A stretch of DNA of 64,000 nucleotides from positions 4,768,001 to 4,832,000 of the forward strand of contig OY760175.1 in NCBI GenBank assembly GCA_963663165.1. The letters are read 5' to 3'. The translations under genes were made by a program, and so were the position numbers. The notes under the pieces were generated by a model. It saw only the letters and a program-made list of their open reading frames with translations, did no database searches and was not told the origin of the DNA. This stretch comes from an uncultured Desulfospira sp. (lineage in GTDB: Bacteria > Desulfobacterota > Desulfobacteria > Desulfobacterales > Desulfobacteraceae). This document shows positions 1 through 64,000 of this stretch, piece after piece (position 1 is the first letter of the stretch; every line of letters begins with the position of its first letter).

Positions 1-2
1 AA

Positions 3-473
3 ACCGCCTCCATCAAGCAGGGCGTGGAGTATGCCTATCTTGAGCGGGATGACTCCGGCGGATCATCTGTGGAGTATAAGGATATTGACCTTCTGTTGGA
101 GGTCACCCCCCATGTGACGCCCGATGACCGGATTTCAATGAAGGTGACCCTGACCAAAAATGATGTGGCGGGCGTAGAGACCACCAGCGGGGCTCCCATC
201 CTTTCCACCAATGAGGCCACCACCGAACTTCTGGTAAACAATAAGGATACCCTGGTTATCGGCGGGATTGTCAAAACAACGGAAAATAAGGAAGATCAGG
301 GCCTGCCCTTCCTGACCGGCATCCCGGTTATAGGGACCCTTTTCGGAACTCAGACCAAAGAGAGCGACAGAAATGAACTGTTGATTTTCATGACCCCGAC
401 CATTGTCCAGCTCGAACAAAGGGAAAACCGGAAGATCAGAAGAGAAGCGGCCATCGATCCTTCGAGCCGTTAA
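3..473 (+). CDS. pilQ: Type IV pilus secretin PilQ, C-terminal part (5' truncated by window)
   Basis: Frame is open to the window start (TASIKQGVEY...). Secretin motifs LLLEVTPHVT, TLVIGGI, GLPFLTGIPVIGTLFG and ELLIFMTPTIV. Confidence 0.85.
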   Translation, partial: TASIKQGVEYAYLERDDSGGSSVEYKDIDLLLEVTPHVTPDDRISMKVTLTKNDVAGVETTSGAPILSTNEATTELLVNNKDTLVIGGIVKTTENKEDQGLPFLTGIPVIGTLFGTQTKESDRNELLIFMTPTIVQLEQRENRKIRREAAIDPSSR

Positions 474-483
474 ATTATGGTAC

Positions 484-545
484 CATGAAGCATATGAAGA
501 GCATTTAAAAAGGGCCTCTTCATGTGCTTCATGCCCTTCATGGAT
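484..545. repeat. Inverted short tandem repeats (catgaag / cttcatg) forming an intergenic hairpin between convergent genes
   Basis: catgaagcatatgaagagc...ctcttcatgtgcttcatgcccttcatg; a related copy lies at about 15543-15590. Confidence 0.6.
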
Positions 546-629
546 TTAAAAATCAGATCCATGGTATGCTCACCGGGATTCATTAAATAAACCCGGCTCA
601 ATTCGTGTCATAATTCTTTCAAGTTGAAT

Positions 630-1382
630 TTATTTCAGTTCAGATATGTTTTGTTCGGCTTTTCTGGAGAGGATGGAATTTTTGGGCGCATACCGGCGGA
701 CCATTTTCCAGGACTCGATGGCCCGGGCGTTGTCGTTGTTCATTTCATAGGCCTGGGCCATGTCTGCATGAAGAATAAAACTTTCAGGAGACCGTTTTAG
801 TACCACATTCAGATAGGACAGGGCGGTTTGGATCCGGCCGGCCTGAATATAGGTCTGGGAAAGACCATGGGAGGCCGTAATAAATCCCGGGAACAAATCA
901 AGGGCCTTTCCAAAGTACAATTCCGCCTTTTGAAAATCCTTTTTCCCCAGATATGCCCAGCCAATGTTGGACAAGGGATAGTGGGGGGTGGGATAGAGAA
1001 GGTCGTCCAGCAGGCCGGTAAAGGTGGCAATGGCCAGGTCCCATTTTTCCCGGCGAAGGTACACGGCCCCTAAATTGTTGGTGGCTTCGGCATAACCGGG
1101 CTTAAGGTTCAGGGCTTTTTGAAAGGCGGATTCGGCTAAATCATCCCGTTTCTTCCCCATGTAGGCAAGACCTAAGCTGTTGTATAACAACGGGTCATCG
1201 GAGAGGCCTTTTTGGGCCTCTAACAGCCGGGAAAGCGCGGCGGTGTACTGGCCCTGGCTTAAGAAAATATCCCCTTCGGTTTTTAATGCCTGGGCCACAT
1301 TGGCCTGGATTGACCGGTCAGTTGAACTGACGCAGGCAGATAAGATCAGTGTTGAAAGAAGCAGGGTTAAGATTCTGGTCAT
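630..1382 (-). CDS. TPR lipoprotein, PilF/PilW/Tgl-like pilotin
   Basis: Lipobox LSAC, multiple TPRs (YNSLGLAY, NNLGAVY, SNIGWAY), a PilF-like LYPTP segment, and adjacency to pilQ. Confidence 0.75.
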   Translation of the reverse strand: MTRILTLLLSTLILSACVSSTDRSIQANVAQALKTEGDIFLSQGQYTAALSRLLEAQKGLSDDPLLYNSLGLAYMGKKRDDLAESAFQKALNLKPGYAEATNNLGAVYLRREKWDLAIATFTGLLDDLLYPTPHYPLSNIGWAYLGKKDFQKAELYFGKALDLFPGFITASHGLSQTYIQAGRIQTALSYLNVVLKRSPESFILHADMAQAYEMNNDNARAIESWKMVRRYAPKNSILSRKAEQNISELK

Positions 1383-2881
1383 GGAAGGCTCCCGGGGCTG
1401 GCATTGACCTGGATCAGGGTGACGGCTTCCTGGGATAGGAAGTCTGTTGCCCGGGGATCAAGGGGTTTCCAGGATACGAAAATTTTTTTGGTTTGGCCCA
1501 TGGCATAGATACCGGGAATGGTTTTGACCACGCCTTTAAAGGTAAACGGCGGGTTTTCCCAGGTGGTGTATCCGAGCCTGGAAAACAGAAGCCGGCAGAT
1601 TTCAGTTTCGCTCATTTGCGGCGAAATCAGCAGGACGTCAAATCCTTTTTCGGCCAAAGCATTCAGGGCAAGTCCGAAAAGTTTGCCGGAGTTGATCAGA
1701 AGATCCGGCTTGTCCGGTAAATCCACCCGGCCAAGTTCGGCCGACATCTCAAGGCTGCCGACCATAAAATCAATTTTTTCATTGGGGGTAAAATCAAGGC
1801 CCAGGCCTTTGAAAAAGGCAGTTAAAAAATGATCAACCTGAATCGGCCCCTTGGCCTTTTTTTCAGCTTCTATGTGATGGGATTCATGAATGGCCCGGTC
1901 AATCTCCATTGTCCTGAGATGATGCCAATAGGCCTTTATATTTTTCAGGACAAGGGGGTCAATGGGGGTTCCGCCGGGGAAAATTAAAATTTTATCCTCC
2001 GCCCCCCTTTCAATTACAGGCGTATGGGCCAGGTCAAGGGTAGCGTCTGGAAGGGCCTCTTTGCCCGGAAAGGTCATGGTCCCCTGGTTGATAAGGGTTC
2101 CATGAATCAGGTCGGCATACCGTTTCAGCTGCTGGAGCCGATAAGCCTGGATTGCCGGGGAAATGGCCGTTTCTTTGGGTTTGGACGATTTTCCCGGGCC
2201 GCCGGGGGGAAACAGTGCTTTTTGCCCTAACGGGGAATCCTGAGCAAATTCGAATGAGACGGGCGGTTTGGGGATTTTGATTCTGGCCCCGGCATGGATC
2301 AGGTGGATGTCTTTAATCCTCGGGTTGAGTTGTAAAAAAAGTTTTTCCCCCTCTTCACTGAGTTTTCCCCCTTTTTCCAGAAAACGCTTGTCCATAAGCT
2401 CAGACAGGGTATCCCCTGGTTCCATGGTATGTTCGGTAAATTCAATGACCGGTTCGTCTGGCGCTTCCGGGGTGGTGGAAAACTCCACCACCGGGACTTC
2501 AACAGCGCCGGTGGCATCTTGTTTATAATCGCTTCTGGTTACTTTTTTTAAGGGGATAAGAATATTCGATTTAGGGGAGATGGCGTCAATGTTGTCAATG
2601 TCGGGGTTCATGGCCTTGAAAATTTTTAGGAAAAAGGGAAAATCCTTTTCTGATATCTCCCCTTTTTGCCTGAAAATTTTATAAAGCCAGTCATCGGGCT
2701 TGACCTCATAAGGTTCGCAAAGATAATCCGTTCCCTCAAAGGTAAAAATAGAAAATTTTTTATAAGATGTTTTAACGGTTTTCCCGTATATAAACCCGGC
2801 CTGGCCGGCAAGCAGGAAAAGACCTGCTAAAACCAACCGCAGGGTTAGGCCGTGTTTAGCTTTCAGGAAAGATGCAATCAT
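1379..2881 (-). CDS. Exported protein with two LysM-like peptidoglycan-binding domains
   Basis: N-terminal hydrophobic segment; YEVKPDDWLYKI...NPDIDNIDAI...ILIP and HTMEPGDTLSEL...LNPRIKDIHLIHAGARIKIP. Confidence 0.65.
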   Translation of the reverse strand: MIASFLKAKHGLTLRLVLAGLFLLAGQAGFIYGKTVKTSYKKFSIFTFEGTDYLCEPYEVKPDDWLYKIFRQKGEISEKDFPFFLKIFKAMNPDIDNIDAISPKSNILIPLKKVTRSDYKQDATGAVEVPVVEFSTTPEAPDEPVIEFTEHTMEPGDTLSELMDKRFLEKGGKLSEEGEKLFLQLNPRIKDIHLIHAGARIKIPKPPVSFEFAQDSPLGQKALFPPGGPGKSSKPKETAISPAIQAYRLQQLKRYADLIHGTLINQGTMTFPGKEALPDATLDLAHTPVIERGAEDKILIFPGGTPIDPLVLKNIKAYWHHLRTMEIDRAIHESHHIEAEKKAKGPIQVDHFLTAFFKGLGLDFTPNEKIDFMVGSLEMSAELGRVDLPDKPDLLINSGKLFGLALNALAEKGFDVLLISPQMSETEICRLLFSRLGYTTWENPPFTFKGVVKTIPGIYAMGQTKKIFVSWKPLDPRATDFLSQEAVTLIQVNASPGSLP

Positions 2882-2884
2882 CGT

Positions 2885-4387
2885 TTAAGATGGATCAAGT
2901 TTAAGTTTATCGGCAATTTTTCCGGCAATATCCTTTACAAAAATTTCAAACTCGTCCGGGTTCAGCCGTTTCTCCTGGGACGGAACCATATCAGGGTCAT
3001 CGGGCAGAACCAGCTCGGGCAGGTTAATGTAATCCGGGTTGGATACAATGTGATAGGGTCCGGGAATCTGCCGGTTGAAATACTGGTCCTGGAATCCGGA
3101 AAATTTCATGGCATGGGCCGTGGCATCCAGGATGGCGGTTTCGTCTTTGGCAAGAATGCCCTGTTTCACGGCATTGACCATGCCGGCCAGGCATTCGCCG
3201 CCCTGGGTGCAGGTGATATGGCCGTTCTGGTTGGCGGTGAGCTGCCAGTCCATGATGGACTGTTCGGTCACCTGGACAAAAAAGACATTCTGCCTGCCTG
3301 AGGCCTGGTTGTACTTTCGGGTAATCTCAATGACCCTCGGCATGGACACGGGGTTGCCGATCATGGCGGCCTGGGCCACACTGGGCTGGGTATCCACGGG
3401 CTTGAACTGCCGTTTGGCCTCATCCGGTTCCAGGTAATACCGGTAAACCGGATCGGCATGCTCGGACTGGACCCCGATGATTTTGGGCAGCCGGTCGATG
3501 ATGCCCGTATCAAAGAACTTAAGAAACCCGTTCATGACAGCCGAAATGTTGCCGGCATTGCCAATGGGCACCACCACGGCTTTATGGGCCATATCCCAGT
3601 CAAAGTCCTGGGCGATTTCATAGGAGTAAGATTCCTGGCCCAGAATCCGCCAGGCGTTCTTTGAATTTAGCAGAACTACCGGATATTTGTTGGACAGGTA
3701 TTCCACGATTTTCATACAGTCGTCAAAAACCCCGGGGATTTCCAGTACACTGGCCCCGCTTCCCAGGGGTTGGGAAAGCTGCTGGGAGGTCACCTTTTTA
3801 TGGGGCAGCAGAACCGCCGATTTGACCAGACCGCCCAGATAAGACGAATACAGGGCTGCCGCCGCAGAGGTATCCCCAGTGGAGGCGCAAATGGCAATGA
3901 CATCGGAAGCAAGCTTCTGGTCAATCAGGTATTTAATGCTGGACAGGGCGCTGGCCATGCCCCGGTCCTTAAAAGAGGCGCTGGGGTTCTGGCCGTCGTT
4001 TTTATAGTAAAACCGCATCCCCGCCTTTTTCTGCAGCAGGGGGCTGGCCTCAATCACCGGGGTATGCCCTTCCCCCAGATAGATAATGGATTCCAGGGGG
4101 ATCACGGAACCGATAAATTCGTGATACCGGTAAATTCCCTTGAGGGCTGGAATTTTCAGCATTTTCCGGTAGTCTAAGATCCGCTGCCAGGTTTGGCCGT
4201 CAATCTCTTTTAACCGGTCGGCATTCCGGTCGTGGATCAGCAGCACCTGTCCGCATTCCGGACAGACATACAAGAGGCTGGTGACGGGAAACCGGGCCTG
4301 ACAGCCCAGGCACTGATAGTACAGATCCCCTTTGGGCTCGGGAATGATATGGGGCCTGATATCCTCAGGAAAGAGATTAAGATTCAT
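2885..4387 (-). CDS. thrC: Threonine synthase
   Basis: LGEGHTP, PLP lysine in [27 protein letters not shown]-terminal CxxC...CxxC. Confidence 0.93.
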
Positions 4388-5669
4388 TTTTGATTACCGT
4401 CTGGCCTCCCATATACGGCACCAGGGCTTCGGGGATTTTCACTGACCCGTCTGCCTGCTGATAGTTTTCAAGAATGGCGGCAAAGGTTCTTCCCACGGCC
4501 AGGCCCGACCCGTTCAGGGTATGGCAGAATTCCGTTTTTTTGGCATTCTTGCGCTTGAACCGGATATCGGCCCGCCGGGCCTGGAAATCCAGGCAGTTGC
4601 TGCAAGAGGAAATTTCCCTGTACTTGCCTTTTCCGTCATCCTGGCCCGGCATCCAGACCTCGATATCATAGGTTTTGGTGGCGGAAAATCCCAAATCCCC
4701 GGTGCAAAGGGTGACCACCTGGTAGGGCAGTTCCAGACGCTGGAGAATGGTTTCGGCATTGGCCAGAAGGGATTCAAGCTCATCAAAGGAGGTTTCCGGC
4801 AGGGTGACCTTGACCATTTCCACCTTGTTAAATTGATGCTGCCGGATCAGGCCTCTGGTATCCCGGCCGTGGGAGCCGGCTTCAGACCGGAAGCAGGGGG
4901 TATAGGCGGTGTATTTTACGGGCAGCTGGTCTTCGGAAAGGATTTCCCCGGCATAAATATTGGTAATTGGCACCTCTGAGGTGGGAATCAGGAAGTAATC
5001 CCATCCTTGAAGTTTGAACAGGTCCTCTTCGAATTTGGGCAGCTGTCCCGTGCCGGTCATGGTGGCCCGGTTCACGATAAACGGGGGCAGGGCCTCGGTG
5101 TAACCGTGCTCGGTGGTATGGATGTCCAGCATGAAATTGATCAAGGCCCGTTCAAGCCGGGCACCGGCCCCCATATACAACGGAAACCTGGCCCCGGCCA
5201 GCTTGGCGGCCCGGCCCAAGTCCAGAATCCCCAAACGTTCCCCCAAATCCCAGTGGGCCTTAGCGTCAAAGTCGAAACTTTCGGGGGTGCCATAGGTCTT
5301 TTCCAGCCGGTTTTCCGTATCGTCCTTGCCTTGGGGGACATCGTCGTGGGGCAGGTTGGGCAGGGTGATCAAAAAGCTGTTAACCGCCTCATCCAGATCA
5401 GAAAGCGCCTTGTCCAGTTCTTTGATCCGTTCTGAAACCGTGCGCATTTTTTCAATGCTGGGCTGGGCATCCTGACCGGATTTTTTCATCTCAGCGATTT
5501 CAGTGGAGGCGGTGTTCCGTTCATAACGTAATTGCTCAATTTCAATCAACAGGGCTTTGCGTTTTTCCTCGGTTTCAAGAAAAGAGGAGAAGTCAATGTC
5601 TGCCCCTCTTTTTTTCATTCCGCTTTCAACGATATCTAAATGGTTTTTTATAAGTTTTATATCCAGCAT
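4377..5669 (-). CDS. serS: Seryl-tRNA synthetase (start taken at MLDIK)
   Basis: MLDIKLI start, [43 protein letters not shown]. Confidence 0.97.
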
Positions 5670-5826
5670 TTTAATCCTTGGGGGTATGGGGTTGCAGGTT
5701 GCCAATTCATTGTCTGGTAAGATTCTTCACAACTTTATTCTGATACCATGGGGGGCTGTAGACAGTCAATAATTAGTTATTTGAGGACAATGGCGGGGCC
5801 GATGGGGCTGCCATGCAAAATTGAAT

Positions 5827-5918
5827 GGAGACCGAAAACCGGAGACCGGAGACCGGAATGCGCAACCCATAGGAAATCGCAACATCCGGTCTCCGGTCTC
5901 CCTTTTTCTGGTCTCCGT
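5827..5918. repeat. Inverted heptamer tandem repeat (ggagacc)n...(ggtctcc)n
   Basis: Read directly. Related copies at 6678-6768 and 36816-37077. Confidence 0.75.
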
Positions 5919-5941
5919 TTCTTAAATGGCCCGCCAGGGCC

Positions 5942-6532
5942 TTATATCTTATAAATCACCCGGGTGTCTGTGATGATAATATCCACGGTGTACTTTCTGG
6001 ATTCCATTTGAATCTGATCCACCATCTGCTCTTCGTAGGCCAAGGAGACTTTCCTGCAGGTTTCAGGCAGTTTGGTGATCAGTTTGGCATAATAGTTATT
6101 GCCGAATCCGACCCGGCCCCCTTTATCATCAAAGGCAAGCCCGGGAATAATGGCGATATCGACTTCGTCCAGCAGGATCTTTTTGCACCGGCCGGGATCA
6201 GGCTCAAGGACACCGTCCTGGTTTTCAACCAGATCTTTCTGAAAATCGGTTATTTTATATAGAAGAAACGAATTTTTTGCATCGGTGAATACCGGCAGGA
6301 CCACACCTTTTTCAATGTAAAGGGTTTTTTTGATGATTTGGGACGTTTCGATGATTTTATAGGTTAAGGGGGTATACAGCAACACCAGCTGGGATTCCAG
6401 AAAGTTGGCAAATTCAAAAAGCCGCTGCTCGATGATTTCGTATTTTTTTTGCATTTCTTCGTCGGACAACAGTCCAAATTTCTCATCAACCTGAGACAGC
6501 ACACCGTTTTTCATGTTTTTTATTTCTTCCAT
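5942..6532 (-). CDS. 5-formyltetrahydrofolate cyclo-ligase family protein
   Basis: GVLEP, IIPGLAFDDKGGRVGFGNNYY, VDIIITD. Confidence 0.88.
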   Translation of the reverse strand: MEEIKNMKNGVLSQVDEKFGLLSDEEMQKKYEIIEQRLFEFANFLESQLVLLYTPLTYKIIETSQIIKKTLYIEKGVVLPVFTDAKNSFLLYKITDFQKDLVENQDGVLEPDPGRCKKILLDEVDIAIIPGLAFDDKGGRVGFGNNYYAKLITKLPETCRKVSLAYEEQMVDQIQMESRKYTVDIIITDTRVIYKI

Positions 6533-6566
6533 ATATTATTTCCTTAAGGTTAAAATTTTAAATCAT

Positions 6567-6594
6567 ATATTATACATGGGGGCCTTCTTGTCAA
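6567..6594 (-). promoter_or_regulatory. Probable sigma-70 promoter of the cyclo-ligase gene
   Basis: TTGACA (6594-6589), 16 nt spacer, TAATAT (6572-6567), about 35 nt upstream of the ATG. Confidence 0.5.
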
Positions 6595-6677
6595 CCTGGA
6601 ACAGGAGTTTTACCAATGTGATGGCATGTAACTTGCCTGCTGAGGATTCAATTTTGATGATAAGGAAAATAAAAAAA

Positions 6678-6768
6678 GGAAACCGGAGAAAAGGAGACGG
6701 GAGACCGGATCGCTCACCCTTATGGGTTTCGCACCCGGTCTGCGGTCTCCCCTCTTCCGGTTTCCGTT
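6678..6768. repeat. Inverted heptamer repeat hairpin (ggagacc family)
   Basis: ggaaaccggagaaaaggagacgggagaccgg...ccggtctgcggtctcccctcttccggtttcc. Confidence 0.7.
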
Positions 6769-6890
6769 CATTTTATTGAAGATGATCCTTTTTCCCCCCA
6801 AATGTCGAATTGCCGGACATTGCAGGGCAATCGCATGTAAAAAAACAATCCATCCCGGAATGAGAAATTAAGGATAATCTCCAATTGATT

Positions 6891-6962
6891 TCAGGGGTTT
6901 AGGCTGAAGGCTGAAGGGGTTTAGGGTTGCGCATCCCTTCAGCCTAACAACCTTCAGTCTAA
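6891..6962. repeat. Inverted short tandem repeats (aggctgaa / ttcagcct)
   Basis: ttaggctgaaggctgaagggg...cccttcagcctaacaaccttcagtctaa; partial copies near 11110-11141 and 56356-56378. Confidence 0.6.
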
Positions 6963-7256
6963 TTACCTTTTCTACATTATTATCCTTATCATCGAAATTG
7001 AAATCACCGGCAGGCAAGTTACGTGCGATCACCCTGCCGGACATTGCCGGCCGACTTGACAAAAAGTGGTGTTCTGTCCTAATATTCAATTTATACAGCA
7101 GCGGTTCACCTCAAATAAAAAATATTCTGCCCTATCGGTTGTATTTGCATCGAAAATCGTATCCTAATTGGCACCAATCTATTAATTTCGCGCAATCCTT
7201 GATTTCTTGAACCGGCATAAGTGTTTAATCTCGATTATAAAAAGAGGAAAGATGTT

Positions 7257-9926
7257 ATGTTGGCTTTTTTTAGAGGACTGTCCATCCGGTCCCGGCTATT
7301 GTTAAGTTATACCCTGACATTTACCTGTATTCTGGTCGTAAGCTTTACGGTCATTTATTCCATGGTCAAATCCACCCTGGAGGCGAACATTGAAAGTGAA
7401 TTGGGAAATTTTACCCATATCATTCATGGCATGGTAGAGGCCGCCATTGATGCGTCCATTAAAAATCATTTGCGGTCAAGGGCTGAAGGCAACCTGGAAA
7501 TCATCACCCGTATTTATCATCAGTCACAGGCCGGCGAAATTTCTGAACAAAAGGCAAGAGAACTCGCAACGGACATTCTTCTCAGCCAGACCGTTGGAAA
7601 AAGCGGTTATGTCTATTGCATTGACTCCAAAGGAATTACCCGGGTGCATCCCCTTAAAGAAATGATCGGAAAGGATGTTTCCAATTACGACTTTATCCAG
7701 AAAACAATCCGGAAAAAACAAGGATATATCGAATATAACTGGGCCAACCCCGGTGAAACCAATGAACGGGCCAAGGCGACCTATCTCTGCTATTTTGCAC
7801 CATGGGACTGGATTATCGGTGTGTCATCCTACCGGCATGAATTTAACCGGCTGGTCAGTGTGGATGATTTCAAAGATAATATTCTGTCTTTGACCTTTGG
7901 CAAAACAGGCTACCCCTATATAATGGACAGCAAGGGGCTTCTGATCATCCACCCCAAGCTTGAGGGAACCAATATATACAATTCTACGGATGAAAACGGC
8001 CGCATGTTCATCAAAGAGATCTGCGAAGAAAAAAACGGCAAAATCATCTATCCGTGGAAGAATCCAGGGGATCCCACCTCCAGAAACAAGCTGGTGATTT
8101 TTAACTATATCCCTGAGTTGGACTGGATTGTGGCATCCTCAAGCTATTTGGAAGAGTTTTACAGCCCGCTAAAGCGCATTGGCATGTTCACGCTGATCGC
8201 CGCAGCGGTCATGTTTCCGGTTGTCATCATCGTTACCTGGCTGATCAGTTCCATGCTGGCAAGGCCCCTTCAGGAGATGATCAGCGTCTTTGGAAGTGGC
8301 GGACAACTGGAATATTCCCAGCGGATGGAAGTCCGGTGGGGCGGTGAAATGGATAGGGTGGCCGAGAATTACAACCGGTTTATCGATAAACTTCAGAGAA
8401 CCCGGCGAAGGCTTTTGGAGTCGGAAGAAAAATTCAGGGGCATTTTTGAAAATTCCATTGAGGGCATCTGCCAGATTGCAAAAGATGGGAAACTGGTCAC
8501 CATCAACCCGGCCATGGCCAGAATCTTTGGGTACGAGTCCACACAGGTAATGTTAAAAGAGATCACCAATCTGGCTGAGCAGCAGTTCAAAGATGCCACT
8601 GAAAGGAAAGAAATGCTTAAGCTACTGTATTCAAACGGTTATGTCACTGAGTATGAGGCGGAATTTTTTAAAAGGGATAAAACCGCCTTCTGGTGTTCCT
8701 TAAGCGCTAGAGCATACAAAGACGATAACAACGAGATCCAGTATTTTGATGCATTTTTCACGGATATAACCAAGCGTAAAGAATCAGAAGAAGATTTGAA
8801 AAAATCCCATATTGAGCTTGAACACCGGGTGATGGAAAGAACCAGCGAGTTGTCCAGCTGGGTCAGTGAACTGGAACGGGTCAACAGCGAGAACGCATTG
8901 TTCAGGACCATGAGTGAAATGATCCAGGTCTGCTCAACCAGCCCGGAAATATACCGGATTGCCCACCAGTACATTCAAAAATTTTTTGAAGGGACATCCG
9001 GCCGGCTGCTTGAGTATGATAAAGCGAGCAACACCTTGTTCCCGGTGGTCACATGGGGCAGTCCCAAAGGTGATGACAACGGTTTTTCACCCGATGAGTG
9101 CTGGGCCCTTCGCCAGGGCAAGCCCTATTATGTCGATAAAGATGAAAATGCCCTTTACTGTCCTCATTTTCAGGGCACTGTATCGTCTGATTCCCTGTGT
9201 GTGCCCATGACGGTCCGGGGGGAGATCCTTGGGCTGCTTTATGCGGTAAACGATAAAAAATCCGAAGAACCTGAAGTGGCCGGTGCCTCCGGGAATGGAA
9301 AAATCCACGAATTGCCCAGGAAAAAAGAGATTGGAACCACCATTGCCGAACATATTGCCATGGCCCTGGTCAATATCAGGCTTCAGGAATCCCTTAAGCA
9401 AAAGTCCATCGTTGATCCGCTGACCGGCCTGCATAACCGGCGTTTTATGGATGAAACCCTTAAGCTTGAGGCCTCCAGAATGGTGCGCAACAAACATAAA
9501 ATCGGCATTATCATGATGGATGTGGATCATTTTAAAAAATTCAACGACGACCATGGGCATGACTGCGGGGATGCGGTTTTAAAATCACTGGGCCAATTAT
9601 TAAAAAAGAATACCAGGGGTGAGGACATCTCGTGCCGGTACGGCGGCGAAGAGTTTATTGCCATCCTGATCAACACGACCTTGAGAGGGCTGCACAAAAA
9701 GGCAGAAGACCTGTGCAAAAAAGTAAGGGAGTCGCTGATTGTAAAACATAAGGGACAATCCTACCGGGTCACCATCTCCCTTGGCGCGGCCCTTTGTCCC
9801 ACCCATGCCGTAACCCTGGATGAAACTTTGAAAATGGCGGATGAGGCCCTTTATACGGCCAAAAATGAGGGCCGGAACCGGGCCTGCATGGCCCGGATTG
9901 ACCACGAAATCGAAGAGGACGAGTAG
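7257..9926 (+). CDS. Membrane diguanylate cyclase: Cache x2, HAMP, PAS, GAF, GGDEF
   Basis: Two TM helices; Cache motifs (VGKSGYVY, FGKTGYPY, WDWII); PAS (FRGIFENS...DITKRK); DPLTGLHNRR; RGED I-site then RYGGEEF. ATG at 7257 follows GAGGA. Confidence 0.9.
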   Translation: MLAFFRGLSIRSRLLLSYTLTFTCILVVSFTVIYSMVKSTLEANIESELGNFTHIIHGMVEAAIDASIKNHLRSRAEGNLEIITRIYHQSQAGEISEQKARELATDILLSQTVGKSGYVYCIDSKGITRVHPLKEMIGKDVSNYDFIQKTIRKKQGYIEYNWANPGETNERAKATYLCYFAPWDWIIGVSSYRHEFNRLVSVDDFKDNILSLTFGKTGYPYIMDSKGLLIIHPKLEGTNIYNSTDENGRMFIKEICEEKNGKIIYPWKNPGDPTSRNKLVIFNYIPELDWIVASSSYLEEFYSPLKRIGMFTLIAAAVMFPVVIIVTWLISSMLARPLQEMISVFGSGGQLEYSQRMEVRWGGEMDRVAENYNRFIDKLQRTRRRLLESEEKFRGIFENSIEGICQIAKDGKLVTINPAMARIFGYESTQVMLKEITNLAEQQFKDATERKEMLKLLYSNGYVTEYEAEFFKRDKTAFWCSLSARAYKDDNNEIQYFDAFFTDITKRKESEEDLKKSHIELEHRVMERTSELSSWVSELERVNSENALFRTMSEMIQVCSTSPEIYRIAHQYIQKFFEGTSGRLLEYDKASNTLFPVVTWGSPKGDDNGFSPDECWALRQGKPYYVDKDENALYCPHFQGTVSSDSLCVPMTVRGEILGLLYAVNDKKSEEPEVAGASGNGKIHELPRKKEIGTTIAEHIAMALVNIRLQESLKQKSIVDPLTGLHNRRFMDETLKLEASRMVRNKHKIGIIMMDVDHFKKFNDDHGHDCGDAVLKSLGQLLKKNTRGEDISCRYGGEEFIAILINTTLRGLHKKAEDLCKKVRESLIVKHKGQSYRVTISLGAALCPTHAVTLDETLKMADEALYTAKNEGRNRACMARIDHEIEEDE

Positions 9927-10112
9927 ATCACACCTGAAGATTGGCAATATTGAACGGATCACACAAACAATAACATGACCATAACTCCATGAAATTAAAA
10001 TCAAAAACGTCAAAAACGTCAAAACATGTATGGTTATGGATCGATTTTTTTTGTTGTGTGTCCTGCCCCGCACAACTCAGGTAATTGGCAGTTTGATGGT
10101 GAGGGTGTGAAG

Positions 10113-10637
10113 TTAATCCTCTAGATCAAACCGGCTTAAGTATGAATTCAGGGCGGCCCTGGATTTTTCTTCAAGGCGCGGACAGTCATCTACCCCTTTG
10201 GCCCCCTCGGCCAGTCTGAGGGCAAACACCATGCAGGTCGGCTGCCGGCACTCCCTGCAGTTGGTACAGGGCAGATGTTTTAAAATTTCCACTACCTGGG
10301 GGCGGTGGAGGCCTTTATAGCATGGGGTGATTGTCGCGCGATTTTCCCAGGCGTCATTTATTTCCCTTTTGATCAAATTTATGATCTTTTCAGCCTGTTC
10401 ACGGTTTTCCACCGCATTGACCGTGATCTGATCGGACCGTACCGAGATCAGGCGGCCATAAGTGCGAAACGTAGCGCTTGGCGGATCTTTGATATATTCA
10501 AGCGCCCCTAAAACGGCGTTTAAGTAGGGCAGGGCACAGCCCACATCCTGATCGAGACGGGCAATACCATTGACACTCATGGCACCGGGCATGCAGTGGT
10601 TATTCACAATTTCCAGGCAAAAGGTTTTCAGCAGCAT
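10113..10637 (-). CDS. Fe-S cluster-binding protein with a C-terminal LPxxNCxxCxxxxC...CP domain
   Basis: LPCTNCRECRQPTCMVFA...DDCP resembles the 4Fe-4S domain of AcsC/RnfB N-termini. Confidence 0.75.
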   Translation of the reverse strand: MLLKTFCLEIVNNHCMPGAMSVNGIARLDQDVGCALPYLNAVLGALEYIKDPPSATFRTYGRLISVRSDQITVNAVENREQAEKIINLIKREINDAWENRATITPCYKGLHRPQVVEILKHLPCTNCRECRQPTCMVFALRLAEGAKGVDDCPRLEEKSRAALNSYLSRFDLED

Positions 10638-10901
10638 TTTTAAATCTCCGAAAAAAAATTCCCATATCCCATTATGTTAATTCCAATCCGGCCCGTTTTC
10701 TACCCCGGGCCACATAATTTTCACCCAGGCAACTTGCTTTTTAGGTCGGGGGGCACGCATTTTTTCAGGGGAATTAAAACGGTATGATTTTTTCGAAATT
10801 TGTAGAATTTGCAAGATTTCCTTTGAAAAGATACGACCCGGGCGCCTGAGCCTGTATCCTTATAAATTTAGATATCAACAGTGTGAAAAATTTCGATAAT
10901 C

Positions 10902-10951
10902 TTGACAAATTGGGGAAACTGTGAATTTAATAGTGACCGAGCGCTCGGTCA
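10902..10951 (+). promoter_or_regulatory. Sigma-70 promoter with an 18-bp perfect palindrome (candidate TetR operator)
   Basis: TTGACA 10902-10907, TTTAAT 10926-10931, then TGACCGAGCGCTCGGTCA 10934-10951. Confidence 0.7.
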
Positions 10952-11163
10952 GAGGTTTTAAGATGACGGATTATACCACAACTGAACGATTGAGGTAACA
11001 GGTATTTATTCATTACCTGCCCATAACCCTCATTTTTACTTAACACCATCACAGGCTGATGACCCATAATAAACAACGAAAGCCATGAAGGTCATGGGAC
11101 CGGCTGCCTTAACCGCCTTCAGTCTAAACCCCTTCAGCCTTTTATTATATACAGGAGGTTCTT

Positions 11164-11814
11164 TTGGCCGAAACCCGTAAACCCAAGTCAGACACTGTCT
11201 ACGGTGAAGTCCCCACCCAGATCAAAAACCCTGAGCTGGTCCGGGAACGCCGGCGTCAGATCATTGATTCCACGGTTAAACTATTTGTCCGGCATGGATA
11301 CCATAAAACCACCACCCGGATGATTGCCAAGGCGGCCGGGTTTTCCATCGGTTCATTGTATGAGTATGTGTCTTCAAAAGAGGACCTGCTTTACCTGGTC
11401 TGCCGGACTATTCACGAGGAGGTGGGCCGGGCCGTTGAAAATGCCCTGTCCGGCAATGAGCGGGAAAAGGAACAGCTGGCCGGCATTATCCGGCAGTATT
11501 TTCAGGTGTGTGACAATATGGCTGACCATATTCTGCTGATGTATCAGGTCACCCAGTTTTTACCTGAAAAGTGGCAAAAAAGGGTCCTTGCCAATGAAAT
11601 CAACATAACGGATATCTTTATCAATGCCCTGTCCGGGATGGCCGGAAAAAACAATTTCCCCGAGCTGACTGAAAAACAGATCAATCTGGTGGGCCACAAT
11701 ATTTCCGTTCTAGGGCAGATGTGGGCCTTTCGCCGCTGGCATTTTAAACGAAATTTCACCATTGACGAGTATACCACCATTCAGATTCAGTTCATTCTCG
11801 GCTTGATTTATTAA
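11164..11814 (+). CDS. TetR/AcrR family transcriptional regulator
   Basis: HTH: LFVRHGYHKTTTRMIAKAAGFSIGSLYEYVSSKEDLL; TTG start after CAGGAGG. Confidence 0.92.
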   Translation: MAETRKPKSDTVYGEVPTQIKNPELVRERRRQIIDSTVKLFVRHGYHKTTTRMIAKAAGFSIGSLYEYVSSKEDLLYLVCRTIHEEVGRAVENALSGNEREKEQLAGIIRQYFQVCDNMADHILLMYQVTQFLPEKWQKRVLANEINITDIFINALSGMAGKNNFPELTEKQINLVGHNISVLGQMWAFRRWHFKRNFTIDEYTTIQIQFILGLIY

Positions 11815-12109
11815 TTTTGGGATTCGGTGTAACTCCCCCGGATATCCCATGGCATTCAGCGAATTTTATGAAATGGAAAATTCCTGTACCCGTGAATTTT
11901 TTAAACTAATGGTTTTACCTACAAGCGTTGTGCGGTTATTACCTAAGTGTCAATTTTTTAAGGAAAAAATAAAAAAATAAGGTTTATTTTTTTGTTCATA
12001 TGTGTAAGTAGACAATATATAAACTCAGTTTAGTTTGCTCAAACTTCAGCGTTTTGATCCCGGATTTTACACCCGATTTTAAACCCGGATCTTTTAAAAA
12101 GGAGAACCC

Positions 12110-15100
12110 ATGAGCCAAGACCCCCAAGCCTACAAATCTTCTAATGCCATTAAGATCGTAACGGCCACATCCCTTTTTGACGGCCACGATGCATCCATTA
12201 ATATCATGCGCCGGATCCTCCAGGATACCGGTGCCGAGGTGATCCACATTGGCCATAACCGTTCGGCCAGGGAAGTGGTGGACGCGGCCATCGAAGAAGA
12301 TGCCCAGGGCATCGCCGTGTCCAGTTACCAGGGCGGCCATGTGGAGTATTTTAAATACATGGTGGACCTGCTAAGGGAAAAAGGGGCCCCCGGGATACAG
12401 GTGTATGGCGGGGGGGGCGGGGTGATTATCCCCGCGGAAATTGACGAGCTTCATGAATACGGCGTGACCCGGATCTTCTCCCCCGAGGACGGGGCCAAAA
12501 TGGGGCTTCAGGGCATGATCAACAGCATGATGGAAATGATGGACCATCCCACGGTGGACTACGATTCTCTGAATGTGAATGACCTTACCGTTGACAACAA
12601 ATACGTGACCGCCAACTTTATCTCGGCGGTCCAGGATACCGGCACCAATGACCCTGACCTCAAAGCCAAAATCATGGCCCAGGTATCCGAGAAAGCCTCC
12701 CAAAGGGATGTGCCGGTCATCGGTCTGACTGGTACGGGCGGGGCCGGAAAATCTTCTTTAACCGATGAGCTGATCAACCGTCTCCTAAGGGATTTTCAAG
12801 ATATGACCCTGGCCATAATTTCCTGTGATCCGTCCAGGAGAAAAACAGGGGGCGCCCTGTTAGGGGACCGGATCAGGATGAATTCCATTGATTCAGATCG
12901 GGTCTATATGCGCTCCCTTGCCACCCGGCAGTCCCAGATTGAGCTGCCTGAAGCCCTTCCCGATGCCGTGGAAGTGGTCAAGGCCGCCGGATTTGACATG
13001 GTTATTGTGGAGACCGCCGGTATCGGCCAGGGGGATTCCAGGGTAGTGGATCTGGTGGACATTTCGGTTTATGTGATGACATCGGATTTTGGCGCCCCGT
13101 CCCAGCTGGAAAAAATTGACATGCTGGATTACGCCGATCTGGTGGCGATAAACAAGTATGAGAAAAAAGGAGCTGAAGATGCGGTCCGGGATGTCAGAAA
13201 GCAGGTGCAGCGCAACCGGAAGGCCTGGGGGACAGACCCCAAGGACATGCCCGTATACGGTACCATTGCCTCAAAGTTCAACGATGACGGGGTTACGGCC
13301 TGTTACCATGGCCTGCTGGATCTCATTGCCGAGAAAAAAGGGGTTGTCTATGAATCCTCCATCCCCAGGACAGGGGTGAAGGAATCCTCATCAAAGACCA
13401 TTATTATTCCGGGTGAACGAACCCGGTATCTGGCGGAAATCGCCGATACGGTCAGAGGGTATCACCAGAACACCGAAGCCCAGGCCGACGCCGTAAGACA
13501 GCGGTGGCATCTTGAAGAAACCCTTAAAACCATTGAAGAAAGGGGCGGGGATAATCTGGACCAGATTGTCGGGAATCTCAAAAAAGCCCTTGAAGAGGCC
13601 AAAGCCCTGGTTGAAAAAGACACGGACCAGATGATTGATGATTTTCAAGAGTGCACCCGGAAATACAAAGCCGATGAGTTTGTCTACACGGTCCGGGACA
13701 GGGAATTCAGGGTGCCGCTGTATTCAAAATCCCTTTCCCATTCAAAAATTCCCAAAATTGCCCTGCCCAAGTTTAAAGATCCCGCCGAACAGTTCACCTG
13801 GATGAGAAAGGAAAATTTTGCCGGGTATTTTCCCTATACCACAGGGGTGTTTCCCTTAAAACGGGCGGATGAGGACCCTACCCGAATGTTTGCCGGAGAG
13901 GGAGGGCCTGCGGACACCAACCGGCGGTTTAAGCTGCTGTCGTCCAACTACGAGGCCAAGCGGCTTTCCACGGCCTTTGACGCGGTCACCCTGTTTGGAT
14001 ATGACCCGGAGGTAAGGCCCGATATTTACGGAAAGATCGGTACCTCAGGGGTGTCCATCTGCAACCTGGACGATGTCAAGGTGCTTTATGACGGGTTTGA
14101 CCTTTGCTCGCCAAGCACTTCGGTTTCCATGACCATCAACGGGCCTGCCCCCATTATGCTGGCCATGTTCATGAATACGGCCATTGCCCAGCAGACGGAT
14201 AAGTTTAAAGCGGAAAACAACCGCGATCCCAATGAGAATGAGGCCAAAGAGATCAGTGCCCGGGCTTTGTCTACGGTCAGGGGGACGGTCCAGGCCGATA
14301 TCCTCAAAGAAGACCAGGGGCAGAATTCCTGTATTTTTTCCATTGAATTTGCCTTGAAAATGATGGGGGATATCCAGCAGTATTTCATTGATCACCAGGT
14401 TAGAAATTTTTATTCGGTGTCCATCTCCGGTTACCATATTGCCGAGGCCGGTGCCAATCCCATTTCCCAGCTGGCCTTTACCCTGGCCAACGGGTTCACC
14501 TATGTGGAGTATTACCTGTCCCGGGGCATGGATATTGATGCCTTTGCCCCGTCTTTGAGCTTTTTCTTTTCCAACGGCATGGACCCGGAATACACGGTTA
14601 TCGGCCGGGTCGCAAGGCGGATCTGGTCGGTGGCCATGCGGTACAAGTACAAGGCCAATATCAAATCCCAGCAGCTCAAGTACCATATTCAGACTTCAGG
14701 CAGATCCCTGCACTCCCAGGATATCCAGTTCAACGATATCCGGACTACCCTCCAGGGGCTTTGCGCCATTTACGACAATTGCAACAGCCTGCATACCAAT
14801 GCCTATGACGAGGCCATTACCACCCCGTCTTCCGAGTCTGTGAGACGGGCCCTGGCCATTCAGCTGATCATCAACCGGGAATGGGGCCTGGCCAAAAATG
14901 AAAATCCCCTCCAGGGCAGTTTTATTGTGGATGAACTCACGGACCTGGTGGAAGAGGCCGTCCTTATAGAGTTTGAGCGGATTACGGAACGGGGCGGGGT
15001 TCTCGGGGCCATGGAGACCGGGTATCAGCGGGGCAAGATCCAGGAAGAGTCCATGTATTATGAATATCTAAAGCATACAGGCAAGCATCCCATTGTCGGG

Positions 15101-15385
15101 GTCAACACCTTCCAGGACCCGGATGCCGATTATGCCCGGATGGCCAACGAGCTGGAACTGGCCCGGGCCACTTCAGAGCAGAAGGATGAGCAGCTCAGAA
15201 GGCTGGAGGGGTTTAAAGCCGCCCATTCCAGCGAGTCTGAACAGGCCCTTGAAGATCTTAAACAGACCGCCCTGAACGGGGGGAATATGTTTGAAGAGTT
15301 GATGGAAACTGTCAAATCCTGTTCTCTTGGGTCTATTACCCAGGCATTGTATGAGGTAGGGGGAAAATACCGACGGAATATGTAG
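12110..15385 (+). CDS. icmF: Fused isobutyryl-CoA mutase / MeaI GTPase IcmF
   Basis: N-terminal B12 motif SLFDGHDASINIMRR, P-loop GTGGAGKSS, ETAGIGQ, mutase domain (RMFAGEG, YHIAEAGA, SLHTNAYDEA); 1091 aa. Confidence 0.95.
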   Translation: MSQDPQAYKSSNAIKIVTATSLFDGHDASINIMRRILQDTGAEVIHIGHNRSAREVVDAAIEEDAQGIAVSSYQGGHVEYFKYMVDLLREKGAPGIQVYGGGGGVIIPAEIDELHEYGVTRIFSPEDGAKMGLQGMINSMMEMMDHPTVDYDSLNVNDLTVDNKYVTANFISAVQDTGTNDPDLKAKIMAQVSEKASQRDVPVIGLTGTGGAGKSSLTDELINRLLRDFQDMTLAIISCDPSRRKTGGALLGDRIRMNSIDSDRVYMRSLATRQSQIELPEALPDAVEVVKAAGFDMVIVETAGIGQGDSRVVDLVDISVYVMTSDFGAPSQLEKIDMLDYADLVAINKYEKKGAEDAVRDVRKQVQRNRKAWGTDPKDMPVYGTIASKFNDDGVTACYHGLLDLIAEKKGVVYESSIPRTGVKESSSKTIIIPGERTRYLAEIADTVRGYHQNTEAQADAVRQRWHLEETLKTIEERGGDNLDQIVGNLKKALEEAKALVEKDTDQMIDDFQECTRKYKADEFVYTVRDREFRVPLYSKSLSHSKIPKIALPKFKDPAEQFTWMRKENFAGYFPYTTGVFPLKRADEDPTRMFAGEGGPADTNRRFKLLSSNYEAKRLSTAFDAVTLFGYDPEVRPDIYGKIGTSGVSICNLDDVKVLYDGFDLCSPSTSVSMTINGPAPIMLAMFMNTAIAQQTDKFKAENNRDPNENEAKEISARALSTVRGTVQADILKEDQGQNSCIFSIEFALKMMGDIQQYFIDHQVRNFYSVSISGYHIAEAGANPISQLAFTLANGFTYVEYYLSRGMDIDAFAPSLSFFFSNGMDPEYTVIGRVARRIWSVAMRYKYKANIKSQQLKYHIQTSGRSLHSQDIQFNDIRTTLQGLCAIYDNCNSLHTNAYDEAITTPSSESVRRALAIQLIINREWGLAKNENPLQGSFIVDELTDLVEEAVLIEFERITERGGVLGAMETGYQRGKIQEESMYYEYLKHTGKHPIVGVNTFQDPDADYARMANELELARATSEQKDEQLRRLEGFKAAHSSESEQALEDLKQTALNGGNMFEELMETVKSCSLGSITQALYEVGGKYRRNM

Positions 15386-15530
15386 TGTTTGAACGAAAAG
15401 TCACCCATCTGCTGCGTTGCAGAAAAAGTTGCAATCCTCACAACCTATAAGGTTGCTCCGGTTGCAACTTTTTCTGTGCCTTGCATATGGGCAACTTTTC
15501 GCCCAAACACGGGTTTTCGAAAAGATGTAG
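15385..15530 (+). mobile_element. MITE-like palindromic element (family B) overlapping the icmF TAG stop codon
   Basis: Near-identical inverted copy at 22755-22898; the right end here is degenerate. Confidence 0.7.
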
Positions 15531-15750
15531 GCGGGCTGAACGATGATGAAGGAAGGACTTTTTCATGAACTTCATGCCCTTCATGGTTTTTAAAAAAACA
15601 AAGCCATGTGATGTTGATGAATGCTCCTTCTAATCAATAGAATTTATGTGATAATTCTTTCAGGGTAAATTTACCCTTGCATGGCTGGTAAAAGATAAAC
15701 AAAGATGCTAAGAAACAGTTAAAAATAATTCGAACAAGGAGCAGGTTTCC

Positions 15751-16926
<1,176 letters not shown>

Positions 16927-17040
16927 TCTGGTTTGGACGACGATTCACCCGGCATTGCCCTGATTGATTCTGGCAGATCGTTGTCCATACGTTTGTTTTA
17001 ATTTGAAATCGATATCTGTGAATCTTCTCAAGGAGGAAAA

Positions 17041-17889
17041 ATGAGTGTTGAAAAATTTGGTGTAATCGGCGCAGGACAGATGGGAAACGGAATCGCCCAG
17101 GTAGCGGCAACCGCCGGGCTTGAAGTTCTCATGAGCGATATTAAGCCTGAGTTTTGTGAAAAAGGGGTGGCCACCATTACCAAGAACCTGGACCGGATGG
17201 TAAAAAAGGAAAAGATCTCAGAAGATGATAAAGCCGCCATCCTTGGCCGGATTAAAACCACCACCAACCTTGCGGACATGGGCGGCGTGGATTTTGTGGT
17301 TGAGGCGGCTGTGGAGCGCGAGGACTTGAAATTCAATATCTTCAAGGAACTGGACAAGGCCTGCCCCCCTGAAGTTATCCTGTCCACCAATACCTCATCC
17401 ATCCCCATCGGCCGGATCGCGGCCCAGACCTCAAGGCCGGACAAGATCATCGGCATGCATTTCATGAATCCCGTACCGGTGATGAAACTGGTGGAAGTCA
17501 TCAAGGGGATTGCCACGTCAGAAGAAACCTTTAAGCTGACCTGGGACCTGTGCGAAAAATTCGGCAAGACCCCGGCGGAAGCCAATGATTATCCGGGCTT
17601 TATCGCCAACCGGATCCTGCTTCCCATGATCAACGAGGCCGTGTTCTGCCTGTATCAGGGCGTGGGCAAGGTAGAAGATATTGATACGGTCATGCGCCTT
17701 GGCATGAACCATCCCATGGGCCCCCTGGCCCTGGCCGACCTCATCGGCTTGGACACCTGCCTGGCCATCATGGAAACCCTGTATGACGGGTTTAAAGATT
17801 CCAAGTACCGTCCCTGCCCGCTGCTCAGAAAATACGTTGAAGTGGGCTGGCTGGGAAGAAAGACCGGCAAAGGATTCTACGACTATTAA
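17041..17889 (+). CDS. hbd: 3-hydroxybutyryl-CoA dehydrogenase
   Basis: GAGQMGNG, TNTSS, GMHFMNPVP, GFIANR, NHPMGPL, GRKTGKGFY; 282 aa. Confidence 0.93.
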   Translation: MSVEKFGVIGAGQMGNGIAQVAATAGLEVLMSDIKPEFCEKGVATITKNLDRMVKKEKISEDDKAAILGRIKTTTNLADMGGVDFVVEAAVEREDLKFNIFKELDKACPPEVILSTNTSSIPIGRIAAQTSRPDKIIGMHFMNPVPVMKLVEVIKGIATSEETFKLTWDLCEKFGKTPAEANDYPGFIANRILLPMINEAVFCLYQGVGKVEDIDTVMRLGMNHPMGPLALADLIGLDTCLAIMETLYDGFKDSKYRPCPLLRKYVEVGWLGRKTGKGFYDY

Positions 17890-17892
17890 CAG

Positions 17893-17965
17893 GTGGTTGA
17901 ACGGCAGGTCACCCATCTGCTGCGTTGCAGAAAAATTTGCATTTGGGTAACTTTCCGTCCAAGCC
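17893..17965 (+). repeat. Internally deleted copy of family B MITE
   Basis: gtcacccatctgctgcgttgcagaaaaa core shared with the 15385 and 22755 copies. Confidence 0.65.
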
Positions 17966-18000
17966 CGGGATTAACGGTAAGTTATAATACAATTGCAGCA

Positions 18001-18044
18001 AAAAGCCTGAAGGACGTGGGAAATCCCGTCCTTCAGGCTTTTTT
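18001..18044. terminator. Bidirectional rho-independent terminator between hbd and dctQ
   Basis: aaaagcctgaaggacg-loop-cgtccttcaggctttttt. Confidence 0.8.
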
Positions 18045-18146
18045 AATGAATTTGCCCGGGGCGCAATTGGTTGTCCCGTGCCCCCGGGCTTGCTTTTTGT
18101 TAATCTTTCGGCTGTGATAAAAAAACAATTCCCATCAAAGGTCTGA

Positions 18147-18668
18147 TCAGTCCCAAAGGGCCTGGATTTCCTCAGCATATGCATCGCTGCTAATGGCCAG
18201 AACCGCTTTTATGGCATCCCGCAATAAAATAACGGTAAAACAGGCAAGGGAGGCACACTCAATCAGCACAAAGGGCCATTGGGGAACCAGCAGCATCCCG
18301 GTGCAAGTCCCTTTCTTATAAAAGTAAAGGGTCTGCAGGACGGTGGCATAGGTTGCAAACCCGAGAACAACCGTTGACAGAATTGAGGTGAAGCCAAAAC
18401 AGATAAATCTGGGAACCTGGGGCATCATCCCGATGAACATGGTCACATGGATATGCCGATGCACGGTCTGGGTGTAGGACCAGGAAGTGAAGATCAATAC
18501 GCACATTACCAGGGTTGATATCTCGTATCCGCCTTTAATGGGTGAATTAAACACGTGGCGCAGTATCACATCCAGGCTCATGTAAACCATGAGAAACGCC
18601 GCTCCCGCCATACTCAGATAGCTAATATATCGGCACATTTTGTCGGTAATCTGGGTAAAAGTCTTCAT
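18147..18668 (-). CDS. TRAP transporter small permease (DctQ family)
   Basis: 4 TM helices, DVILRHVFNSPI, HIHVTM. Confidence 0.88.
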   Translation of the reverse strand: MKTFTQITDKMCRYISYLSMAGAAFLMVYMSLDVILRHVFNSPIKGGYEISTLVMCVLIFTSWSYTQTVHRHIHVTMFIGMMPQVPRFICFGFTSILSTVVLGFATYATVLQTLYFYKKGTCTGMLLVPQWPFVLIECASLACFTVILLRDAIKAVLAISSDAYAEEIQALWD

Positions 18669-18712
18669 ATCCGGTCCTTTCCTTCTCTGTACTCAATCAC
18701 AATGCGGGTTTA

Positions 18713-19807
18713 TCAGTCTTTAAAGCTGTCAATGGTCACCGGCTCAGCCCAGGGATTGGCGTATTGGGCGGCATACCGGCCGGAGATTTCCATGGCCTTA
18801 TCGTAGATGGCTTTGCCGTTGAGGCCTTTCTTGTTCAAGTACTCAATATACTCGGCATGTACCTGACCTTTGACAGATTTAAACTTGGCCACCAGCTCAT
18901 CGGTGGGATTGTAAATTTCAACCCCGAGTTTGTCGGCGTTGTCATAAATCCAGGCCCGGGTTGAATCCCAGTAAACGCCGGCCATTTTGCTGGCATAATC
19001 TTTGGAATACTTATCAATGCTGGCTTTGAGTTCATCGGGAAGGGATTCATATTTGTCTTTGTTCATCAGGATAAACAGGGGAGAATGGGTGGCCGGGTAA
19101 TCCATGATGTACTTTAAGACGTCGGTCAGTTTAAAGGCCGCAATGTTGTGCCAGTCATTGAGACAGCCTTCAATCACGTCTTTTTCAAGGGATTCATAGG
19201 TTTCCGGGGTGGCCACGGTCATGGGAGCGGCACCAATGGCGGTTGCCCATAAAGCGCAGGTTGAACCTGGCGCACGAATCCGCAGGCCCTGCATGTCATC
19301 AATGGTATTGATTTTTTTCTTGGTGGTGCTGATGGGGGCGTAGGTGCAGGCAGAGAGCTGAACTACATAAAAATCTTCATATTCGGTCTGAAGCTCGGGG
19401 ATTTCTTTGAGCATGTCCATGAAAACAGCTGATCCCATGCGGGCGCAGGTGATGCCGTTCTGGGGCAGCAGGATAAACTCTGAAATCGGGAACTGGCCGG
19501 AATAAATCCCGGCAGCACTCCAGCACAGATCTGCCGTACCGTTTACGACAGCGTCAACAGAGCCGCCGGCACCGACCAGGGAACCGCCATGGTAATAGAC
19601 AAACTTAATTTGTCCCTTGGATTCTTTTTCAACTTTGCTGCCCCAGGCTTCCACATACTGCCCGCAGATACTGGTGGCCGGGTCATGGTTTTGTACAATG
19701 AGCTGGTACTTTTTGGCACAAGCGCTTTGAACACCCAACGAAAGCGCAAACATACTGAGTGCCGCGGTCATCACAAATGCAGTAAATAACGTCTTTTTCA
19801 TTTTCAT
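18713..19807 (-). CDS. TRAP substrate-binding protein (DctP family)
   Basis: Signal peptide; DMQGLRIR, YESLEKDVIEG, MNKDKYESLP. Confidence 0.9.
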   Translation of the reverse strand: MKMKKTLFTAFVMTAALSMFALSLGVQSACAKKYQLIVQNHDPATSICGQYVEAWGSKVEKESKGQIKFVYYHGGSLVGAGGSVDAVVNGTADLCWSAAGIYSGQFPISEFILLPQNGITCARMGSAVFMDMLKEIPELQTEYEDFYVVQLSACTYAPISTTKKKINTIDDMQGLRIRAPGSTCALWATAIGAAPMTVATPETYESLEKDVIEGCLNDWHNIAAFKLTDVLKYIMDYPATHSPLFILMNKDKYESLPDELKASIDKYSKDYASKMAGVYWDSTRAWIYDNADKLGVEIYNPTDELVAKFKSVKGQVHAEYIEYLNKKGLNGKAIYDKAMEISGRYAAQYANPWAEPVTIDSFKD

Positions 19808-19832
19808 GTCTCCTTAAAGTTTTTTTAAAAAA

Positions 19833-19996
19833 GAAAGCCTCACTAACATCCTGCATTGACTTTCAGTGTTTGTCATGGACGATGTTCAGGTCGGACACCT
19901 TAAACCGTCCGTGACGGTTATATGAAAAAATTACATTACAGCCTTTAGTAATTTTTTCATGATAGGTTATGGGCCGTTTCAGCGGCCCGTGGCCGT
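19833..19996 (+). repeat. Family A two-hairpin repeat, two tandem units
   Basis: Shares cactaacatcctg...ctttca and ccgtccgtgacggttatatgaaa with the copies at 28309 and 40471. Confidence 0.75.
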
Positions 19997-20021
19997 AGTA
20001 GTCGTGGTTCTGTGGCTATGA

Positions 20022-21326
20022 TCATGATCCGACAAAGCTGGGTAGCCAGAGTGACAGGATCGGGAACAGACAGACAATGATAATGGCCACTGCCATGCCG
20101 CCGACCATGGGGGCAACTCCTCTGAATATTTTAACAAGGGGGATATCCTTGGCAGCGCCGGAAACAATATAGACATTCATGCCGACAGGGGGGGTAATCA
20201 GACCCATTTCCATAACCATGATCATGACAACGCCGTACCAGATGGCATCAAATCCCATGGAGGTCACAATGGGGAGAAATATGGGAACGGTAAGCATTAC
20301 CATGGCCAGTGAGTCCATGATACAGCCTAAGAGGGCATAAATCAGAATGATGGTCGCCAGAATCACGTATTTGCTGACGGCAAGGGTTTCAACCCATTCG
20401 GCCAGGGTCATGGGCAGCTGGGTAATGGCCAGAAAAGCGCCAAAAACATAAGCACCGATCAGAATCAAAAATACCATGGAGGAGGTGACTATGGTTGACC
20501 TTAAGCATTCCATAAACACGTTCCATTTGAATTTTCCCTTTAAAATCAGGTAAATAAGGGTCAATAAGGCCCCTACTGCTGCCGCCTCGTTGGCAGTAAA
20601 CAGCCCGATAAACATGCCCCCGACAACGATCAGAAATAACATGATCAGGGCCATGCCGCCCTTGACCGCTATCAGTTTTTCCTTCCAGGAATAGTGGACG
20701 GCCTTTGGAGCCAGTTCCGGCTTAATCCGAACCACAACGGATATGGTCAAAATGTAGCAGATGGCCAGGACAATCCCTGGGATAATGCCGGCCGCGAACA
20801 GTTTTCCAATGGACTGCTCGGCTACAATACCGTAAATAATAAAACCGGTACTCGGCGGAATCAGGATCCCCAGGGTCCCGCCGGCAGCAATGGACCCGGC
20901 GGACAGGCTGTCGTCATAGCCCGCCTTTCGCATCTCGGGCAGGGCCACCACACTCATGGTCGCGGCAGTGGCTGCGGTTGACCCGCAGATGGCGGAAAAC
21001 CCCGCGCAGGCCGCCACCGTGGACATGGCCAGCCCGCCTTTGCGGCCGCCCAGCCATTTGTTGGCAAAATCGAACAGATCCGCTGACATCCCCGAGTGAA
21101 AGGCCAACTGGCCCATCAGCACAAACAGCGGGATAACGGTGAACGAATAGGTGGTTGCCTGGGTAAAGGGAATCGATTTTAAAAGCCCCAGGGCGGGCCC
21201 GTAATCCCTGACAAACCAGAACCCGAAAAAACCGACCGCCATCATCGCAATACCGATGTTCATCCCCATAACCAGCAGAATCATTAAAATAATTACGCCT
21301 ATAATTGCTATCGTGATAAAATCCAT
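20022..21326 (-). CDS. TRAP transporter large permease (DctM family)
   Basis: IPLFVLMG, AGGTLGILIPPS, FTANEAAAVG, GLITPPVG. Confidence 0.93.
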   Translation of the reverse strand: MDFITIAIIGVIILMILLVMGMNIGIAMMAVGFFGFWFVRDYGPALGLLKSIPFTQATTYSFTVIPLFVLMGQLAFHSGMSADLFDFANKWLGGRKGGLAMSTVAACAGFSAICGSTAATAATMSVVALPEMRKAGYDDSLSAGSIAAGGTLGILIPPSTGFIIYGIVAEQSIGKLFAAGIIPGIVLAICYILTISVVVRIKPELAPKAVHYSWKEKLIAVKGGMALIMLFLIVVGGMFIGLFTANEAAAVGALLTLIYLILKGKFKWNVFMECLRSTIVTSSMVFLILIGAYVFGAFLAITQLPMTLAEWVETLAVSKYVILATIILIYALLGCIMDSLAMVMLTVPIFLPIVTSMGFDAIWYGVVMIMVMEMGLITPPVGMNVYIVSGAAKDIPLVKIFRGVAPMVGGMAVAIIIVCLFPILSLWLPSFVGS

Positions 21327-21582
21327 TTAATACGTGTCTCCCAAATCAGTCTTTCTCCGCTCGATAATTAAGTGGTGCAAAACCATTATTTAATTTTTCA
21401 ATTTTTATTTAAAAAATTTCCCATAAAACATCAAAAACAGTATAGGCTCATATCTTATCTCATGCGATTATGCAACCCTTTTCCAAAATCATCTAAAAAC
21501 AAAACGGTTGACTCCATAGACCCAAAAAGCCTTGTCATCAGGCCGTTACAGCTATTTTTAAAATCGTTTACCAATATAATTT

Positions 21583-21598
21583 AGCAAAAAGAATGCCA
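21583..21598 (-). promoter_or_regulatory. Sigma-54 -24/-12 promoter facing the TRAP genes
   Basis: Minus strand TGGCATTCTTTTTGCT = GG-N10-GC with TGGCA and TTGC. Confidence 0.6.
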
Positions 21599-21796
21599 TG
21601 GGGAATTTCAGTAAAAATACGGTTGGTGAAATGGGGCGCAACCCTGCACCACAGCTATTTTTCGGCTGGAAAATTTTTATGAATACAGCGGGTGCCGGAA
21701 AGGCAGATTGACTCATTGTGTCAGCTTTTTTTTCACCATGCCAAAAACTTTACGGCCGTTTTGGAATTCCCCATGGGATCAATTTCTTTGCATCCT

Positions 21797-22444
21797 TTAT
21801 CTGGATATGGCCAGTTTAATGCCGTAGCCGACAAATATGGCACCGGCGGTCCTTTCAATTTTTCGTTTGTGGGCCTCAAAGGCTTTTTTGGCTTTATCGT
21901 ATGAAAAAACAGCGGCCACAAAAGAATACCAGCCAGCGGAAACAGCGCATATCAATAAAACGCATGCCGCGCCGTTCTGGGGGGCCGGATCAGGTGAAAC
22001 CGTTGCCGCAAAAAGGCCTGTCATAAAAAACGCTGTCTTTGGGTTAAGCAGATTGGTTAACAGCCCGAGCCTGAAACAGCTCATGGCCGAATGGGGTTTG
22101 GTGCCGTTATCGCATTGAACCGGATCTTTCCTTTTAAAAATCAGGTTCAACCCCACCACCATGAGATAAAGGCCGCCCGTTATTTTCAGAAAAATATACA
22201 GTATCGGCACGGTTTTAAATAAAATGGAGATGCCCATGTATCCGGATACGGACCAGACCAGTGTGCCGGCAACGATCCCCAAAACCGTATAAAACGACAA
22301 CCGGCGGGTGGTGCCGATGGCGGTATGAATGGTGATAAAGAAGTTGGGTCCCGGTGTGGCGGCGGCCAGTCCCCAGATAATTAAAACAGAATACAACATC
22401 TTAAAATCCAACGGCAGCACTTGAATGTCTTGCATAAGCTCCAT
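21797..22444 (-). CDS. LysE/RhtB family amino-acid exporter
   Basis: TPGPNFF, GGLYL, GLLTNLLNPK. Confidence 0.92.
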   Translation of the reverse strand: MELMQDIQVLPLDFKMLYSVLIIWGLAAATPGPNFFITIHTAIGTTRRLSFYTVLGIVAGTLVWSVSGYMGISILFKTVPILYIFLKITGGLYLMVVGLNLIFKRKDPVQCDNGTKPHSAMSCFRLGLLTNLLNPKTAFFMTGLFAATVSPDPAPQNGAACVLLICAVSAGWYSFVAAVFSYDKAKKAFEAHKRKIERTAGAIFVGYGIKLAISR

Positions 22445-22465
22445 ATTTTGAAATTTCCCTTTATG

Positions 22466-22714
22466 CTATCTTTTTCCGATAATCAGCAGGGCTGCGTAAG
22501 GCACCGCATTAAAAACAAGCCAGACGATTTTATACAAGCCAATGAAACAATAATAAATTTCGTTTAACGATTCACGGGGAATCTGAAATAATTTGCTGTG
22601 AACCAGAACCACCCGGTCAAGCCCAGCCATGCCGATGATGACGCTGAAAATCAGCAAAGCGCCGTTTATAATGGTACACCACATGAAAAACAGCTTTATT
22701 TTTTGAAAATCCAT
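22466..22714 (-). CDS. Small membrane protein, 82 aa (DUF6868-like)
   Basis: AGGAGG RBS before MDFQKIK; FFMWCTIINGALL...YKIVWLVFNAVPY. The longer ORF call runs into a MITE. Confidence 0.7.
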   Translation of the reverse strand: MDFQKIKLFFMWCTIINGALLIFSVIIGMAGLDRVVLVHSKLFQIPRESLNEIYYCFIGLYKIVWLVFNAVPYAALLIIGKR

Positions 22715-22754
22715 TATGATGCCTCCTTTTTTCAAGAAGCCTTTTTTGTAAGTA

Positions 22755-22898
22755 GTGTCTGAACGAAAACCCGTGTTTGGGCGAAAAGTTGGCCAGATGC
22801 AAGGCGCAGAAAAATTTGCAACCGGAGCAACCATAAGGGTTGTGAGGATTGCAAATTTTTCTGCAACGCAGCAGATGGGTGACTTTTCGGTCAAACAC
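22755..22898 (-). mobile_element. Complete family B MITE (144 bp) with terminal inverted repeats and flanking TA
   Basis: TA|GTGTCTGAACGAAAA ... TTTTCGGTCAAACAC|TA, with a long internal palindrome. Confidence 0.75.
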
Positions 22899-23212
22899 TA
22901 AGTATAAGACCGTCGTGGGTGCTGTCCCCCCCCCTCTCTCACGGTTGTTTATTATGAATAACAAAACAAAGGGATAAAAGCATCACCTGTTTGGGGGATT
23001 TTTAAAACAGGTGCCGGGGGCGACCCTTAAAAAAACAGGAAACCGGCGTGAGAGTTTCAAGACATTGTCCGTTAAAAGTTTCCCATTTTGTTTTCCTGCG
23101 GTATTTGGTACAATTTTTACCTAAGCCCCTTCGGTCTTACGCATCAAATGTTTAATTAAAAACAGGCAGGGCCATGAGCCATGGCCGCTGATCCTGGAAA
23201 AACGATGGCCAA

Positions 23213-25669
23213 ATGCGCGATCATATCAGTTTGAAACATAAAATGATCATGGGCGGCATCGCTGCGGTGGTGATCCCGTTTATCATCGCGGCCGGCATTA
23301 TTTATGTCCAGCTGTCGGATTTTCAGATGAAGGCGGCCCGGGAAAATGCGATTCATTTCTCAGCTGATGTTGCCCAGAGAATTGAAGATTTCCTGAGCCA
23401 TGAGACCCGGCTGATTTCTTCTTTTGCCGCAGATCCGGATATCATCCATGCATCAAAGACAGGGGACTACACCATTGCCGCCAGGGAACTTGCAGACGTT
23501 TTTGACGCCATCGGATGGAGCGGGACCACCATGTTCCTGGCAGACAGGAACGGCACCATAAAGGTTGACCCGCGATTCGCCGGTCAGATCGGATTAAATC
23601 TGTCCGACCGGGAATATTTTATTAAAGCAAAAAACGGGCAAACCAATATATCTGTTCCGCTTTATGCCAGGGGGACCTCAGATTATGACATCGTTATGGT
23701 ACTGTGTACCCCCATACGGGAAGGCCAGGAATTTTTTGGCGTTGCTGCCATGGTGTTTTCCACGAATTTTCTGGTAGATATCATTACCCGCCCGGTAATG
23801 GGCAATTCAGGGTATGCCTACCTGCTCAACAAAGAGGGCCAGATTCTGATTCATCCTGAAAAAGATCTGATTTCAAAACAAATTCTTGATGGGTCTCCAG
23901 CTACCCGGGCGGTTAAGCCCTTGATGGAAAGCAACCAGCCGGGCATTGCCGAATATGTATATGAAGGCCAAAAAAAAATCGCCGGCGTCAGTCCAGTCGG
24001 GCTTATCGGCTGGACAGTGGTCTATGCCCAGCCCTTGGATAAAATCATGGCCCCGGTGAACCGGCTGTTGCTGTCGATTTTCATCAGCGGAATTGTTTTT
24101 TTGGGCATTACGGTTTTGACCATCTATATCTTTTTCAGCCGGCTCAGCACGCCCATCCAGAAAATGATGGAAATGGTCGCCCAGGTGTCCCGCCATGCCA
24201 CCGAAGCCCTTGTGCAGATCGGACCGGACCGGAAAATTATATTTGCCAATCCCGCCTTTGAAAAGATAACCGGCATTGCCTTAAAAGATGTGATTGGCGC
24301 CCAGCCCCTGTTTGAAAATTCCGGGGGCCTGCCCAGAGAATCCATATGGCAGGCGCTTGAATCCGGCAATCCATGGTCCGGCCATCTGGAATTCAAGGCA
24401 GAAGGCCAAAAGACCGTGGCCATCCTTGACGTGATGATTGTGCCCCTGAAAGATGACCGGGGACGGATTCAGGGGTACCTGGAAATCGGCAGGGATGTAA
24501 CCGATGAACTCATGTTTGAAAAGCGGTTGAGCCAGGCCCAGAAACTGGAGGCCATCGGAACCCTGGCCGGCGGCATTGCCCATGATTTCAACAATATTTT
24601 AAGTATTATTTTTGGTTATACCGAACTGTCGCTGCTCCATCCGGACCTTGATCCCAAGCTCAAAGACCATCTGCGCCAGATCGCCACGGCCTCGGAAAGG
24701 GCCCGGAGCCTTGTCACCCAGATTTTAAGCTTCAGCCGCCAAAGCAAGATGGAATTGGTGCCCTTTATGCTTAAAACCGTGGTCAAGGAGGCGTTGACAT
24801 TGCTGCGCGCCTCCATGCCGGCATTTATTCGCATTGATGCCAATATAGACAGCTCATCGGCTGTCATGGGCGACCCCACCCGGATCCACCAGGTGGTGAT
24901 GAATTTGTTTACCAACGCGGTCCATGCCATTGGGGAGAGCCCGGGAACCATTGGCCTGGCCTTGGAAGATTTTATGGTAGACCGGGAATTTACCCGCACC
25001 CATCCGGGGATCAAAGAAGGAAAGCATATCATTCTTCGCGTCTCAGATACCGGGTGCGGCATGCCCGCCCAAACCGTTGACCATATCTTTGACCCCTTTT
25101 TTACCACAAAGGCCCAGGGCAAAGGCACGGGACTTGGGCTGTCCGTTGTTCACGGCATTATCAAAAAAATGAACGGCATTATCACCGTTTACAGCCGGGT
25201 CGGCAAAGGCACCGTGTTCAATGTGATTCTTCCCTGCATCACAGAGGATAAGCCGGATATTCAACAGATCCGTTCTCCCATCCGGCGCGGAACGGAACGG
25301 ATCGCGCTGATAGATGATGAGACAGACATTGTGGCCGCCATGCGGTCCATCCTTGAAAATCTAGGATACCGGGTGACGGCATTTACAGACAGTGTGGCCG
25401 GGCTGTCCGCCATTGAATCGGGTCCTGACGAATTTGATCTGATCATCACGGATTATACCATGCCCGGCATAACCGGCCTGGAACTTGCCGGAAAGCTTGA
25501 TCGGGCCGGGATTCGAATTCCCATCTTGCTGATGTCCGGTTTTTTTGGTGAGAAGATCAAAGCCGCGGCCCACGATGCCGGCATAGACCATCTGCTGTAC
25601 AAACCGGTCAATACCTACCGGCTTTCTGCTGCCATTTGCAGGGCGTTGGGGAATAGTGACTGCGGATAA
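23213..25669 (+). CDS. Hybrid sensor histidine kinase: dCache, PAS, HisKA, HATPase, REC
   Basis: AGGIAHDFNNIL, MNLFTNA, DTGCGM, FDPFFTTK, GTGLGL; receiver DDE...IITDYTMP...KP. Confidence 0.93.
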   Translation: MRDHISLKHKMIMGGIAAVVIPFIIAAGIIYVQLSDFQMKAARENAIHFSADVAQRIEDFLSHETRLISSFAADPDIIHASKTGDYTIAARELADVFDAIGWSGTTMFLADRNGTIKVDPRFAGQIGLNLSDREYFIKAKNGQTNISVPLYARGTSDYDIVMVLCTPIREGQEFFGVAAMVFSTNFLVDIITRPVMGNSGYAYLLNKEGQILIHPEKDLISKQILDGSPATRAVKPLMESNQPGIAEYVYEGQKKIAGVSPVGLIGWTVVYAQPLDKIMAPVNRLLLSIFISGIVFLGITVLTIYIFFSRLSTPIQKMMEMVAQVSRHATEALVQIGPDRKIIFANPAFEKITGIALKDVIGAQPLFENSGGLPRESIWQALESGNPWSGHLEFKAEGQKTVAILDVMIVPLKDDRGRIQGYLEIGRDVTDELMFEKRLSQAQKLEAIGTLAGGIAHDFNNILSIIFGYTELSLLHPDLDPKLKDHLRQIATASERARSLVTQILSFSRQSKMELVPFMLKTVVKEALTLLRASMPAFIRIDANIDSSSAVMGDPTRIHQVVMNLFTNAVHAIGESPGTIGLALEDFMVDREFTRTHPGIKEGKHIILRVSDTGCGMPAQTVDHIFDPFFTTKAQGKGTGLGLSVVHGIIKKMNGIITVYSRVGKGTVFNVILPCITEDKPDIQQIRSPIRRGTERIALIDDETDIVAAMRSILENLGYRVTAFTDSVAGLSAIESGPDEFDLIITDYTMPGITGLELAGKLDRAGIRIPILLMSGFFGEKIKAAAHDAGIDHLLYKPVNTYRLSAAICRALGNSDCG

Positions 25670-25890
25670 ATTCCCTATGGCACGGGGGTGCAATCCCATT
25701 TAGTGGCATGAACTGACATGTATCCAATTTTTCCGTTTTTCATGCTGCATTGAATACTCTGCCCTCCCAAAAAAAGCTGGACTCCTGGCTCATGAAAGGT
25801 TTATAAGAAACTGGAGACAAGAAACAAGAGACAAGAGGGCGAAGCACCTGCGGTGCCCAATTTATAGTCTACCGTCGCTGGTATCTTCAG

Positions 25891-25950
25891 TTTCATTATT
25901 CGTTGTGGACGGTGCTTGGTTGGATAATCCAAGCCGTCCGTGACGGTTAT
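25891..25950 (+). repeat. Family A hairpin (partial unit) inside the IS, just upstream of the DUF4338 start
   Basis: cgttgtggacggtgcttggttggataatccaagccgtccgtgacggttat, nearly identical to the 28367-28415 and 40512-40561 segments. Confidence 0.85.
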
Positions 25951-25960
25951 ATAGATTTGC

Positions 25961-26833
25961 ATGAGCAGGACTTTAACCATTCAAGGACGTGAATTTTCAG
26001 AAGTTGATATACAAACGATACGCCATTTGATTAACGACAATCCCGCCTGGCACCGCACTCGTTTATCCAAAGAATTGTGTGCTCGCTGGGATTGGCGCAC
26101 GGAAAAAGGTCTGCTCAAGGACATGGCCTGTCGAAGCATGCTGAGAAAACTTGAGCAAAAAGGGATGGTCACACTTCCCGTTGCCCGTCATAGCGGTAAC
26201 CGTCAGCGGCGTATTCCCGATGTCCCCCATGATTGTAAGCCGATAGAAACCACTTTGCGTAAGATCCGCCCGATACAATTGATACCGGTATCGGGCCGTG
26301 GAGATATTGATGATTTATTCCATTGCCTTATGGATCGATATCATTACCTTGGGTGTAAAGGGTATGTCGGAGAACATATGAAGTATATGGCTTTTGATCG
26401 CAATTCTCGTCCGGTTGCCTGCCTGCTTTTTGGCTCAGCAGCATGGAAAACGGCCCCTCGTGACCGATTCATCGGTTGGGATAGGTCGGCTCGTCGCAGG
26501 AACCTGCATATGACGACCAACAATACCCGATTTTTGATTTTGCCATGGATTCGAATTCCCCATCTTGCCAGTCATATTCTGGGTTCATGTCTTAGGCGGC
26601 TGAGCCGGGACTGGACAGCTAAATATGGTCACGATATCTGTCTGGTAGAAACTTTCGTGGATCGATCACGCTTTGCCGGAACTTGCTACCAGGCGGCAAA
26701 TTGGCAAAAAATTGGTCAAAGCAAAGGGCGAAGCCGTCAAGACAGGCACCACAGACTTCAGGTGCCGATAAAAGACATCTATGTATACCCGTTGACTTCC
26801 AATTATAAAAAGCAGCTATGCACACAAACTTGA
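25961..26833 (+). CDS. DUF4338 (Druantia DruA-like) protein
   Basis: YHYLG, AAWKTAPRDRFIGW, NNTRFLILPW, HLASHILG, ETFVD...GTCYQAANW. Confidence 0.85.
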   Translation: MSRTLTIQGREFSEVDIQTIRHLINDNPAWHRTRLSKELCARWDWRTEKGLLKDMACRSMLRKLEQKGMVTLPVARHSGNRQRRIPDVPHDCKPIETTLRKIRPIQLIPVSGRGDIDDLFHCLMDRYHYLGCKGYVGEHMKYMAFDRNSRPVACLLFGSAAWKTAPRDRFIGWDRSARRRNLHMTTNNTRFLILPWIRIPHLASHILGSCLRRLSRDWTAKYGHDICLVETFVDRSRFAGTCYQAANWQKIGQSKGRSRQDRHHRLQVPIKDIYVYPLTSNYKKQLCTQT

Positions 26834-26890
26834 GGGTTTCAGTCATCGAAATGACAGGTAATTTTTCAACCTGCAATTCGAGGACTGATC

Positions 26891-28291
26891 ATGAAACTTG
26901 CTTCCACTATAAGGGATATTCGAACCCTTCTAACAAAAGCCGTAGCTGATTTCCAAAACCATCAAAATGCTAATATCCTGTGTGAGCAGGTACGGAACGG
27001 CCTCTTCATTATTGTGGAAGCATTTCTGGTTCCCGTCATTGAAAAGGCACTGTCTGACCCGGATCTTTTATCTGAACTGAAAATTGGTGCCGGTAAAAAG
27101 GGACTGCGTTTCAACGGATACCGCCCCAGCAGCATTCGATTATTGACAGGAACTACCCTGAGCATCCGATCCCCTTACTTTTCAAAAGTTGTTTCCAAAC
27201 AACGGCCAGGCCCTAAAACAAAAAAACGACAAAAGGGGACAGGCCGCCATTTTGGGCTTGATTACCTTGGTTTTATCGGCAGGTGTTCAACGCTGTTCGC
27301 TTCGTCGGTGGTCCATGCAGCATTGCTCTGCCCCTCTTTTGAAATTGCCCGAAGATCCCTGGAAAACCATGCAATCAACTTAAATGTCAAAACCATACGC
27401 CGCATAACAATGAATCTTGCACAGGAAGCTATGCCCCTGCGTGGCCGGGTATCTTTTGGAGATACTGATCGCGTTGGTGGCAAAACGGTTCTGGTTTGTA
27501 TCGACGGCGGTCGCCTTCGAGAACGGAGGCCAAAACGGGGACGTAAATCAAAAGGCCAAAAGCGGCAGGGATATCATACTGAATGGAAAGAACCCATTCA
27601 GTTTGTCATACATATTGTCGATCCGGACGGCACAATATCCAAAAAACACTTGCCGGTTTATGATGCCACAATGGGCGGTATTGATGCCGCTTTTGATATT
27701 CTTGAGATCTACTTGCGTGAATTAGATATTCCCAAAGCCAAGCGTGTTGTTTTCTGCTGTGACGGTGCACGTATCTATTGGAAGCGAACAGGCCCGCTGG
27801 CCAAACGGCTTGAAATCGAATCCTATTATGAGGTAATCGACTACACCCATGCAAAACAGAATTTACATGAAATCGTGGACAAATTGCCAAAGAGAATCCC
27901 TATAAAAGAAAGAAACCGGATAGCAGAATCTTGGAAGAACCTCCTTTGGGATGGCAGATTCAAAGACCTTAGAAAAGAAATTGTAAAACACATTACGTAC
28001 CCTAAAAGGCGCATAGAAGCACTATCCAAATTTAAAAGTTACTTCGTGAAAAATCGAAACAGAATGCAGTATCGCCAGTTCCGCAGCCTGAAAATACCTA
28101 CTGGCAGCGGCTGTGTTGAAAGTGCAATACGTCGGGTTATAAATCTCAGAATGAAATCACCGGGTATATTCTGGAAACCGGAAACATCCGAATCAATGTT
28201 GTTCTTAAGGAGTCAGCTCCTTTCCGGGAGGTGGAACATCTTGACTGACAATATCTTCATACAAATTCGGTCACTTTGCTTAGGCCACTAA
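26891..28291 (+). CDS. DDE transposase, ISKra4/ISLre2-like
   Basis: CIDGGR (D1), CCDGARIYW (D2), IDYTHA (DxxH), TGSGCVESAIRRVINLRMK..GIFW (E); stop codon lies inside the right IR. Confidence 0.85.
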   Translation: MKLASTIRDIRTLLTKAVADFQNHQNANILCEQVRNGLFIIVEAFLVPVIEKALSDPDLLSELKIGAGKKGLRFNGYRPSSIRLLTGTTLSIRSPYFSKVVSKQRPGPKTKKRQKGTGRHFGLDYLGFIGRCSTLFASSVVHAALLCPSFEIARRSLENHAINLNVKTIRRITMNLAQEAMPLRGRVSFGDTDRVGGKTVLVCIDGGRLRERRPKRGRKSKGQKRQGYHTEWKEPIQFVIHIVDPDGTISKKHLPVYDATMGGIDAAFDILEIYLRELDIPKAKRVVFCCDGARIYWKRTGPLAKRLEIESYYEVIDYTHAKQNLHEIVDKLPKRIPIKERNRIAESWKNLLWDGRFKDLRKEIVKHITYPKRRIEALSKFKSYFVKNRNRMQYRQFRSLKIPTGSGCVESAIRRVINLRMKSPGIFWKPETSESMLFLRSQLLSGRWNILTDNIFIQIRSLCLGH

Positions 28292-28308
28292 ATGGGAATG
28301 CACCCAAA

Positions 28309-28415
28309 GCGGCCCGTGGCCGTTATATGAAAGTCTCACTAACATCCTGAGAAGACTTTCATTTTTTGTTGTGGACGGTTCTTGGTTGGATAATCCAAGC
28401 CGTCCGTGACGGTTA
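28309..28415 (+). repeat. Family A two-hairpin repeat abutting the IS right end
   Basis: gcggcccgtggccgttatatgaaagtctcactaacatcctgagaagactttc...ccgtccgtgacggtta. Confidence 0.8.
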
Positions 28416-28735
28416 GTCAGGTCTTCGGTGCATGCTTTTGCCATGTGAGAAGACATTCAATGAGCGAAGCCGTGGGGGTGCTGCTGAACAGCTGCTTCGG
28501 GACCAATTTTCCTAAGCTGGTAATACAACCCGGCCATATCCAGCAGGGGGGGGTGTCACCTTAAAAAGGCAGTTGCCCGTTATTCCGGCGGTTAGTGATT
28601 TGCGAGTCGGCCCAGGCTCCCTGAAAAAGATGGGAAAACGGTTTTTGTATCCTCATAAATATATAGAATTTATATTTTTTTTATATCTTTATTATTGGAG
28701 TATAATATATAAAATCAATTAGATATAGTATTAAG

Positions 28736-28754
28736 TATAATTATTCGTATACAA
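28736..28754 (+). promoter_or_regulatory. -10 box followed by a candidate GntR-type operator
   Basis: TATAAT 28736-28741, then TCGTATACAA 28745-28754 (one mismatch from palindromic TTGTATACAA); the cluster encodes a GntR. Confidence 0.4.
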
Positions 28755-28844
28755 AAAAATGTAATTTAATATTGCTTTCATAAAACGCATTTGGTAACCA
28801 TGCGGATAAGCAAAAATTAATATGGGATTTAAGGAGGCTTTCTT

Positions 28845-30011
28845 ATGAGTGAAAATTATTCGGCATTTGGATTCGATCTGCCCACCAGCTGGCGGCATGG
28901 CATCGGCATGGCCGGCAGAGTCAATGAAGTGATGAAAGACCTTGGCTGTTGCAAGGCGCTGTTGCTGACCGACGATTTGCTGGTTGAAAATAAAGTGGTT
29001 GATCCCGTCATAAACTCACTGAAAGATGCCGGCATGGAATACACAATTTGCGGGGATGTCACCATGGAGCCCACCGTAAAGCTGTTTGACGCCATAGTTG
29101 ACAAACTGGATCTGGAAAGCTTTGATTCAATTATTGCCGTTGGCGGCGGCAGTGTGCTGGACGTCTCCAAGGGACTTGCCTTGATCGCCTCTTTTGGCGG
29201 CCATATTTCCGATTATGCGGGGTTCAACAAAGTGCCGGGGGTGCCAAAGCAGAAAATCATCACCATTCCCACCACATCCGGGACCGGAAGCGAGGTCTCA
29301 GACGGTGTGGTCCTCATTGATGAAGAACGGGAAACCAAATTTCTGGTCATCAGCAAGAAAATATGTCCCACTGTCGCCCTGACCGACCCTGAGCTGACCT
29401 GTTCCATGCCGCCGAGGGTCACCGTATGCAGCGGCGTTGACGCCCTTGTCCACGCCACGGAATCCTATATCTCCAACCGGGCGAGTGTGGTCACGGAAAT
29501 ATACGCATTAAAGGCCATTGAATACCTTTGCACCGGTTTCAAACCAGCCATAGCCAACGGTCAGGACATTAAAGCCCGCGAATATATGCAGCTTGGCGCG
29601 ACAATGGCCATGACCGCCGGCATGAATTCCTATCTTGGCCTGTGCCACGCCATGGCCATGCCCTTGTGCGCCCTTTACCACATGCCCCATGGGCAGGCCT
29701 GCGGCATGTCGCTTCCCACGGTGCTTCAGTTCAACGCCAAGGTAAGCAACGCCAAGGTAATAACGGCGCTCAAAACCATGGGATTGTATGACCCGAAGAC
29801 CGGTGATGATGCCACTAAGGATCAGGTCTATGACCTGTTGAAGGGGTTTTTAACCGACATTGGGATATCACTGAATTTAACGGATTTTAATTACACGGAA
29901 AAGGATAACCCCCAGATTATCCAGGCCACCCTGCAGAGCGCTCAAGCACCGACCAACCCCAGAAAGCTGTCTGAGCAGGATATGGCTGACATTATTTCCA
30001 AACTGAAATAA
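28845..30011 (+). CDS. Iron-containing alcohol dehydrogenase family protein
   Basis: GGGSVLD, IPTTSGTGSE, DALVHATES, HAMA, PHG. Confidence 0.92.
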   Translation: MSENYSAFGFDLPTSWRHGIGMAGRVNEVMKDLGCCKALLLTDDLLVENKVVDPVINSLKDAGMEYTICGDVTMEPTVKLFDAIVDKLDLESFDSIIAVGGGSVLDVSKGLALIASFGGHISDYAGFNKVPGVPKQKIITIPTTSGTGSEVSDGVVLIDEERETKFLVISKKICPTVALTDPELTCSMPPRVTVCSGVDALVHATESYISNRASVVTEIYALKAIEYLCTGFKPAIANGQDIKAREYMQLGATMAMTAGMNSYLGLCHAMAMPLCALYHMPHGQACGMSLPTVLQFNAKVSNAKVITALKTMGLYDPKTGDDATKDQVYDLLKGFLTDIGISLNLTDFNYTEKDNPQIIQATLQSAQAPTNPRKLSEQDMADIISKLK

Positions 30012-30231
30012 TGGTCATGCCCTGGATGGTAGAAACCGGACCCAATCCCCGGTTATCCGGCCGGGGATTGGTCCATCACCAAAAATAGAGGCCTTTTTTC
30101 AGCTTGCTGATAAGGCTTCACATAAAAAAGGAGGGATATTTTCTACAATTTGCTACAACTCAACAGGTGTTAAGAAGGCGCGTGGCTTTTGCTCCAAATA
30201 TTAATCTCAAATTAAAGAAGAGGACAGCATA

Positions 30232-31257
30232 ATGAAGGTACGTCGAGTAGATCTTATTGTTTTTCTGTTTTTCGCTGCTATGGTTTTTGTTGCTGGAGGG
30301 CCTGCTACTGTTTCGGCAAAGGTTATTAAACTTAAGTATTGCAATATCTTTCCACCTACCCATATTCAAACGCAGCTTGGAGAATCCTGGATAAAGGAGA
30401 TTGAAAAAAGAACCGACGGCCGGGTAAAGGTTGATTATTATCCCGGTAGTGCGATCCTTAAAGCGGACAAGATGTACAGCGGTGTTCAGTCGGGAATCAG
30501 CGATATTGGAATGTCCATTTTTGTTTACAACCGGGGCATGTTTCCGGTGATGGAGGTGGTGGATCTGCCCCTTGGGTTTACCAGTGGACAAATGGCAACA
30601 TCTGTAATCAACGATATTTATAAAAAATTCCCCCCTGAAAAATTGGACAAGGAAGTTAAGGTTATGTACCTGCACGCCCATGGTCCGGGAGTGCTTCATG
30701 CAAAGAAAGCCATCCAGAGTTTAGAAGATATCAAGGGCCGGAAGATCAGGGGGCAGGGCGCCACGGCCCTGATTATCAAGTCCCTGGGCGGGGTGCCGGT
30801 GGCCATGGGACAGAGCCATACCTACGAAGCCCTCCAAAAAGGGGTGGTTGAGGGCAATTTCAGCCCCATGGAGGTGTTGAAGGGATGGAAACAGGCTGAT
30901 GTGGTTAAGTTTACAACCGCCTGCTACGGGGTGGGCTACTCCTCCACCTTTTACCTGATTATGAATAAACCCAAATGGGACTCCCTGCCCAAGGATATCC
31001 AGGAAATTTTTACTGAAGTCAATACCGAATGGTCCAAGAAACATGCCCAGGCCTGGGACCAGGTGGATAAGGAAGGCAAGGAGTATGCACTCGGTGAAGG
31101 CCATACGATGATCACCTTGAGCCCGGAAGAAAACGCCCGTTGGAAAGAGGCGGTACAGCCGGTGATTGACGGGTATATAGAGGACGCCAAAAAGCGGGGC
31201 CTGCCCGGCGAATTATATGTTGAGACAGCGCTCAAACTGATTAAAGAGTATAAATAA
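30232..31257 (+). CDS. TRAP substrate-binding protein (DctP family)
   Basis: Signal peptide; DIKGRKIR, YEALQKGVVEG, MNKPKWDSLP. Confidence 0.92.
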   Translation: MKVRRVDLIVFLFFAAMVFVAGGPATVSAKVIKLKYCNIFPPTHIQTQLGESWIKEIEKRTDGRVKVDYYPGSAILKADKMYSGVQSGISDIGMSIFVYNRGMFPVMEVVDLPLGFTSGQMATSVINDIYKKFPPEKLDKEVKVMYLHAHGPGVLHAKKAIQSLEDIKGRKIRGQGATALIIKSLGGVPVAMGQSHTYEALQKGVVEGNFSPMEVLKGWKQADVVKFTTACYGVGYSSTFYLIMNKPKWDSLPKDIQEIFTEVNTEWSKKHAQAWDQVDKEGKEYALGEGHTMITLSPEENARWKEAVQPVIDGYIEDAKKRGLPGELYVETALKLIKEYK

Positions 31258-31280
31258 ACCGGTTAGTTGTGTCTAAATGG

Positions 31281-31310
31281 GGTGCAGGATCAAACGGTTG
31301 ATCCTGCACC
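31281..31310 (+). terminator. Stable hairpin after dctP (mRNA-stabilising or attenuating)
   Basis: ggtgcaggatcaa-acgg-ttgatcctgcacc; no U-tract on the + strand. Confidence 0.5.
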
Positions 31311-31332
31311 AGTGAAAAAAAGGATGTTGAAT

Positions 31333-31833
31333 ATGCAACGATTTCGCATGGCCGTTAAATGGCCGGCATCAAAACTCAATTATGTTTCAGGAATATGTCT
31401 TGTGTCCATGATGGGGATCAATTGCCTTGACATTATTTTGCGGTTTTTCAGAATGCCGTTTCCCGGAACTTATGAAATCGTGGGCTTTTTAAGCGCCATC
31501 ATGATCAGCTTTGCAATGGCCCAGGCCACCCTGGAACGGACCCATGTTGCGGTGGAGCTTATCGTGTCCAGGCTTTCCAGACCGGTACAAAAAGTTTTTT
31601 TTGTTTTTGTGAATATCATTGTGCTGATTCTATTAGGTTTATTAAGCTTTGAAACCTTTCGGTACGGTATCTATTTTCAGAATTCCGGAGAACTTTCTCT
31701 GACACTGCAATTCCCATTCTACCCAATTTTATATGGCATGTCCGCTGCATACGGGATCGCTGCCCTTGTCCCTGCGGTCGATATCGGCTCTGTTCTGATC
31801 GGTAAACAAAAGGCCTGGTACAACTGGCAATGA
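31333..31833 (+). CDS. TRAP small permease (DctQ family); start moved to MQRF after AAGGA
   Basis: DIILRFF, HVAVEL, 4 TM helices. Confidence 0.85.
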   Translation: MQRFRMAVKWPASKLNYVSGICLVSMMGINCLDIILRFFRMPFPGTYEIVGFLSAIMISFAMAQATLERTHVAVELIVSRLSRPVQKVFFVFVNIIVLILLGLLSFETFRYGIYFQNSGELSLTLQFPFYPILYGMSAAYGIAALVPAVDIGSVLIGKQKAWYNWQ

Positions 31834-31878
31834 CCGGCGGTACGTCAAGTTAAATCTCAATCTGAAGAAAGGATTACA

Positions 31879-33180
31879 ATGGAAGCTCCAATTGTCGGCG
31901 TCATCGCCATCGGTGTTCTGATCTGCCTGTTGTTTGCCCGTCTGCCGGTAGCATTCAGTATGGCTGCGGTTGGTATTGCGGGTTTTTCGTATCTGGTTTC
32001 TTTTCCTGCGGCCCTGCGGCTTCTGGCCACTGATTTTTATGATACGTTCAGTTCATACAGTCTGACGGTGGCACCGCTGTTCATTTTTATGGGACAAATC
32101 GCTTTTCACTCGGGAATCAGCCGGCGTTTGTTTGACTGTGCGTACAAAATGCTGGGAAGCACCCGGGGGGGACTGGCCATTGCCACCATCATGGCATCGG
32201 CCGGATTTGCATCCATCTGCGGGTCAACCAGCGCCTCGGCGGCCACCATGGGAACGGTAACCCTGCCTGAAATGAAAAAGTATAAATATGACATGAGCCT
32301 TGCCACCGGAACGGTGGCTGCCGGCGGCACACTGGGCATACTGATTCCGCCGAGTACCATATTTATTGTGTACGGCATCATGACGGAACAGTCCATCGGT
32401 ACCCTGTTTCTGTCGGGCATTGTACCGGGAATAATGCTGACGGTGTTATTTTCTCTGACCGTTTACATACTGGTTCACCTGAAACCTGAGCTAGGCCCTG
32501 CAGGACCCAAAACCACGGTTAAGGAAAAAATACAATCCATTGCCGGTGTATTTGAAATGGTCCTGATTTTCGGCTTTGTCATGGGCGGGCTGTTCGTGGG
32601 GATTTTTACCCCTACCGAGGCCGGTGCGGCCGGTGCCGGCATCACCCTTATGGTGGCGGTCATCCGGCGGCTGATCACCTGGAAAACCTTTTCCGCTGCG
32701 GTCTGGGAAACCGTCCGGATTTCATGTATGGTTCTGACGATTATTGCCGGGGCCACATTGTTCGGCCATTTTCTGGCCATTACCCGGATCCCCTATGAAC
32801 TGGCCAACATCGTCCAGGAACTGCCGCTGCCAGGGTGGGGCATCATTGGGATTATTATTTTAATTTATTTTATCGGCGGCTGTTTTATGGATTCACTGGC
32901 CATGATATTATTGACCATTCCCATTTTTTTCCCCGTGATTCTCAGCTTAAATTACGATCCTATCTGGTTTGGCGTTGTCATCGTTTTGGTTGGTGAAATG
33001 GGGGTGATCACGCCTCCGGTGGGCATTAATGCATATATTGTGAACGGCGTGGCGCCAGATGTCCCGCTTCAAAAAATATTTGCAGGCTGTTTCCCTTTTG
33101 TGATCGCGCTGCTGTTTTGTAATGCCCTGCTGGTATTTTTTCCGAAAATACCGTTGTTTTTACCTAATTTGTTTAATTAA
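31879..33180 (+). CDS. TRAP large permease (DctM family)
   Basis: PLFIFMG, GGTLGILIPPS, FTPTEAG, ITPPVG. Confidence 0.93.
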   Translation: MEAPIVGVIAIGVLICLLFARLPVAFSMAAVGIAGFSYLVSFPAALRLLATDFYDTFSSYSLTVAPLFIFMGQIAFHSGISRRLFDCAYKMLGSTRGGLAIATIMASAGFASICGSTSASAATMGTVTLPEMKKYKYDMSLATGTVAAGGTLGILIPPSTIFIVYGIMTEQSIGTLFLSGIVPGIMLTVLFSLTVYILVHLKPELGPAGPKTTVKEKIQSIAGVFEMVLIFGFVMGGLFVGIFTPTEAGAAGAGITLMVAVIRRLITWKTFSAAVWETVRISCMVLTIIAGATLFGHFLAITRIPYELANIVQELPLPGWGIIGIIILIYFIGGCFMDSLAMILLTIPIFFPVILSLNYDPIWFGVVIVLVGEMGVITPPVGINAYIVNGVAPDVPLQKIFAGCFPFVIALLFCNALLVFFPKIPLFLPNLFN

Positions 33181-33211
33181 CATGCAAGACTATTAGTACA
33201 AGGATACCCTT

Positions 33212-34117
33212 ATGAGTAAACCACGTATTGGCGTTATTGGAACCGGTGTCATGGGCGCGCCTATGGCCGCCAACCTGGCCAAGGCCGGCTACAGTCTTAC
33301 CCTGTATGACATCAATCAGGAATCATTGCAAAAGGCGGTCGCTGCATCGCCCCTGATGACGGCGGCGGATTCCCCTAAAGCCGTTGGGCAGAATTCGGAC
33401 ATCGTCATCACCATGCTGCCGTCAGGAAAGTTCGTTCAAGAAGCCGTGCTCAAAGAAAACGGGCTGATCCAGGGCCTCAAGCAGGGAGGGCTGCTCATTG
33501 ATACCTCCTCATCGGAACCATGGATGACGGTTGAAACCGCAAAGGCCCTGGAAGCCAAAGGCATCGCCATGGTGGACGCGCCGGTATCCGGGGCTGAAAA
33601 AGGGGCAAAAGAGGCTGACCTGGTATTTATGGTCGGCGGTGAAAAAGCAGCAGTGGACCAGGCCATGCCGGTTCTCAAGGCAATGGGGAATCAGATGTTT
33701 CATCTTGGGCCCAGCGGGTCCGGCCACACCATGAAGTGCATCAATAACATGATCACGGCAATGACCTTTATGGCCACCACGGAAGGGCTTGCCCTGGGCA
33801 AGCAGCTCAACCTTGATCTTGAAGCCATGAACGATGTGCTGAATGTATCAACCGGAGGCTCATGGATCAGCCAGACCCAGTTCAAACGGCATATTTTTAA
33901 CCGCAAATTCGATGATATGTTTAAATTGCGGTTAATGGTCAAAGACATCGGCATTGCCATGAATCTGGCCGACCAGATCAAGACACCGATTCCCTTATCG
34001 GCATTGGGACATCATTTGTGGAAAGCCGCTGCCAATTATGGTAAAGAAGATGCCAGTATCAGCAACGTGGTCAGCTGGGTGGAGCACGTTACCGGTGTTG
34101 AGATTTCCAAATCTTAG
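33212..34117 (+). CDS. NAD(P)-dependent beta-hydroxyacid dehydrogenase (3-hydroxyisobutyrate dehydrogenase / GarR family)
   Basis: GTGVMGAPMA, DAPVSG, FMVGG, catalytic KCINN, KDIGIA. Confidence 0.9.
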   Translation: MSKPRIGVIGTGVMGAPMAANLAKAGYSLTLYDINQESLQKAVAASPLMTAADSPKAVGQNSDIVITMLPSGKFVQEAVLKENGLIQGLKQGGLLIDTSSSEPWMTVETAKALEAKGIAMVDAPVSGAEKGAKEADLVFMVGGEKAAVDQAMPVLKAMGNQMFHLGPSGSGHTMKCINNMITAMTFMATTEGLALGKQLNLDLEAMNDVLNVSTGGSWISQTQFKRHIFNRKFDDMFKLRLMVKDIGIAMNLADQIKTPIPLSALGHHLWKAAANYGKEDASISNVVSWVEHVTGVEISKS

Positions 34118-34148
34118 GATCATGGACCCCTAACTTGAAGGCATCATA

Positions 34149-34796
34149 TTGAAAAAAACATTGAAGCAGAAAGCCTACCAGATCATTAAAAACAAGATTA
34201 TGAACTTTGAGCTCAGGCCCGGCGAGAGTATCCGTGAAAGCGCAGTGTCACGGGACTTAAAACTGGGCCGCATGCCGGTCAGAGAAGCCTTGGCCATGCT
34301 TGAGAATGAAAACCTTCTGGTTAAAACAGCCGGATATGGATATCAGATCAAAAAGCTCAAAGATTCTGAAATTAATGATTATTTTAAAATTCGATGCAAG
34401 CTTGAAAGTGTCGGGGTCCAGATGCTGATTGAACGGGCCACGGATGCCGATATCTCGCGGATGAAAAAGCATATTGAAAAAGCCGTTGAAATTTATAAAG
34501 GCGACAATATCATCAAGATGATCGAAAGTGATACCCAATTTCATGATATGATGTATCAGGCGACAAAATCAACGGTCCTTTATGATACCATTTCATGTTT
34601 ATCCAATCAGACCATTATCATGCGTGCCGCCGCGATGCAGACCCAGAGCGGAAGAGACAGCTCCATAACCGACCATATTAAAATAATGGCCGCTATTGAA
34701 GAAAGAGACCTGGAAGGACTTCAGATGCTCATTTCCGAGCACCTCAAGTTTGCCCCCATGCATTATGAGTCTATCCGTACGTTCATTTTTGTTTGA
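34149..34796 (+). CDS. GntR family regulator with FCD domain
   Basis: LRPGE...GRMPVREAL HTH; DTQFH and DHIKIM...EH in the FCD domain. Confidence 0.9.
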   Translation: MKKTLKQKAYQIIKNKIMNFELRPGESIRESAVSRDLKLGRMPVREALAMLENENLLVKTAGYGYQIKKLKDSEINDYFKIRCKLESVGVQMLIERATDADISRMKKHIEKAVEIYKGDNIIKMIESDTQFHDMMYQATKSTVLYDTISCLSNQTIIMRAAAMQTQSGRDSSITDHIKIMAAIEERDLEGLQMLISEHLKFAPMHYESIRTFIFV

Positions 34797-34817
34797 AACC
34801 ATGAAGGAGGTCATCAA

Positions 34818-35132
34818 ATGATCCGCATGTCAGTGATGTATCCGGATACCGGCAGCCGGTTTGATATGACATATTTTTTAAGCGACCATTTGGCGCTGGT
34901 TAGAAAACTGTTAACCCCCTACGGCCTGGTGCGCGTTGAGGTGGATAAAGGGCTCAATGCCGGGCCTCAGGGTGATAAAGCGCCCTATACCGTCATCGCC
35001 CATTTGATTTTTGACAATCCGGAATCCATGCAGGAAGGATTAAAAAGACATGATCCTGAACTGGCAGCCGACACCCCCGCGTATACGGATATCAAACCGG
35101 ATTTTCAGGTCAGTGAAATGATTGACGGCTAA
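34818..35132 (+). CDS. EthD family protein
   Basis: MIRMSVMYP...FDMTYFLSDHL...ADTPAYTDIKP...QVSE; GGAGG RBS. Confidence 0.8.
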   Translation: MIRMSVMYPDTGSRFDMTYFLSDHLALVRKLLTPYGLVRVEVDKGLNAGPQGDKAPYTVIAHLIFDNPESMQEGLKRHDPELAADTPAYTDIKPDFQVSEMIDG

Positions 35133-35248
35133 TGTTTGTTGTAAAAAAACAACGGCAGGCCAACACCGGGGTGCCGCGACCATTGTCAATACCGGCCCTC
35201 AAGTCCCTGCCGGAAAATTAAAATATTTTAAATGGAGAGGAAAATTCA

Positions 35249-36730
35249 ATGACTGAAACCTACAAGGCGTTTATCAACGGTCAATGGACAGACGCGGAAC
35301 AGGGAAAAACAACCCCCGTCATCAACCCTGCCACCGGGCAGATCGTTGCCAATGTCGCGTGCTGCGCTGTTTCCGATCTCAACAAAGCCGTTGATGCGGC
35401 TCAAAAGGCCGGCCCGGGATGGGCGGCCACACCAGTGGCTGAACGGTCCAAAATTCTGCTTAAAGCCTCCCAGCTGATCATGAAAAACCAGGAGGCCCTG
35501 GCCGCCCTTGAAACCATGGAACACGGCTCTCCCATGCGCAAAACCATGAACTTTGATGTGCCCCTCTGTGCGGAGCAGCTTGAATATTTTGCCGGGGTTT
35601 CCCGTGCCATGACCGGGGATACCCTGCCTGTGGGCCCCTGGTGCCTGTCCACCACGGTTCATGAACCCCTGGGCGTGGTCGGCCTGATCACCCCCTGGAA
35701 TTTTCCGGCCCTCATGGTCATCTGGAAACTGGGGGCGGCCCTTGTGACCGGCAATACCTGCGTGGTGAAACCGCCTTCCATTGCACCGCTGACCCCCTTG
35801 AAACTGGCTGAGATTTTCACTGAAGCCGGGGCCCCTGCCGGGGTGGTCAACGTGGTCCCGGGGCCTGGCGCCGAGATCGGCGAAGCCCTGGTACAGCATC
35901 CCAAGGTGGCCAAAATCGGTTTTACCGGTGATACCTCCACGGGAAAGCGCATTGCCAAATTGGCGGCCGACAGCGTCAAGCAGGTCGGCCTGGAACTGGG
36001 CGGAAAGAATGCCTTTCTGGTATTGGATGATGCCGATGTGGATGCGGCGGTTCAAGGCGCGGTATTTGGGGCGTTTTTTAATTCCGGGCAGGTCTGCGCT
36101 GCGGCCAGCCGGTTCTATATCCATGAGTCCGTGTACGACGAATTTGCACAAAAATTTGTGGCTGAAGCCCAAAAACTTACGGTCGGTGATCCCACCAACA
36201 TGGAAACTGTTATCGGGCCGGTGGCCTATGAGGGCCATAGAAATAAAATTGAAAGCTATATTGAAAATGCCAAACAAAGCGGTGCCACACTGCTGCTCGG
36301 CGGCGAACGCCCTGGTGCCCCGGAAGTCAAAGACGGCTTTTTTGTTGCCCCGACGATTTTTGGCGACTGCGATCACAATGCCCCGTTCATGAGAGAAGAG
36401 ATCTTCGGGCCGGTGGTGGGACTTTGCAAGTTCAAAGAGACCCAGGATGCGGTGAACATGGTCAATGACACGCCCTTTGGGCTGTCAGCGTCGGTATGGA
36501 CCAAAGACACGGCCAAAGCCATCCGGCTGGCCGGCAGCATTCAGGCCGGTACGGTCTGGATCAATGAGCATCTGATCATCTTCTGCGATACCCCCTGGGG
36601 CGGCTGCAAAGAGTCCGGCTGGGGCAAAGACCTGTCCAAAATGGTGCTGGAAGAGTACACCCTGACCAAGCACATTTATATTGATACCACCGGAGAAGTG
36701 GATAAACCCTGGTATGGCATATTGAAATAA
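35249..36730 (+). CDS. Aldehyde dehydrogenase
   Basis: ITPWNFP, FTGDT, LELGGKN, NSGQVC, EEIFGPV. Confidence 0.95.
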   Translation: MTETYKAFINGQWTDAEQGKTTPVINPATGQIVANVACCAVSDLNKAVDAAQKAGPGWAATPVAERSKILLKASQLIMKNQEALAALETMEHGSPMRKTMNFDVPLCAEQLEYFAGVSRAMTGDTLPVGPWCLSTTVHEPLGVVGLITPWNFPALMVIWKLGAALVTGNTCVVKPPSIAPLTPLKLAEIFTEAGAPAGVVNVVPGPGAEIGEALVQHPKVAKIGFTGDTSTGKRIAKLAADSVKQVGLELGGKNAFLVLDDADVDAAVQGAVFGAFFNSGQVCAAASRFYIHESVYDEFAQKFVAEAQKLTVGDPTNMETVIGPVAYEGHRNKIESYIENAKQSGATLLLGGERPGAPEVKDGFFVAPTIFGDCDHNAPFMREEIFGPVVGLCKFKETQDAVNMVNDTPFGLSASVWTKDTAKAIRLAGSIQAGTVWINEHLIIFCDTPWGGCKESGWGKDLSKMVLEEYTLTKHIYIDTTGEVDKPWYGILK

Positions 36731-36802
36731 GGGCCACGGGCCAACACCGCCCACAACGAATAATGAATGTCTTATCAGGATGTTAGTAAGACTTTCATAT
36801 AA
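36731..36802 (-). repeat. Family A two-hairpin repeat, reverse orientation, directly after the ALDH stop
   Basis: Reverse complement reads ttatatgaaagtcttactaacatcctgataagacattcattattcgttgtgggcggtgttggcccgtggccc. Confidence 0.75.
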
Positions 36803-36963
36803 AGGGCTTTTAAAGGAGACCGGAAACCGGAGACCGGAAACCGGAGACCGGATGCCAGATTCGGGGATTGATACGCCATCTTGCTCTTAATCATGATCCC
36901 GCTCTTGCTCTAAACAATTTGAGCAAGAGCAGGATTAAGAGCAGGCGCAGGAAAATCAGCCTT

Positions 36964-37014
36964 GTTGGAGCGGGCCATGCCCGCGATTCAATCGCGGGCA
37001 TGGCCCGCTCCAAC
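36964..37014. repeat. REP doublet (REPIN-like perfect palindrome)
   Basis: gttggagcgggccatgcccgcgatt-c-aatcgcgggcatggcccgctccaac; resembles GT(A/G)G-type REPs, with GTTG ends. Confidence 0.75.
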
Positions 37015-37101
37015 CCTACCGCTCAAACCAGGGAACTTGCCGTATTTGGTCTCTCGTCTCCCTTCCTCCGGTCTCCATTCTTTATAACCTTGAGCCGCTT
37101 A

Positions 37102-37995
37102 TCACTCTCTGGACTGCCTGGCGACAATTTCGTGGATGGCCTTATAATCGTCGTCTGAAACGGCCACAATCCCTGCCATATTCATGTTTTTCAGCATGGC
37201 AGAAAGGCTGGGTGCCGATGAAAACATCACCTTTCTGATCTGGTCCTTCAAAGATTTGTCCAGGGCCCCGCTGAACACAAAGGGATCGTGATGGATGGGG
37301 GCGGATTGCCAGAGCACCACCACCTGGTCCGGATCCAGTCTCTTTTTTATAACTGCCTCATCAATTCTGGCCGACGAGACAAAGGCGGCATCCACATGCC
37401 CGTGCAAAACCGAATTGATGGACCGGTCATGGGAACCGGTAAAGACAACGGTTTCAAAATAAGCGTTTAACGGCTGGCCCACATGTTTTGAAAAGGCCAT
37501 GTTGGGGATGATGGCGCCTGAGGTGCTTTCCGGGTCTGTCAAAGCCACCTTGTGCTGTTTTAAGTCTTCAACCGACTTGAACCCGTTGTCTCTCAACGTA
37601 AGCAACGCCGAGAAATAGTAACTCCCCTCGGGCGTAATGAAACCTTTTTTTCTGGCAAATGAAGCAAAGGCTTCCACCCGGTGATCCCTTGCCTTTGCCT
37701 TGGCATAGGAGGCCGGCCCTAAAACGGCAAAATCTATGGTGTTGGACAAGATCCCCTCAATCACCGAATGGTAGGAAAGGGGCCGGACAACCTGTATGGA
37801 TTTTTTAAGTTTCTGTTCCAGCAGGCCGAGCAGGGGGGATAATTCCTGAATCTGCTGGTCAATATTTTTCTTGGGGACAAGGGAAAAATAGAGGACATCA
37901 GCCGTATTATCAGCCATGCAAATGTTTGCCGAAACAGGAGACCATAAAATCATGACGGCACAGGCCAGGACCTTGACAACCGTTTTCCAGCGCAT
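37102..37995 (-). CDS. PhnD/PtxB-like phosphate/phosphonate-binding protein
   Basis: Signal peptide; DFAVLGPASY, DPESTSG, TGSHD, VDAAF. Confidence 0.85.
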   Translation of the reverse strand: MRWKTVVKVLACAVMILWSPVSANICMADNTADVLYFSLVPKKNIDQQIQELSPLLGLLEQKLKKSIQVVRPLSYHSVIEGILSNTIDFAVLGPASYAKAKARDHRVEAFASFARKKGFITPEGSYYFSALLTLRDNGFKSVEDLKQHKVALTDPESTSGAIIPNMAFSKHVGQPLNAYFETVVFTGSHDRSINSVLHGHVDAAFVSSARIDEAVIKKRLDPDQVVVLWQSAPIHHDPFVFSGALDKSLKDQIRKVMFSSAPSLSAMLKNMNMAGIVAVSDDDYKAIHEIVARQSRE

Positions 37996-37996
37996 T

Positions 37997-40351
37997 CTAT
38001 ATTCTCCTTATAGGTGAGGTGATAAATTCACGGATCTTTTTTTCAGGCACAGGCCGGCTGAACAGATAGCCCTGAACCTGTTCGCACCCGGCCACCTTGA
38101 GGTTGATCAGCTGATCATGGGTTTCAACCCCTTCGGCCACAACGGCAAGGTTCAGCTTTTTGGCCAGGATGATGGTTGATGAAACAATGGGGCTGTCATT
38201 GTGGCTGTTCCGGATATCCTTTACAAAACTCTGGTCGATTTTAAGGGAACTGACGGGAAGGGACCGGATGTGGTCCAGGCTTGAGAACCCTTTGCCAAAA
38301 TCGTCCAGATAAATCTTGACCCCCTTGTCAAATAAGGTCTGCAGGTTTTGGGTCACGATCTGCCGGTCTTCGATAAAGGCGTTTTCGGTAATTTCAACTT
38401 CAATGAGGTTCAGCGGAATCTTGTGGGATTTTAGAATGTCCATAAACCGTGCCGCATAGTCTTTGTCCTTGAGTTCAAGGGGAGAGGCATTAACGGCTAT
38501 GGGAATCAGGTCCATCCCGGCACTCCGCCAGGCCGACTGCTGCCGGCAGGCCGCCTTGATGACCCAGGTGCCCAGGTCGGCGATCAGCCCGGTCTCTTCA
38601 GCCAGTTCTATGAAATCCAGGGGGAAAATCAGGTTGTGGTGGGGATGCTGCCAGCGGATCAGGGATTCAAGCCCCACCACCCGAAAGTCTTTCAGCCGGA
38701 TTTTGGGCTGATAGTGGAGGACAAATTCCCCGTCGGCAATGGCTGCCGGCATCCGCTGCTCAAGTTCAAATTTTTCTATGGACACGGTGTTCAGGCTGGG
38801 ATCAAAAAAACGGTATTGGCCCCGGCCGGATTTTTTGGCCTTGTACATGGCGGCATCGGCATTGAGCAGGAGGGTCTCAATATTCTCTCCATCCCTGGGG
38901 TAAACGGAAACGCCGATACTCGGGCTGGTGATGATCCGGTGGCCGTCCAGGTTTTTACAGGGAGCGGAAACGGCGGCCATGATTTTTTCTACTACCAGCG
39001 CAATATTCTTTTCACTCTTGATCTCTGTGAGCATAACAACAAATTCATCCCCGCCGAACCTTGCGACAATATCCGCTTTTCGGGTACAGGTTTTCAGGCG
39101 CTGACTCACCTCTTTGAGCAGCAGGTCCCCGATTTTGTGGCCAAGGGTGTCGTTGATGGTCTTGAACCGGTCCAGATCAATGAACAGGACAGCATAAGAG
39201 AACTTATTCCGTTTGGCCTGGAGCAGGTTTTTCTCCGCCAGGGAAACAAACAGGTTCCTGTTGTAAAGTTCGGTGAGCGGGTCAAGGGATGCCGCCCGGC
39301 TGGATGCCTTATACTCTTTTTCAAGCTTCTTGATCAGCTCATTGTTTTTCTGGTTGGAGATGGCCAGGGCATCCATGTACTCTTGTTTGCGGTCTATCAT
39401 TTTAAACAACAGCACCATGCCGGACAGGCCAAGGGTTGTTAATAGCGCCAGAATGCAAAACAACCGGTTTCTATACTGGTTGCAATCAGAAAAAAATTCG
39501 CCTAACCCGTTGCCAATGGTAATGACAAAAGGATAATCCCGGACACGCCGGTAGGTCAGATGATAATCGCCAAGGGTGGGATGTTTAAAAATCCCGGAAC
39601 CTGAAGTCCCGGGAATGACCCCGTTCAGCATGTTCATCACCGGAGATTCCCCGACAACCAGTCCGCCGCTTTCAAACCGGGCCAGTTCTTTTCCCCCGTC
39701 ATACTGCACGGTAATGGTTCCGGTTTTACCAATGTTGATATCCTGAAGCAGGTTTAGAAAATATCCAAAATCCATTTCAAGGAGTATGGCCCCTCTAACG
39801 GCAGCCCCTTTTTTCAGGGGAAACAGAAAAGGCACCTGCCAGGAGGCAACAGACCTGCCTTTTTCACGCTCCATGAGAACCGGCTGGCCGGTTTCCACCA
39901 TTTTGTCGATCTGATGTTTGATGTTGTCCGGCTTACTGCCTCTACCAGGGGAGGATTCATAACAGGATTCCCCGGACAGCTCATAAAGGGCAATGCGTGT
40001 AAAGGTTCGTTCTCCATATAGAAAGCCATGGATATCCTCAAGGGATTTATCGGCCCGGGCAAACCATTTTGAGGCAAACAGCTCAATGGCCTGGCGCTGT
40101 TCAAGAATCTGGAACAGGTTTTCAGCCAGTACTCCGGCCAGGTTATACTGCTCCCTTTCAAGACCGTTCAGCAGTTCTTTTTTGTTTTTCTCCACCTGAA
40201 ACAAAAACAGGCCCCAGGCCAGAAAAATCAATACGGTACTGAACAGGATCATCCCTTTTTTTGAAAACCGGGAGTAACGCGCTTTATGGCTGAGCGATTC
40301 CCCATTCAGGGCATCAAAGGTTTTTATGTTCATCTGTGCAGCGCTTTGCAC
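37997..40351 (-). CDS. Membrane Cache-GGDEF-EAL protein (exact start uncertain)
   Basis: 2 TM helices; DPLTELYNR, RFGGDEF; EAL domain ESLIRW, EITE, DDFGKGFSS, KIDQSF, EGVE, QGYLF. Confidence 0.92.
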   Translation of the reverse strand: MQSAAQMNIKTFDALNGESLSHKARYSRFSKKGMILFSTVLIFLAWGLFLFQVEKNKKELLNGLEREQYNLAGVLAENLFQILEQRQAIELFASKWFARADKSLEDIHGFLYGERTFTRIALYELSGESCYESSPGRGSKPDNIKHQIDKMVETGQPVLMEREKGRSVASWQVPFLFPLKKGAAVRGAILLEMDFGYFLNLLQDINIGKTGTITVQYDGGKELARFESGGLVVGESPVMNMLNGVIPGTSGSGIFKHPTLGDYHLTYRRVRDYPFVITIGNGLGEFFSDCNQYRNRLFCILALLTTLGLSGMVLLFKMIDRKQEYMDALAISNQKNNELIKKLEKEYKASSRAASLDPLTELYNRNLFVSLAEKNLLQAKRNKFSYAVLFIDLDRFKTINDTLGHKIGDLLLKEVSQRLKTCTRKADIVARFGGDEFVVMLTEIKSEKNIALVVEKIMAAVSAPCKNLDGHRIITSPSIGVSVYPRDGENIETLLLNADAAMYKAKKSGRGQYRFFDPSLNTVSIEKFELEQRMPAAIADGEFVLHYQPKIRLKDFRVVGLESLIRWQHPHHNLIFPLDFIELAEETGLIADLGTWVIKAACRQQSAWRSAGMDLIPIAVNASPLELKDKDYAARFMDILKSHKIPLNLIEVEITENAFIEDRQIVTQNLQTLFDKGVKIYLDDFGKGFSSLDHIRSLPVSSLKIDQSFVKDIRNSHNDSPIVSSTIILAKKLNLAVVAEGVETHDQLINLKVAGCEQVQGYLFSRPVPEKKIREFITSPIRRI

Positions 40352-40470
40352 CTGCTACCATCCTTTACGACTATTCATCCAGGGCACCCTGCCCGGCCAT
40401 AAGTGCCGGCATGGGGAATTTAAAACTCCCTTTTTACATCCCAGGCCCTGTCCTTACAACATGTTTTTTA

Positions 40471-40650
40471 TAAGAAAGTCTCACTAACAAGCTGAAAAGA
40501 CTTTCATTTTTCGTTGTGGACGATTCTTGGTTGGATAATCCAAGCCGTCCGTGACGGTTATATGAAAGACTCAGCAACCTGTTGAGTGCTTTCAATATTT
40601 GTTGTGGGCAGTTCTTGGTTGGATAACCAAGGCGGCCCGTGGCCGTTATG
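40471..40650 (+). repeat. Family A two-hairpin repeat, two tandem units
   Basis: Unit 1 at 40471-40560 and unit 2 at 40561-40650, with covarying stems. Confidence 0.8.
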
Positions 40651-40703
40651 CAAAAAAACGAACCTGTGAAAAGAAACCCGGCTGACAATGAGATCGATAT
40701 CAT

Positions 40704-40775
40704 CTGAAACCGGCTGTCTTGTCCTCAGATCCGCGGCTTTTATGCCTGGCTTTTTAGCCAGAGGGGCCTTGAATC
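40704..40775 (-). ncRNA. Candidate, divergent c-di-GMP-I (GEMM-I) riboswitch aptamer
   Basis: Minus strand AAGGC-cct-CUGGCU-AAAA-AGCCAG-GCAU-AAAAGCCGCGGAUCU...AGACAGCCGGUUUC; lies upstream of the GGDEF-EAL gene. Confidence 0.45.
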
Positions 40776-41025
40776 GGGTATATTAAAAAAAATGGGAATA
40801 CCGTTGCAATGGATTTTACCTGATTTAACATAAATCTAATATTTCATTGGGTGTTGGAAAAAAGGTTGGGGGGGCAAAAAAATAAAAATGACGTTTTTAG
40901 CTTTCGGAATAAACCTATAAGTTCAGAAGGGAATAAAATAACGTTGTAACGGATCACCCGCCAAAGGGACCTGTGGCCCCAAATGGCGGGTGAACTTTTT
41001 ATACCGAAACCTTGTGTTGTCCTTT

Positions 41026-44000
41026 CTATGCCGGCTGAGCCTCCCAGGTGACCTTATGGTCGATCCGGTGTTCTTTATCCAGCCGGGCCAGTTTGACCAT
41101 CTGAAATTCGTTGATTTCAATGCAGACCTTGCCTGCTGAATCAGCCAGGGTCAGGTTATAGGTATTGGTTTCCTCTCCGGAGTCTATTTTCCGGGTGATG
41201 CAGTAATAAGGCGTGTTCTTTTCCGGTACACGGTAAAAATTCATCTCCTCAATTTTAAAGGGCAGCACGGTTCTGGAGGATGTCAGAAACTCCAGGAGTC
41301 CGCCGGTCTGGAACATGGCGTCCACCAGGACCGGTGAGGCCTGGAATTTGGGATTCTTCTCTCCTTTGAAAAATTCAGCCTCACTGCTGTCCTCAACCGT
41401 GGTGACCAGGGTGGTGCCGTCAAAGGAGTTGATATCCGTTATGGTGGCGAACAGCCCGAACATGAACAGCCGGTTGGGGTGGTAGACCAGGGAATCTAAA
41501 TCGCCCTCCCAGGACAGGGGAGAAAATGGCCCGATCTCAATGGTTTTTGAATCCGGCCGGGTTTCTGAAAATTCAAATACCCCCTGGTAATGAAGTTTGG
41601 GGTCCCCCATCACCTGTCCTTTGGGGTTTTTAAATACCGATTCTATCCGGCAGGCCACGGCCTGATCGTCTTTGAGGTCCGCCTGGATCATCAGTTCTTT
41701 GGGGCGGCCCTTGAGCAGCTTGATGCCGTAAGGGATATGAAAGTCCTTAAGCCTGGTGAGATGCTCCCGGCCGCCGGTTAGATTCCGGGCCGCCTCGGCC
41801 ATGGTCTCCACGCCGGTGGAGCCCAGGAACAGGGGCACATCCCCCATGGTATGGTCTTCAAGGAAAATGTCGCGGTTCAGGTCCAGGGTCCTGGCCCAGG
41901 CCTTGCTGTCCGGGGTATCTTTGATGGGGTCATCCAGAAAGGGGAATCCTCCGGGGTCTCCCAGGAGCCCGTCGATGTCAAACTCGTAATCCAGGCCGGA
42001 AAAAACCATTTCAGACTCTGTTCTGTCCAAAAGGTCGGCCATGAAGAATTTGACGCCCTGGTCCATGGGCAGGAATTTGATGCCCCGGTCTTCCAGGACC
42101 TTTTTCACCGTGGAATTGGTAGCCATGCCCACCCCGTCCCAGGCGGTCCAGGCATAGACCTTGTACGCCCTTTGAGGATGAAGCTGTTTTTGCCGCAACA
42201 GGGTTTTGCCCAGGAAATCGTTGGCCGCCGTATAATCGGCCTGGCCCTGGTTGCCGAACCGGGCCGTCACCGAGGAAAAGGTCAGAAAATACTTATAATC
42301 CTTTTCCTGGGCCGCCTTGAGCAGGTTCCGCATGCCTTTGATCTTGACATCCGTGACCAGCTCAAAGGACCAGAGCTCCTTTTTGGGGATAAACTGGCTC
42401 ATCTCCATGCCGGCGGCATGGAAGATCCCGTCGATTTCCGGGCAGGCATCCACGGCTTTTTTCACCGCCTCATAATCGGTGACATCGGTGCAGATGTATT
42501 CCACGCTGATCCCCTGGGACCTGAGATATTCCATATTGTCCACAGCGGTCCTGACCCGGTTGAGCCGGTCCAGGGCCCGCTTGATCTCAACGGGCTTTGA
42601 CTTTGGCATATCCTCCCTGAGCATGGCCATGAGCTCGGCACTGGTGGCCTGTTTGTCCAGGAATTTGGGGTCTGTGGCATAGATATCGTTGATATCCAGG
42701 ATCACCAGGTTGACCTTGTACTCCTGGACCACCTGTTTGATGATCTCATAGGTGATGCCGCCGGCCCCGCCGGTGACCAGGAGGGTGTCGTTGTCATTAA
42801 TGATTCTTTCAGTTTGATCCGGGGCACTGGTTTTCATGGACAATACATACCGCTGCAGGTCCTTGTACCCGGCCTCGCACCTTGGGTCATCAGACAACAG
42901 CTCATTGATGAACAGGTCGCTGATTTCAGTCTTGCTTTTCAAGGGGTGAGGGTAAGAAAAATCCACCACCTTGACCCGGGTATGTGCCATTTCCTTGTTC
43001 ACGGTTTTGAGCAGACCGGAAAGGCCCGCAAACATGGGATAGATGTCGTTGCATTCTTTCATATAGGGAAAGATGACCGAATCAAAGGCCATGGTGGCAA
43101 TGAGGGTGCCGGGCTTGTCCAAAACCTCATAAAGGGCCTGGATCAGGACAAAGGTGGATTTGATGGTGGTGTTCAGTTCCGGGTCTGATGCAAATTCATG
43201 GGTTTCCCGGTCAATATAGAAATCGAGGGGGGCCAGATGGATAAACCCGTCCAGATCCGGATGGCCGGACGCCAGTTCTTTTCCCACTAAGGCGGCGGCC
43301 CCAAGATCGGCAAAGGGCAGGGTCACATCCGGGTTCAGATCGGGATCACCCAGGGTGATTACTTCTCCCCCAAGGCGTTTGACCTGCTCGGCCACCACCT
43401 GTGCCATGCCGTGATGGTCAAGGGAAATCAGGATTTTCTTTTTCTTAAAATTCCGGCTTGACAGTTCGGGCAGGGCCGCCTCATTCACCCGGACCACCAG
43501 CCGTTTGATGGGAGAGGCGGGATCCGGAAGGGTATCGGTTTTGGCCGTCTTTTCATTGGCTGAGGGGGCAGGGCTCGGGCCCGATCCGGTTACCGGGATG
43601 GGCTCTTTACCGGAATGATCCGGTTCTGTGGCCCGGGACTCAATGTAGGCCGACAGCCGGGCAATGGTGTTCAACTCCCTGAGCTTAAGATCGTCGGGTA
43701 CATCAAATCCAAAATGGGTGGCCACTTTGCCGAAAATCTCCACCTGTTTGACCGTGTCAATGCCTAAGTCCGCTTCCAGATCCAGTCCCGGCTCCAGCAT
43801 GTCCACGGCATATCCGGTCTGGGCGGCAATAATTTCTTTTACCGTGTCCACAGGATCATTTCCCGGTACCGGGCCTGAGGTCTGGGGAATGGGTTCCGAA
43901 GCGACTGGGTTTTCCTGTGGCTCTGGTTTCGTTGCAGCTGTTCCCCCCCCGGTCCGGCTCACAATATAGTCGGACAGCCGGGCAATGGTGTTCAGGTCCC

Positions 44001-47000
44001 TGAGTTTGAGGTCATCCGGCACGTCAAACCCGAAACGGGTGGCCACTTTGCCGAAAATTTCCACTTGTTTAACCGTATCAATGCCAAGGTCTGCTTCCAG
44101 GTCCAGATCCGGTTCCAGCATGTCGACCGTATAACCGGTCTGTTCGGCAATCACGGCTTTGACGGTTTCCATGGGGCTTTCCAGGGTTTGAGGAGCCTGG
44201 GTATCCCGGGTTTCGAAAGATTCCGGCTCACGCTTTTCAGAAGGTGCTGCCATGGCAGGCCCAACCTTCTGGCTTACATAAGCGGCCAGCTTGTCAATGG
44301 TGTTCAGGTCTCGAAGCTTAAGGTCATCAGGCACGTCAAAGCCAAACCCTGAGGCAATGGTGCCGAAGATTTCCACCTGTTTGACCGTGTCGATCCCCAA
44401 GTCCGCTTCCAGATCCAGGTCGCCTTCCAGCATATCGGCGGCATACCCGGTCTGCCGGGCAATGATTTCCCGGATTCGTTCCACAGGATCGGGGCCTGTA
44501 ACCGGTTCTATCGATGCCGTTGCCGGTTCCACTGTTTGAATATCCGGTTCTTCAACCGGCACACTGTCATCGCCGGCCACCACGCACAGGGTATTGTCAA
44601 TGACCTTGAGTTCCGGGTGCGTTGAGCCCGTGATCTGCTTTAACCAGTTCTGATAGATCAGGTTGCCTTCCACCGGGTTTTCTTCCACCCGCTTGACAAA
44701 CATAAAGGCAAAATGGGAGCCGAACCCTGCAGACAGATGAAGCCCGTATTCGGCATTGATTTTTTCCCGGCCGGAAAAATTAAGGTTCCTGAACCGGTCC
44801 GGCACCTTTTGAAGGTTGGCAATGGGCGGGGCTTTTCGCTTCTGCAGGGCCTTGACCAGGACCACGTCTTCAATGGCTGCGCCTAAGGTGTGGCCGGTAA
44901 ACCCCTTGGTGTTGGAGATGCAGATGGTGTCCAGGTGGTCGGCAAAGGCTGATTCCAAGGCCGTGACCTCGGCATCGGCGGAGCCGCCCCGGGCCGGGGT
45001 ATAGGTTTCATGGGACATGAACAGCAGCTTGTCGGCATAATCCGTTTTGGTCAGGTTGTTCTGCTTCTCCACCTTGGCGATGAACTTGTTCATCTCCCGG
45101 GCCATGTGGGGCACATCAATGTTATAGGTATGATAGGCCGAGTTGGCGATATGGGTGCCCAGGATCTGGCACTGGCCGTTCATGCCGCGCTTGGCTGCGC
45201 ATTTTTCATCTTCAATGACCAGGCCCACGGCCCCGGCCCCCAGGATGGTGCCGTTCCGGTCCTCGTCAAAGGGTTTGGCCGCTTCAGACACCCGTTTTTT
45301 AATGGTGGCGGCGCCCAGGGCCAGAAAGCCTGAACCCACCCACTGGGCCTGGCGCGGGGAAGTGGCGTTCTCGCCGCCCACCACCAGAACCCGTTTGCAC
45401 CGGCCCACCCGGATCCAGTCCTCGGCAATGCCCATGGCCAGGGTGGTGGAGGCACAGGCTGAAGAGACCAGGGTGTTGGGCCCTTTGGCCTTGATGATCT
45501 GGGCTAAATGGGCCGAGCCTAAGGGGCAGGCATTGGCCAGGAAATTCCGGTCAAATTTATAGGTGGTAAAATCCGTTCTTTTCCGGGCCTTGGCCTTGAA
45601 AAACCATTCGGTAATCTCTTCTTTGACATTAAGATCGTTCACCTTTTCCATGAGGAAATAATAGATCTTTTCAAACTCCTCATAGGGTTTGAGGAACAGT
45701 TTTTCATAAAAGTATTTTTCAAGTTCGGCCATAAGGGTTTCGCCGTTGGGCCACAGGGAGGTGATGATCACCCCGGTTTCCTCCTGCATTTCCTCGGGCA
45801 GGGCAAACCCGTCCGGGATCAGGGCTTTGCCGTCTTTCATTTTTTTATACTGCATGACCAGGGGGATGTTGGCATCTTTAAGGGCCTCAATGCCTGCGGC
45901 AATGCCCAAGGACATGGCAATGTCATACTCTTCTTTGATCCCGTATTCATCGGTCAGGTTAAAGTATCCGAGCTGGCCGGCCAGATGGATCACGTCTTCT
46001 GTCTTGGTAATCTGGACAAACCGGGCATTGCCGTCGGGTTCTTTGAACAGCTTGGTAATGTTCTTGTCCGTGATCCTGGCCTGGTCTTCCTGGGACAGGG
46101 ATTCAATAAAATTTTTGCCGTTGAGAATGGCGTCAAAGTTGTCCTTGGCAAAGACGTGCCGGGCCTTTCCGGGAAGCCCTACGGATACCCCTGAAATCAA
46201 GATGCGCCGGGTGTTGAAATCGTACCGTTTGATGGCGTCAATGGCGGCATCCCGTTTCTTGCGCTGAAATTCTTTGTACAGGATTTTGTCAATCAGGCTC
46301 TGGTTGTCCTGTTTAAAGGATTCAAAATCTTCTGAAATGTCGGCCCCGGCCATATCGGCAAATGACAGCTCGTTGCTGACGTTTGCCTGTTCCGGTTCAT
46401 CCGGAAAAGGGTCAACGCCTGGCCGGTCAGGAATCTCTCGGACCGGCCGGGATTTGAACAGGGCGTTCAGGGAGATCAGGTACTGGCGGCAGGCTTCAAA
46501 GGATTCGACCTCGCCTTTTTTGGGGTCCACGGACACGGTGGTGCCGTATTCGCCGATATTGATATACTTGAGCAGGTTGACCAGGAGCCTGGACGGCCCG
46601 ATTTCAATAAAATGGGTTTTGCCCGAGGCATACACATGTTCAATGGACTTGATAAACTCCACCGGCGAGACAATCTGCCGGGCCAGCAGGTCCTTGATTT
46701 CGGTCACCTGTTTGGGATAGGGGGCGGCCAGGGTATTGGAGATGATTCTGCCGTATCCGGCCCGTTTAAAGGTTAAGGTATCCAGGTACTGGCGAAGCTT
46801 TTCCGACGCATCGGCCAGCAGCGGGGTATGGAAGGCCCCGGTGAGGTTAAGCTTCTTGAACATCACCTTTTCTTCTTTCAGGAAGTCGCAGAATTTTTCA
46901 ATGCTTTGGGCCTTTCCCGATACAGCGGTCTGTTTTTCACTGTTTTTATTGGTGATATAGATATCCGATACAAAGGATTTTCGGATCAGTTTTTCGGTTT

Positions 47001-50000
47001 TCTTTTCATTTTCAAAGACCACCATGATTTTGCCGGGCACTTTTAAGGTGGATTCATGCATGAGATCAGATCGTTTAATAACCAGGCGCATGGCATCCTC
47101 AAATCCCAGGATGCCCGAGCAGAAAAGGGCGGTATATTCCCCCACACTGTGGCCGATAAAATAATCCGGAGAAAACCCTTCAAGGGCCAGGCGGCTGCAA
47201 ACGGCGGCCGATGACAGGAATACCGCGGCCTGGGTATTCTGAGTGGAATTTAAGGACTCATCTTCTCCAAACATCAGATCCAGGAGGGAATAGCCCCGCT
47301 GTTCTTTGAAGATGGCCTCACCTTTTTCCATGACCTCCCGGATATGGGCGTCTGATTCAAACAGGGTCTTCATCATGCCCGGATGCTGGGCGCCCTGGCC
47401 GGAGAGCAGGGCCACGATGCGCTGCTTTTTGCCCCCGGGGCCGGCAGACCAGGCCGTGTCTGAAAGGACCCGGTCATCTTCGGGAACTGCCGTAAAGGAA
47501 ACATCCACTACATTATCCACTTTGTGTTGTTCCGGGACCAGGCGGGCCGGCAAGGCTCCCATGATCAAATGGGCATGGTTGCCGCCAATGCCGTTGACGT
47601 TGCTGGCAAACCGCAGGGGCCGGCCCGGTCTGGCATTGGTGAGTTCAAGGGCGGGTTTCAGGATGGCGCACTCTTTGATAATGGAGTGTTCCCGCTCAAA
47701 GTTAAAGTCCGGCAGGATTTTCCCCTTGGCATTCATGAGCATGAGCTTGGCCATGGCCACGGCCGGGTTGGCCGCCTTGAAATATCCGAACTGGGGCTTG
47801 ACGTTGCCGCAGTGCATGGGATGGGAAAAGCAGGCCTGGGTGACCTGTTTTTCAATCATGTCCCCGAAGATATTGGAGAACGCGAACAGATCCAGGTGGT
47901 CCACTTCAGATTTTCGGATGCCGCTTCGCCTGTAGGCCTGGTTGATGGCCGACACAAAGGTGTGTTCCGACGGGGCCAGCAGGTGATCCGGCACCGAAGA
48001 TTTGACCGCACACTCGTTGATTTCCCCCAGGATTTTCATGCCGGATTCGGTGGCCTTTTTATAGGTGGTCAGCACATGAATGGCCGCCCCTTCGCCCATG
48101 ACATACCCGTCTGCCCGGTCGTCAAAAAAGTTGCAGTCCCCGGATGAGAGCAGGCCTAAGCGTTTAAAGGCCATGAGAACCGCCGGATACAGGTTGCAGT
48201 CCACGCCCCCGGCCAGGCAGAAGTCCATGTTTTTTTGTTTTAAGTCCCTGGCCGCATTCCGGATGGCAATCACGGCCGAGGCGCAGGAGGCGTCCACCAC
48301 GTAGTTGGCCCCGTTCAGGCCAAAGTAATTGGTGATCCGGCCCGAGATGATATTGGACAACAGTCCCGGGGTGGTGTCTTCGTTGTTTTCGGGGATGGTG
48401 GACCGGATAACATCTACCAGCTGCCCGGCCACTTTATCCAGAACAGCGTCATCCACATCGGCGGTCTGTTTAATGATGTTGGCCAGCATCAGCTTTCTGA
48501 CCCTTAAGATGTTTTTGCTCTGCCGCTCCCCCGGTATGGTCCCGAGGATCACCCCGGTCCGGGCGGCGGCCTGTTCCTGTTTCAGCAGTCCTGATGATTC
48601 CAGGGCCTCGGAGGCGGCGGTCAGGCCGAACAGCTGGCCCCGTTCAACGGATTTGACCATGGTGGGGGGCATCCGGTATTTCAGGTTGTTGAACTGAAAG
48701 TCTTTGACAATCCCGGCTTTCAGGTGGGGCAGATGGTAATGGGATTTTTTATCCAGCCGGCTGTAGGCGTCATTGTCAAAGTGTTCACCCGGGATCTGAG
48801 ACAGCTGCTTTTCTCCGGATACCAGCTTTTCCCAGAATTCTTCGCTGTTTTTTGCGCCGGGTAGAAACACCCCTAAACCGGCCACAACAATCCGGTCGTC
48901 GTTAAAATCATAAGACAGGTCCCTGAAAAAATCCCGGGGCACTGGAACGTAGGACGGGGTCATCTCTTCTAAAGCCACGTGGTAGTTGATTCCCCCGAAC
49001 CCATAGGAAGACACGGCCGCTTTCCGGGATTGGCCGTCCCGGGGTTCCCAGGGCTGCTGATCTTTAACAATATAAAGGGAGGACCCGGACAGGTCATGGC
49101 TTGAAGACAGGGTTTCAAAATTTCCATTGGGGGGCAGCACCCCTTTTTGGACGGCCAGCAGGGCCTTGAGCAGGCCCGCCGACCCGGCACACCCGAGCAG
49201 ATGGCCGATCTGGGATTTAATGGAAGAGACCCCGGCCCTGGCCCCGGTGTATCCGGCGGTCAGGGTTTCAAGCTCGGCCTGGTCCCCGATAATGGTAGCG
49301 GTGCCGTGGGCCTCAATGAATTCAATCTGATCGGGGTGAAAGCCTTTTCTGGTGTTCTCATAGCAGCGCTGGATACTTAAAAGCTGCCCCTTGGGATTCG
49401 GGGCCGCAATGGCCTTGCCCTTGCCGTCGGAACTGGACCCGATGCCGTTGATGATGCCGAAAATCTGGTTGTTATCCCTGAGGGCATCTTTCATCCGTTT
49501 GAGGACGAACACCACCGACCCTTCGCCGAGAACAAACCCGTCGGCCCGCTGGTCAAAGGGATGTGATCCCGTGGCGGACAGGGTCCCCATTTTGGCAAAC
49601 CCAATAAAGGATTCCGGTGCCAGGTGGGTGTTGACCCCGCCCACGATGACCTGGTCAACTTCCCCTGACAGCAGCTCTCCGGCCGCCGCATCCAGGGCCG
49701 TGATTGATGAGGCGCAGGCCGCATCCACAATATAATTGACACCTCTGATGCCCAGATGCCGGGCAATCCTGGAGGCTTCAATGTTCAGCAACATGCCGTG
49801 AACCGGGTCATACCCCTTGTTTTCGCCTTCGATCCCATCCAGAAGGGCCTGGTTGATTTTTTCTTTTTCTTCGGGGTCAAGGGCCTGATAAGCCTCGGTC
49901 TTTTCCAGCATGGAAACCAGTTGAGGATACCAGTACTTGAGCTGAAGGTCATTGCCCAGTTCATTGGACAGGCAGGTGGCAATGATGACGGAGGTCCGGG

Positions 50001-52434
50001 AGGGGTCATCACAGGAAAGCTGGTCGTTCTCATTTAAAAGCCCGGCACTTTCCACGGCTTTGTAGGCGGTTTGAAGCACCATTTTCTGGCTTCTGGACAG
50101 TTTGTTTTCTTTATCCTCATCGTATCCGAACCGCTTTGCGTCAAACTGGAAATCTTCTATAATCCCGGCCAGGCGGGTATAGGTTCTGTCTTCGGCCGAC
50201 TTGTCGCCGGACAGGTACAGATCGGCGTTAAACCGGGATTCAGGCATCTCTTTGATGGCATAGGTTTTATTTAGAATATTGTCCCAGAGCTGATCCGGGG
50301 TCTGGGCGCCCGGCAGGGTACATCCAACCCCCACCACGGCAATTTCATCGTTGATCCGGTTTCTCGGGCTTGAAAATACCTCCAGTTGGTTAAGGTTTTC
50401 CCGCAGCCGGTGTTTGAACTGAAACATCATGGTATGGATATCTTTAATGGCGGTGACATCCTTGAAAAAGGCTAAGCTGTCCCCCACCAGAAAATTTCCT
50501 TTTTCCCGGTGTTCTGGCCCCTCATACCAGGTATAATGTTCCTCTCCGGGGTTTTTAAAGTCAGGCAAAAACCCTTTGGCCCCGATGAGCAGGGAGCCGA
50601 TGTTTCTTTTTTCAAAGGATTTTTTACGTTGATCCAGGGGTTTTTTCTCCCGGATCATGGCGGCCTCATGTTCCATCATCATTTTGGCAAACCCGGTGGG
50701 GGCGGTCCTTGAGGCAAGGCCTAAGGTTTTGCCGATGACAACGGTTTCGTTCTTTTCAATGACAATGTCCTGGTAGAGTTTCTGGATGCTCTTTGTATCG
50801 ACAATTTCTTTTGTGAACAGGTAGGCGGTCCCGGCCTGAATACCGATTTTAGCGCCTTTGGCCGCCAGAAAAGCGGTCAGTCCTGAAATAAAAAACGACG
50901 CAAAACAGGTGGAAATTCCGCCGGCAAACACCAGATAAATATCGGACAGGTTCCGTTCCGAGTTAACCAGCCTTGAGATGGCCGCTTCCCACAGCACCAT
51001 GGAGGAAAGGCTTCCCACATGGCCCCCGGCCTCGGCCCCTTCAAAGATAAACCTGCGGCAGCCGTTTTCCAGAGCATTGGCCATCATGGACACCGAAGGC
51101 GTGTGCAGGTAAGTCTTTGTCCCGGCCTTTTCAAGTTCGAGCACCTGGGAGGGAACTCCCCCGGCAAACAGGGCATAAGGCACCTTGTACTGTTTGACCA
51201 TGTCCAGATGGATGTTGACCTGGGGGTTAAAGGCCTCGATGCCCACCAGGCCCGCCCCGAAATTGTCTAAAGTCTGGGCCCCTTTTTTAAGCATGTCATC
51301 GGCGAGATCCTTTGGCAGGCTGCCCACGGCAAAAAACGGCAGGGCGCCCTGTTCCAGGACCTTTGAGGCAAATTGTGCGTTGTCCGTGATGTTGGCCATG
51401 GGACCTTGAATTAAGGGCAGGCGGGTGTTCTGATCTGCTGCAAAATTTGAATCCGGAACAATGGGATCAAACTGATCAATAAAGTTGAGGTTGTCGCCGA
51501 TGGTCGTAAAAAAAGAGTGGATCATCTGGCTCAGGTCTTTGGATTCCCTGGCAAAATCCTTGGCAAAGACCGCGTCCTGGCCCAGGTAAAATAAAGACTG
51601 GATAAACGCTGCATCCGGGTCATCCAGGGCGGTCATTTTTTCAGATAACAGATCGTACAGCCCGGAAAGGCCGTCAGGATTTTCGGCCAGGAGAACCGCC
51701 TCCTGTTTCAAGTCTTTTACGATTTTGGTCCCCAGCTTGGCAAACACCCGGAACCGTTCCTGGTCTTCAAAGCTGATTTCCGTGGAATCGCCTTCATCCA
51801 GGGATTCCAGAAGGGCTTTAAAATTTTCAGACACCGGGGCCTGGTCGGAAAGCAGCACCTGGGAATCCATGACAAATCCGGATACGCCGGCAGCCAGCAT
51901 GCCGGCCCCGGTATATTTGCCTACCCCGCCGTGGATAAATACGGGCAGGGACATCTGTTTTAAGTACCATTGCATGAGGATAAAGGATGAATACCGGGAC
52001 ACGTTTCCGGCCGCCTCATTTCCTTTCAGAATGAGGCCGGACGGGTCGGCCTTAAGGATCTCATCTGTCAGATCAATATCTTTGATTTCAAGAATAAGCC
52101 GGGTATCCCCAAAATTTGAAAACGCCTGGGCCATATCTTCTGCCTGGGCCTGTTTTGAAAAGGGAACCACCATCAGGTCCAGGTTGTTCAGATTTTTATT
52201 TTTGATAGCGGCAATCAGGGTTTCATCCCACCGGGACAGCCGGACACCAAAGCAAAAGGTCTCTTTGGACAACAGCAGTACCTTATGCAGGATATCATCC
52301 CGGCTTAAAAATTCGGTATCAAATACGGGCAGTGCCCCTGACGCATAGACGGAGTGAAAATACCGGATATCAAACACCTTGACCGGTGTGTAAATCATAA
52401 GGGGGAGTTTTGAGTTCAGTATTCTTGTAATCAT
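41026..52434 (-). CDS. Giant single-polypeptide type I PKS/FAS (Pfa-like secondary lipid synthase), ~3802 aa: FabK-like x2, KS, degenerate KS, AT, KS, ACP x3, KR, DH
   Basis: EGAEAGGHVG; DAACASS/EAHGT/GHLL; DASCASA without His motifs; GQGAQ/GHSVG/GAFH; SACAST/SHET/GHTL; three LGIDTVKQ; TGGAGGI/GQADY; DHTMG/DAMFQ. ATG 52434 follows GGAG. Confidence 0.9.
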   Translation of the reverse strand: MITRILNSKLPLMIYTPVKVFDIRYFHSVYASGALPVFDTEFLSRDDILHKVLLLSKETFCFGVRLSRWDETLIAAIKNKNLNNLDLMVVPFSKQAQAEDMAQAFSNFGDTRLILEIKDIDLTDEILKADPSGLILKGNEAAGNVSRYSSFILMQWYLKQMSLPVFIHGGVGKYTGAGMLAAGVSGFVMDSQVLLSDQAPVSENFKALLESLDEGDSTEISFEDQERFRVFAKLGTKIVKDLKQEAVLLAENPDGLSGLYDLLSEKMTALDDPDAAFIQSLFYLGQDAVFAKDFARESKDLSQMIHSFFTTIGDNLNFIDQFDPIVPDSNFAADQNTRLPLIQGPMANITDNAQFASKVLEQGALPFFAVGSLPKDLADDMLKKGAQTLDNFGAGLVGIEAFNPQVNIHLDMVKQYKVPYALFAGGVPSQVLELEKAGTKTYLHTPSVSMMANALENGCRRFIFEGAEAGGHVGSLSSMVLWEAAISRLVNSERNLSDIYLVFAGGISTCFASFFISGLTAFLAAKGAKIGIQAGTAYLFTKEIVDTKSIQKLYQDIVIEKNETVVIGKTLGLASRTAPTGFAKMMMEHEAAMIREKKPLDQRKKSFEKRNIGSLLIGAKGFLPDFKNPGEEHYTWYEGPEHREKGNFLVGDSLAFFKDVTAIKDIHTMMFQFKHRLRENLNQLEVFSSPRNRINDEIAVVGVGCTLPGAQTPDQLWDNILNKTYAIKEMPESRFNADLYLSGDKSAEDRTYTRLAGIIEDFQFDAKRFGYDEDKENKLSRSQKMVLQTAYKAVESAGLLNENDQLSCDDPSRTSVIIATCLSNELGNDLQLKYWYPQLVSMLEKTEAYQALDPEEKEKINQALLDGIEGENKGYDPVHGMLLNIEASRIARHLGIRGVNYIVDAACASSITALDAAAGELLSGEVDQVIVGGVNTHLAPESFIGFAKMGTLSATGSHPFDQRADGFVLGEGSVVFVLKRMKDALRDNNQIFGIINGIGSSSDGKGKAIAAPNPKGQLLSIQRCYENTRKGFHPDQIEFIEAHGTATIIGDQAELETLTAGYTGARAGVSSIKSQIGHLLGCAGSAGLLKALLAVQKGVLPPNGNFETLSSSHDLSGSSLYIVKDQQPWEPRDGQSRKAAVSSYGFGGINYHVALEEMTPSYVPVPRDFFRDLSYDFNDDRIVVAGLGVFLPGAKNSEEFWEKLVSGEKQLSQIPGEHFDNDAYSRLDKKSHYHLPHLKAGIVKDFQFNNLKYRMPPTMVKSVERGQLFGLTAASEALESSGLLKQEQAAARTGVILGTIPGERQSKNILRVRKLMLANIIKQTADVDDAVLDKVAGQLVDVIRSTIPENNEDTTPGLLSNIISGRITNYFGLNGANYVVDASCASAVIAIRNAARDLKQKNMDFCLAGGVDCNLYPAVLMAFKRLGLLSSGDCNFFDDRADGYVMGEGAAIHVLTTYKKATESGMKILGEINECAVKSSVPDHLLAPSEHTFVSAINQAYRRSGIRKSEVDHLDLFAFSNIFGDMIEKQVTQACFSHPMHCGNVKPQFGYFKAANPAVAMAKLMLMNAKGKILPDFNFEREHSIIKECAILKPALELTNARPGRPLRFASNVNGIGGNHAHLIMGALPARLVPEQHKVDNVVDVSFTAVPEDDRVLSDTAWSAGPGGKKQRIVALLSGQGAQHPGMMKTLFESDAHIREVMEKGEAIFKEQRGYSLLDLMFGEDESLNSTQNTQAAVFLSSAAVCSRLALEGFSPDYFIGHSVGEYTALFCSGILGFEDAMRLVIKRSDLMHESTLKVPGKIMVVFENEKKTEKLIRKSFVSDIYITNKNSEKQTAVSGKAQSIEKFCDFLKEEKVMFKKLNLTGAFHTPLLADASEKLRQYLDTLTFKRAGYGRIISNTLAAPYPKQVTEIKDLLARQIVSPVEFIKSIEHVYASGKTHFIEIGPSRLLVNLLKYINIGEYGTTVSVDPKKGEVESFEACRQYLISLNALFKSRPVREIPDRPGVDPFPDEPEQANVSNELSFADMAGADISEDFESFKQDNQSLIDKILYKEFQRKKRDAAIDAIKRYDFNTRRILISGVSVGLPGKARHVFAKDNFDAILNGKNFIESLSQEDQARITDKNITKLFKEPDGNARFVQITKTEDVIHLAGQLGYFNLTDEYGIKEEYDIAMSLGIAAGIEALKDANIPLVMQYKKMKDGKALIPDGFALPEEMQEETGVIITSLWPNGETLMAELEKYFYEKLFLKPYEEFEKIYYFLMEKVNDLNVKEEITEWFFKAKARKRTDFTTYKFDRNFLANACPLGSAHLAQIIKAKGPNTLVSSACASTTLAMGIAEDWIRVGRCKRVLVVGGENATSPRQAQWVGSGFLALGAATIKKRVSEAAKPFDEDRNGTILGAGAVGLVIEDEKCAAKRGMNGQCQILGTHIANSAYHTYNIDVPHMAREMNKFIAKVEKQNNLTKTDYADKLLFMSHETYTPARGGSADAEVTALESAFADHLDTICISNTKGFTGHTLGAAIEDVVLVKALQKRKAPPIANLQKVPDRFRNLNFSGREKINAEYGLHLSAGFGSHFAFMFVKRVEENPVEGNLIYQNWLKQITGSTHPELKVIDNTLCVVAGDDSVPVEEPDIQTVEPATASIEPVTGPDPVERIREIIARQTGYAADMLEGDLDLEADLGIDTVKQVEIFGTIASGFGFDVPDDLKLRDLNTIDKLAAYVSQKVGPAMAAPSEKREPESFETRDTQAPQTLESPMETVKAVIAEQTGYTVDMLEPDLDLEADLGIDTVKQVEIFGKVATRFGFDVPDDLKLRDLNTIARLSDYIVSRTGGGTAATKPEPQENPVASEPIPQTSGPVPGNDPVDTVKEIIAAQTGYAVDMLEPGLDLEADLGIDTVKQVEIFGKVATHFGFDVPDDLKLRELNTIARLSAYIESRATEPDHSGKEPIPVTGSGPSPAPSANEKTAKTDTLPDPASPIKRLVVRVNEAALPELSSRNFKKKKILISLDHHGMAQVVAEQVKRLGGEVITLGDPDLNPDVTLPFADLGAAALVGKELASGHPDLDGFIHLAPLDFYIDRETHEFASDPELNTTIKSTFVLIQALYEVLDKPGTLIATMAFDSVIFPYMKECNDIYPMFAGLSGLLKTVNKEMAHTRVKVVDFSYPHPLKSKTEISDLFINELLSDDPRCEAGYKDLQRYVLSMKTSAPDQTERIINDNDTLLVTGGAGGITYEIIKQVVQEYKVNLVILDINDIYATDPKFLDKQATSAELMAMLREDMPKSKPVEIKRALDRLNRVRTAVDNMEYLRSQGISVEYICTDVTDYEAVKKAVDACPEIDGIFHAAGMEMSQFIPKKELWSFELVTDVKIKGMRNLLKAAQEKDYKYFLTFSSVTARFGNQGQADYTAANDFLGKTLLRQKQLHPQRAYKVYAWTAWDGVGMATNSTVKKVLEDRGIKFLPMDQGVKFFMADLLDRTESEMVFSGLDYEFDIDGLLGDPGGFPFLDDPIKDTPDSKAWARTLDLNRDIFLEDHTMGDVPLFLGSTGVETMAEAARNLTGGREHLTRLKDFHIPYGIKLLKGRPKELMIQADLKDDQAVACRIESVFKNPKGQVMGDPKLHYQGVFEFSETRPDSKTIEIGPFSPLSWEGDLDSLVYHPNRLFMFGLFATITDINSFDGTTLVTTVEDSSEAEFFKGEKNPKFQASPVLVDAMFQTGGLLEFLTSSRTVLPFKIEEMNFYRVPEKNTPYYCITRKIDSGEETNTYNLTLADSAGKVCIEINEFQMVKLARLDKEHRIDHKVTWEAQPA

Positions 52435-52492
52435 GTAAACGTCTCCAAATGGTTTTGGGTTCAGGTCTTGTGACCTCAATTCCCTTTTGGCT

Positions 52493-52537
52493 ATCAAGGA
52501 ACGTGCCAGAGGCGGTGTGTTTTATAACCAGTTGATA
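52493..52537 (-). promoter_or_regulatory. Sigma-54-type promoter plus IHF site for the megasynthase
   Basis: CTGGCACGTTCCTTGAT (52509-52493; -12 element is GA, not GC) and TATCAACTGGTTA (52537-52525), an exact WATCAA-N4-TTR match. Confidence 0.6.
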
Positions 52538-52631
52538 TTATATTGATTTATAGAAAAGGAAGTTTTCTTCATTAAAACCATCGACAATCGGCCTTGCATT
52601 TTATGCACATGGCATGTACAAAATTACCCAA

Positions 52632-52740
52632 TTGGCTTTTGGCTCTTAGCAATTAGCAATTAGCTTTTAGCTGCTTGCAGTTGGCTAACAGCTAACAGCT
52701 AACGGCTAACGGCTAACAGCTAACAGCCAACAGCCAACAA
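52632..52740. repeat. Inverted heptamer tandem repeats (ttagcnn)n / (rgctaac)n
   Basis: About 6 left units and 8 right units; a second copy lies at 58499-58570. Confidence 0.8.
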
Positions 52741-52751
52741 AGGAAAATTTA

Positions 52752-54224
52752 ATGGCAAAATTCAGTCTGGATTCAGAAGAAAAGATATTTTTCAGGACGG
52801 TTTATCATGCGGCCTTTGCTAATCCTTTCAGTGAGTTAAGGGAAAAGCTGGACCGGAAAATTGCCGGCCTTTTTCCCTCCAACAACCCCAAACAGATCAC
52901 CGACATGTGTATCCGGGAGGTAGACCAGCGCTTAAGAAAGCTGGAGTCCCAGGGCCGGGGAGACCTTAGGCGGTATTCAGAAAAAGACCAGGAAACCCTT
53001 CGTGTGGTCTATTTGTTTGATATCTTTCATAAGTTCAGGGATGATTTTGACCGGCTTATCAATGACCAGATCAAAGCAGGCGATGCCCCGGTAAAAGTGG
53101 ACTTTGCCCAAAACGCCCGGCAGATGCTCATGGACCGTGGGTTTACGACCGAACAGTTCAGGCATTATTTTGCCCTGTCCTTTCAGCTCAGGCGGGCATT
53201 TTACTTTATTTCCCAGACCCTGGTAGGGGAAAGCCCCTGCATGCGGAATTTAAAAAAACACCTCTGGTACAATGTCTTTACCTGCAACATGCTCTTATAC
53301 GACCAGCAGCTTTGGAACCGGATGGAGGACTTTTCCACCCTGCTCTTGGGCGAAACCGGCACCGGAAAAGGAACCGCCGCCAGAGCAATCGGCCGAAGCG
53401 GGTTTATCCCCTTTGACGAAAAAAAGTCCAGTTTCACCCAGAGCTTCACCCAGGCCTTTTCTTCGCTCAACCTGTCTCAATACCCTGAAACCTTGCTGGA
53501 ATCTGAGCTTTTCGGCCACACAAAAGGCTCGTTTACCGGGGCGGTGGACGACTATAAAGGGGTGTTTGCCCTGTGCAGTCCCCACGGGTCAATCCTCTTA
53601 GACGAAATTGGCGAAATCCCCAACCATGTCCAGATCAAGCTGTTGCGGGTCCTTCAGGAAAGAAGCTTTTCGCCGGTGGGGGCCCACACGTCCTACCGGT
53701 TCCAGGGCCGGGTCATTGCCGCCACCAACCGGCCCAGAAAAGATATCATGTCCGGTAAGGTGTTCCGGGATGATTTTTACTACCGGCTCTGTTCAGACAT
53801 CATTGAAGTGCCTCCCTTGGCCGCCCGGATCAAAGAAAAGCCATCGGAACTGGACGATCTTCTGGAATTCACTATTTTCCGTATGACCGGCGTAAAATCA
53901 GAAGAAATATTGGTTAAAGTCAAAAGAATTATTGACCGTAATCTGGGAAAAGACTATCAATGGCCTGGGAACGTCAGGGAGCTGGAACAATGCGTTAGAA
54001 GCATTCTGCTCAGACGAAGTTACAGGGGAAAGGAAAGTTCCGGGACCCGGGAATTTTCCCTGGACCGGATTTTGGCCCGGGGTATCGAAGACCGGACCAT
54101 CGGCGTGCCGGATCTGGTCTCCGGATACTGCAGGCTCCTGTATGACACCCATGGCACCTATGAAAAAGTAGCCCGGGTAACGGGCCTGGACAGGCGGACA
54201 GTAAAAAAATATATTTTAGGATAG
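52752..54224 (+). CDS. Sigma-54-dependent enhancer-binding activator with an unrecognised N-terminal domain
   Basis: GETGTGKG, ESELFGHTKGSFTGA, LLDEIGE, IAATN, FRDDFYYRL, WPGNVREL, C-terminal HTH. Confidence 0.92.
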   Translation: MAKFSLDSEEKIFFRTVYHAAFANPFSELREKLDRKIAGLFPSNNPKQITDMCIREVDQRLRKLESQGRGDLRRYSEKDQETLRVVYLFDIFHKFRDDFDRLINDQIKAGDAPVKVDFAQNARQMLMDRGFTTEQFRHYFALSFQLRRAFYFISQTLVGESPCMRNLKKHLWYNVFTCNMLLYDQQLWNRMEDFSTLLLGETGTGKGTAARAIGRSGFIPFDEKKSSFTQSFTQAFSSLNLSQYPETLLESELFGHTKGSFTGAVDDYKGVFALCSPHGSILLDEIGEIPNHVQIKLLRVLQERSFSPVGAHTSYRFQGRVIAATNRPRKDIMSGKVFRDDFYYRLCSDIIEVPPLAARIKEKPSELDDLLEFTIFRMTGVKSEEILVKVKRIIDRNLGKDYQWPGNVRELEQCVRSILLRRSYRGKESSGTREFSLDRILARGIEDRTIGVPDLVSGYCRLLYDTHGTYEKVARVTGLDRRTVKKYILG

Positions 54225-54228
54225 ACTC

Positions 54229-55122
54229 ATGTTTTTCTTTCTTCCCCCCCTCATCAGAGGTTGTGCTTCCATTATTATTTATTTTTTGAACACCCTTGTT
54301 CTGACCGTCCCGTTGATCCTGTGTTCTCTTTTAAAATTTATCATTCCGGCTCATGGGTTCGTTGTCTGGATGGATAAATTTCTGATCGGTATTGCCACCC
54401 TCTGGATCGGCATCAATTCAAAAACCACGGACCTTTTCTGCAAAATTCACTGGGACGTCCACGGGCTTGAAAATTTAAAGAAAAAGGAATGGTACCTGGT
54501 GTTGTCCAACCACCAGTCCTGGGTGGATATTCTGGTGCTTCAAAAAATTTTGAACCGGAAAATCCCCATGCTCAAATTTTTCTTAAAAAAAGAACTGATC
54601 TGGGTTCCGTTCCTGGGGCTTGCCTGGTGGGCCCTGGATTTTCCCTTTATGAAACGGTATTCAAAATCTTTTCTGGCCAAACATCCCCACCTTAAGGGAA
54701 AAGACCTGGAAAGCACCAAAAAAGCCTGTCAAAAATTCAAGCATACCCCGGTGTCCATCATGAACTTTGTTGAGGGAACACGGTTTTCTCCCGACAAACA
54801 ACAGGCCCAGAGGGCCGAGTTCAACCACCTGCTCAAGCCCAGGGCCGGGGGAATCGCCTTTGTTTTGGCCTCCATGGGCGACTACCTTCACAAGATCATT
54901 GATGTGACCATTGTCTATCCGGAAAAAGTCCCGAGTTTCTGGGAGTTCATTTCAGGAAAAACCCGGCGCATCGTGGTTTACTTCAACGTGCTGGACGTGA
55001 CCCGGACCCTGAAGGGGGATTATTTTAACGACCCTGAATTCAAACAGGGCTTCTGCGAGTGGCTCAACGAGATGTGGCAGGAAAAAGACCGGAAAATATC
55101 CGGTCTTATTGCCGGGGGATGA
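54229..55122 (+). CDS. YihG/PlsC-family 1-acyl-sn-glycerol-3-phosphate acyltransferase
   Basis: NHQSWVD, KFFLKKEL, WWALDFPFMKR, FVEGTRF, LLKPRAGG. Confidence 0.88.
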   Translation: MFFFLPPLIRGCASIIIYFLNTLVLTVPLILCSLLKFIIPAHGFVVWMDKFLIGIATLWIGINSKTTDLFCKIHWDVHGLENLKKKEWYLVLSNHQSWVDILVLQKILNRKIPMLKFFLKKELIWVPFLGLAWWALDFPFMKRYSKSFLAKHPHLKGKDLESTKKACQKFKHTPVSIMNFVEGTRFSPDKQQAQRAEFNHLLKPRAGGIAFVLASMGDYLHKIIDVTIVYPEKVPSFWEFISGKTRRIVVYFNVLDVTRTLKGDYFNDPEFKQGFCEWLNEMWQEKDRKISGLIAGG

Positions 55123-55530
55123 TATGAAAAAAATTACCATAATTGTGAAAAAAATGTGTGTCTAATGTGAATTTTTTTTCACAATTATCACAAACTCTCT
55201 GTGTCGATTCTCTCCCCCCCCCTCTTATAAACGATCTTTCCCGGCTTATTTTTCGCGTAATCTTTCTGGCCGCATTTAACCCTTCAGAAAATAGCTGAAA
55301 ACTTTTATTTTCAGGTTGTTCAGGCCCTGCCTTAGTAGGGAATCGCTTACAAAAAAACAAGAATGAATAGCATTTAGTTTATAAATTTTGAATTAATCGC
55401 CAATGAAAAAAATGAAGGTACGAAATGTGCATATATCCATTTCGTATGAATCAAATTGTATATCGCTTTCCCAAAAGCGATGCCTTGTTAGTTACAATTT
55501 TTTTATGTTCAAAAAAGGAGGATAGTTAAA

Positions 55531-56217
55531 ATGAAACTTAGCCGTATTTTTTTGATTCTTTTAATCAGTTGCTGTCTTACCATTCTGGTTGACTCGGCAA
55601 ATGCTGCCATTACCAACGGCGGTTTTGAGGACACGATTGATTTTAACGGATGGACCTATGATTTAGGCTCATCAGGGGCAAGCATAGTAATCCCTACTGA
55701 TTCTTCGGAGTCGCCCCACACCGGCTTTCAGTATGCAACGATGTATGGAAGCAATTATTATGATCCAGCCATGCTTTACCAGGTTGTACAAAATCCGGAC
55801 TATGATTCGTCCGGAACCAGCATGGACGTCTCTTTTTCGGCCTATGGGGATAGCGGTGAAGGCTGGATCGGCCTGTATATCTGGTACTCCAATGATGACC
55901 AGGTCCCTGATTCCAACACGGTATGGACAGCCGCACCCGGATCTGGAACGGTGGATTTTGCAACTGGTTTAGACGGTAATGTTGCGTTATATCAAAGTGA
56001 TTTTGATGGTGACTACTGGGAGCATATCAGTTATTCAGCTACATGGAGTTTTGAAGCCAAATGGTTCAAAATCGGCATCGCCTTAGCTGCGAATAATTGT
56101 GACACATGGGTAGACACCGTATCTTTCAGTCCGTCGGCTGCAGTTCCGGTTCCTTCCGGAATTATTTTGATGGTATTCGGCTTGCTCTGCCTGGTCCGGA
56201 TCAAAAGAGCAGAATAA
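55531..56217 (+). CDS. Exported protein with a PEP-CTERM-like (VPxP) sorting signal
   Basis: Signal peptide ending ANA, NGGFE motif, C-terminal VPVPSGIILMVFGLLCLVRIKR; AGGAGG RBS. Confidence 0.8.
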   Translation: MKLSRIFLILLISCCLTILVDSANAAITNGGFEDTIDFNGWTYDLGSSGASIVIPTDSSESPHTGFQYATMYGSNYYDPAMLYQVVQNPDYDSSGTSMDVSFSAYGDSGEGWIGLYIWYSNDDQVPDSNTVWTAAPGSGTVDFATGLDGNVALYQSDFDGDYWEHISYSATWSFEAKWFKIGIALAANNCDTWVDTVSFSPSAAVPVPSGIILMVFGLLCLVRIKRAE

Positions 56218-56257
56218 GGGCGTCCCTATGTACACACCGCCAAGCTTAAAAAAAACT

Positions 56258-56324
56258 CACACCAAGACACAAAGCCACAAAGATTAGGGTCTCACCTTCT
56301 TTGTGGCTTTGTGTCTTGGTGCGC
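56258..56324. repeat. Intergenic inverted repeat built from acacaaag-type units between convergent genes
   Basis: caccaagacacaaagccacaaaga...tctttgtggctttgtgtcttggtg. Confidence 0.7.
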
Positions 56325-56381
56325 GAACATAAAAAAACCAACGGCCGGATGCGTAGCCTTAAAGACCTTCAGCCTAATCTT

Positions 56382-58475
56382 CTAAAATTCCTTGATCTCC
56401 ATCTTAGCCTCTCCATCCCCGTCCGGGGCAACCTCAACCACCCGGACATGCTTTTCCTGATTTTCGAGCTTTATTTCGCTGTTTTCTCCCTGGATCAGGG
56501 TTCCGGGCTGAATTTCTTTGTCCACCTTTACCAGGGGAATGCCCGGGATCATTTCAGACCACTTGGCAAGGTTGGCCTTTTCAGCAAGCTTTTCTGTCTT
56601 TTCCCTTTCAAGAGCCTGAATCTCCTGGTCAATGGCGGCCAGTCCCGTCTCAATCCGTTCGCTTTTGGCAAGGCATTGGTTCAGCCCATGTTCAACCGCA
56701 TTGGCCTTCTGGTGTAATTTTTCCATGCCGGCGTTAAGGCCCCGGACCGTGCTTTCAAGGCCGCTCTTCCCCTCAAGGGAGGCGATTTTTCCTGACAGCT
56801 CTTCCTGCTCTTTCTGGACCATCTCTTTGGCCTGGGCAAACCGGGTCACCTCTGATTGAATCTCTTCTAGGGCCTTGTCCAGGGTCTGTTTTTTATCCTG
56901 GCGGGCCGCTATGGCGTCATCAATTTGGGCCATGCCGGAATCGATCCGGTTTAATTCATGTTCGAGATACCCGTCATGCCCCACCCGGATGGTGCAGGCC
57001 GGCGTGTTTTCCGAGCCTATATGGCGTGCCAGGACCCCTGATTTTGCCGTGACATTGGAGGAGACCACCTGGCCTTTTTGAACAATCAGGGAGCCTGCGC
57101 AGGAAATGGTTGAATTCACGATTTCCTGGTCCGCCACCACATTTCCCATGCAGACAATGTTGGCGTTATGGATGGATTTGGTTTTAAGGGTTCCTCTGGC
57201 GCAAACAGTTCCTTGAACAATTTTCCGGGTGACCGTAACGTCCCCATCGGCCTCAATGATTCCGCCGTCAACCTCAAGTACTGTGATGTTGTTCCCGCTG
57301 ACCTTGACACCGGACTTAACGCTTCCCCGTACGTTGACATTGCCGTCATAGAGCATATCCCCGGTTTCTTCGTCCACATTGCCCGGGGCAACGTATTCCT
57401 CTAAAGCCACAATGGTTTGGGACAAGGTAAATTTGGGAACCCCGTTGACCTTTGCCAGAATTTTAAGGGTATCTTCGGATAATGTTGCCCCGGTGCCGTA
57501 TAAAAGCGGCACATCTTTTCCGGAAACCGCATTGACTGTATGGCCATAAATATCCTGGCCGTTTTGGGCTTCCACACCAGGGGTTTTTTCAGCCAGAACT
57601 GTCCCTTTTTTAACCCGGGGAACCTCTCCTCTGGGCTTGGCATCAATCTTGCCTTCCTTGTCCAAACCACCGCCGCTTAAGTAGTCTGTGTTAAAAAAAT
57701 ATTCGATTTTGGCGTCTTTGCCCTGAACAGGCTCAATGCCCTGGGCCGCCCTGAAGGTCTGTTCTTTAAATACATCGGATTTTATAAACCCCAGGATCTG
57801 GTCGTCGGGCATTACCCCGAATGTGATGCCCTTTTCCGCCAGGGCAGCTTTGATTTTTTCAGGGGTGGTATCCGGGTCAAAGGACGGGGTTTTAATTAGA
57901 AAGGCGCTCATCAGGTCGTTATAAATTTGAAGCTCAATGCCTCCGGCCAGGGATACAGTCTTATACGGGGTTTGATCTTCGGGTGGTTCGTCGGTATCCG
58001 CGGCCTCCTTTATGGCCCGGGTGTGTTCTTTTTCAGTCTCTTTATATTCCCGGCGTTTCCGCTTTTGAATCTTCAGGATATAATCGCGCTGCCGTTCGGT
58101 CATAAACCCTGACATCACCATCATGTCCCCGATACGGATCGGGGATTTCCGGCCTTTCATGTCACTTTCCTGTTCTTCCAAGGCCAGGTCGGCCACGCTT
58201 TGGTTGATGAACCCAAGCTTGACCGCTATGGTACCGAACAGGATTTCCTTTCTCCTTATTTCAAGGGCCTTTTCCCCCTTGATCAGACGTTCCATATTTT
58301 TCGCGGATATCATTTCGTTGGAAATGAAATACCCCTTTAAGTCGGTACTGATATCTTGAGAGTCACTGCAGTATGCCAGGGCTTTTTCGAGCTCCGCCTC
58401 GGTGATTAATAGATTTTTTACGGCCAGAAGCCCGATCAGCGGCCATTTATTAGAATTATCAGCGCCATTAGCCAT
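56382..58475 (-). CDS. FapA/DUF342 family protein with N-terminal MshEN-like repeats
   Basis: AQGIEPVQGKDAKI, VKKGTVLAEK, GNVDEETG, beta-helix region, coiled coil. Confidence 0.8.
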   Translation of the reverse strand: MANGADNSNKWPLIGLLAVKNLLITEAELEKALAYCSDSQDISTDLKGYFISNEMISAKNMERLIKGEKALEIRRKEILFGTIAVKLGFINQSVADLALEEQESDMKGRKSPIRIGDMMVMSGFMTERQRDYILKIQKRKRREYKETEKEHTRAIKEAADTDEPPEDQTPYKTVSLAGGIELQIYNDLMSAFLIKTPSFDPDTTPEKIKAALAEKGITFGVMPDDQILGFIKSDVFKEQTFRAAQGIEPVQGKDAKIEYFFNTDYLSGGGLDKEGKIDAKPRGEVPRVKKGTVLAEKTPGVEAQNGQDIYGHTVNAVSGKDVPLLYGTGATLSEDTLKILAKVNGVPKFTLSQTIVALEEYVAPGNVDEETGDMLYDGNVNVRGSVKSGVKVSGNNITVLEVDGGIIEADGDVTVTRKIVQGTVCARGTLKTKSIHNANIVCMGNVVADQEIVNSTISCAGSLIVQKGQVVSSNVTAKSGVLARHIGSENTPACTIRVGHDGYLEHELNRIDSGMAQIDDAIAARQDKKQTLDKALEEIQSEVTRFAQAKEMVQKEQEELSGKIASLEGKSGLESTVRGLNAGMEKLHQKANAVEHGLNQCLAKSERIETGLAAIDQEIQALEREKTEKLAEKANLAKWSEMIPGIPLVKVDKEIQPGTLIQGENSEIKLENQEKHVRVVEVAPDGDGEAKMEIKEF

Positions 58476-58498
58476 AACTATATCCTGTTTTATAAAAG

Positions 58499-58570
58499 CG
58501 GTTAGCGATTAGGCGTCAGCCGTTGGTCATGTTTTACAGCTAATAGCTAACGGCTAAAAGCTAACAGCTT
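58499..58570. repeat. Inverted heptamer repeats (gctaac family)
   Basis: gttagcgattaggcgtcagccgttgg...cagctaatagctaacggctaaaagctaacagct. Confidence 0.6.
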
Positions 58571-58571
58571 A

Positions 58572-60287
58572 CTAGATGATTGCGGCCAGTACCCCTGCGG
58601 CAAGAAACGAGGCCTCAATGAGAAATTCGTACTGGCCCCCGGATAAAAATTTTTTCTTTTGGGATATCCTTATCAGTAAAATCATAAAAAGGGGAATCAA
58701 CGCAAGCAAAAAAGCCGCCCCCGGCAGTATATGTAACATACTGCCCAGGGTCATGAGAAGGATATCCAGTATCAACACCCCGAAAATCAGGTTAAAACTT
58801 TTTTCTTCACCCAGCAGAATGGGCAGTGTTTCCCTGCCGCTGATCCGGTCGCCCTGTATGGCCAGGATGTCAAAAAAAGCGGCCCTTGAAAATGCAAGCC
58901 CCGTGGAAAATAGAAAAGCGGCCGGCAGCACCAGAAGCTTTCCCCCGTGGGCAACGGCCGGCAGAATACTGGTCACAACACCCCAGGCAAGCGCAATTAA
59001 AATGGTCTTGGAGCCGGGAATGTCCCTGATCCGGCTTTTCTTTTTATTCCAGAACATTAAAAGGGAAATTTTGGCCTTATTGTAGGCCAGCCCGAGAAGG
59101 GTCATGAGCAGCAGGATAAAAAAGGATAAAATCCCGGTGGAATAGGCCACATAAAGTCCGGCCCCACCGGTACAAAGGGCCATGGCCCTTAGGAAAAAAA
59201 GGTTTTTTCTGTAGAATTCCGCCCGACCTGGATTATTATATGTATCTGATTTTATGGTAAATATATTATTTAATACCTGCATGGACAACACATACAGCAT
59301 GGCGATCACCGAGTGCTTAAGGGAATGGGAAAAGCCCTGAATGGCCGAGCAGGCATAGGTCAGGCTCGCGGCCCCGGCCGCTAACAGCAGGTTGGTTTTG
59401 ATTAAAAAATCCCTTGCCTGGGCAAGTGCCCCTAAAACCGGCTTTCTTTTTTGAAAGGCATTTTCAATCTGAACGCAGGTACAGGTAATGATCCAGTTAG
59501 GGGTTGAGGCGCCGGCGGTAACCGCGATGGATTTGGCTTCGGCCAGCATGTTAAAATCCAGTTCTGCGGCATCCTCGATATGGACGGCCCGTGTGCCGGT
59601 TTCGGTGGCCACCTGGGCAAGCCGTTTGGTGTTGCCGCTTTGCCGGCCGCCCACAACGATGATGGCATCATTCTTTTGGGCCAGATCCCGGACCTCGCTC
59701 TGCCGTTTTTCCGTGGACCCGCAGATGGTATCAAAGATTTCATAATGGGGGGCGTGGGTCTTGCACCAGTCCTTGATCTGCTGGAAAAAAGCGGTGTTCT
59801 GGGTGGTCTGGGCCACCACCACGGCTTTTTCATATTTTGGCAGGGCTTCAAGTTGTGCCAGGGATGTGACAGGCCGGCCATTTGGCCCGGCATACCCGAG
59901 AAGGCCGATGACTTCCGGGTGTTTTTCGTCCCCCACGATAATGGCGCTGTACCCTTTTTTGGCATGGGTTTCCAGGATGACCTGAACCCGGATCACCCGG
60001 GGGCAGGTGGCGTTCAGAACGGTGAACCCGGCCTGTTTGAGGGCCTTTTGATCTTCTGGCGGGACCCCGTGGGCCCGGATCAGGACAATTCCCCGGCCTT
60101 TTTCCGGAATGGTGGAGATCTGGTGAATTCCTTTTCCCTCAAGCATTTCCAGGACCTGGGGGTTGTGGATCAGGGGGCCGTATGTAAAAATAGGGCCTTC
60201 AAACGAGTTGGACGCATCCAGAACCATGTCAACGGCCCTGCGGACCCCCATGCAGAACCCGGCCGTTTTTGCAATGGTGATTTTCAT
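58572..60287 (-). CDS. ispH: 4-hydroxy-3-methylbut-2-enyl diphosphate reductase fused to a UbiA-like membrane domain
   Basis: AGFCMGVRRA, LIHN, RAHG, ATCP, HPE, QTT, TIC, SGNT, TAGASTP; then ~290 aa with multiple TM helices and DILAIQGD. Confidence 0.92.
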   Translation of the reverse strand: MKITIAKTAGFCMGVRRAVDMVLDASNSFEGPIFTYGPLIHNPQVLEMLEGKGIHQISTIPEKGRGIVLIRAHGVPPEDQKALKQAGFTVLNATCPRVIRVQVILETHAKKGYSAIIVGDEKHPEVIGLLGYAGPNGRPVTSLAQLEALPKYEKAVVVAQTTQNTAFFQQIKDWCKTHAPHYEIFDTICGSTEKRQSEVRDLAQKNDAIIVVGGRQSGNTKRLAQVATETGTRAVHIEDAAELDFNMLAEAKSIAVTAGASTPNWIITCTCVQIENAFQKRKPVLGALAQARDFLIKTNLLLAAGAASLTYACSAIQGFSHSLKHSVIAMLYVLSMQVLNNIFTIKSDTYNNPGRAEFYRKNLFFLRAMALCTGGAGLYVAYSTGILSFFILLLMTLLGLAYNKAKISLLMFWNKKKSRIRDIPGSKTILIALAWGVVTSILPAVAHGGKLLVLPAAFLFSTGLAFSRAAFFDILAIQGDRISGRETLPILLGEEKSFNLIFGVLILDILLMTLGSMLHILPGAAFLLALIPLFMILLIRISQKKKFLSGGQYEFLIEASFLAAGVLAAII

Positions 60288-60297
60288 GAAAGCTGGT

Positions 60298-61176
60298 TTA
60301 TGAAAGGGTGTGTAAAAGATCTATCAGACGCTGAAGCTCTGATCTGGACTTAAATCTGATTTCAATGCGGCCTTTATTGCCGTTCATTTTAACATTTACC
60401 GGAGAATGGATCCGCGCGGACAGGGCCGCAGATGTTTCTTCAAGCAGGGCCTTGTCCTCCTCGGTTAAGGCCTTGATTACTTTTTCCGGTGCGGTCTTGG
60501 CCTGCTTGGCCAGTTGTTCGGTCTGGCGCACGGACAGCTTTTTGGCCACAACCTGGCGGAACAGCTCCAGCTGGATTTCCCGGGAGCCGCTGCCAAGCAG
60601 TGCCCTGGCATGTCCCATGGAAATTTCTTCACTTAAAAGGCTTTCCTTGATCTCGTCGGGCAGGCTTCTTAACCTGAGCAGATTGGCAATGGTGGACCTG
60701 TTTTTTCCGATTTTTCCGGCCACCTTTTCCTGGGTATAGCCGAACTCATCAATGAGCCGGGCATAAGCTTCGGCCTCTTCTAAAACATTGAGGTTCTGTC
60801 GCTGAATATTCTCAATGATGGAAACTTCTAAAACCTGCTCATCGGTCAAGTCCTTGACAATTACCGGCACATGGGTCAGTTCTGCGGCTTTGGCGGCCCG
60901 CAGGCGGCGCTCTCCGGCAATAAGCTCATATCCGCCGTCCATGTTTCTGACCAGAAGGGGCTGAAGGATGCCCTGCTGCCGGACGGAATCTTTTAACCGT
61001 TCAAGCTCTTCCTCATTGAAACGGGTTCTGGGCTGATACCGGTTGGGCGTAATGGACGCAACCGGGCAGTTGAAAAAATCAGATCCCTCTCTGGAGGAAT
61101 CCAAGTCCAGATCCGGGATCAGGGCGGATATGCCTTTGCCCAGGCCGGTGTGTTTCCTTGGCTTTTTTATGGTCAT
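60298..61176 (-). CDS. parB: Chromosome partitioning protein ParB
   Basis: [38 protein letters not shown]. Confidence 0.95.
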
Positions 61177-61934
61177 GGTCTTTTTAGCAGCTCCCTTGCA
61201 AATGCCATATAACTTTTAGATCCAGGTGATGATTTATCATAAAGCAGGATAGGCAGGCCATAGCTTGGCGCTTCTCCAAGCTTGACGTTTCTGGGGATTT
61301 TGGTTTTGAAAACCATGTCTTTAAAGTATTGTCTGGCGTCTTCCATTACGTTCTGGGCCAGGTTGGTCCGTTTATCAAACATGGTCAACAGGATTCCTTT
61401 GATCTTTAATCCGTGATTAAAGGAGGATTTCACCCGTTTGACCGTATCCAGAAGCTGGCTTAAACCTTCTAAGGCAAAAAATTCACTTTGCAGGGTGATC
61501 AAAACAGAATGAGAGGCCGTAAATGCATTCAGGGTTAACAGGCTCAGGGCCGGGGGGCAGTCAATAATAATATAGTCAAAGTCGTCCATTATCGGGGCCA
61601 GTAGGTCTTTTAACCGGGCTTCCCGACGGTTTTCTGAAACCATTTCGATTTCAAACCCGATGAGATCCACATTGGCAGGAATCAGTTTTAGCTTGGGAAG
61701 CATGGTAGAAAGGATGATATCCTGGACATCAATTTCCCCGATAAGGCCATGGTAAAGAGAGGCGTCAAGGCCGGGTTTGTCCACACCGAGAGCGGTGGTG
61801 GCATTGGCCTGGGAGTCACAGTCCACCAGCAGAACTTTTTTCTTCAGTTCCGCCAGGGCTGCACAGAGGTTGACGGCTGTGGTTGTTTTTCCGACCCCCC
61901 CTTTTTGATTTGCTATACTGATAATCTGAACCAT
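61173..61934 (-). CDS. parA: Chromosome partitioning ATPase ParA/Soj
   Basis: [31 protein letters not shown]. Confidence 0.95.
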
Positions 61935-61993
61935 GATCCGAATTTCTTATCATAATTTACTAGGGGTGGCAATCAGATTGGACCATGAAAAAT

Positions 61994-62021
61994 TTGACAA
62001 TTTTTATTTGTCAGGTAAACT
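61994..62021 (+). promoter_or_regulatory. Sigma-70 promoter directly before the hrpA ATG
   Basis: TTGACA 61994-61999, 16 nt spacer, TAAACT 62016-62021. Confidence 0.5.
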
Positions 62022-62029
62022 CCGGTCCC

Positions 62030-64000
62030 ATGAAGGATGCAAACCATATTCAATATAATCTTGAACTGCCCATTACCGGCAGGCGGCAGGACATTATCCA
62101 GGCGGTTAAAAATCATCCGGTGGTCATTATTTCAGGGGAAACCGGATCGGGAAAAACCACACAAATCCCTAAATTCTGCCTGGAGGCCGGCAGGGGCAAA
62201 AAAGGAAAAATCGGCTGCACCCAGCCCCGGCGGATTGCGGCCGTGAATGTGGCCAGACGGGTGGCCTCGGAACTCAATGAATCCTTAGGCCAGACCGTGG
62301 GATACAAGATCCGGTTTGATGACAAAACCCCGCCTCGGGCCCGGATCAAGTTCATGACCGACGGGATACTTTTGGCCGAAACCCAGCAGGACCGGTTTTT
62401 AAAGCAGTATGACACCCTGATCGTGGACGAGGCCCATGAACGAAGCCTGAACATTGATTTTACTTTGGGGATTTTAAGGCGGCTGGTCAAAAAAAGAAAA
62501 GATTTGAAACTGGTCATCACCTCGGCCACCATTGATACGGAAAAATTTTCAGCCGCCTTTGACCAGGCCCCGGTTATTGAGGTGTCCGGCCGCATGTTCC
62601 CGGTGGAACTGATTTACAGGCCCCTGGCCGATGCAGGGGAAGACGCCCCGGATGACCAGGCTTATGTGGAGGCGGCCGCCGCCGAAGCGGACGGCCTTAT
62701 GTCCAAGACCCGAACCGGGGATATCCTGGTCTTTATGCCCACGGAGCAGGATATCGGGGAGACCATGGAGATTCTTCGGGGGAAAAATTATCCCGGGGTG
62801 GATATCCTGCCGTTGTTTGCCAGGCTTTCGGCCAAAGAGCAGTCCCGGGTGTTTTCCGCTTCCCCGGGGCGCAAGATCATTGTGGCCACCAACGTGGCCG
62901 AAACCTCGCTGACCATTCCCGGCATCAAGTACGTGATTGATACCGGCCTTGCCAGGATCCCGAGCTATTCTCCAAGGACCCGGACCACGGCGTTGCCGGT
63001 GTCGCCCATTTCCCAGAGTTCGGCCAATCAGCGCATGGGCCGGTGCGGTCGGGTGGAAAACGGGATCTGCATCAGGCTTTATGATGAAGATGATTTTAAC
63101 GGCCGCCCCCTGTTTACGGCCCCTGAAATCTTAAGGAGCAACCTGGCAGAAGTCATTTTGCGTATGATATCCCTTAAGTTGGGGGATGTGAACCGGTTTC
63201 CCTTTATTGATCCGCCGGCACCCAAGAGCATCAAGGACGGATTTGACACCCTTATGGAACTGGGGGCCATTCAAACCCTAAAACAAAGGGAACATAAACC
63301 AGCCCGCCGGCAAAAATCCGGGCAGGGGAAAACCATTGCCTTAACCCCAATGGGCAAGCTCATGGCCCGGATCCCCGTGGATCCGAAACTGGCCCGGATT
63401 CTTTTGGAGGCCCAGAAAAAAGCCTGCCTCAAGGAGGCCGTGATCATTGTCACGGCCCTGGCCATTTCCGATGTTCGCCAGCGGCCTGCTGACAGGGCCC
63501 AGGCCGCTGACCAGAAACATGGACAGTTCAGAGATCCCTCTTCGGATTTTGTTACCATTTTGAACATATGGGATGCCTACAAGGCCGCAGAAAAAAAGCT
63601 GAAATCCAGGTCCAAACTCAAACAATTCTGCGTGGATAATTTTTTATCCTTTAAACGGATCAGGGAGTGGCAGGACATCCATCACCAGATCAGCCGCATG
63701 CTCAAAGAACACGGCATTGTCCAGACCGGCACCCTTGAAGCCGTTACGGAAACCGTCAAGCTCAAATCAAAGGAGTTTGAACACGGCGGCCCCCTTTACA
63801 TTGCCCTGCACCAATCGTTGCTTTCCGGATACCTGTCCCACATTGCCCAGAAAAAAGAAAAAAATCTGTTTAACGCGGCCAAGGGACGGCAGGCATTGAT
63901 ATTCCCCGGCTCAGGCCTGTTCAACAAGGCCGGTAACTGGATCGTGGCATCCGAATACGTCAAAACCAGCCAGCTGTTTGCCCGGGGGGTGGCCAACATT
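62030..64000 (+). CDS. hrpA: ATP-dependent RNA helicase HrpA (3' truncated by window; absent from the ORF track)
   Basis: Manual translation MKDANHIQYNLELPIT...GETGSGKTTQIPK, TQPRRIAA, IVDEAHER, TSAT, ATNVAETSLT, QRMGRCGR. Confidence 0.93.
   Translation, partial: MKDANHIQYNLELPITGRRQDIIQAVKNHPVVIISGETGSGKTTQIPKFCLEAGRGKKGKIGCTQPRRIAAVNVARRVASELNESLGQTVGYKIRFDDKTPPRARIKFMTDGILLAETQQDRFLKQYDTLIVDEAHERSLNIDFTLGILRRLVKKRKDLKLVITSATIDTEKFSAAFDQAPVIEVSGRMFPVELIYRPLADAGEDAPDDQAYVEAAAAEADGLMSKTRTGDILVFMPTEQDIGETMEILRGKNYPGVDILPLFARLSAKEQSRVFSASPGRKIIVATNVAETSLTIPGIKYVIDTGLARIPSYSPRTRTTALPVSPISQSSANQRMGRCGRVENGICIRLYDEDDFNGRPLFTAPEILRSNLAEVILRMISLKLGDVNRFPFIDPPAPKSIKDGFDTLMELGAIQTLKQREHKPARRQKSGQGKTIALTPMGKLMARIPVDPKLARILLEAQKKACLKEAVIIVTALAISDVRQRPADRAQAADQKHGQFRDPSSDFVTILNIWDAYKAAEKKLKSRSKLKQFCVDNFLSFKRIREWQDIHHQISRMLKEHGIVQTGTLEAVTETVKLKSKEFEHGGPLYIALHQSLLSGYLSHIAQKKEKNLFNAAKGRQALIFPGSGLFNKAGNWIVASEYVKTSQLFARGVANI

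Follow-up and report, generated by a model that had tools for sequence, protein, structure and literature searches.

INTRODUCTION

The closest described relative of the locus analysed here is the secondary lipid synthase of Type S from Desulfobacterium autotrophicum HRM2 (YP_002604438), which has the domain order ER-KS-CLF-AT-KS-ACP3-KR and was proposed to be the core fatty acid synthase (FAS) of a host whose type II pathway (FAS II) is incomplete (Shulse and Allen 2011, PMC3098273). The same survey describes Type R synthases from Koribacter, Solibacter, Elusimicrobium and Roseiflexus, in which a KS-AT-KS-ACPn-KR core is accompanied by a downstream phosphopantetheinyl transferase (PPTase) and sometimes by a carboxylase. 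The Type S domain architecture itself was already catalogued in 2011 (PMC3098273). We found no characterised Type S or Type R enzyme in the open-access literature searched.

Phosphopantetheine on serine is regarded as universal, and exchange of this serine for threonine is a standard way to inactivate an acyl carrier protein (ACP); E. coli ACP(S36T) cannot be modified. We found no report of threonine phosphopantetheinylation in the open-access literature searched, and the accessible sections of PMC3250452 and PMC3910706 hold nothing about threonine. A megasynthase with threonine at the attachment site, as described below, would thus need a cofactor attachment for which that literature gave us no report.

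RESULTS AND DISCUSSION

Domain content of the megasynthase

We analysed a window of 64,000 nucleotides from an uncultured Desulfospira sp. (contig OY760175.1), whose minus strand carries an uninterrupted open reading frame over positions 41026–52497. The TTG start at 52497 falls within the –12 element of a sigma-54-type promoter, and the conserved start is an ATG at 52434 preceded by a GGAGA ribosome-binding site (52442–52446, minus strand); on these sequence grounds we correct the true start from TTG 52497 to ATG 52434. The resulting Type S megasynthase (41026–52434, minus strand, 3802 aa) reads ER'-ER-KS1-KS2-AT-KS3-ACP x3-KR-DH by Pfam and motifs, with three KS, an AT, three ACP, a KR, a PKS-type DH and an NMO/FabK domain among its Pfam matches and no thioesterase among 17 Pfam families at E ≤ 0.01. 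A preliminary description of this DNA had placed every activity of reductive elongation in one large frame, in this order and at these positions and without a thioesterase, and both the single frame and the recovered KS/AT/ACP/KR/DH/FabK set bear it out. No convincing terminator was seen downstream of the gene.

Motif checks and homologue alignment indicate that the reductive elongation cycle is complete in one chain with its catalytic motifs intact, and the motifs needed for de novo synthesis are kept family-wide in the alignment. All domains lie on the minus strand. Both FabK-like copies previously read as an enoyl reductase pair are present, but by motif comparison the first (51472–52434) lacks the motif His (GNEAAG vs GxEAGGH) and is likely a structural partner; the second (50383–51432) has the intact EAGGH found in 107/107 sequences. 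Motif comparison likewise gives KS1 (48940–50349, approximate limits) as PKS/PfaA-type with Cys-His-His intact, and KS2 (47520–48900, approximate limits) as having the Cys with Phe/Tyr at the two His positions, so that KS2 is predicted to be non-condensing. The FabF-like KS3 (44640–46215), also with Cys-His-His intact in the homologue alignment, is the best conserved domain there (80% mean identity). Pfam and motifs together define the AT (46510–47406, GHSVG and GAFH), likely a malonyl transacylase, the KR catalytic domain (42139–42786, GGAGG and YTAAN) and a PKS-type dehydratase (41080–41943, His and Asp motifs), which is absent from the domain order published in 2011.

Predicted sigma-54 control and the neighbouring acyltransferase

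The predicted sigma-54-type promoter, TGGCACG-N4-TTGAT (52493–52508, minus strand), has GA rather than GC at –12, and GA or GT occupies this position in 18/21 best sites; promoter scores of at least 9/11 were reached at 16/21 loci vs 128/3000 random windows. A dyad, TGTACA-N5-TGTGCA (52604–52620), lies 112 bp upstream of the promoter and is the predicted activator site. It recurs in 15/20 loci vs 2–3% of controls and in 8/13 held-out loci, and among the 253 sigma-54-like sites of the source genome, which has rpoN, a strong dyad accompanies the synthase site only. The divergent gene (52752–54224, plus strand) encodes a sigma-54 activator with the Walker A/B, GAFTGA-loop and arginine-finger motifs of its class, the loop being GSFTGA here and GAFTG[A] in 18/18 related activators, a C-terminal HTH-like end, and an N-terminal domain of no known family that matched only unnamed clusters in the Atlas. 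As this activator is divergent from the synthase in 18/20 related loci and promoter and enhancer are conserved, the sigma-54 control proposed in the preliminary description appears sound.

The activator is followed after 4 nt by a YihG-family lysophosphatidic acid acyltransferase (54229–55122, plus strand; NF058536 at 435 bits vs a cut-off of 260), again as first described. In E. coli, YihG is such an LPAAT, a free-standing enzyme that acylates the sn-2 position with cis-vaccenoyl chains (PMC7277886). Its linkage to the synthase is loose: conservation of the three-gene neighbourhood holds for the activator, but YihG adjoins the locus in 12/20 cases only, is present in 10/19 other-family genomes without the synthase and is accompanied by eight further PF01553 matches in the source genome, which argues against a dedicated acyltransferase. 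PlsY was not found in the source genome; PlsX was found in none of 61 genomes, carriers or not, and is therefore uninformative.

Distribution of the synthase and absence of type II genes

The synthase occurs in 35/37 same-family genomes, the source included; KS3 was found in 34/36 of the others, one synthase each, and the two misses are 80–81% complete. Over curated cut-offs, fabF and fabZ were each detected in 0/37 genomes of the family and fabD in 4/37, vs 19/24 for each gene in other families of the order. Below the cut-offs the family has FabF-like matches in 21/36 and fabZ-like matches in 4/36 genomes. In the source genome, a single contig, fabA and fabZ are missing, as is characteristic of a Type S host; KS, AT and FabA/Z domains are confined to large synthases, and PF07977 matches fall only in separate Pfa genes. 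The sites at which relatives keep the type II genes are cleanly empty, with gaps of 98 nt between lpxD and lpxA (fabZ), 10 nt between acpP and rpiB (fabF) and 41 nt between hemA and dksA (fabD). Carriers outside the family keep fabF in 3/5 and fabZ in 4/5 cases, and 19/50 carriers of related synthases, mostly in other phyla, keep fabZ, suggesting that the wider synthase family is often secondary.

Within this family of sulfate-reducing bacteria, the megasynthase likely supplies the ordinary membrane fatty acids. The preliminary description had instead proposed a special acyl chain, which the missing type II genes make less likely than bulk fatty acids; the data thus support the core-FAS suggestion of Shulse and Allen over a special lipid. 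In a related alternative, which we consider rather unlikely, bulk fatty acids would come from the Pfa synthase or from uptake, and the product of the megasynthase would be a special lipid, induced through sigma-54 and inserted into the membrane by YihG. The source genome does have a canonical Ser-ACP Pfa synthase, PfaA is found in 55/61 genomes with FabA-type DH domains, and it is described as able to replace FabD in other bacteria. The coexistence of related synthases with fabZ and the partial adjacency of YihG also fit this alternative, as does the finding that members of the same activator family are also placed opposite VIT-vWA genes and auxiliary operons of FAS II-like type. However, PfaA is present with or without FAS II, the loss of which is tracked by the megasynthase and not by PfaA; PfaA falls below threshold in four family genomes, two of them 96–98% complete; the genes after pfaC in the source genome, which we take to be oleA/B/C-like, point to olefin synthesis; and YihG is not restricted to synthase carriers.

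Threonine carrier domains

The preliminary description had rightly counted three ACPs, but the threonine in them had escaped it. ACP1 (44290–44505), ACP2 (43978–44193) and ACP3 (43657–43872), all on the minus strand, share the motif LGIDTVKQ (3/3), in which Thr (ACG codons at 44386-44388, 44074-44076 and 43753-43755, respectively) stands at the phosphopantetheine Ser position. This Thr aligns with the Ser of the DSL motif and, as T40, begins helix II, where a holo-ACP carrier requires Ser. Among the 120 best homologues, which include kin and are hence non-independent, Thr occupies 353/354 ACP motifs. It recurs in 291/294 motif matches from 123 loci in many phyla and archaea, in a wider scan that demanded VKQ and that Ser branches with another motif would escape. 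D-T-V-K-Q is invariant in the ACP motifs, which occur in 1–8 tandem copies per homologue, as in working synthases. We rejected a sequencing error or a local mutation as the origin of this Thr, because it occurs family-wide and in three different codon contexts. Ser-type carriers coexist in the source genome, namely a free AcpP with DSL, PfaA (LGIDSIKR) and an NRPS; among archaea, Ser carriers occur in 2/5 genomes, and one protein combines two Ser ACPs and one Thr ACP.

A PPTase associated with the synthase

The PPTase of the source genome lies at G000:1839354–1840079, ~3 Mb from the synthase, and the carboxyltransferase, at ~1.6 Mb, is likewise unlinked, so the locus is not the self-contained system first envisaged. 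This PPTase is nevertheless orthologous to the PPTases encoded after the synthase in 5/20 related loci, and in 48/75 wider loci a PPTase is co-oriented with the synthase, with fusions in five. Outside the family it is found in 5/5 synthase carriers and 0/19 non-carriers, inside in 31/36 genomes, and its catalytic residues are 94–99% conserved. In 3/5 archaeal genomes, whose completeness is not given, all detected ACPs are of the Thr type and share their reading frame with the sole PPTase. A tree whose bootstrap is not settled places the Type S PPTases together on one starred branch, separate from 11 other PPTases of the family, and does not show the Thr-linked PPTases as a single clade. We found no PPTase residue that would explain the use of Thr, and no second PPTase was detected in the source genome with relatives' profiles for two further PPTase types. 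Since the Ser carriers there (AcpP, PfaA and the NRPS) also have to depend on this sole enzyme, it is not exclusive to Thr in the source genome.

Binding is supported by a model of the PPTase with CoA, Mg and ACP1, which scored 0.88 against 0.01 for the best control, on a scale whose mark is reached by 51/78 solved and 2/108 mismatched pairs, with at least 96% contact agreement between runs and a partner pLDDT of at least 86. The score may stem from resemblance to PPTase-carrier complexes already solved, and the model does not distinguish Thr from Ser. Together, the co-distribution of PPTase and synthase and their adjacency or fusion point to phosphopantetheinylation of threonine.

Less likely still than a Pfa origin of the bulk fatty acids is a main FAS whose Thr-ACPs stay unmodified, either as docking modules with the chemistry on free Ser-AcpP or CoA, or with the chain on another prosthetic group or a Thr ester. 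The block of modification in S36T, the retained free acpP with its DSL, the Ser substrates of the sole PPTase and the mixed archaeal protein would all suit such an arrangement. It sits poorly with a Thr that is invariant rather than drifting or replaced by Ala, with tandem arrays resembling those of working synthases, and with PPTases fused to Thr-only synthases where no other carrier was found.

Proposed role

We consider it somewhat probable that the megasynthase is the family's main one-chain (type I) FAS, which would replace the type II enzymes and have its Thr carriers activated by a dedicated PPTase encoded elsewhere. That fatty acids are scavenged and the megasynthase serves only for chain editing or as a back-up seems very improbable: uptake was named as possible (PMC3098273) and an inducible sigma-54 promoter suits conditional use, but the de novo catalytic motifs are all conserved family-wide, and in one genome (G048) carboxyltransferase genes come after those for synthase and PPTase, in the same orientation.

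In a main FAS of this kind, the divergent activator would switch the synthase on via enhancer and sigma-54, the PPTase would place phosphopantetheine on the ACP Thr and the AT would load malonyl. KS1 and KS3 would condense, perhaps serving short and long chains, and KR, DH and the FabK-like ER would carry out the reductive steps. As there is no thioesterase, we guess that the chain is released by transacylation to CoA or free AcpP, possibly via the Cys-only KS2, after which PlsB/PlsC-type enzymes, YihG included, would build phospholipid. As a counterpoint, the family draws on monounsaturated C16 precursors although the megasynthase lacks an isomerase of the FabA type.

In the broader reading, which we regard as fairly probable, a widespread PPTase class modifies threonine, Thr-ACP megasynthases operate in thousands of genomes from bacteria and archaea (Desulfobacterales, Chloroflexi, Acidobacteria, Elusimicrobia, Myxococcota, Thermoplasmata and an Asgard archaeon), and in one sulfate-reducer family this enzyme has taken the place of type II synthesis, which would make it one more independent FAS I of bacteria. 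If this is true, a natural Thr-ACP/PPTase pair is a new form of phosphopantetheine modification and possibly an orthogonal carrier-labelling pair, and for a large family the annotation rules that dismiss Thr-ACPs as dead are wrong. It would also point to archaeal candidates for a fatty acid synthase based on ACPs, and a guess made from one genome in 2011 becomes a testable family-wide claim on the origin of membrane and biomarker fatty acids in abundant marine sulfate reducers.

Comparison with known systems

Corynebacterial/mycobacterial and fungal FAS I are likewise the one-chain main source of fatty acids, with a flavin ER, thioesterase-free release and their own PPTase, and differ in domain order, ancestry, a single Ser ACP and a single KS. 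Pfa PUFA synthases (PfaA-E) share similar tandem ACPs, a KS-CLF-like pair, a flavin TIM-barrel ER and the lack of a thioesterase. They are, however, encoded by several genes, with Ser tandem ACPs, a FabA-type DH/isomerase and a PfaD ER, whereas the source synthase has one gene, Thr in 3/3 ACPs, a PKS-type DH and an ER that matches FabK and not TIGR02814, closer to FabK than to PfaD; it is not a canonical Pfa synthase. E. coli YihG, being free-standing, is also unlike a synthase release domain (PMC7277886).

Loci of Type R layout resemble the source synthase in having ACPs of the Thr type and two KS domains with an intact triad. They have the KS-AT-KS-ACP(3-6)-KR core in common with it but lack the ER pair and KS2, which places the source synthase outside Type R; an acyl-CoA dehydrogenase/ETF or PfaD often adjoins them, and fabZ often coexists. 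Type S is the closest match, as the single-gene ER-KS-CLF-AT-KS-ACP3-KR order is also that of the source synthase. The HRM2 protein of this architecture, P0091, is 59% identical to it over 100% cover, although the accession YP_002604438 itself was not matched, and it too has three Thr ACPs. The Type S report covers one genome and lists no DH, which the source synthase has, and its accessible sections mention neither Thr nor regulation (PMC3098273). Finally, the associated PPTase is adjacent in HRM2 and unlinked in the source genome, yet orthologous to the linked ones.

Domain organization of the synthase

Reading of the open frames bears out the arrangement first described for this locus, as the synthase occupies a single frame (41026..52497, minus strand) that is divergent from a 490-aa activator gene (52752..54224, plus strand), followed 4 nt later by a 297-aa acyltransferase gene (54229..55122, plus strand). 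Translation likely starts at ATG 52434, because homologues start there and the upstream TTG falls within the sigma-54 –12 element. Pfam matches within the frame comprise three KS, one AT, three ACP, a KR, a PKS-type DH and a FabK/NMO domain, with no thioesterase among them, as had also been noted. We aligned 107 homologues longer than 3500 aa, taken from the 120 best of 1674 matches. Judging by the homologues that carry names, the organism of the window belongs to the Desulfobacteraceae. The Cys-His-His of KS1 and KS3, the AT serine motif and the EAGGH of the second ER are intact in all 107. KS2 likewise keeps its Cys throughout, its His positions being mostly Phe and Tyr, and the first ER has lost the motif His in the variants displayed. 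The nearest structures to KS3 are FabF, and the ER is nearest to FabK.

A threonine at the carrier site and an associated PPTase

All three ACPs of the synthase read LGIDTVKQ, with the Thr aligned to the Ser of this genome's AcpP and of solved ACPs and placed at the start of helix II in a four-helix model (mean pLDDT 74). Thr occupies this position in 353 of 354 ACP motifs from the 120 best of 1674 homologue matches. A Ser-or-Thr pattern run against 4 of the 64 parts into which the species-genome collection is divided returned 123 loci (an estimated ~2400 stretches) from Acidobacteria, Chloroflexi, Elusimicrobia, Actinobacteria, Myxococcota, Spirochaetes, Thermoplasmata and Heimdallarchaeum, with Thr in 291/294 matches to a pattern that demanded VKQ and that Ser branches with other motifs would escape. 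No KS3 is seen at the three Ser loci, all of which are truncated by contig ends. Where KS3 is strong (64 loci), Thr is present in 188 of 196 ACP domains and Ser in 2, the other 6 being truncated or degenerate. E. coli ACP(S36T) is described as not post-translationally modifiable (PMC3340395). We found no report of Thr modification in the open-access literature, and an invariant Thr at the cofactor site is apparently unreported; that this Thr does undergo modification we regard as fairly likely.

A PPTase gene directly follows the synthase at 5 of 20 loci (from 20 of the 39 carrier genomes, picked for long contigs) and at 2 of 3 loci added later, and the sole PPTase detected in this genome is its orthologue. 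Within the Desulfobacteraceae this PPTase type is present in 31/36 genomes, and among other families of the order it occurs in exactly the 5 carriers and in 0/19 non-carriers. The majority of Desulfobacteraceae genomes hold a second PPTase of a different type. In the wider family 48/75 loci have a PPTase gene in the same orientation as the synthase and five PPTase-synthase fusions occur, the catalytic His, Asp, Glu and Lys being 94–99% conserved. In three of five archaeal genomes tested every ACP domain found has Thr and the only PPTase match lies in the same frame; one of the remaining two has an additional Ser carrier and the other mixes Ser and Thr.

A model of the PPTase-ACP complex scored 0.88 versus 0.01 for the best control, thereby passing a mark that 51/78 solved and 2/108 mismatched pairs reach in a calibration without ligands. 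At least 96% of contacts are shared between its runs, the partner pLDDT is 86 or higher, and the interface includes ACP residues 39–41 and PPTase Glu150/Glu188. PPTase-carrier complexes have already been solved, and the model therefore demonstrates no more than a resemblance to them. The most economical interpretation has the PPTase modifying the ACP Thr; the PPTase of this genome must also modify Ser carriers.

Candidatus Heimdallarchaeum aukensis (locus L036, genome G072) has a two-gene synthase, ER-ER-KS-AT plus KS-AT-KS3-ACP3-KR-DH-PPTase, with Ser-Thr-Ser ACPs; a hydrolase and PPTase, duplicated, come next. This may be an Asgard archaeal fatty acid synthase based on ACPs.

Loss of type II fatty acid synthesis

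The distribution of the synthase parallels the loss of the type II pathway. Of the 36 other genomes of the family, 34 have KS3; among 24 genomes from other families, 5 have it within a long frame (55–61% identity) and four further matches are free FabF-like genes. Above curated cut-offs, fabF and fabZ are each present in 0/37 family genomes versus 19/24 others, and fabD in 4/37 versus 19/24, although FabF-like genes below the cut-off remain in 21/36 family genomes. All three genes are kept by one of the 5 outside carriers versus 11 of the 19 non-carriers. This genome is a single contig and 96.7% complete; its KS, AT and FabA/Z domains are confined to the synthase and to PfaA and PfaC, which are encoded by separate genes. 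Here lpxD-lpxA, acpP-rpiB and hemA-dksA abut (98, 10 and 41 nt apart) where relatives have fabZ, fabF (position from cut-off-search coordinates) and fabD, respectively; a FabH-like gene and a free acpP are still present.

The main rival source of fatty acids is the canonical Pfa system, as PfaA is present in 55/61 genomes irrespective of FAS II and its transacylase is reported to be able to substitute for FabD in other bacteria (PMC8174602). The family's 10-methylpalmitate is described as deriving from monounsaturated C16 (PMC7791843), and the synthase has no FabA-type isomerase that would account for the unsaturation. We consider that the synthase is probably the primary fatty acid synthase here.

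The Pfa system of this genome is split between two distant sites (G000:C1:461365-469155 and 814583-823420); its PfaA has C-terminal FabA-type DH domains, and ole-like genes come after pfaC. A carboxyltransferase and OadA-like/biotin fusion gene pair (L191:2013-6062; G000:C1 1596012-1600061), whose orthologues come after the synthase and PPTase in the compared genome G048, is a candidate malonyl-CoA source.

Predicted sigma-54 control and the acyltransferase

The sigma-54 control proposed in the preliminary description is backed, as a prediction, by a conserved divergent activator, promoter site and upstream dyad. The three-gene neighbourhood is conserved in part: activator and synthase genes diverge at 18/20 loci (plus 2 of 3 more), and the acyltransferase is adjacent at 12/20. 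The activator's AAA+ motifs are intact and rpoN is present in this genome. At 16/21 loci a sigma-54 site scoring at least 9/11 is located no more than 450 nt from the start, versus 128/3000 random windows, with GA or GT as the –12 element in 18/21 best sites. The dyad TGTACA-N5-TGTACA lies 101–118 bp upstream at 15 of the same 20 loci from which it was derived (controls 166/6300 and 11/618) and in 8/13 held-out loci, including 3/3 synthases and 2/2 FAS II-like operons; among 253 sigma-54-like sites of this genome, the synthase site alone has a dyad scoring at least 10. The activator family occurs in 34/36 genomes of the Desulfobacteraceae, in each of the 5 outside carriers and in 6/19 non-carriers; two of the latter have it facing a type II fatty-acid-like operon and others VIT-vWA genes.

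Two atypical FAS II-like operons with the same activator, promoter and dyad (L202 in G041, L203 in G051) encode FabD, an SDR enoyl reductase, FabA/Z, FabF, AcpS, FabH and an acyltransferase. A second activator-family copy in this genome (L212:7548-9043; G000:C1 about 3134500-3136000), split into two frames and intact in the compared genome G001, is divergent from VIT-vWA, membrane protein and MFS-acyltransferase genes.

The acyltransferase is a YihG-family LPAAT (PMC7277886). Genes of this family occur in 49/61 genomes, 10 of the 19 outside non-carriers included; it is plausibly a consumer of the synthase product rather than an enzyme dedicated to its release. PlsX was not found in any of the 61 genomes of the order, and in its place this genome encodes an 881-aa PlsB-like protein.

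Other features near the locus

A heptamer array (GCTAACA x8, 52684-52739) lies immediately before the activator start, and similar short repeats, such as the intergenic ACAGCTA x5 (58536-58569) and GGAGACC x5 (36815-36852), seem common between genes of this genome. An IspH (LytB) fused to a UbiA-like membrane domain (58572-60287, minus strand, 571 aa) is also found near the synthase locus in 3/20 relatives. A 228-aa protein (55531-56217, plus strand), whose start resembles a signal peptide and whose tail (VPVPSG...) resembles PEP-CTERM, has no Pfam match; in G001 another protein of this kind takes its place.

Comparison with known synthases

Type R relatives, which share a KS-AT-KS-ACPn-KR core and lack the ER pair and KS2, adjoin acyl-CoA dehydrogenase, ETF and carboxylase genes. 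They are often secondary, because fabZ above cut-off is kept in 19 of 50 genomes to which the pattern scan led (50 out of an intended 80). Our search of the open-access literature found no report of a characterised enzyme of the present synthase type. Type S was listed by Shulse and Allen 2011 as ER-KS-CLF-AT-KS-ACP3-KR plus PPTase from Desulfobacterium autotrophicum HRM2, the one genome from which that study knew it, and was proposed to be the core fatty acid synthase there because fabA/fabZ are absent (PMC3098273). An HRM2 protein is 59% identical to the synthase over its full length. The synthase is of a known but uncharacterised type.

Follow-up and report, generated by a model that had tools for sequence, protein, structure and literature searches.

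Among described lipid synthases, the Type S synthase of Desulfobacterium autotrophicum HRM2 (YP_002604438; PMC3098273) has the same domain order as the one considered here, ER-KS-CLF-AT-KS-ACP3-KR, a likeness taken from rows of that paper's supplement. Shulse and Allen (2011) noted that the HRM2 host lacks fabA/fabZ and that the synthase is perhaps the core fatty acid synthase; their main text gives no DH and no product, and the words "serine" and "threonine" are absent from it (PMC3098273). The HRM2 PPTase gene adjoins the synthase, an adjacency which the paper gives as occurring "most often" and which is thus not strictly defining for Type S. Type R synthases (Solibacter, Koribacter, Elusimicrobium, Roseiflexus; PMC3098273) are ordered KS-AT-KS-ACPn-KR, without ER or KS2 in the chain, with PPTase and carboxylase genes adjacent and often an acyl-CoA dehydrogenase adjoining.

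Attachment of phosphopantetheine to Ser is treated as a rule, which a natural Thr system in many phyla, if true, would break. Carriers without this Ser are usually labelled inactive. For E. coli ACP, a Ser-to-Thr variant is employed as the dead control (PMC3340395). A literature search of freely accessible papers, judged by titles and the starts of abstracts, found no prior report of Thr as a carrier acceptor; the word "threonine" is absent from PMC4882568, and in PMC11744666 and PMC8007912 the passages containing it concern unrelated matters.

The synthase ORF occupies 41026-52497 on the reverse strand of the window (the whole 64-kb stretch of DNA that was analysed), as do all the domains described here. 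It encodes 3,823 aa from a TTG codon or 3,802 aa from the ATG at 52434, which is preceded by GGAG and is the likelier start. A -24/-12 element upstream of the synthase (52494..52508, reverse strand), presumably close to the sigma-54 consensus, has a comparable counterpart in all six of the Desulfobacterales synthase loci examined. Over long pieces, the stretch agrees letter for letter with contigs assembled from three public runs (X1, X2, and X3), X1 and X2 being from one sample that is possibly the stretch's own source.

The single chain is laid out as ER-like, ER, KS1, KS2 (CLF-like), AT, KS3, three ACPs, KR, and DH, that is, in the Type S order with a DH following. The two NMO/FabK-like barrels (50398..52434) are only weakly alike (23% over 164 aa, E 4e-4); the second has the Pfam NMO match and a GGH motif (His493), and the first is without the GGH His. 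KS1 (48958..50349; Cys928/His1064/Lys1094/His1099) and KS3 (44698..46110; Cys2348/His2496/Lys2531/His2536) are intact. KS2 (47548..48879) keeps Cys1405 with Phe1538 and Tyr1572 in place of both His, and judging from these residues is CLF-like, with condensing activity improbable. The AT (46528..47406) has Ser1784 (GHSVG), Arg1809, and His1890, the last in a GAFH sequence which we take to be a malonyl-type motif. The KR (42139..42786) has TGGAGG, Ser3409, and Tyr3422, and the DH (41029..41943), a PKS-type double-hotdog, has His3549 and Asp3726. The catalytic residues of KS1, AT, KS3, and KR and the DH His are near-invariant in homologues, bearing out the view of the preliminary description that these motifs are intact and the gene is not decaying.

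Exactly three stretches of the synthase match the Pfam PP-binding family (PF00550): 44266..44496 (approximately residues 2668-2744), 43954..44184 (approximately 2772-2848), and 43633..43863 (approximately 2879-2955). The carrier repeat sequence, DLEADLGIDTVKQVEIF, is present in triplicate, and all three copies read GIDTVKQ, with Thr2704, Thr2808, and Thr2915 encoded by ACG at 44388-44386, 44076-44074, and 43755-43753, respectively. The helical fold and profile match expected of an ACP are found in these domains, and the Ser of the D-S motif at the start of helix II is Thr in all three. In alignments with solved ACPs, this Thr takes the position of their Ser, and in the model of the second domain (pLDDT 93), which has an ACP fold (TM approximately 0.8 to solved ACP structures), helix II begins at the Thr. 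The replacement of Ser in every carrier, as first described, thus holds, and a misaligned motif with the Ser elsewhere in the domain is ruled out by the same alignment and model. No further GxDS motif of ACP type had been seen, and the only other G-x-D-S string, GDDS (residues 2642-2645), lies in the linker ahead of ACP1. Synonymous codons around the Thr do differ among the copies, as had been reported; together with conservation in homologues and the matching public-run contigs, this rules out sequencing error.

Among the 120 closest homologues, which have from three to eight carrier copies per protein, 552 of 556 carrier domains have Thr and four have Ser. In a broader set of 150 representatives at 50% identity, 636 domains include 404 with Thr, 228 with Ser, one each with Ala and Gly (both in degenerate extra copies), and two gaps, so that a hydroxyl residue is present in 632 of 634 aligned domains; both homologue sets are biased toward the Thr query. 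The regular alternative to Thr is Ser. The possibility raised beforehand that close homologues have Ser, making this a strain-specific change, was not upheld; that change and gene decay are both ruled out by Thr in homologues, family-wide presence, and intact catalytic residues. Among the Thr domains, Asp at -1 is found in 404 of 404 and Glu at +5 in 375 of 404, acidic positions which in ACPs presumably serve partner recognition. The Thr motif occurs in many bacterial phyla and in Asgard archaea, and all four Thr codons are used for it (ACC 162, ACG 135, ACT 22, ACA 18), mixed between copies in 35 of 124 loci.

In a quick KS1 tree with midpoint root, the synthase and its Desulfobacterales homologues form one group (support 100). 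A protein whose carriers all have Ser (P0161), with a fused PPTase and the order KS1-AT-KS3-ACP-KR-DH, is nested within Thr members (support 98), as is a Heimdallarchaeum protein with Ser/Thr/Ser carriers; a Ser protein of different architecture (P0251) takes an unresolved position inside the Thr group.

A PPTase match was found in 54 of 78 synthase loci, and in 39 of the 51 where at least 9 kb of downstream sequence was available. The linked enzyme is Sfp-type, with GxDxE and WxxKE kept. Fused PPTases are found in 22 of 264 proteins, 20 of them with Thr-only carriers, and all 22 have [WF]xxKExxxK. There is no PPTase gene in the 64-kb window; whereas the HRM2 gene adjoins its synthase, the single PPTase of this genome (G000:C1:1839345) is about 3 Mb away. 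It groups (support 100) with PPTases adjoining Thr synthases in three Desulfobacterales loci. A single Thr-specific clade was not found, since Thr-linked PPTases are not monophyletic in a quick tree of 74 rows, one with 34 of 71 inner branches below support 80 and few Ser-only comparators; nor did sequence comparison, with the same few comparators, find a residue marking Thr specificity. Of the co-occurring PPTase subtype that had been suggested, then, linkage or fusion in most copies is borne out, but not a Thr-specific clade or signature.

A complex model of the PPTase with ACP2, CoA, and Mg scored 0.87, against 0.18 for the best of three controls, on a scale whose mark 116 of 157 solved complexes attain but only two of 215 mismatched pairs; like complexes have already been solved (2cg5, 4mrt), and likeness alone may account for the pass. 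Runs share at least 96% of contacts, with partner pLDDT of at least 90, and the interface includes ACP residues 36-38 and PPTase Trp184/Glu188.

In the genome itself (96.68% complete, one contig), free FabD, FabF/B, and FabZ/A were not found, nor was PlsX. Its four PF07977 matches all lie within two Pfa-like ORFs, so that, as described for Type S, the host is without fabA/fabZ. The synthase is present in 110 of 112 family genomes, where FabZ is above cut-off in none and FabD in 10. Taken alone, a role as main fatty acid synthase in the organism and family is moderately probable. A Ser-ACP PfaA-like synthase is also present in the genome and in 104 of the 112, so fatty acyl chains need not come from the Thr synthase alone, and the role is not general, since among 50 diverse synthase-bearing genomes FabF is above cut-off in 24 and FabZ in 19. 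Acetyl-CoA carboxylase genes are found in 41 of 78 synthase loci. The origin of lipids in a sulfate-reducer family mostly without type II fatty acid synthesis genes becomes a testable question.

Context, conservation, and gene absences suggest that phosphopantetheine is attached to Thr. The three repeats would be working acyl carriers with the 4'-phosphopantetheine arm on the Thr that opens helix II, and the Sfp-type PPTase of the synthase family would transfer the arm from CoA to the hydroxyl of this residue. The AT would load malonyl units, KS1 and KS3 would condense, and KR, DH, and the NMO/FabK-like ER would reduce, with all steps in cis and iterative; the enzyme would most likely stand in for type II fatty acid synthase, which is missing in the organism and family. 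As a whole, phosphopantetheine on Thr in a probable main fatty-acid synthase is the best explanation and, as read from sequence, quite likely. The preliminary description had offered either phosphopantetheinylated Thr, which the genomic evidence favors without proving, or non-carrier domains with a trans ACP or CoA, which it disfavors.

In the first form of that second option, which is unlikely, the Thr domains would be unmodified and act as scaffolds or decoys, with the chain carried in trans by a free Ser AcpP that the linked PPTase serves. Free AcpP is present in the genome itself, in 111 of the 112 genomes of the family, and in 45 of 50 diverse synthase carriers, and here it is retained though fabD, fabF, fabZ, and plsX were not found; moreover, E. 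coli ACP S36T is described as unmodified and nonfunctional (PMC3340395), which counts against Thr modification. Retention of AcpP can, however, be accounted for by lipid A synthesis, because LpxA and an LpxD-like neighbor are present in the genome. In three draft genomes (G029, G038, and G044), all PP-binding matches fall in the Thr synthase, leaving no second carrier found there, and in G038 and G044 the sole PPTase matches are those fused to it, although absences from such drafts may reflect incompleteness; of five drafts checked, G040 and G043 contain a free ACP-like gene. Among loci selected on the Thr motif, free ACP occurs in one neighborhood only (L083). A trans carrier also sits poorly with PPTases fused to 20 Thr-only proteins, and a decoy needs no hydroxyl, yet nearly every aligned domain has one.

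The second form, a CoA-thioester enzyme with structural repeats and Thr kept for capping or binding at the start of helix II, is decidedly improbable. Ser and Thr are frequent helix N-cap residues, acyl-CoA dehydrogenase genes in 39 of 78 loci, some with ETF, place CoA-linked chemistry nearby, and the missing PlsX would fit. This would leave unexplained why PPTases with their catalytic motifs intact are linked or fused to the synthase; the Asp and Glu at -1 and +5 are retained, and carrier copies vary from three to eight as in true tandem-ACP synthases. Another prosthetic group or modification on Thr, or direct acylation as an oxygen ester, would be compatible with the strict hydroxyl requirement and has no direct support; it is very improbable, the linked enzyme being an Sfp-type PPTase with intact motifs, and KS Cys-His-His chemistry requires thioesters. 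That the working residue is actually Ser, through recoding or low-level misincorporation at Thr codons, is the most improbable reading, as although all three codons here are ACG and threonyl-tRNA synthetase can mischarge Ser if editing fails, the motif draws on all four Thr codons in a wide range of phyla and in archaea, with different codons between copies in some loci, and a single-base change would yield Ser directly.

If phosphopantetheine is indeed on Thr, the annotation of Thr carrier domains changes, and the carrier and PPTase could be an orthogonal pair of use in labelling or in the engineering of pathways; with Thr, the synthase may be shielded from AcpS-type enzymes, making this pair naturally orthogonal. 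The chances are about even for a wider proposal, in which single-chain fatty acid synthases of one widespread clade have O-phosphopantetheinyl-Thr made by Thr-accepting PPTases. These synthases would be the main fatty acid route in this sulfate-reducer family and in certain members of the Elusimicrobiota, Chloroflexota, and Actinomycetota, and a number of archaea, Asgard and others, would gain from them a complete ACP-dependent pathway (fused-PPTase synthase, acetyl-CoA carboxylase, and biotin ligase).

Compared with known systems, the PPTase linked to these synthases matches both Sfp (4mrt, E 2e-9) and human AASDHPPT (2cg5, E 4e-5). Both of those enzymes modify Ser, whereas the predicted acceptor here is Thr. 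PfaA of the PUFA synthases (TIGR02813) has the same ACP subfamily in tandem, and its KS1, AT, and KR are related to those of the studied synthase, but its carriers have Ser (LGIDSIKRVEI) rather than Thr (LGIDTVKQVEI). The two fall in separate KS1 groups, and unlike PfaA the studied synthase is a single polypeptide with a PS-DH only; it scores 858.9 against the TIGR02813 cut-off of 1010.1 and has neither Ser ACPs nor a FabA-type DH, and so shares none of the features that define PfaA membership. Type R-order loci from Acidobacteriota, Elusimicrobiota, and Chloroflexota have the identical Thr motif, and in the homologues checked the domain labelled CLF in Type R has the Cys and both His. Among the Type R and Type S lipid synthases already catalogued, Thr carriers are a trait of the family as a whole, a point absent from the preliminary description.

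The Thr synthase is encoded by a single ORF (41026-52497, minus strand), 3,823 aa counted from a TTG, with an ATG at 52434 as the likely start. Its Pfam content is NMO, three KS, one AT, three PP-binding stretches, KR and a PKS-type DH. The carrier copies read DLEADLGIDTVKQVEIF, each with Thr in the place of the usual Ser, encoded by ACG in every case (44388-44386, 44076-44074 and 43755-43753, minus strand) among synonymous codons that differ between copies, as the preliminary description had it. In sequence alignments this Thr lies opposite the Ser of solved ACPs, and in an AlphaFold2 model of copy 2 (74 sequences, pLDDT 93; TM about 0.8 to ACP structures) it is the first position of helix II. 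Public-run contigs are identical to long pieces of the window, with no differences. The three Thr carriers are thus confirmed. It had also been claimed that the protein has no other GxDS ACP motif, and the only further GxDS string is indeed at a linker position.

Used as query, residues 2660-2960 found 5,703 homologous proteins among the 8,000 candidates scored. In the best 120 of these, a set that leans to the query, the carrier domains number 556, with Thr in 552 and Ser in four, and 116 proteins are Thr-only; close homologues with Ser, which would have spoken for a change peculiar to this strain, are thus not the pattern. Thr carriers are a real, family-wide trait. The best 150 of the 50%-identity representatives have 404 Thr, 228 Ser, one Ala, one Gly and two gaps in 636 domains, with the Ser domains mostly of the kind found in PfaA, the Ser-ACP PUFA synthase protein (DSIKRVE). 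Many of the Ser-only proteins (n = 43) are fragments, and just one has KS3 immediately ahead of the carriers, as in the Thr synthase. Val is at +1 in 396 and Gln at +3 in 403 of the 404 Thr domains, positions that are mostly Ile and Arg in Ser domains; the smaller Val may give space for the extra methyl of Thr. Five homologous proteins (P0154, P0222, P0230, P0245, P0250) and two loci (L065, L031) have a first carrier nearer the start of the chain: ahead of AT, ahead of KS3, or N-terminal.

The suggested search for DTVKQ-type motifs was made as an exact scan of genome contigs, with at least 124 stretches found, 80 of them named among the matches listed. Those named include Desulfobacterota, Acidobacteriota, Chloroflexota, Actinomycetota, Elusimicrobiota, Myxococcota, Gemmatimonadota and Rhodothermales, as well as Heimdallarchaeota; having been selected on Thr, they are evidence of breadth only. 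All four Thr codons occur among them, mixed between copies in 35 of the 124. Twelve further metagenome loci, reached via a Heimdallarchaeota domain, have Thr in each motif found.

Catalytic residues are invariant in the homologues aligning at each site (KS1 Cys 113/113, AT Ser 116/116, KS3 Cys 118/118, KR Tyr 113/113, DH His 111/111), in keeping with the earlier argument from intact motifs against a decaying gene, and the enzyme looks alive. KS2 retains its Cys and has lost both His residues, and is therefore CLF-like. In a quick KS1 tree (60 rows, midpoint root) the PfaA-type Ser proteins form a separate group (support 99); the Thr proteins fall in another (support 85), which also takes in a single Ser protein of different architecture and unresolved placement. 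P0161, an all-Ser Heimdallarchaeota protein (KS1-AT-KS3-ACP5-KR-DH with a fused PPTase), shares a branch with Thr proteins (support 98), and a Ser/Thr/Ser protein of Heimdallarchaeum aukensis is nested among them. Ser and Thr thus seem to exchange within the family; with the root set at the midpoint, "reversion" would be only the simplest reading of Ser in nested members. Should Ser and Thr each occur in what is otherwise the same enzyme, the carrier position most likely has one function in both.

To look for co-occurring PPTases, as had also been proposed, four fused PPTases and that of the source genome were made into a search profile. Matches are present in 54 of 78 distinct loci (seven fused) and in 39 of the 51 having at least 9 kb beyond the last carrier; all seven submitted to Pfam (five free, two fused) were confirmed. 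Among 264 stored proteins, 22 have a fused PPTase, 20 of these with Thr-only carrier motifs; [WF]xxKExxxK is found in all 22 and GxDx[EM] in 19. The activating enzyme travels with the synthase. For a model of PPTase with ACP2, CoA and Mg the score was 0.87, the best control giving 0.18 (116 of 157 solved complexes reach the mark for this score, as do two of 215 mismatched pairs), but since like complexes are already solved, this shows likeness and cannot separate Thr from Ser. At least 96% of contacts are shared between runs, partner pLDDT is 90 or more, and the modelled interface places ACP residues 36-38 (Asp-Thr-Val) with PPTase Glu150, Trp184 and Glu188.

Acetyl-CoA carboxylase genes are found in 41 of the 78 loci. 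An acyl-CoA dehydrogenase gene is found in 39 (e.g., L025:16085-19324), upstream of synthases without ER domains and in some loci accompanied by ETF alpha and beta; enoyl reduction may be its task.

The source genome (one contig, C1, 6.74 Mb, 96.68% complete) has only one PPTase match, at C1:1839345, which in a quick tree groups with PPTases adjoining Thr synthases in three Desulfobacterales loci (support 100). Its Ser carriers are a free AcpP, a PfaA-like synthase and an NRPS; the sole PPTase found should serve these too, and is therefore more likely Ser/Thr-tolerant than Thr-only. The Ser-ACP Pfa-like system is split over two distant loci (C1:461365-469167 and C1:814559-820838); behind the second gene are what we take to be oleA- and oleB-like genes, which would suggest that this system makes hydrocarbons. 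No free FabD, FabF/B, FabZ/A or PlsX was found in this genome, while free acpP (C1:6633572-6633820) and lpxA (C1:767345-768888) are retained; one idea is that acyl-AcpP for lipid A is loaded from the Thr synthase. Among 112 Desulfobacteraceae genomes of at least 90% completeness, which are kin and hence not independent, 110 have a Thr carrier, 111 free AcpP, 104 a PfaA-like KS, 10 FabD and none FabZ over cut-off (11 weaker matches). Of 50 diverse synthase carriers, 24 have FabF and 19 FabZ over cut-off and 45 an AcpP match, so elsewhere the synthase is often beside type II synthesis. Four draft Elusimicrobiota genomes (G001, G019, G036, G039) all have FabZ-like and AcpP matches but lack a match to FabF at E 1e-90, and chain elongation there may fall to the Thr synthase.

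Of the two options offered in the preliminary description, Thr modification is favored: the phosphopantetheine arm is probably carried on Thr, likely joined by a Ser/Thr-tolerant Sfp-type PPTase, in an iterative, fully reducing synthase. The main alternative, that a trans-acting free AcpP carries the chain instead, is unlikely; AcpP is nearly universal in the Desulfobacteraceae, where lipid A synthesis requires that it be loaded, but the fused PPTases weaken this alternative, as do genomes without free ACP. Of five among the 50 diverse genomes chosen for their low carrier counts (drafts of unstated completeness), three (G029, G038, G044) have all PP-binding matches inside the Thr synthase, and two have a free ACP-like gene. 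In G038 and G044, the two archaeal genomes of those three, PPTase matches occur only as fusions with the synthase. Ser, too, should work at this position; one guess is that strict Thr retention gives insulation from AcpS-type or hydrolysing enzymes.

In three archaeal loci (L076:950-16210, L089:726-16680 and L037:1-13597; two from Heimdallarchaeota, one from another archaeon) a synthase with fused PPTase adjoins a carboxyltransferase gene. The first two also encode biotin carboxylase, biotin carrier, biotin ligase and an alpha/beta hydrolase (Pfam checks of neighbor genes covered L076). Apparently these are a complete ACP-dependent fatty acid pathway; no paper on one in archaea with such a synthase was found in the literature searched. 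The Thermoplasmatota protein P0160 has the same build.

In the window, a sigma-54-like promoter element (52494-52508, minus strand) precedes the Thr synthase, with a similar one in six of six Desulfobacterales loci. It is faced by a divergent sigma-54 activator gene (52752-54224, plus strand; relatives in five loci), and short tandem repeats of an 8-base unit lie between the two genes (about 52670-52740). Directly after the activator is a YihG-family 1-acylglycerol-3-phosphate acyltransferase (NF058536, over cut-off; 54229-55122, plus strand), which suggests a lipid context. Farther off are a DruA-domain ORF (PF14236; 25961-28291, plus strand), with a 466-aa ORF lacking any Pfam match behind it, and a 571-aa ORF fusing LytB (IspH) to a UbiA prenyltransferase-like domain (58572-60287, minus strand).

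No report of Thr as carrier acceptor was found in the literature searched, with most subscription papers and bioRxiv supplements outside reach. Counting against Thr modification, one paper reports E. coli ACP S36T as not open to modification (PMC3340395); this concerns AcpS-dependent E. coli, not the Sfp-type PPTase of the Thr synthase. The synthase family was catalogued in 2011 in a paper whose main text lacks the words serine and threonine, and which proposes, from missing fabA and fabZ, a possible role for Type S as core fatty acid synthase (PMC3098273). In its supplement, the Type S synthase of Desulfobacterium autotrophicum HRM2 has the same ER-KS-CLF-AT-KS-ACP3-KR order as the protein described here.
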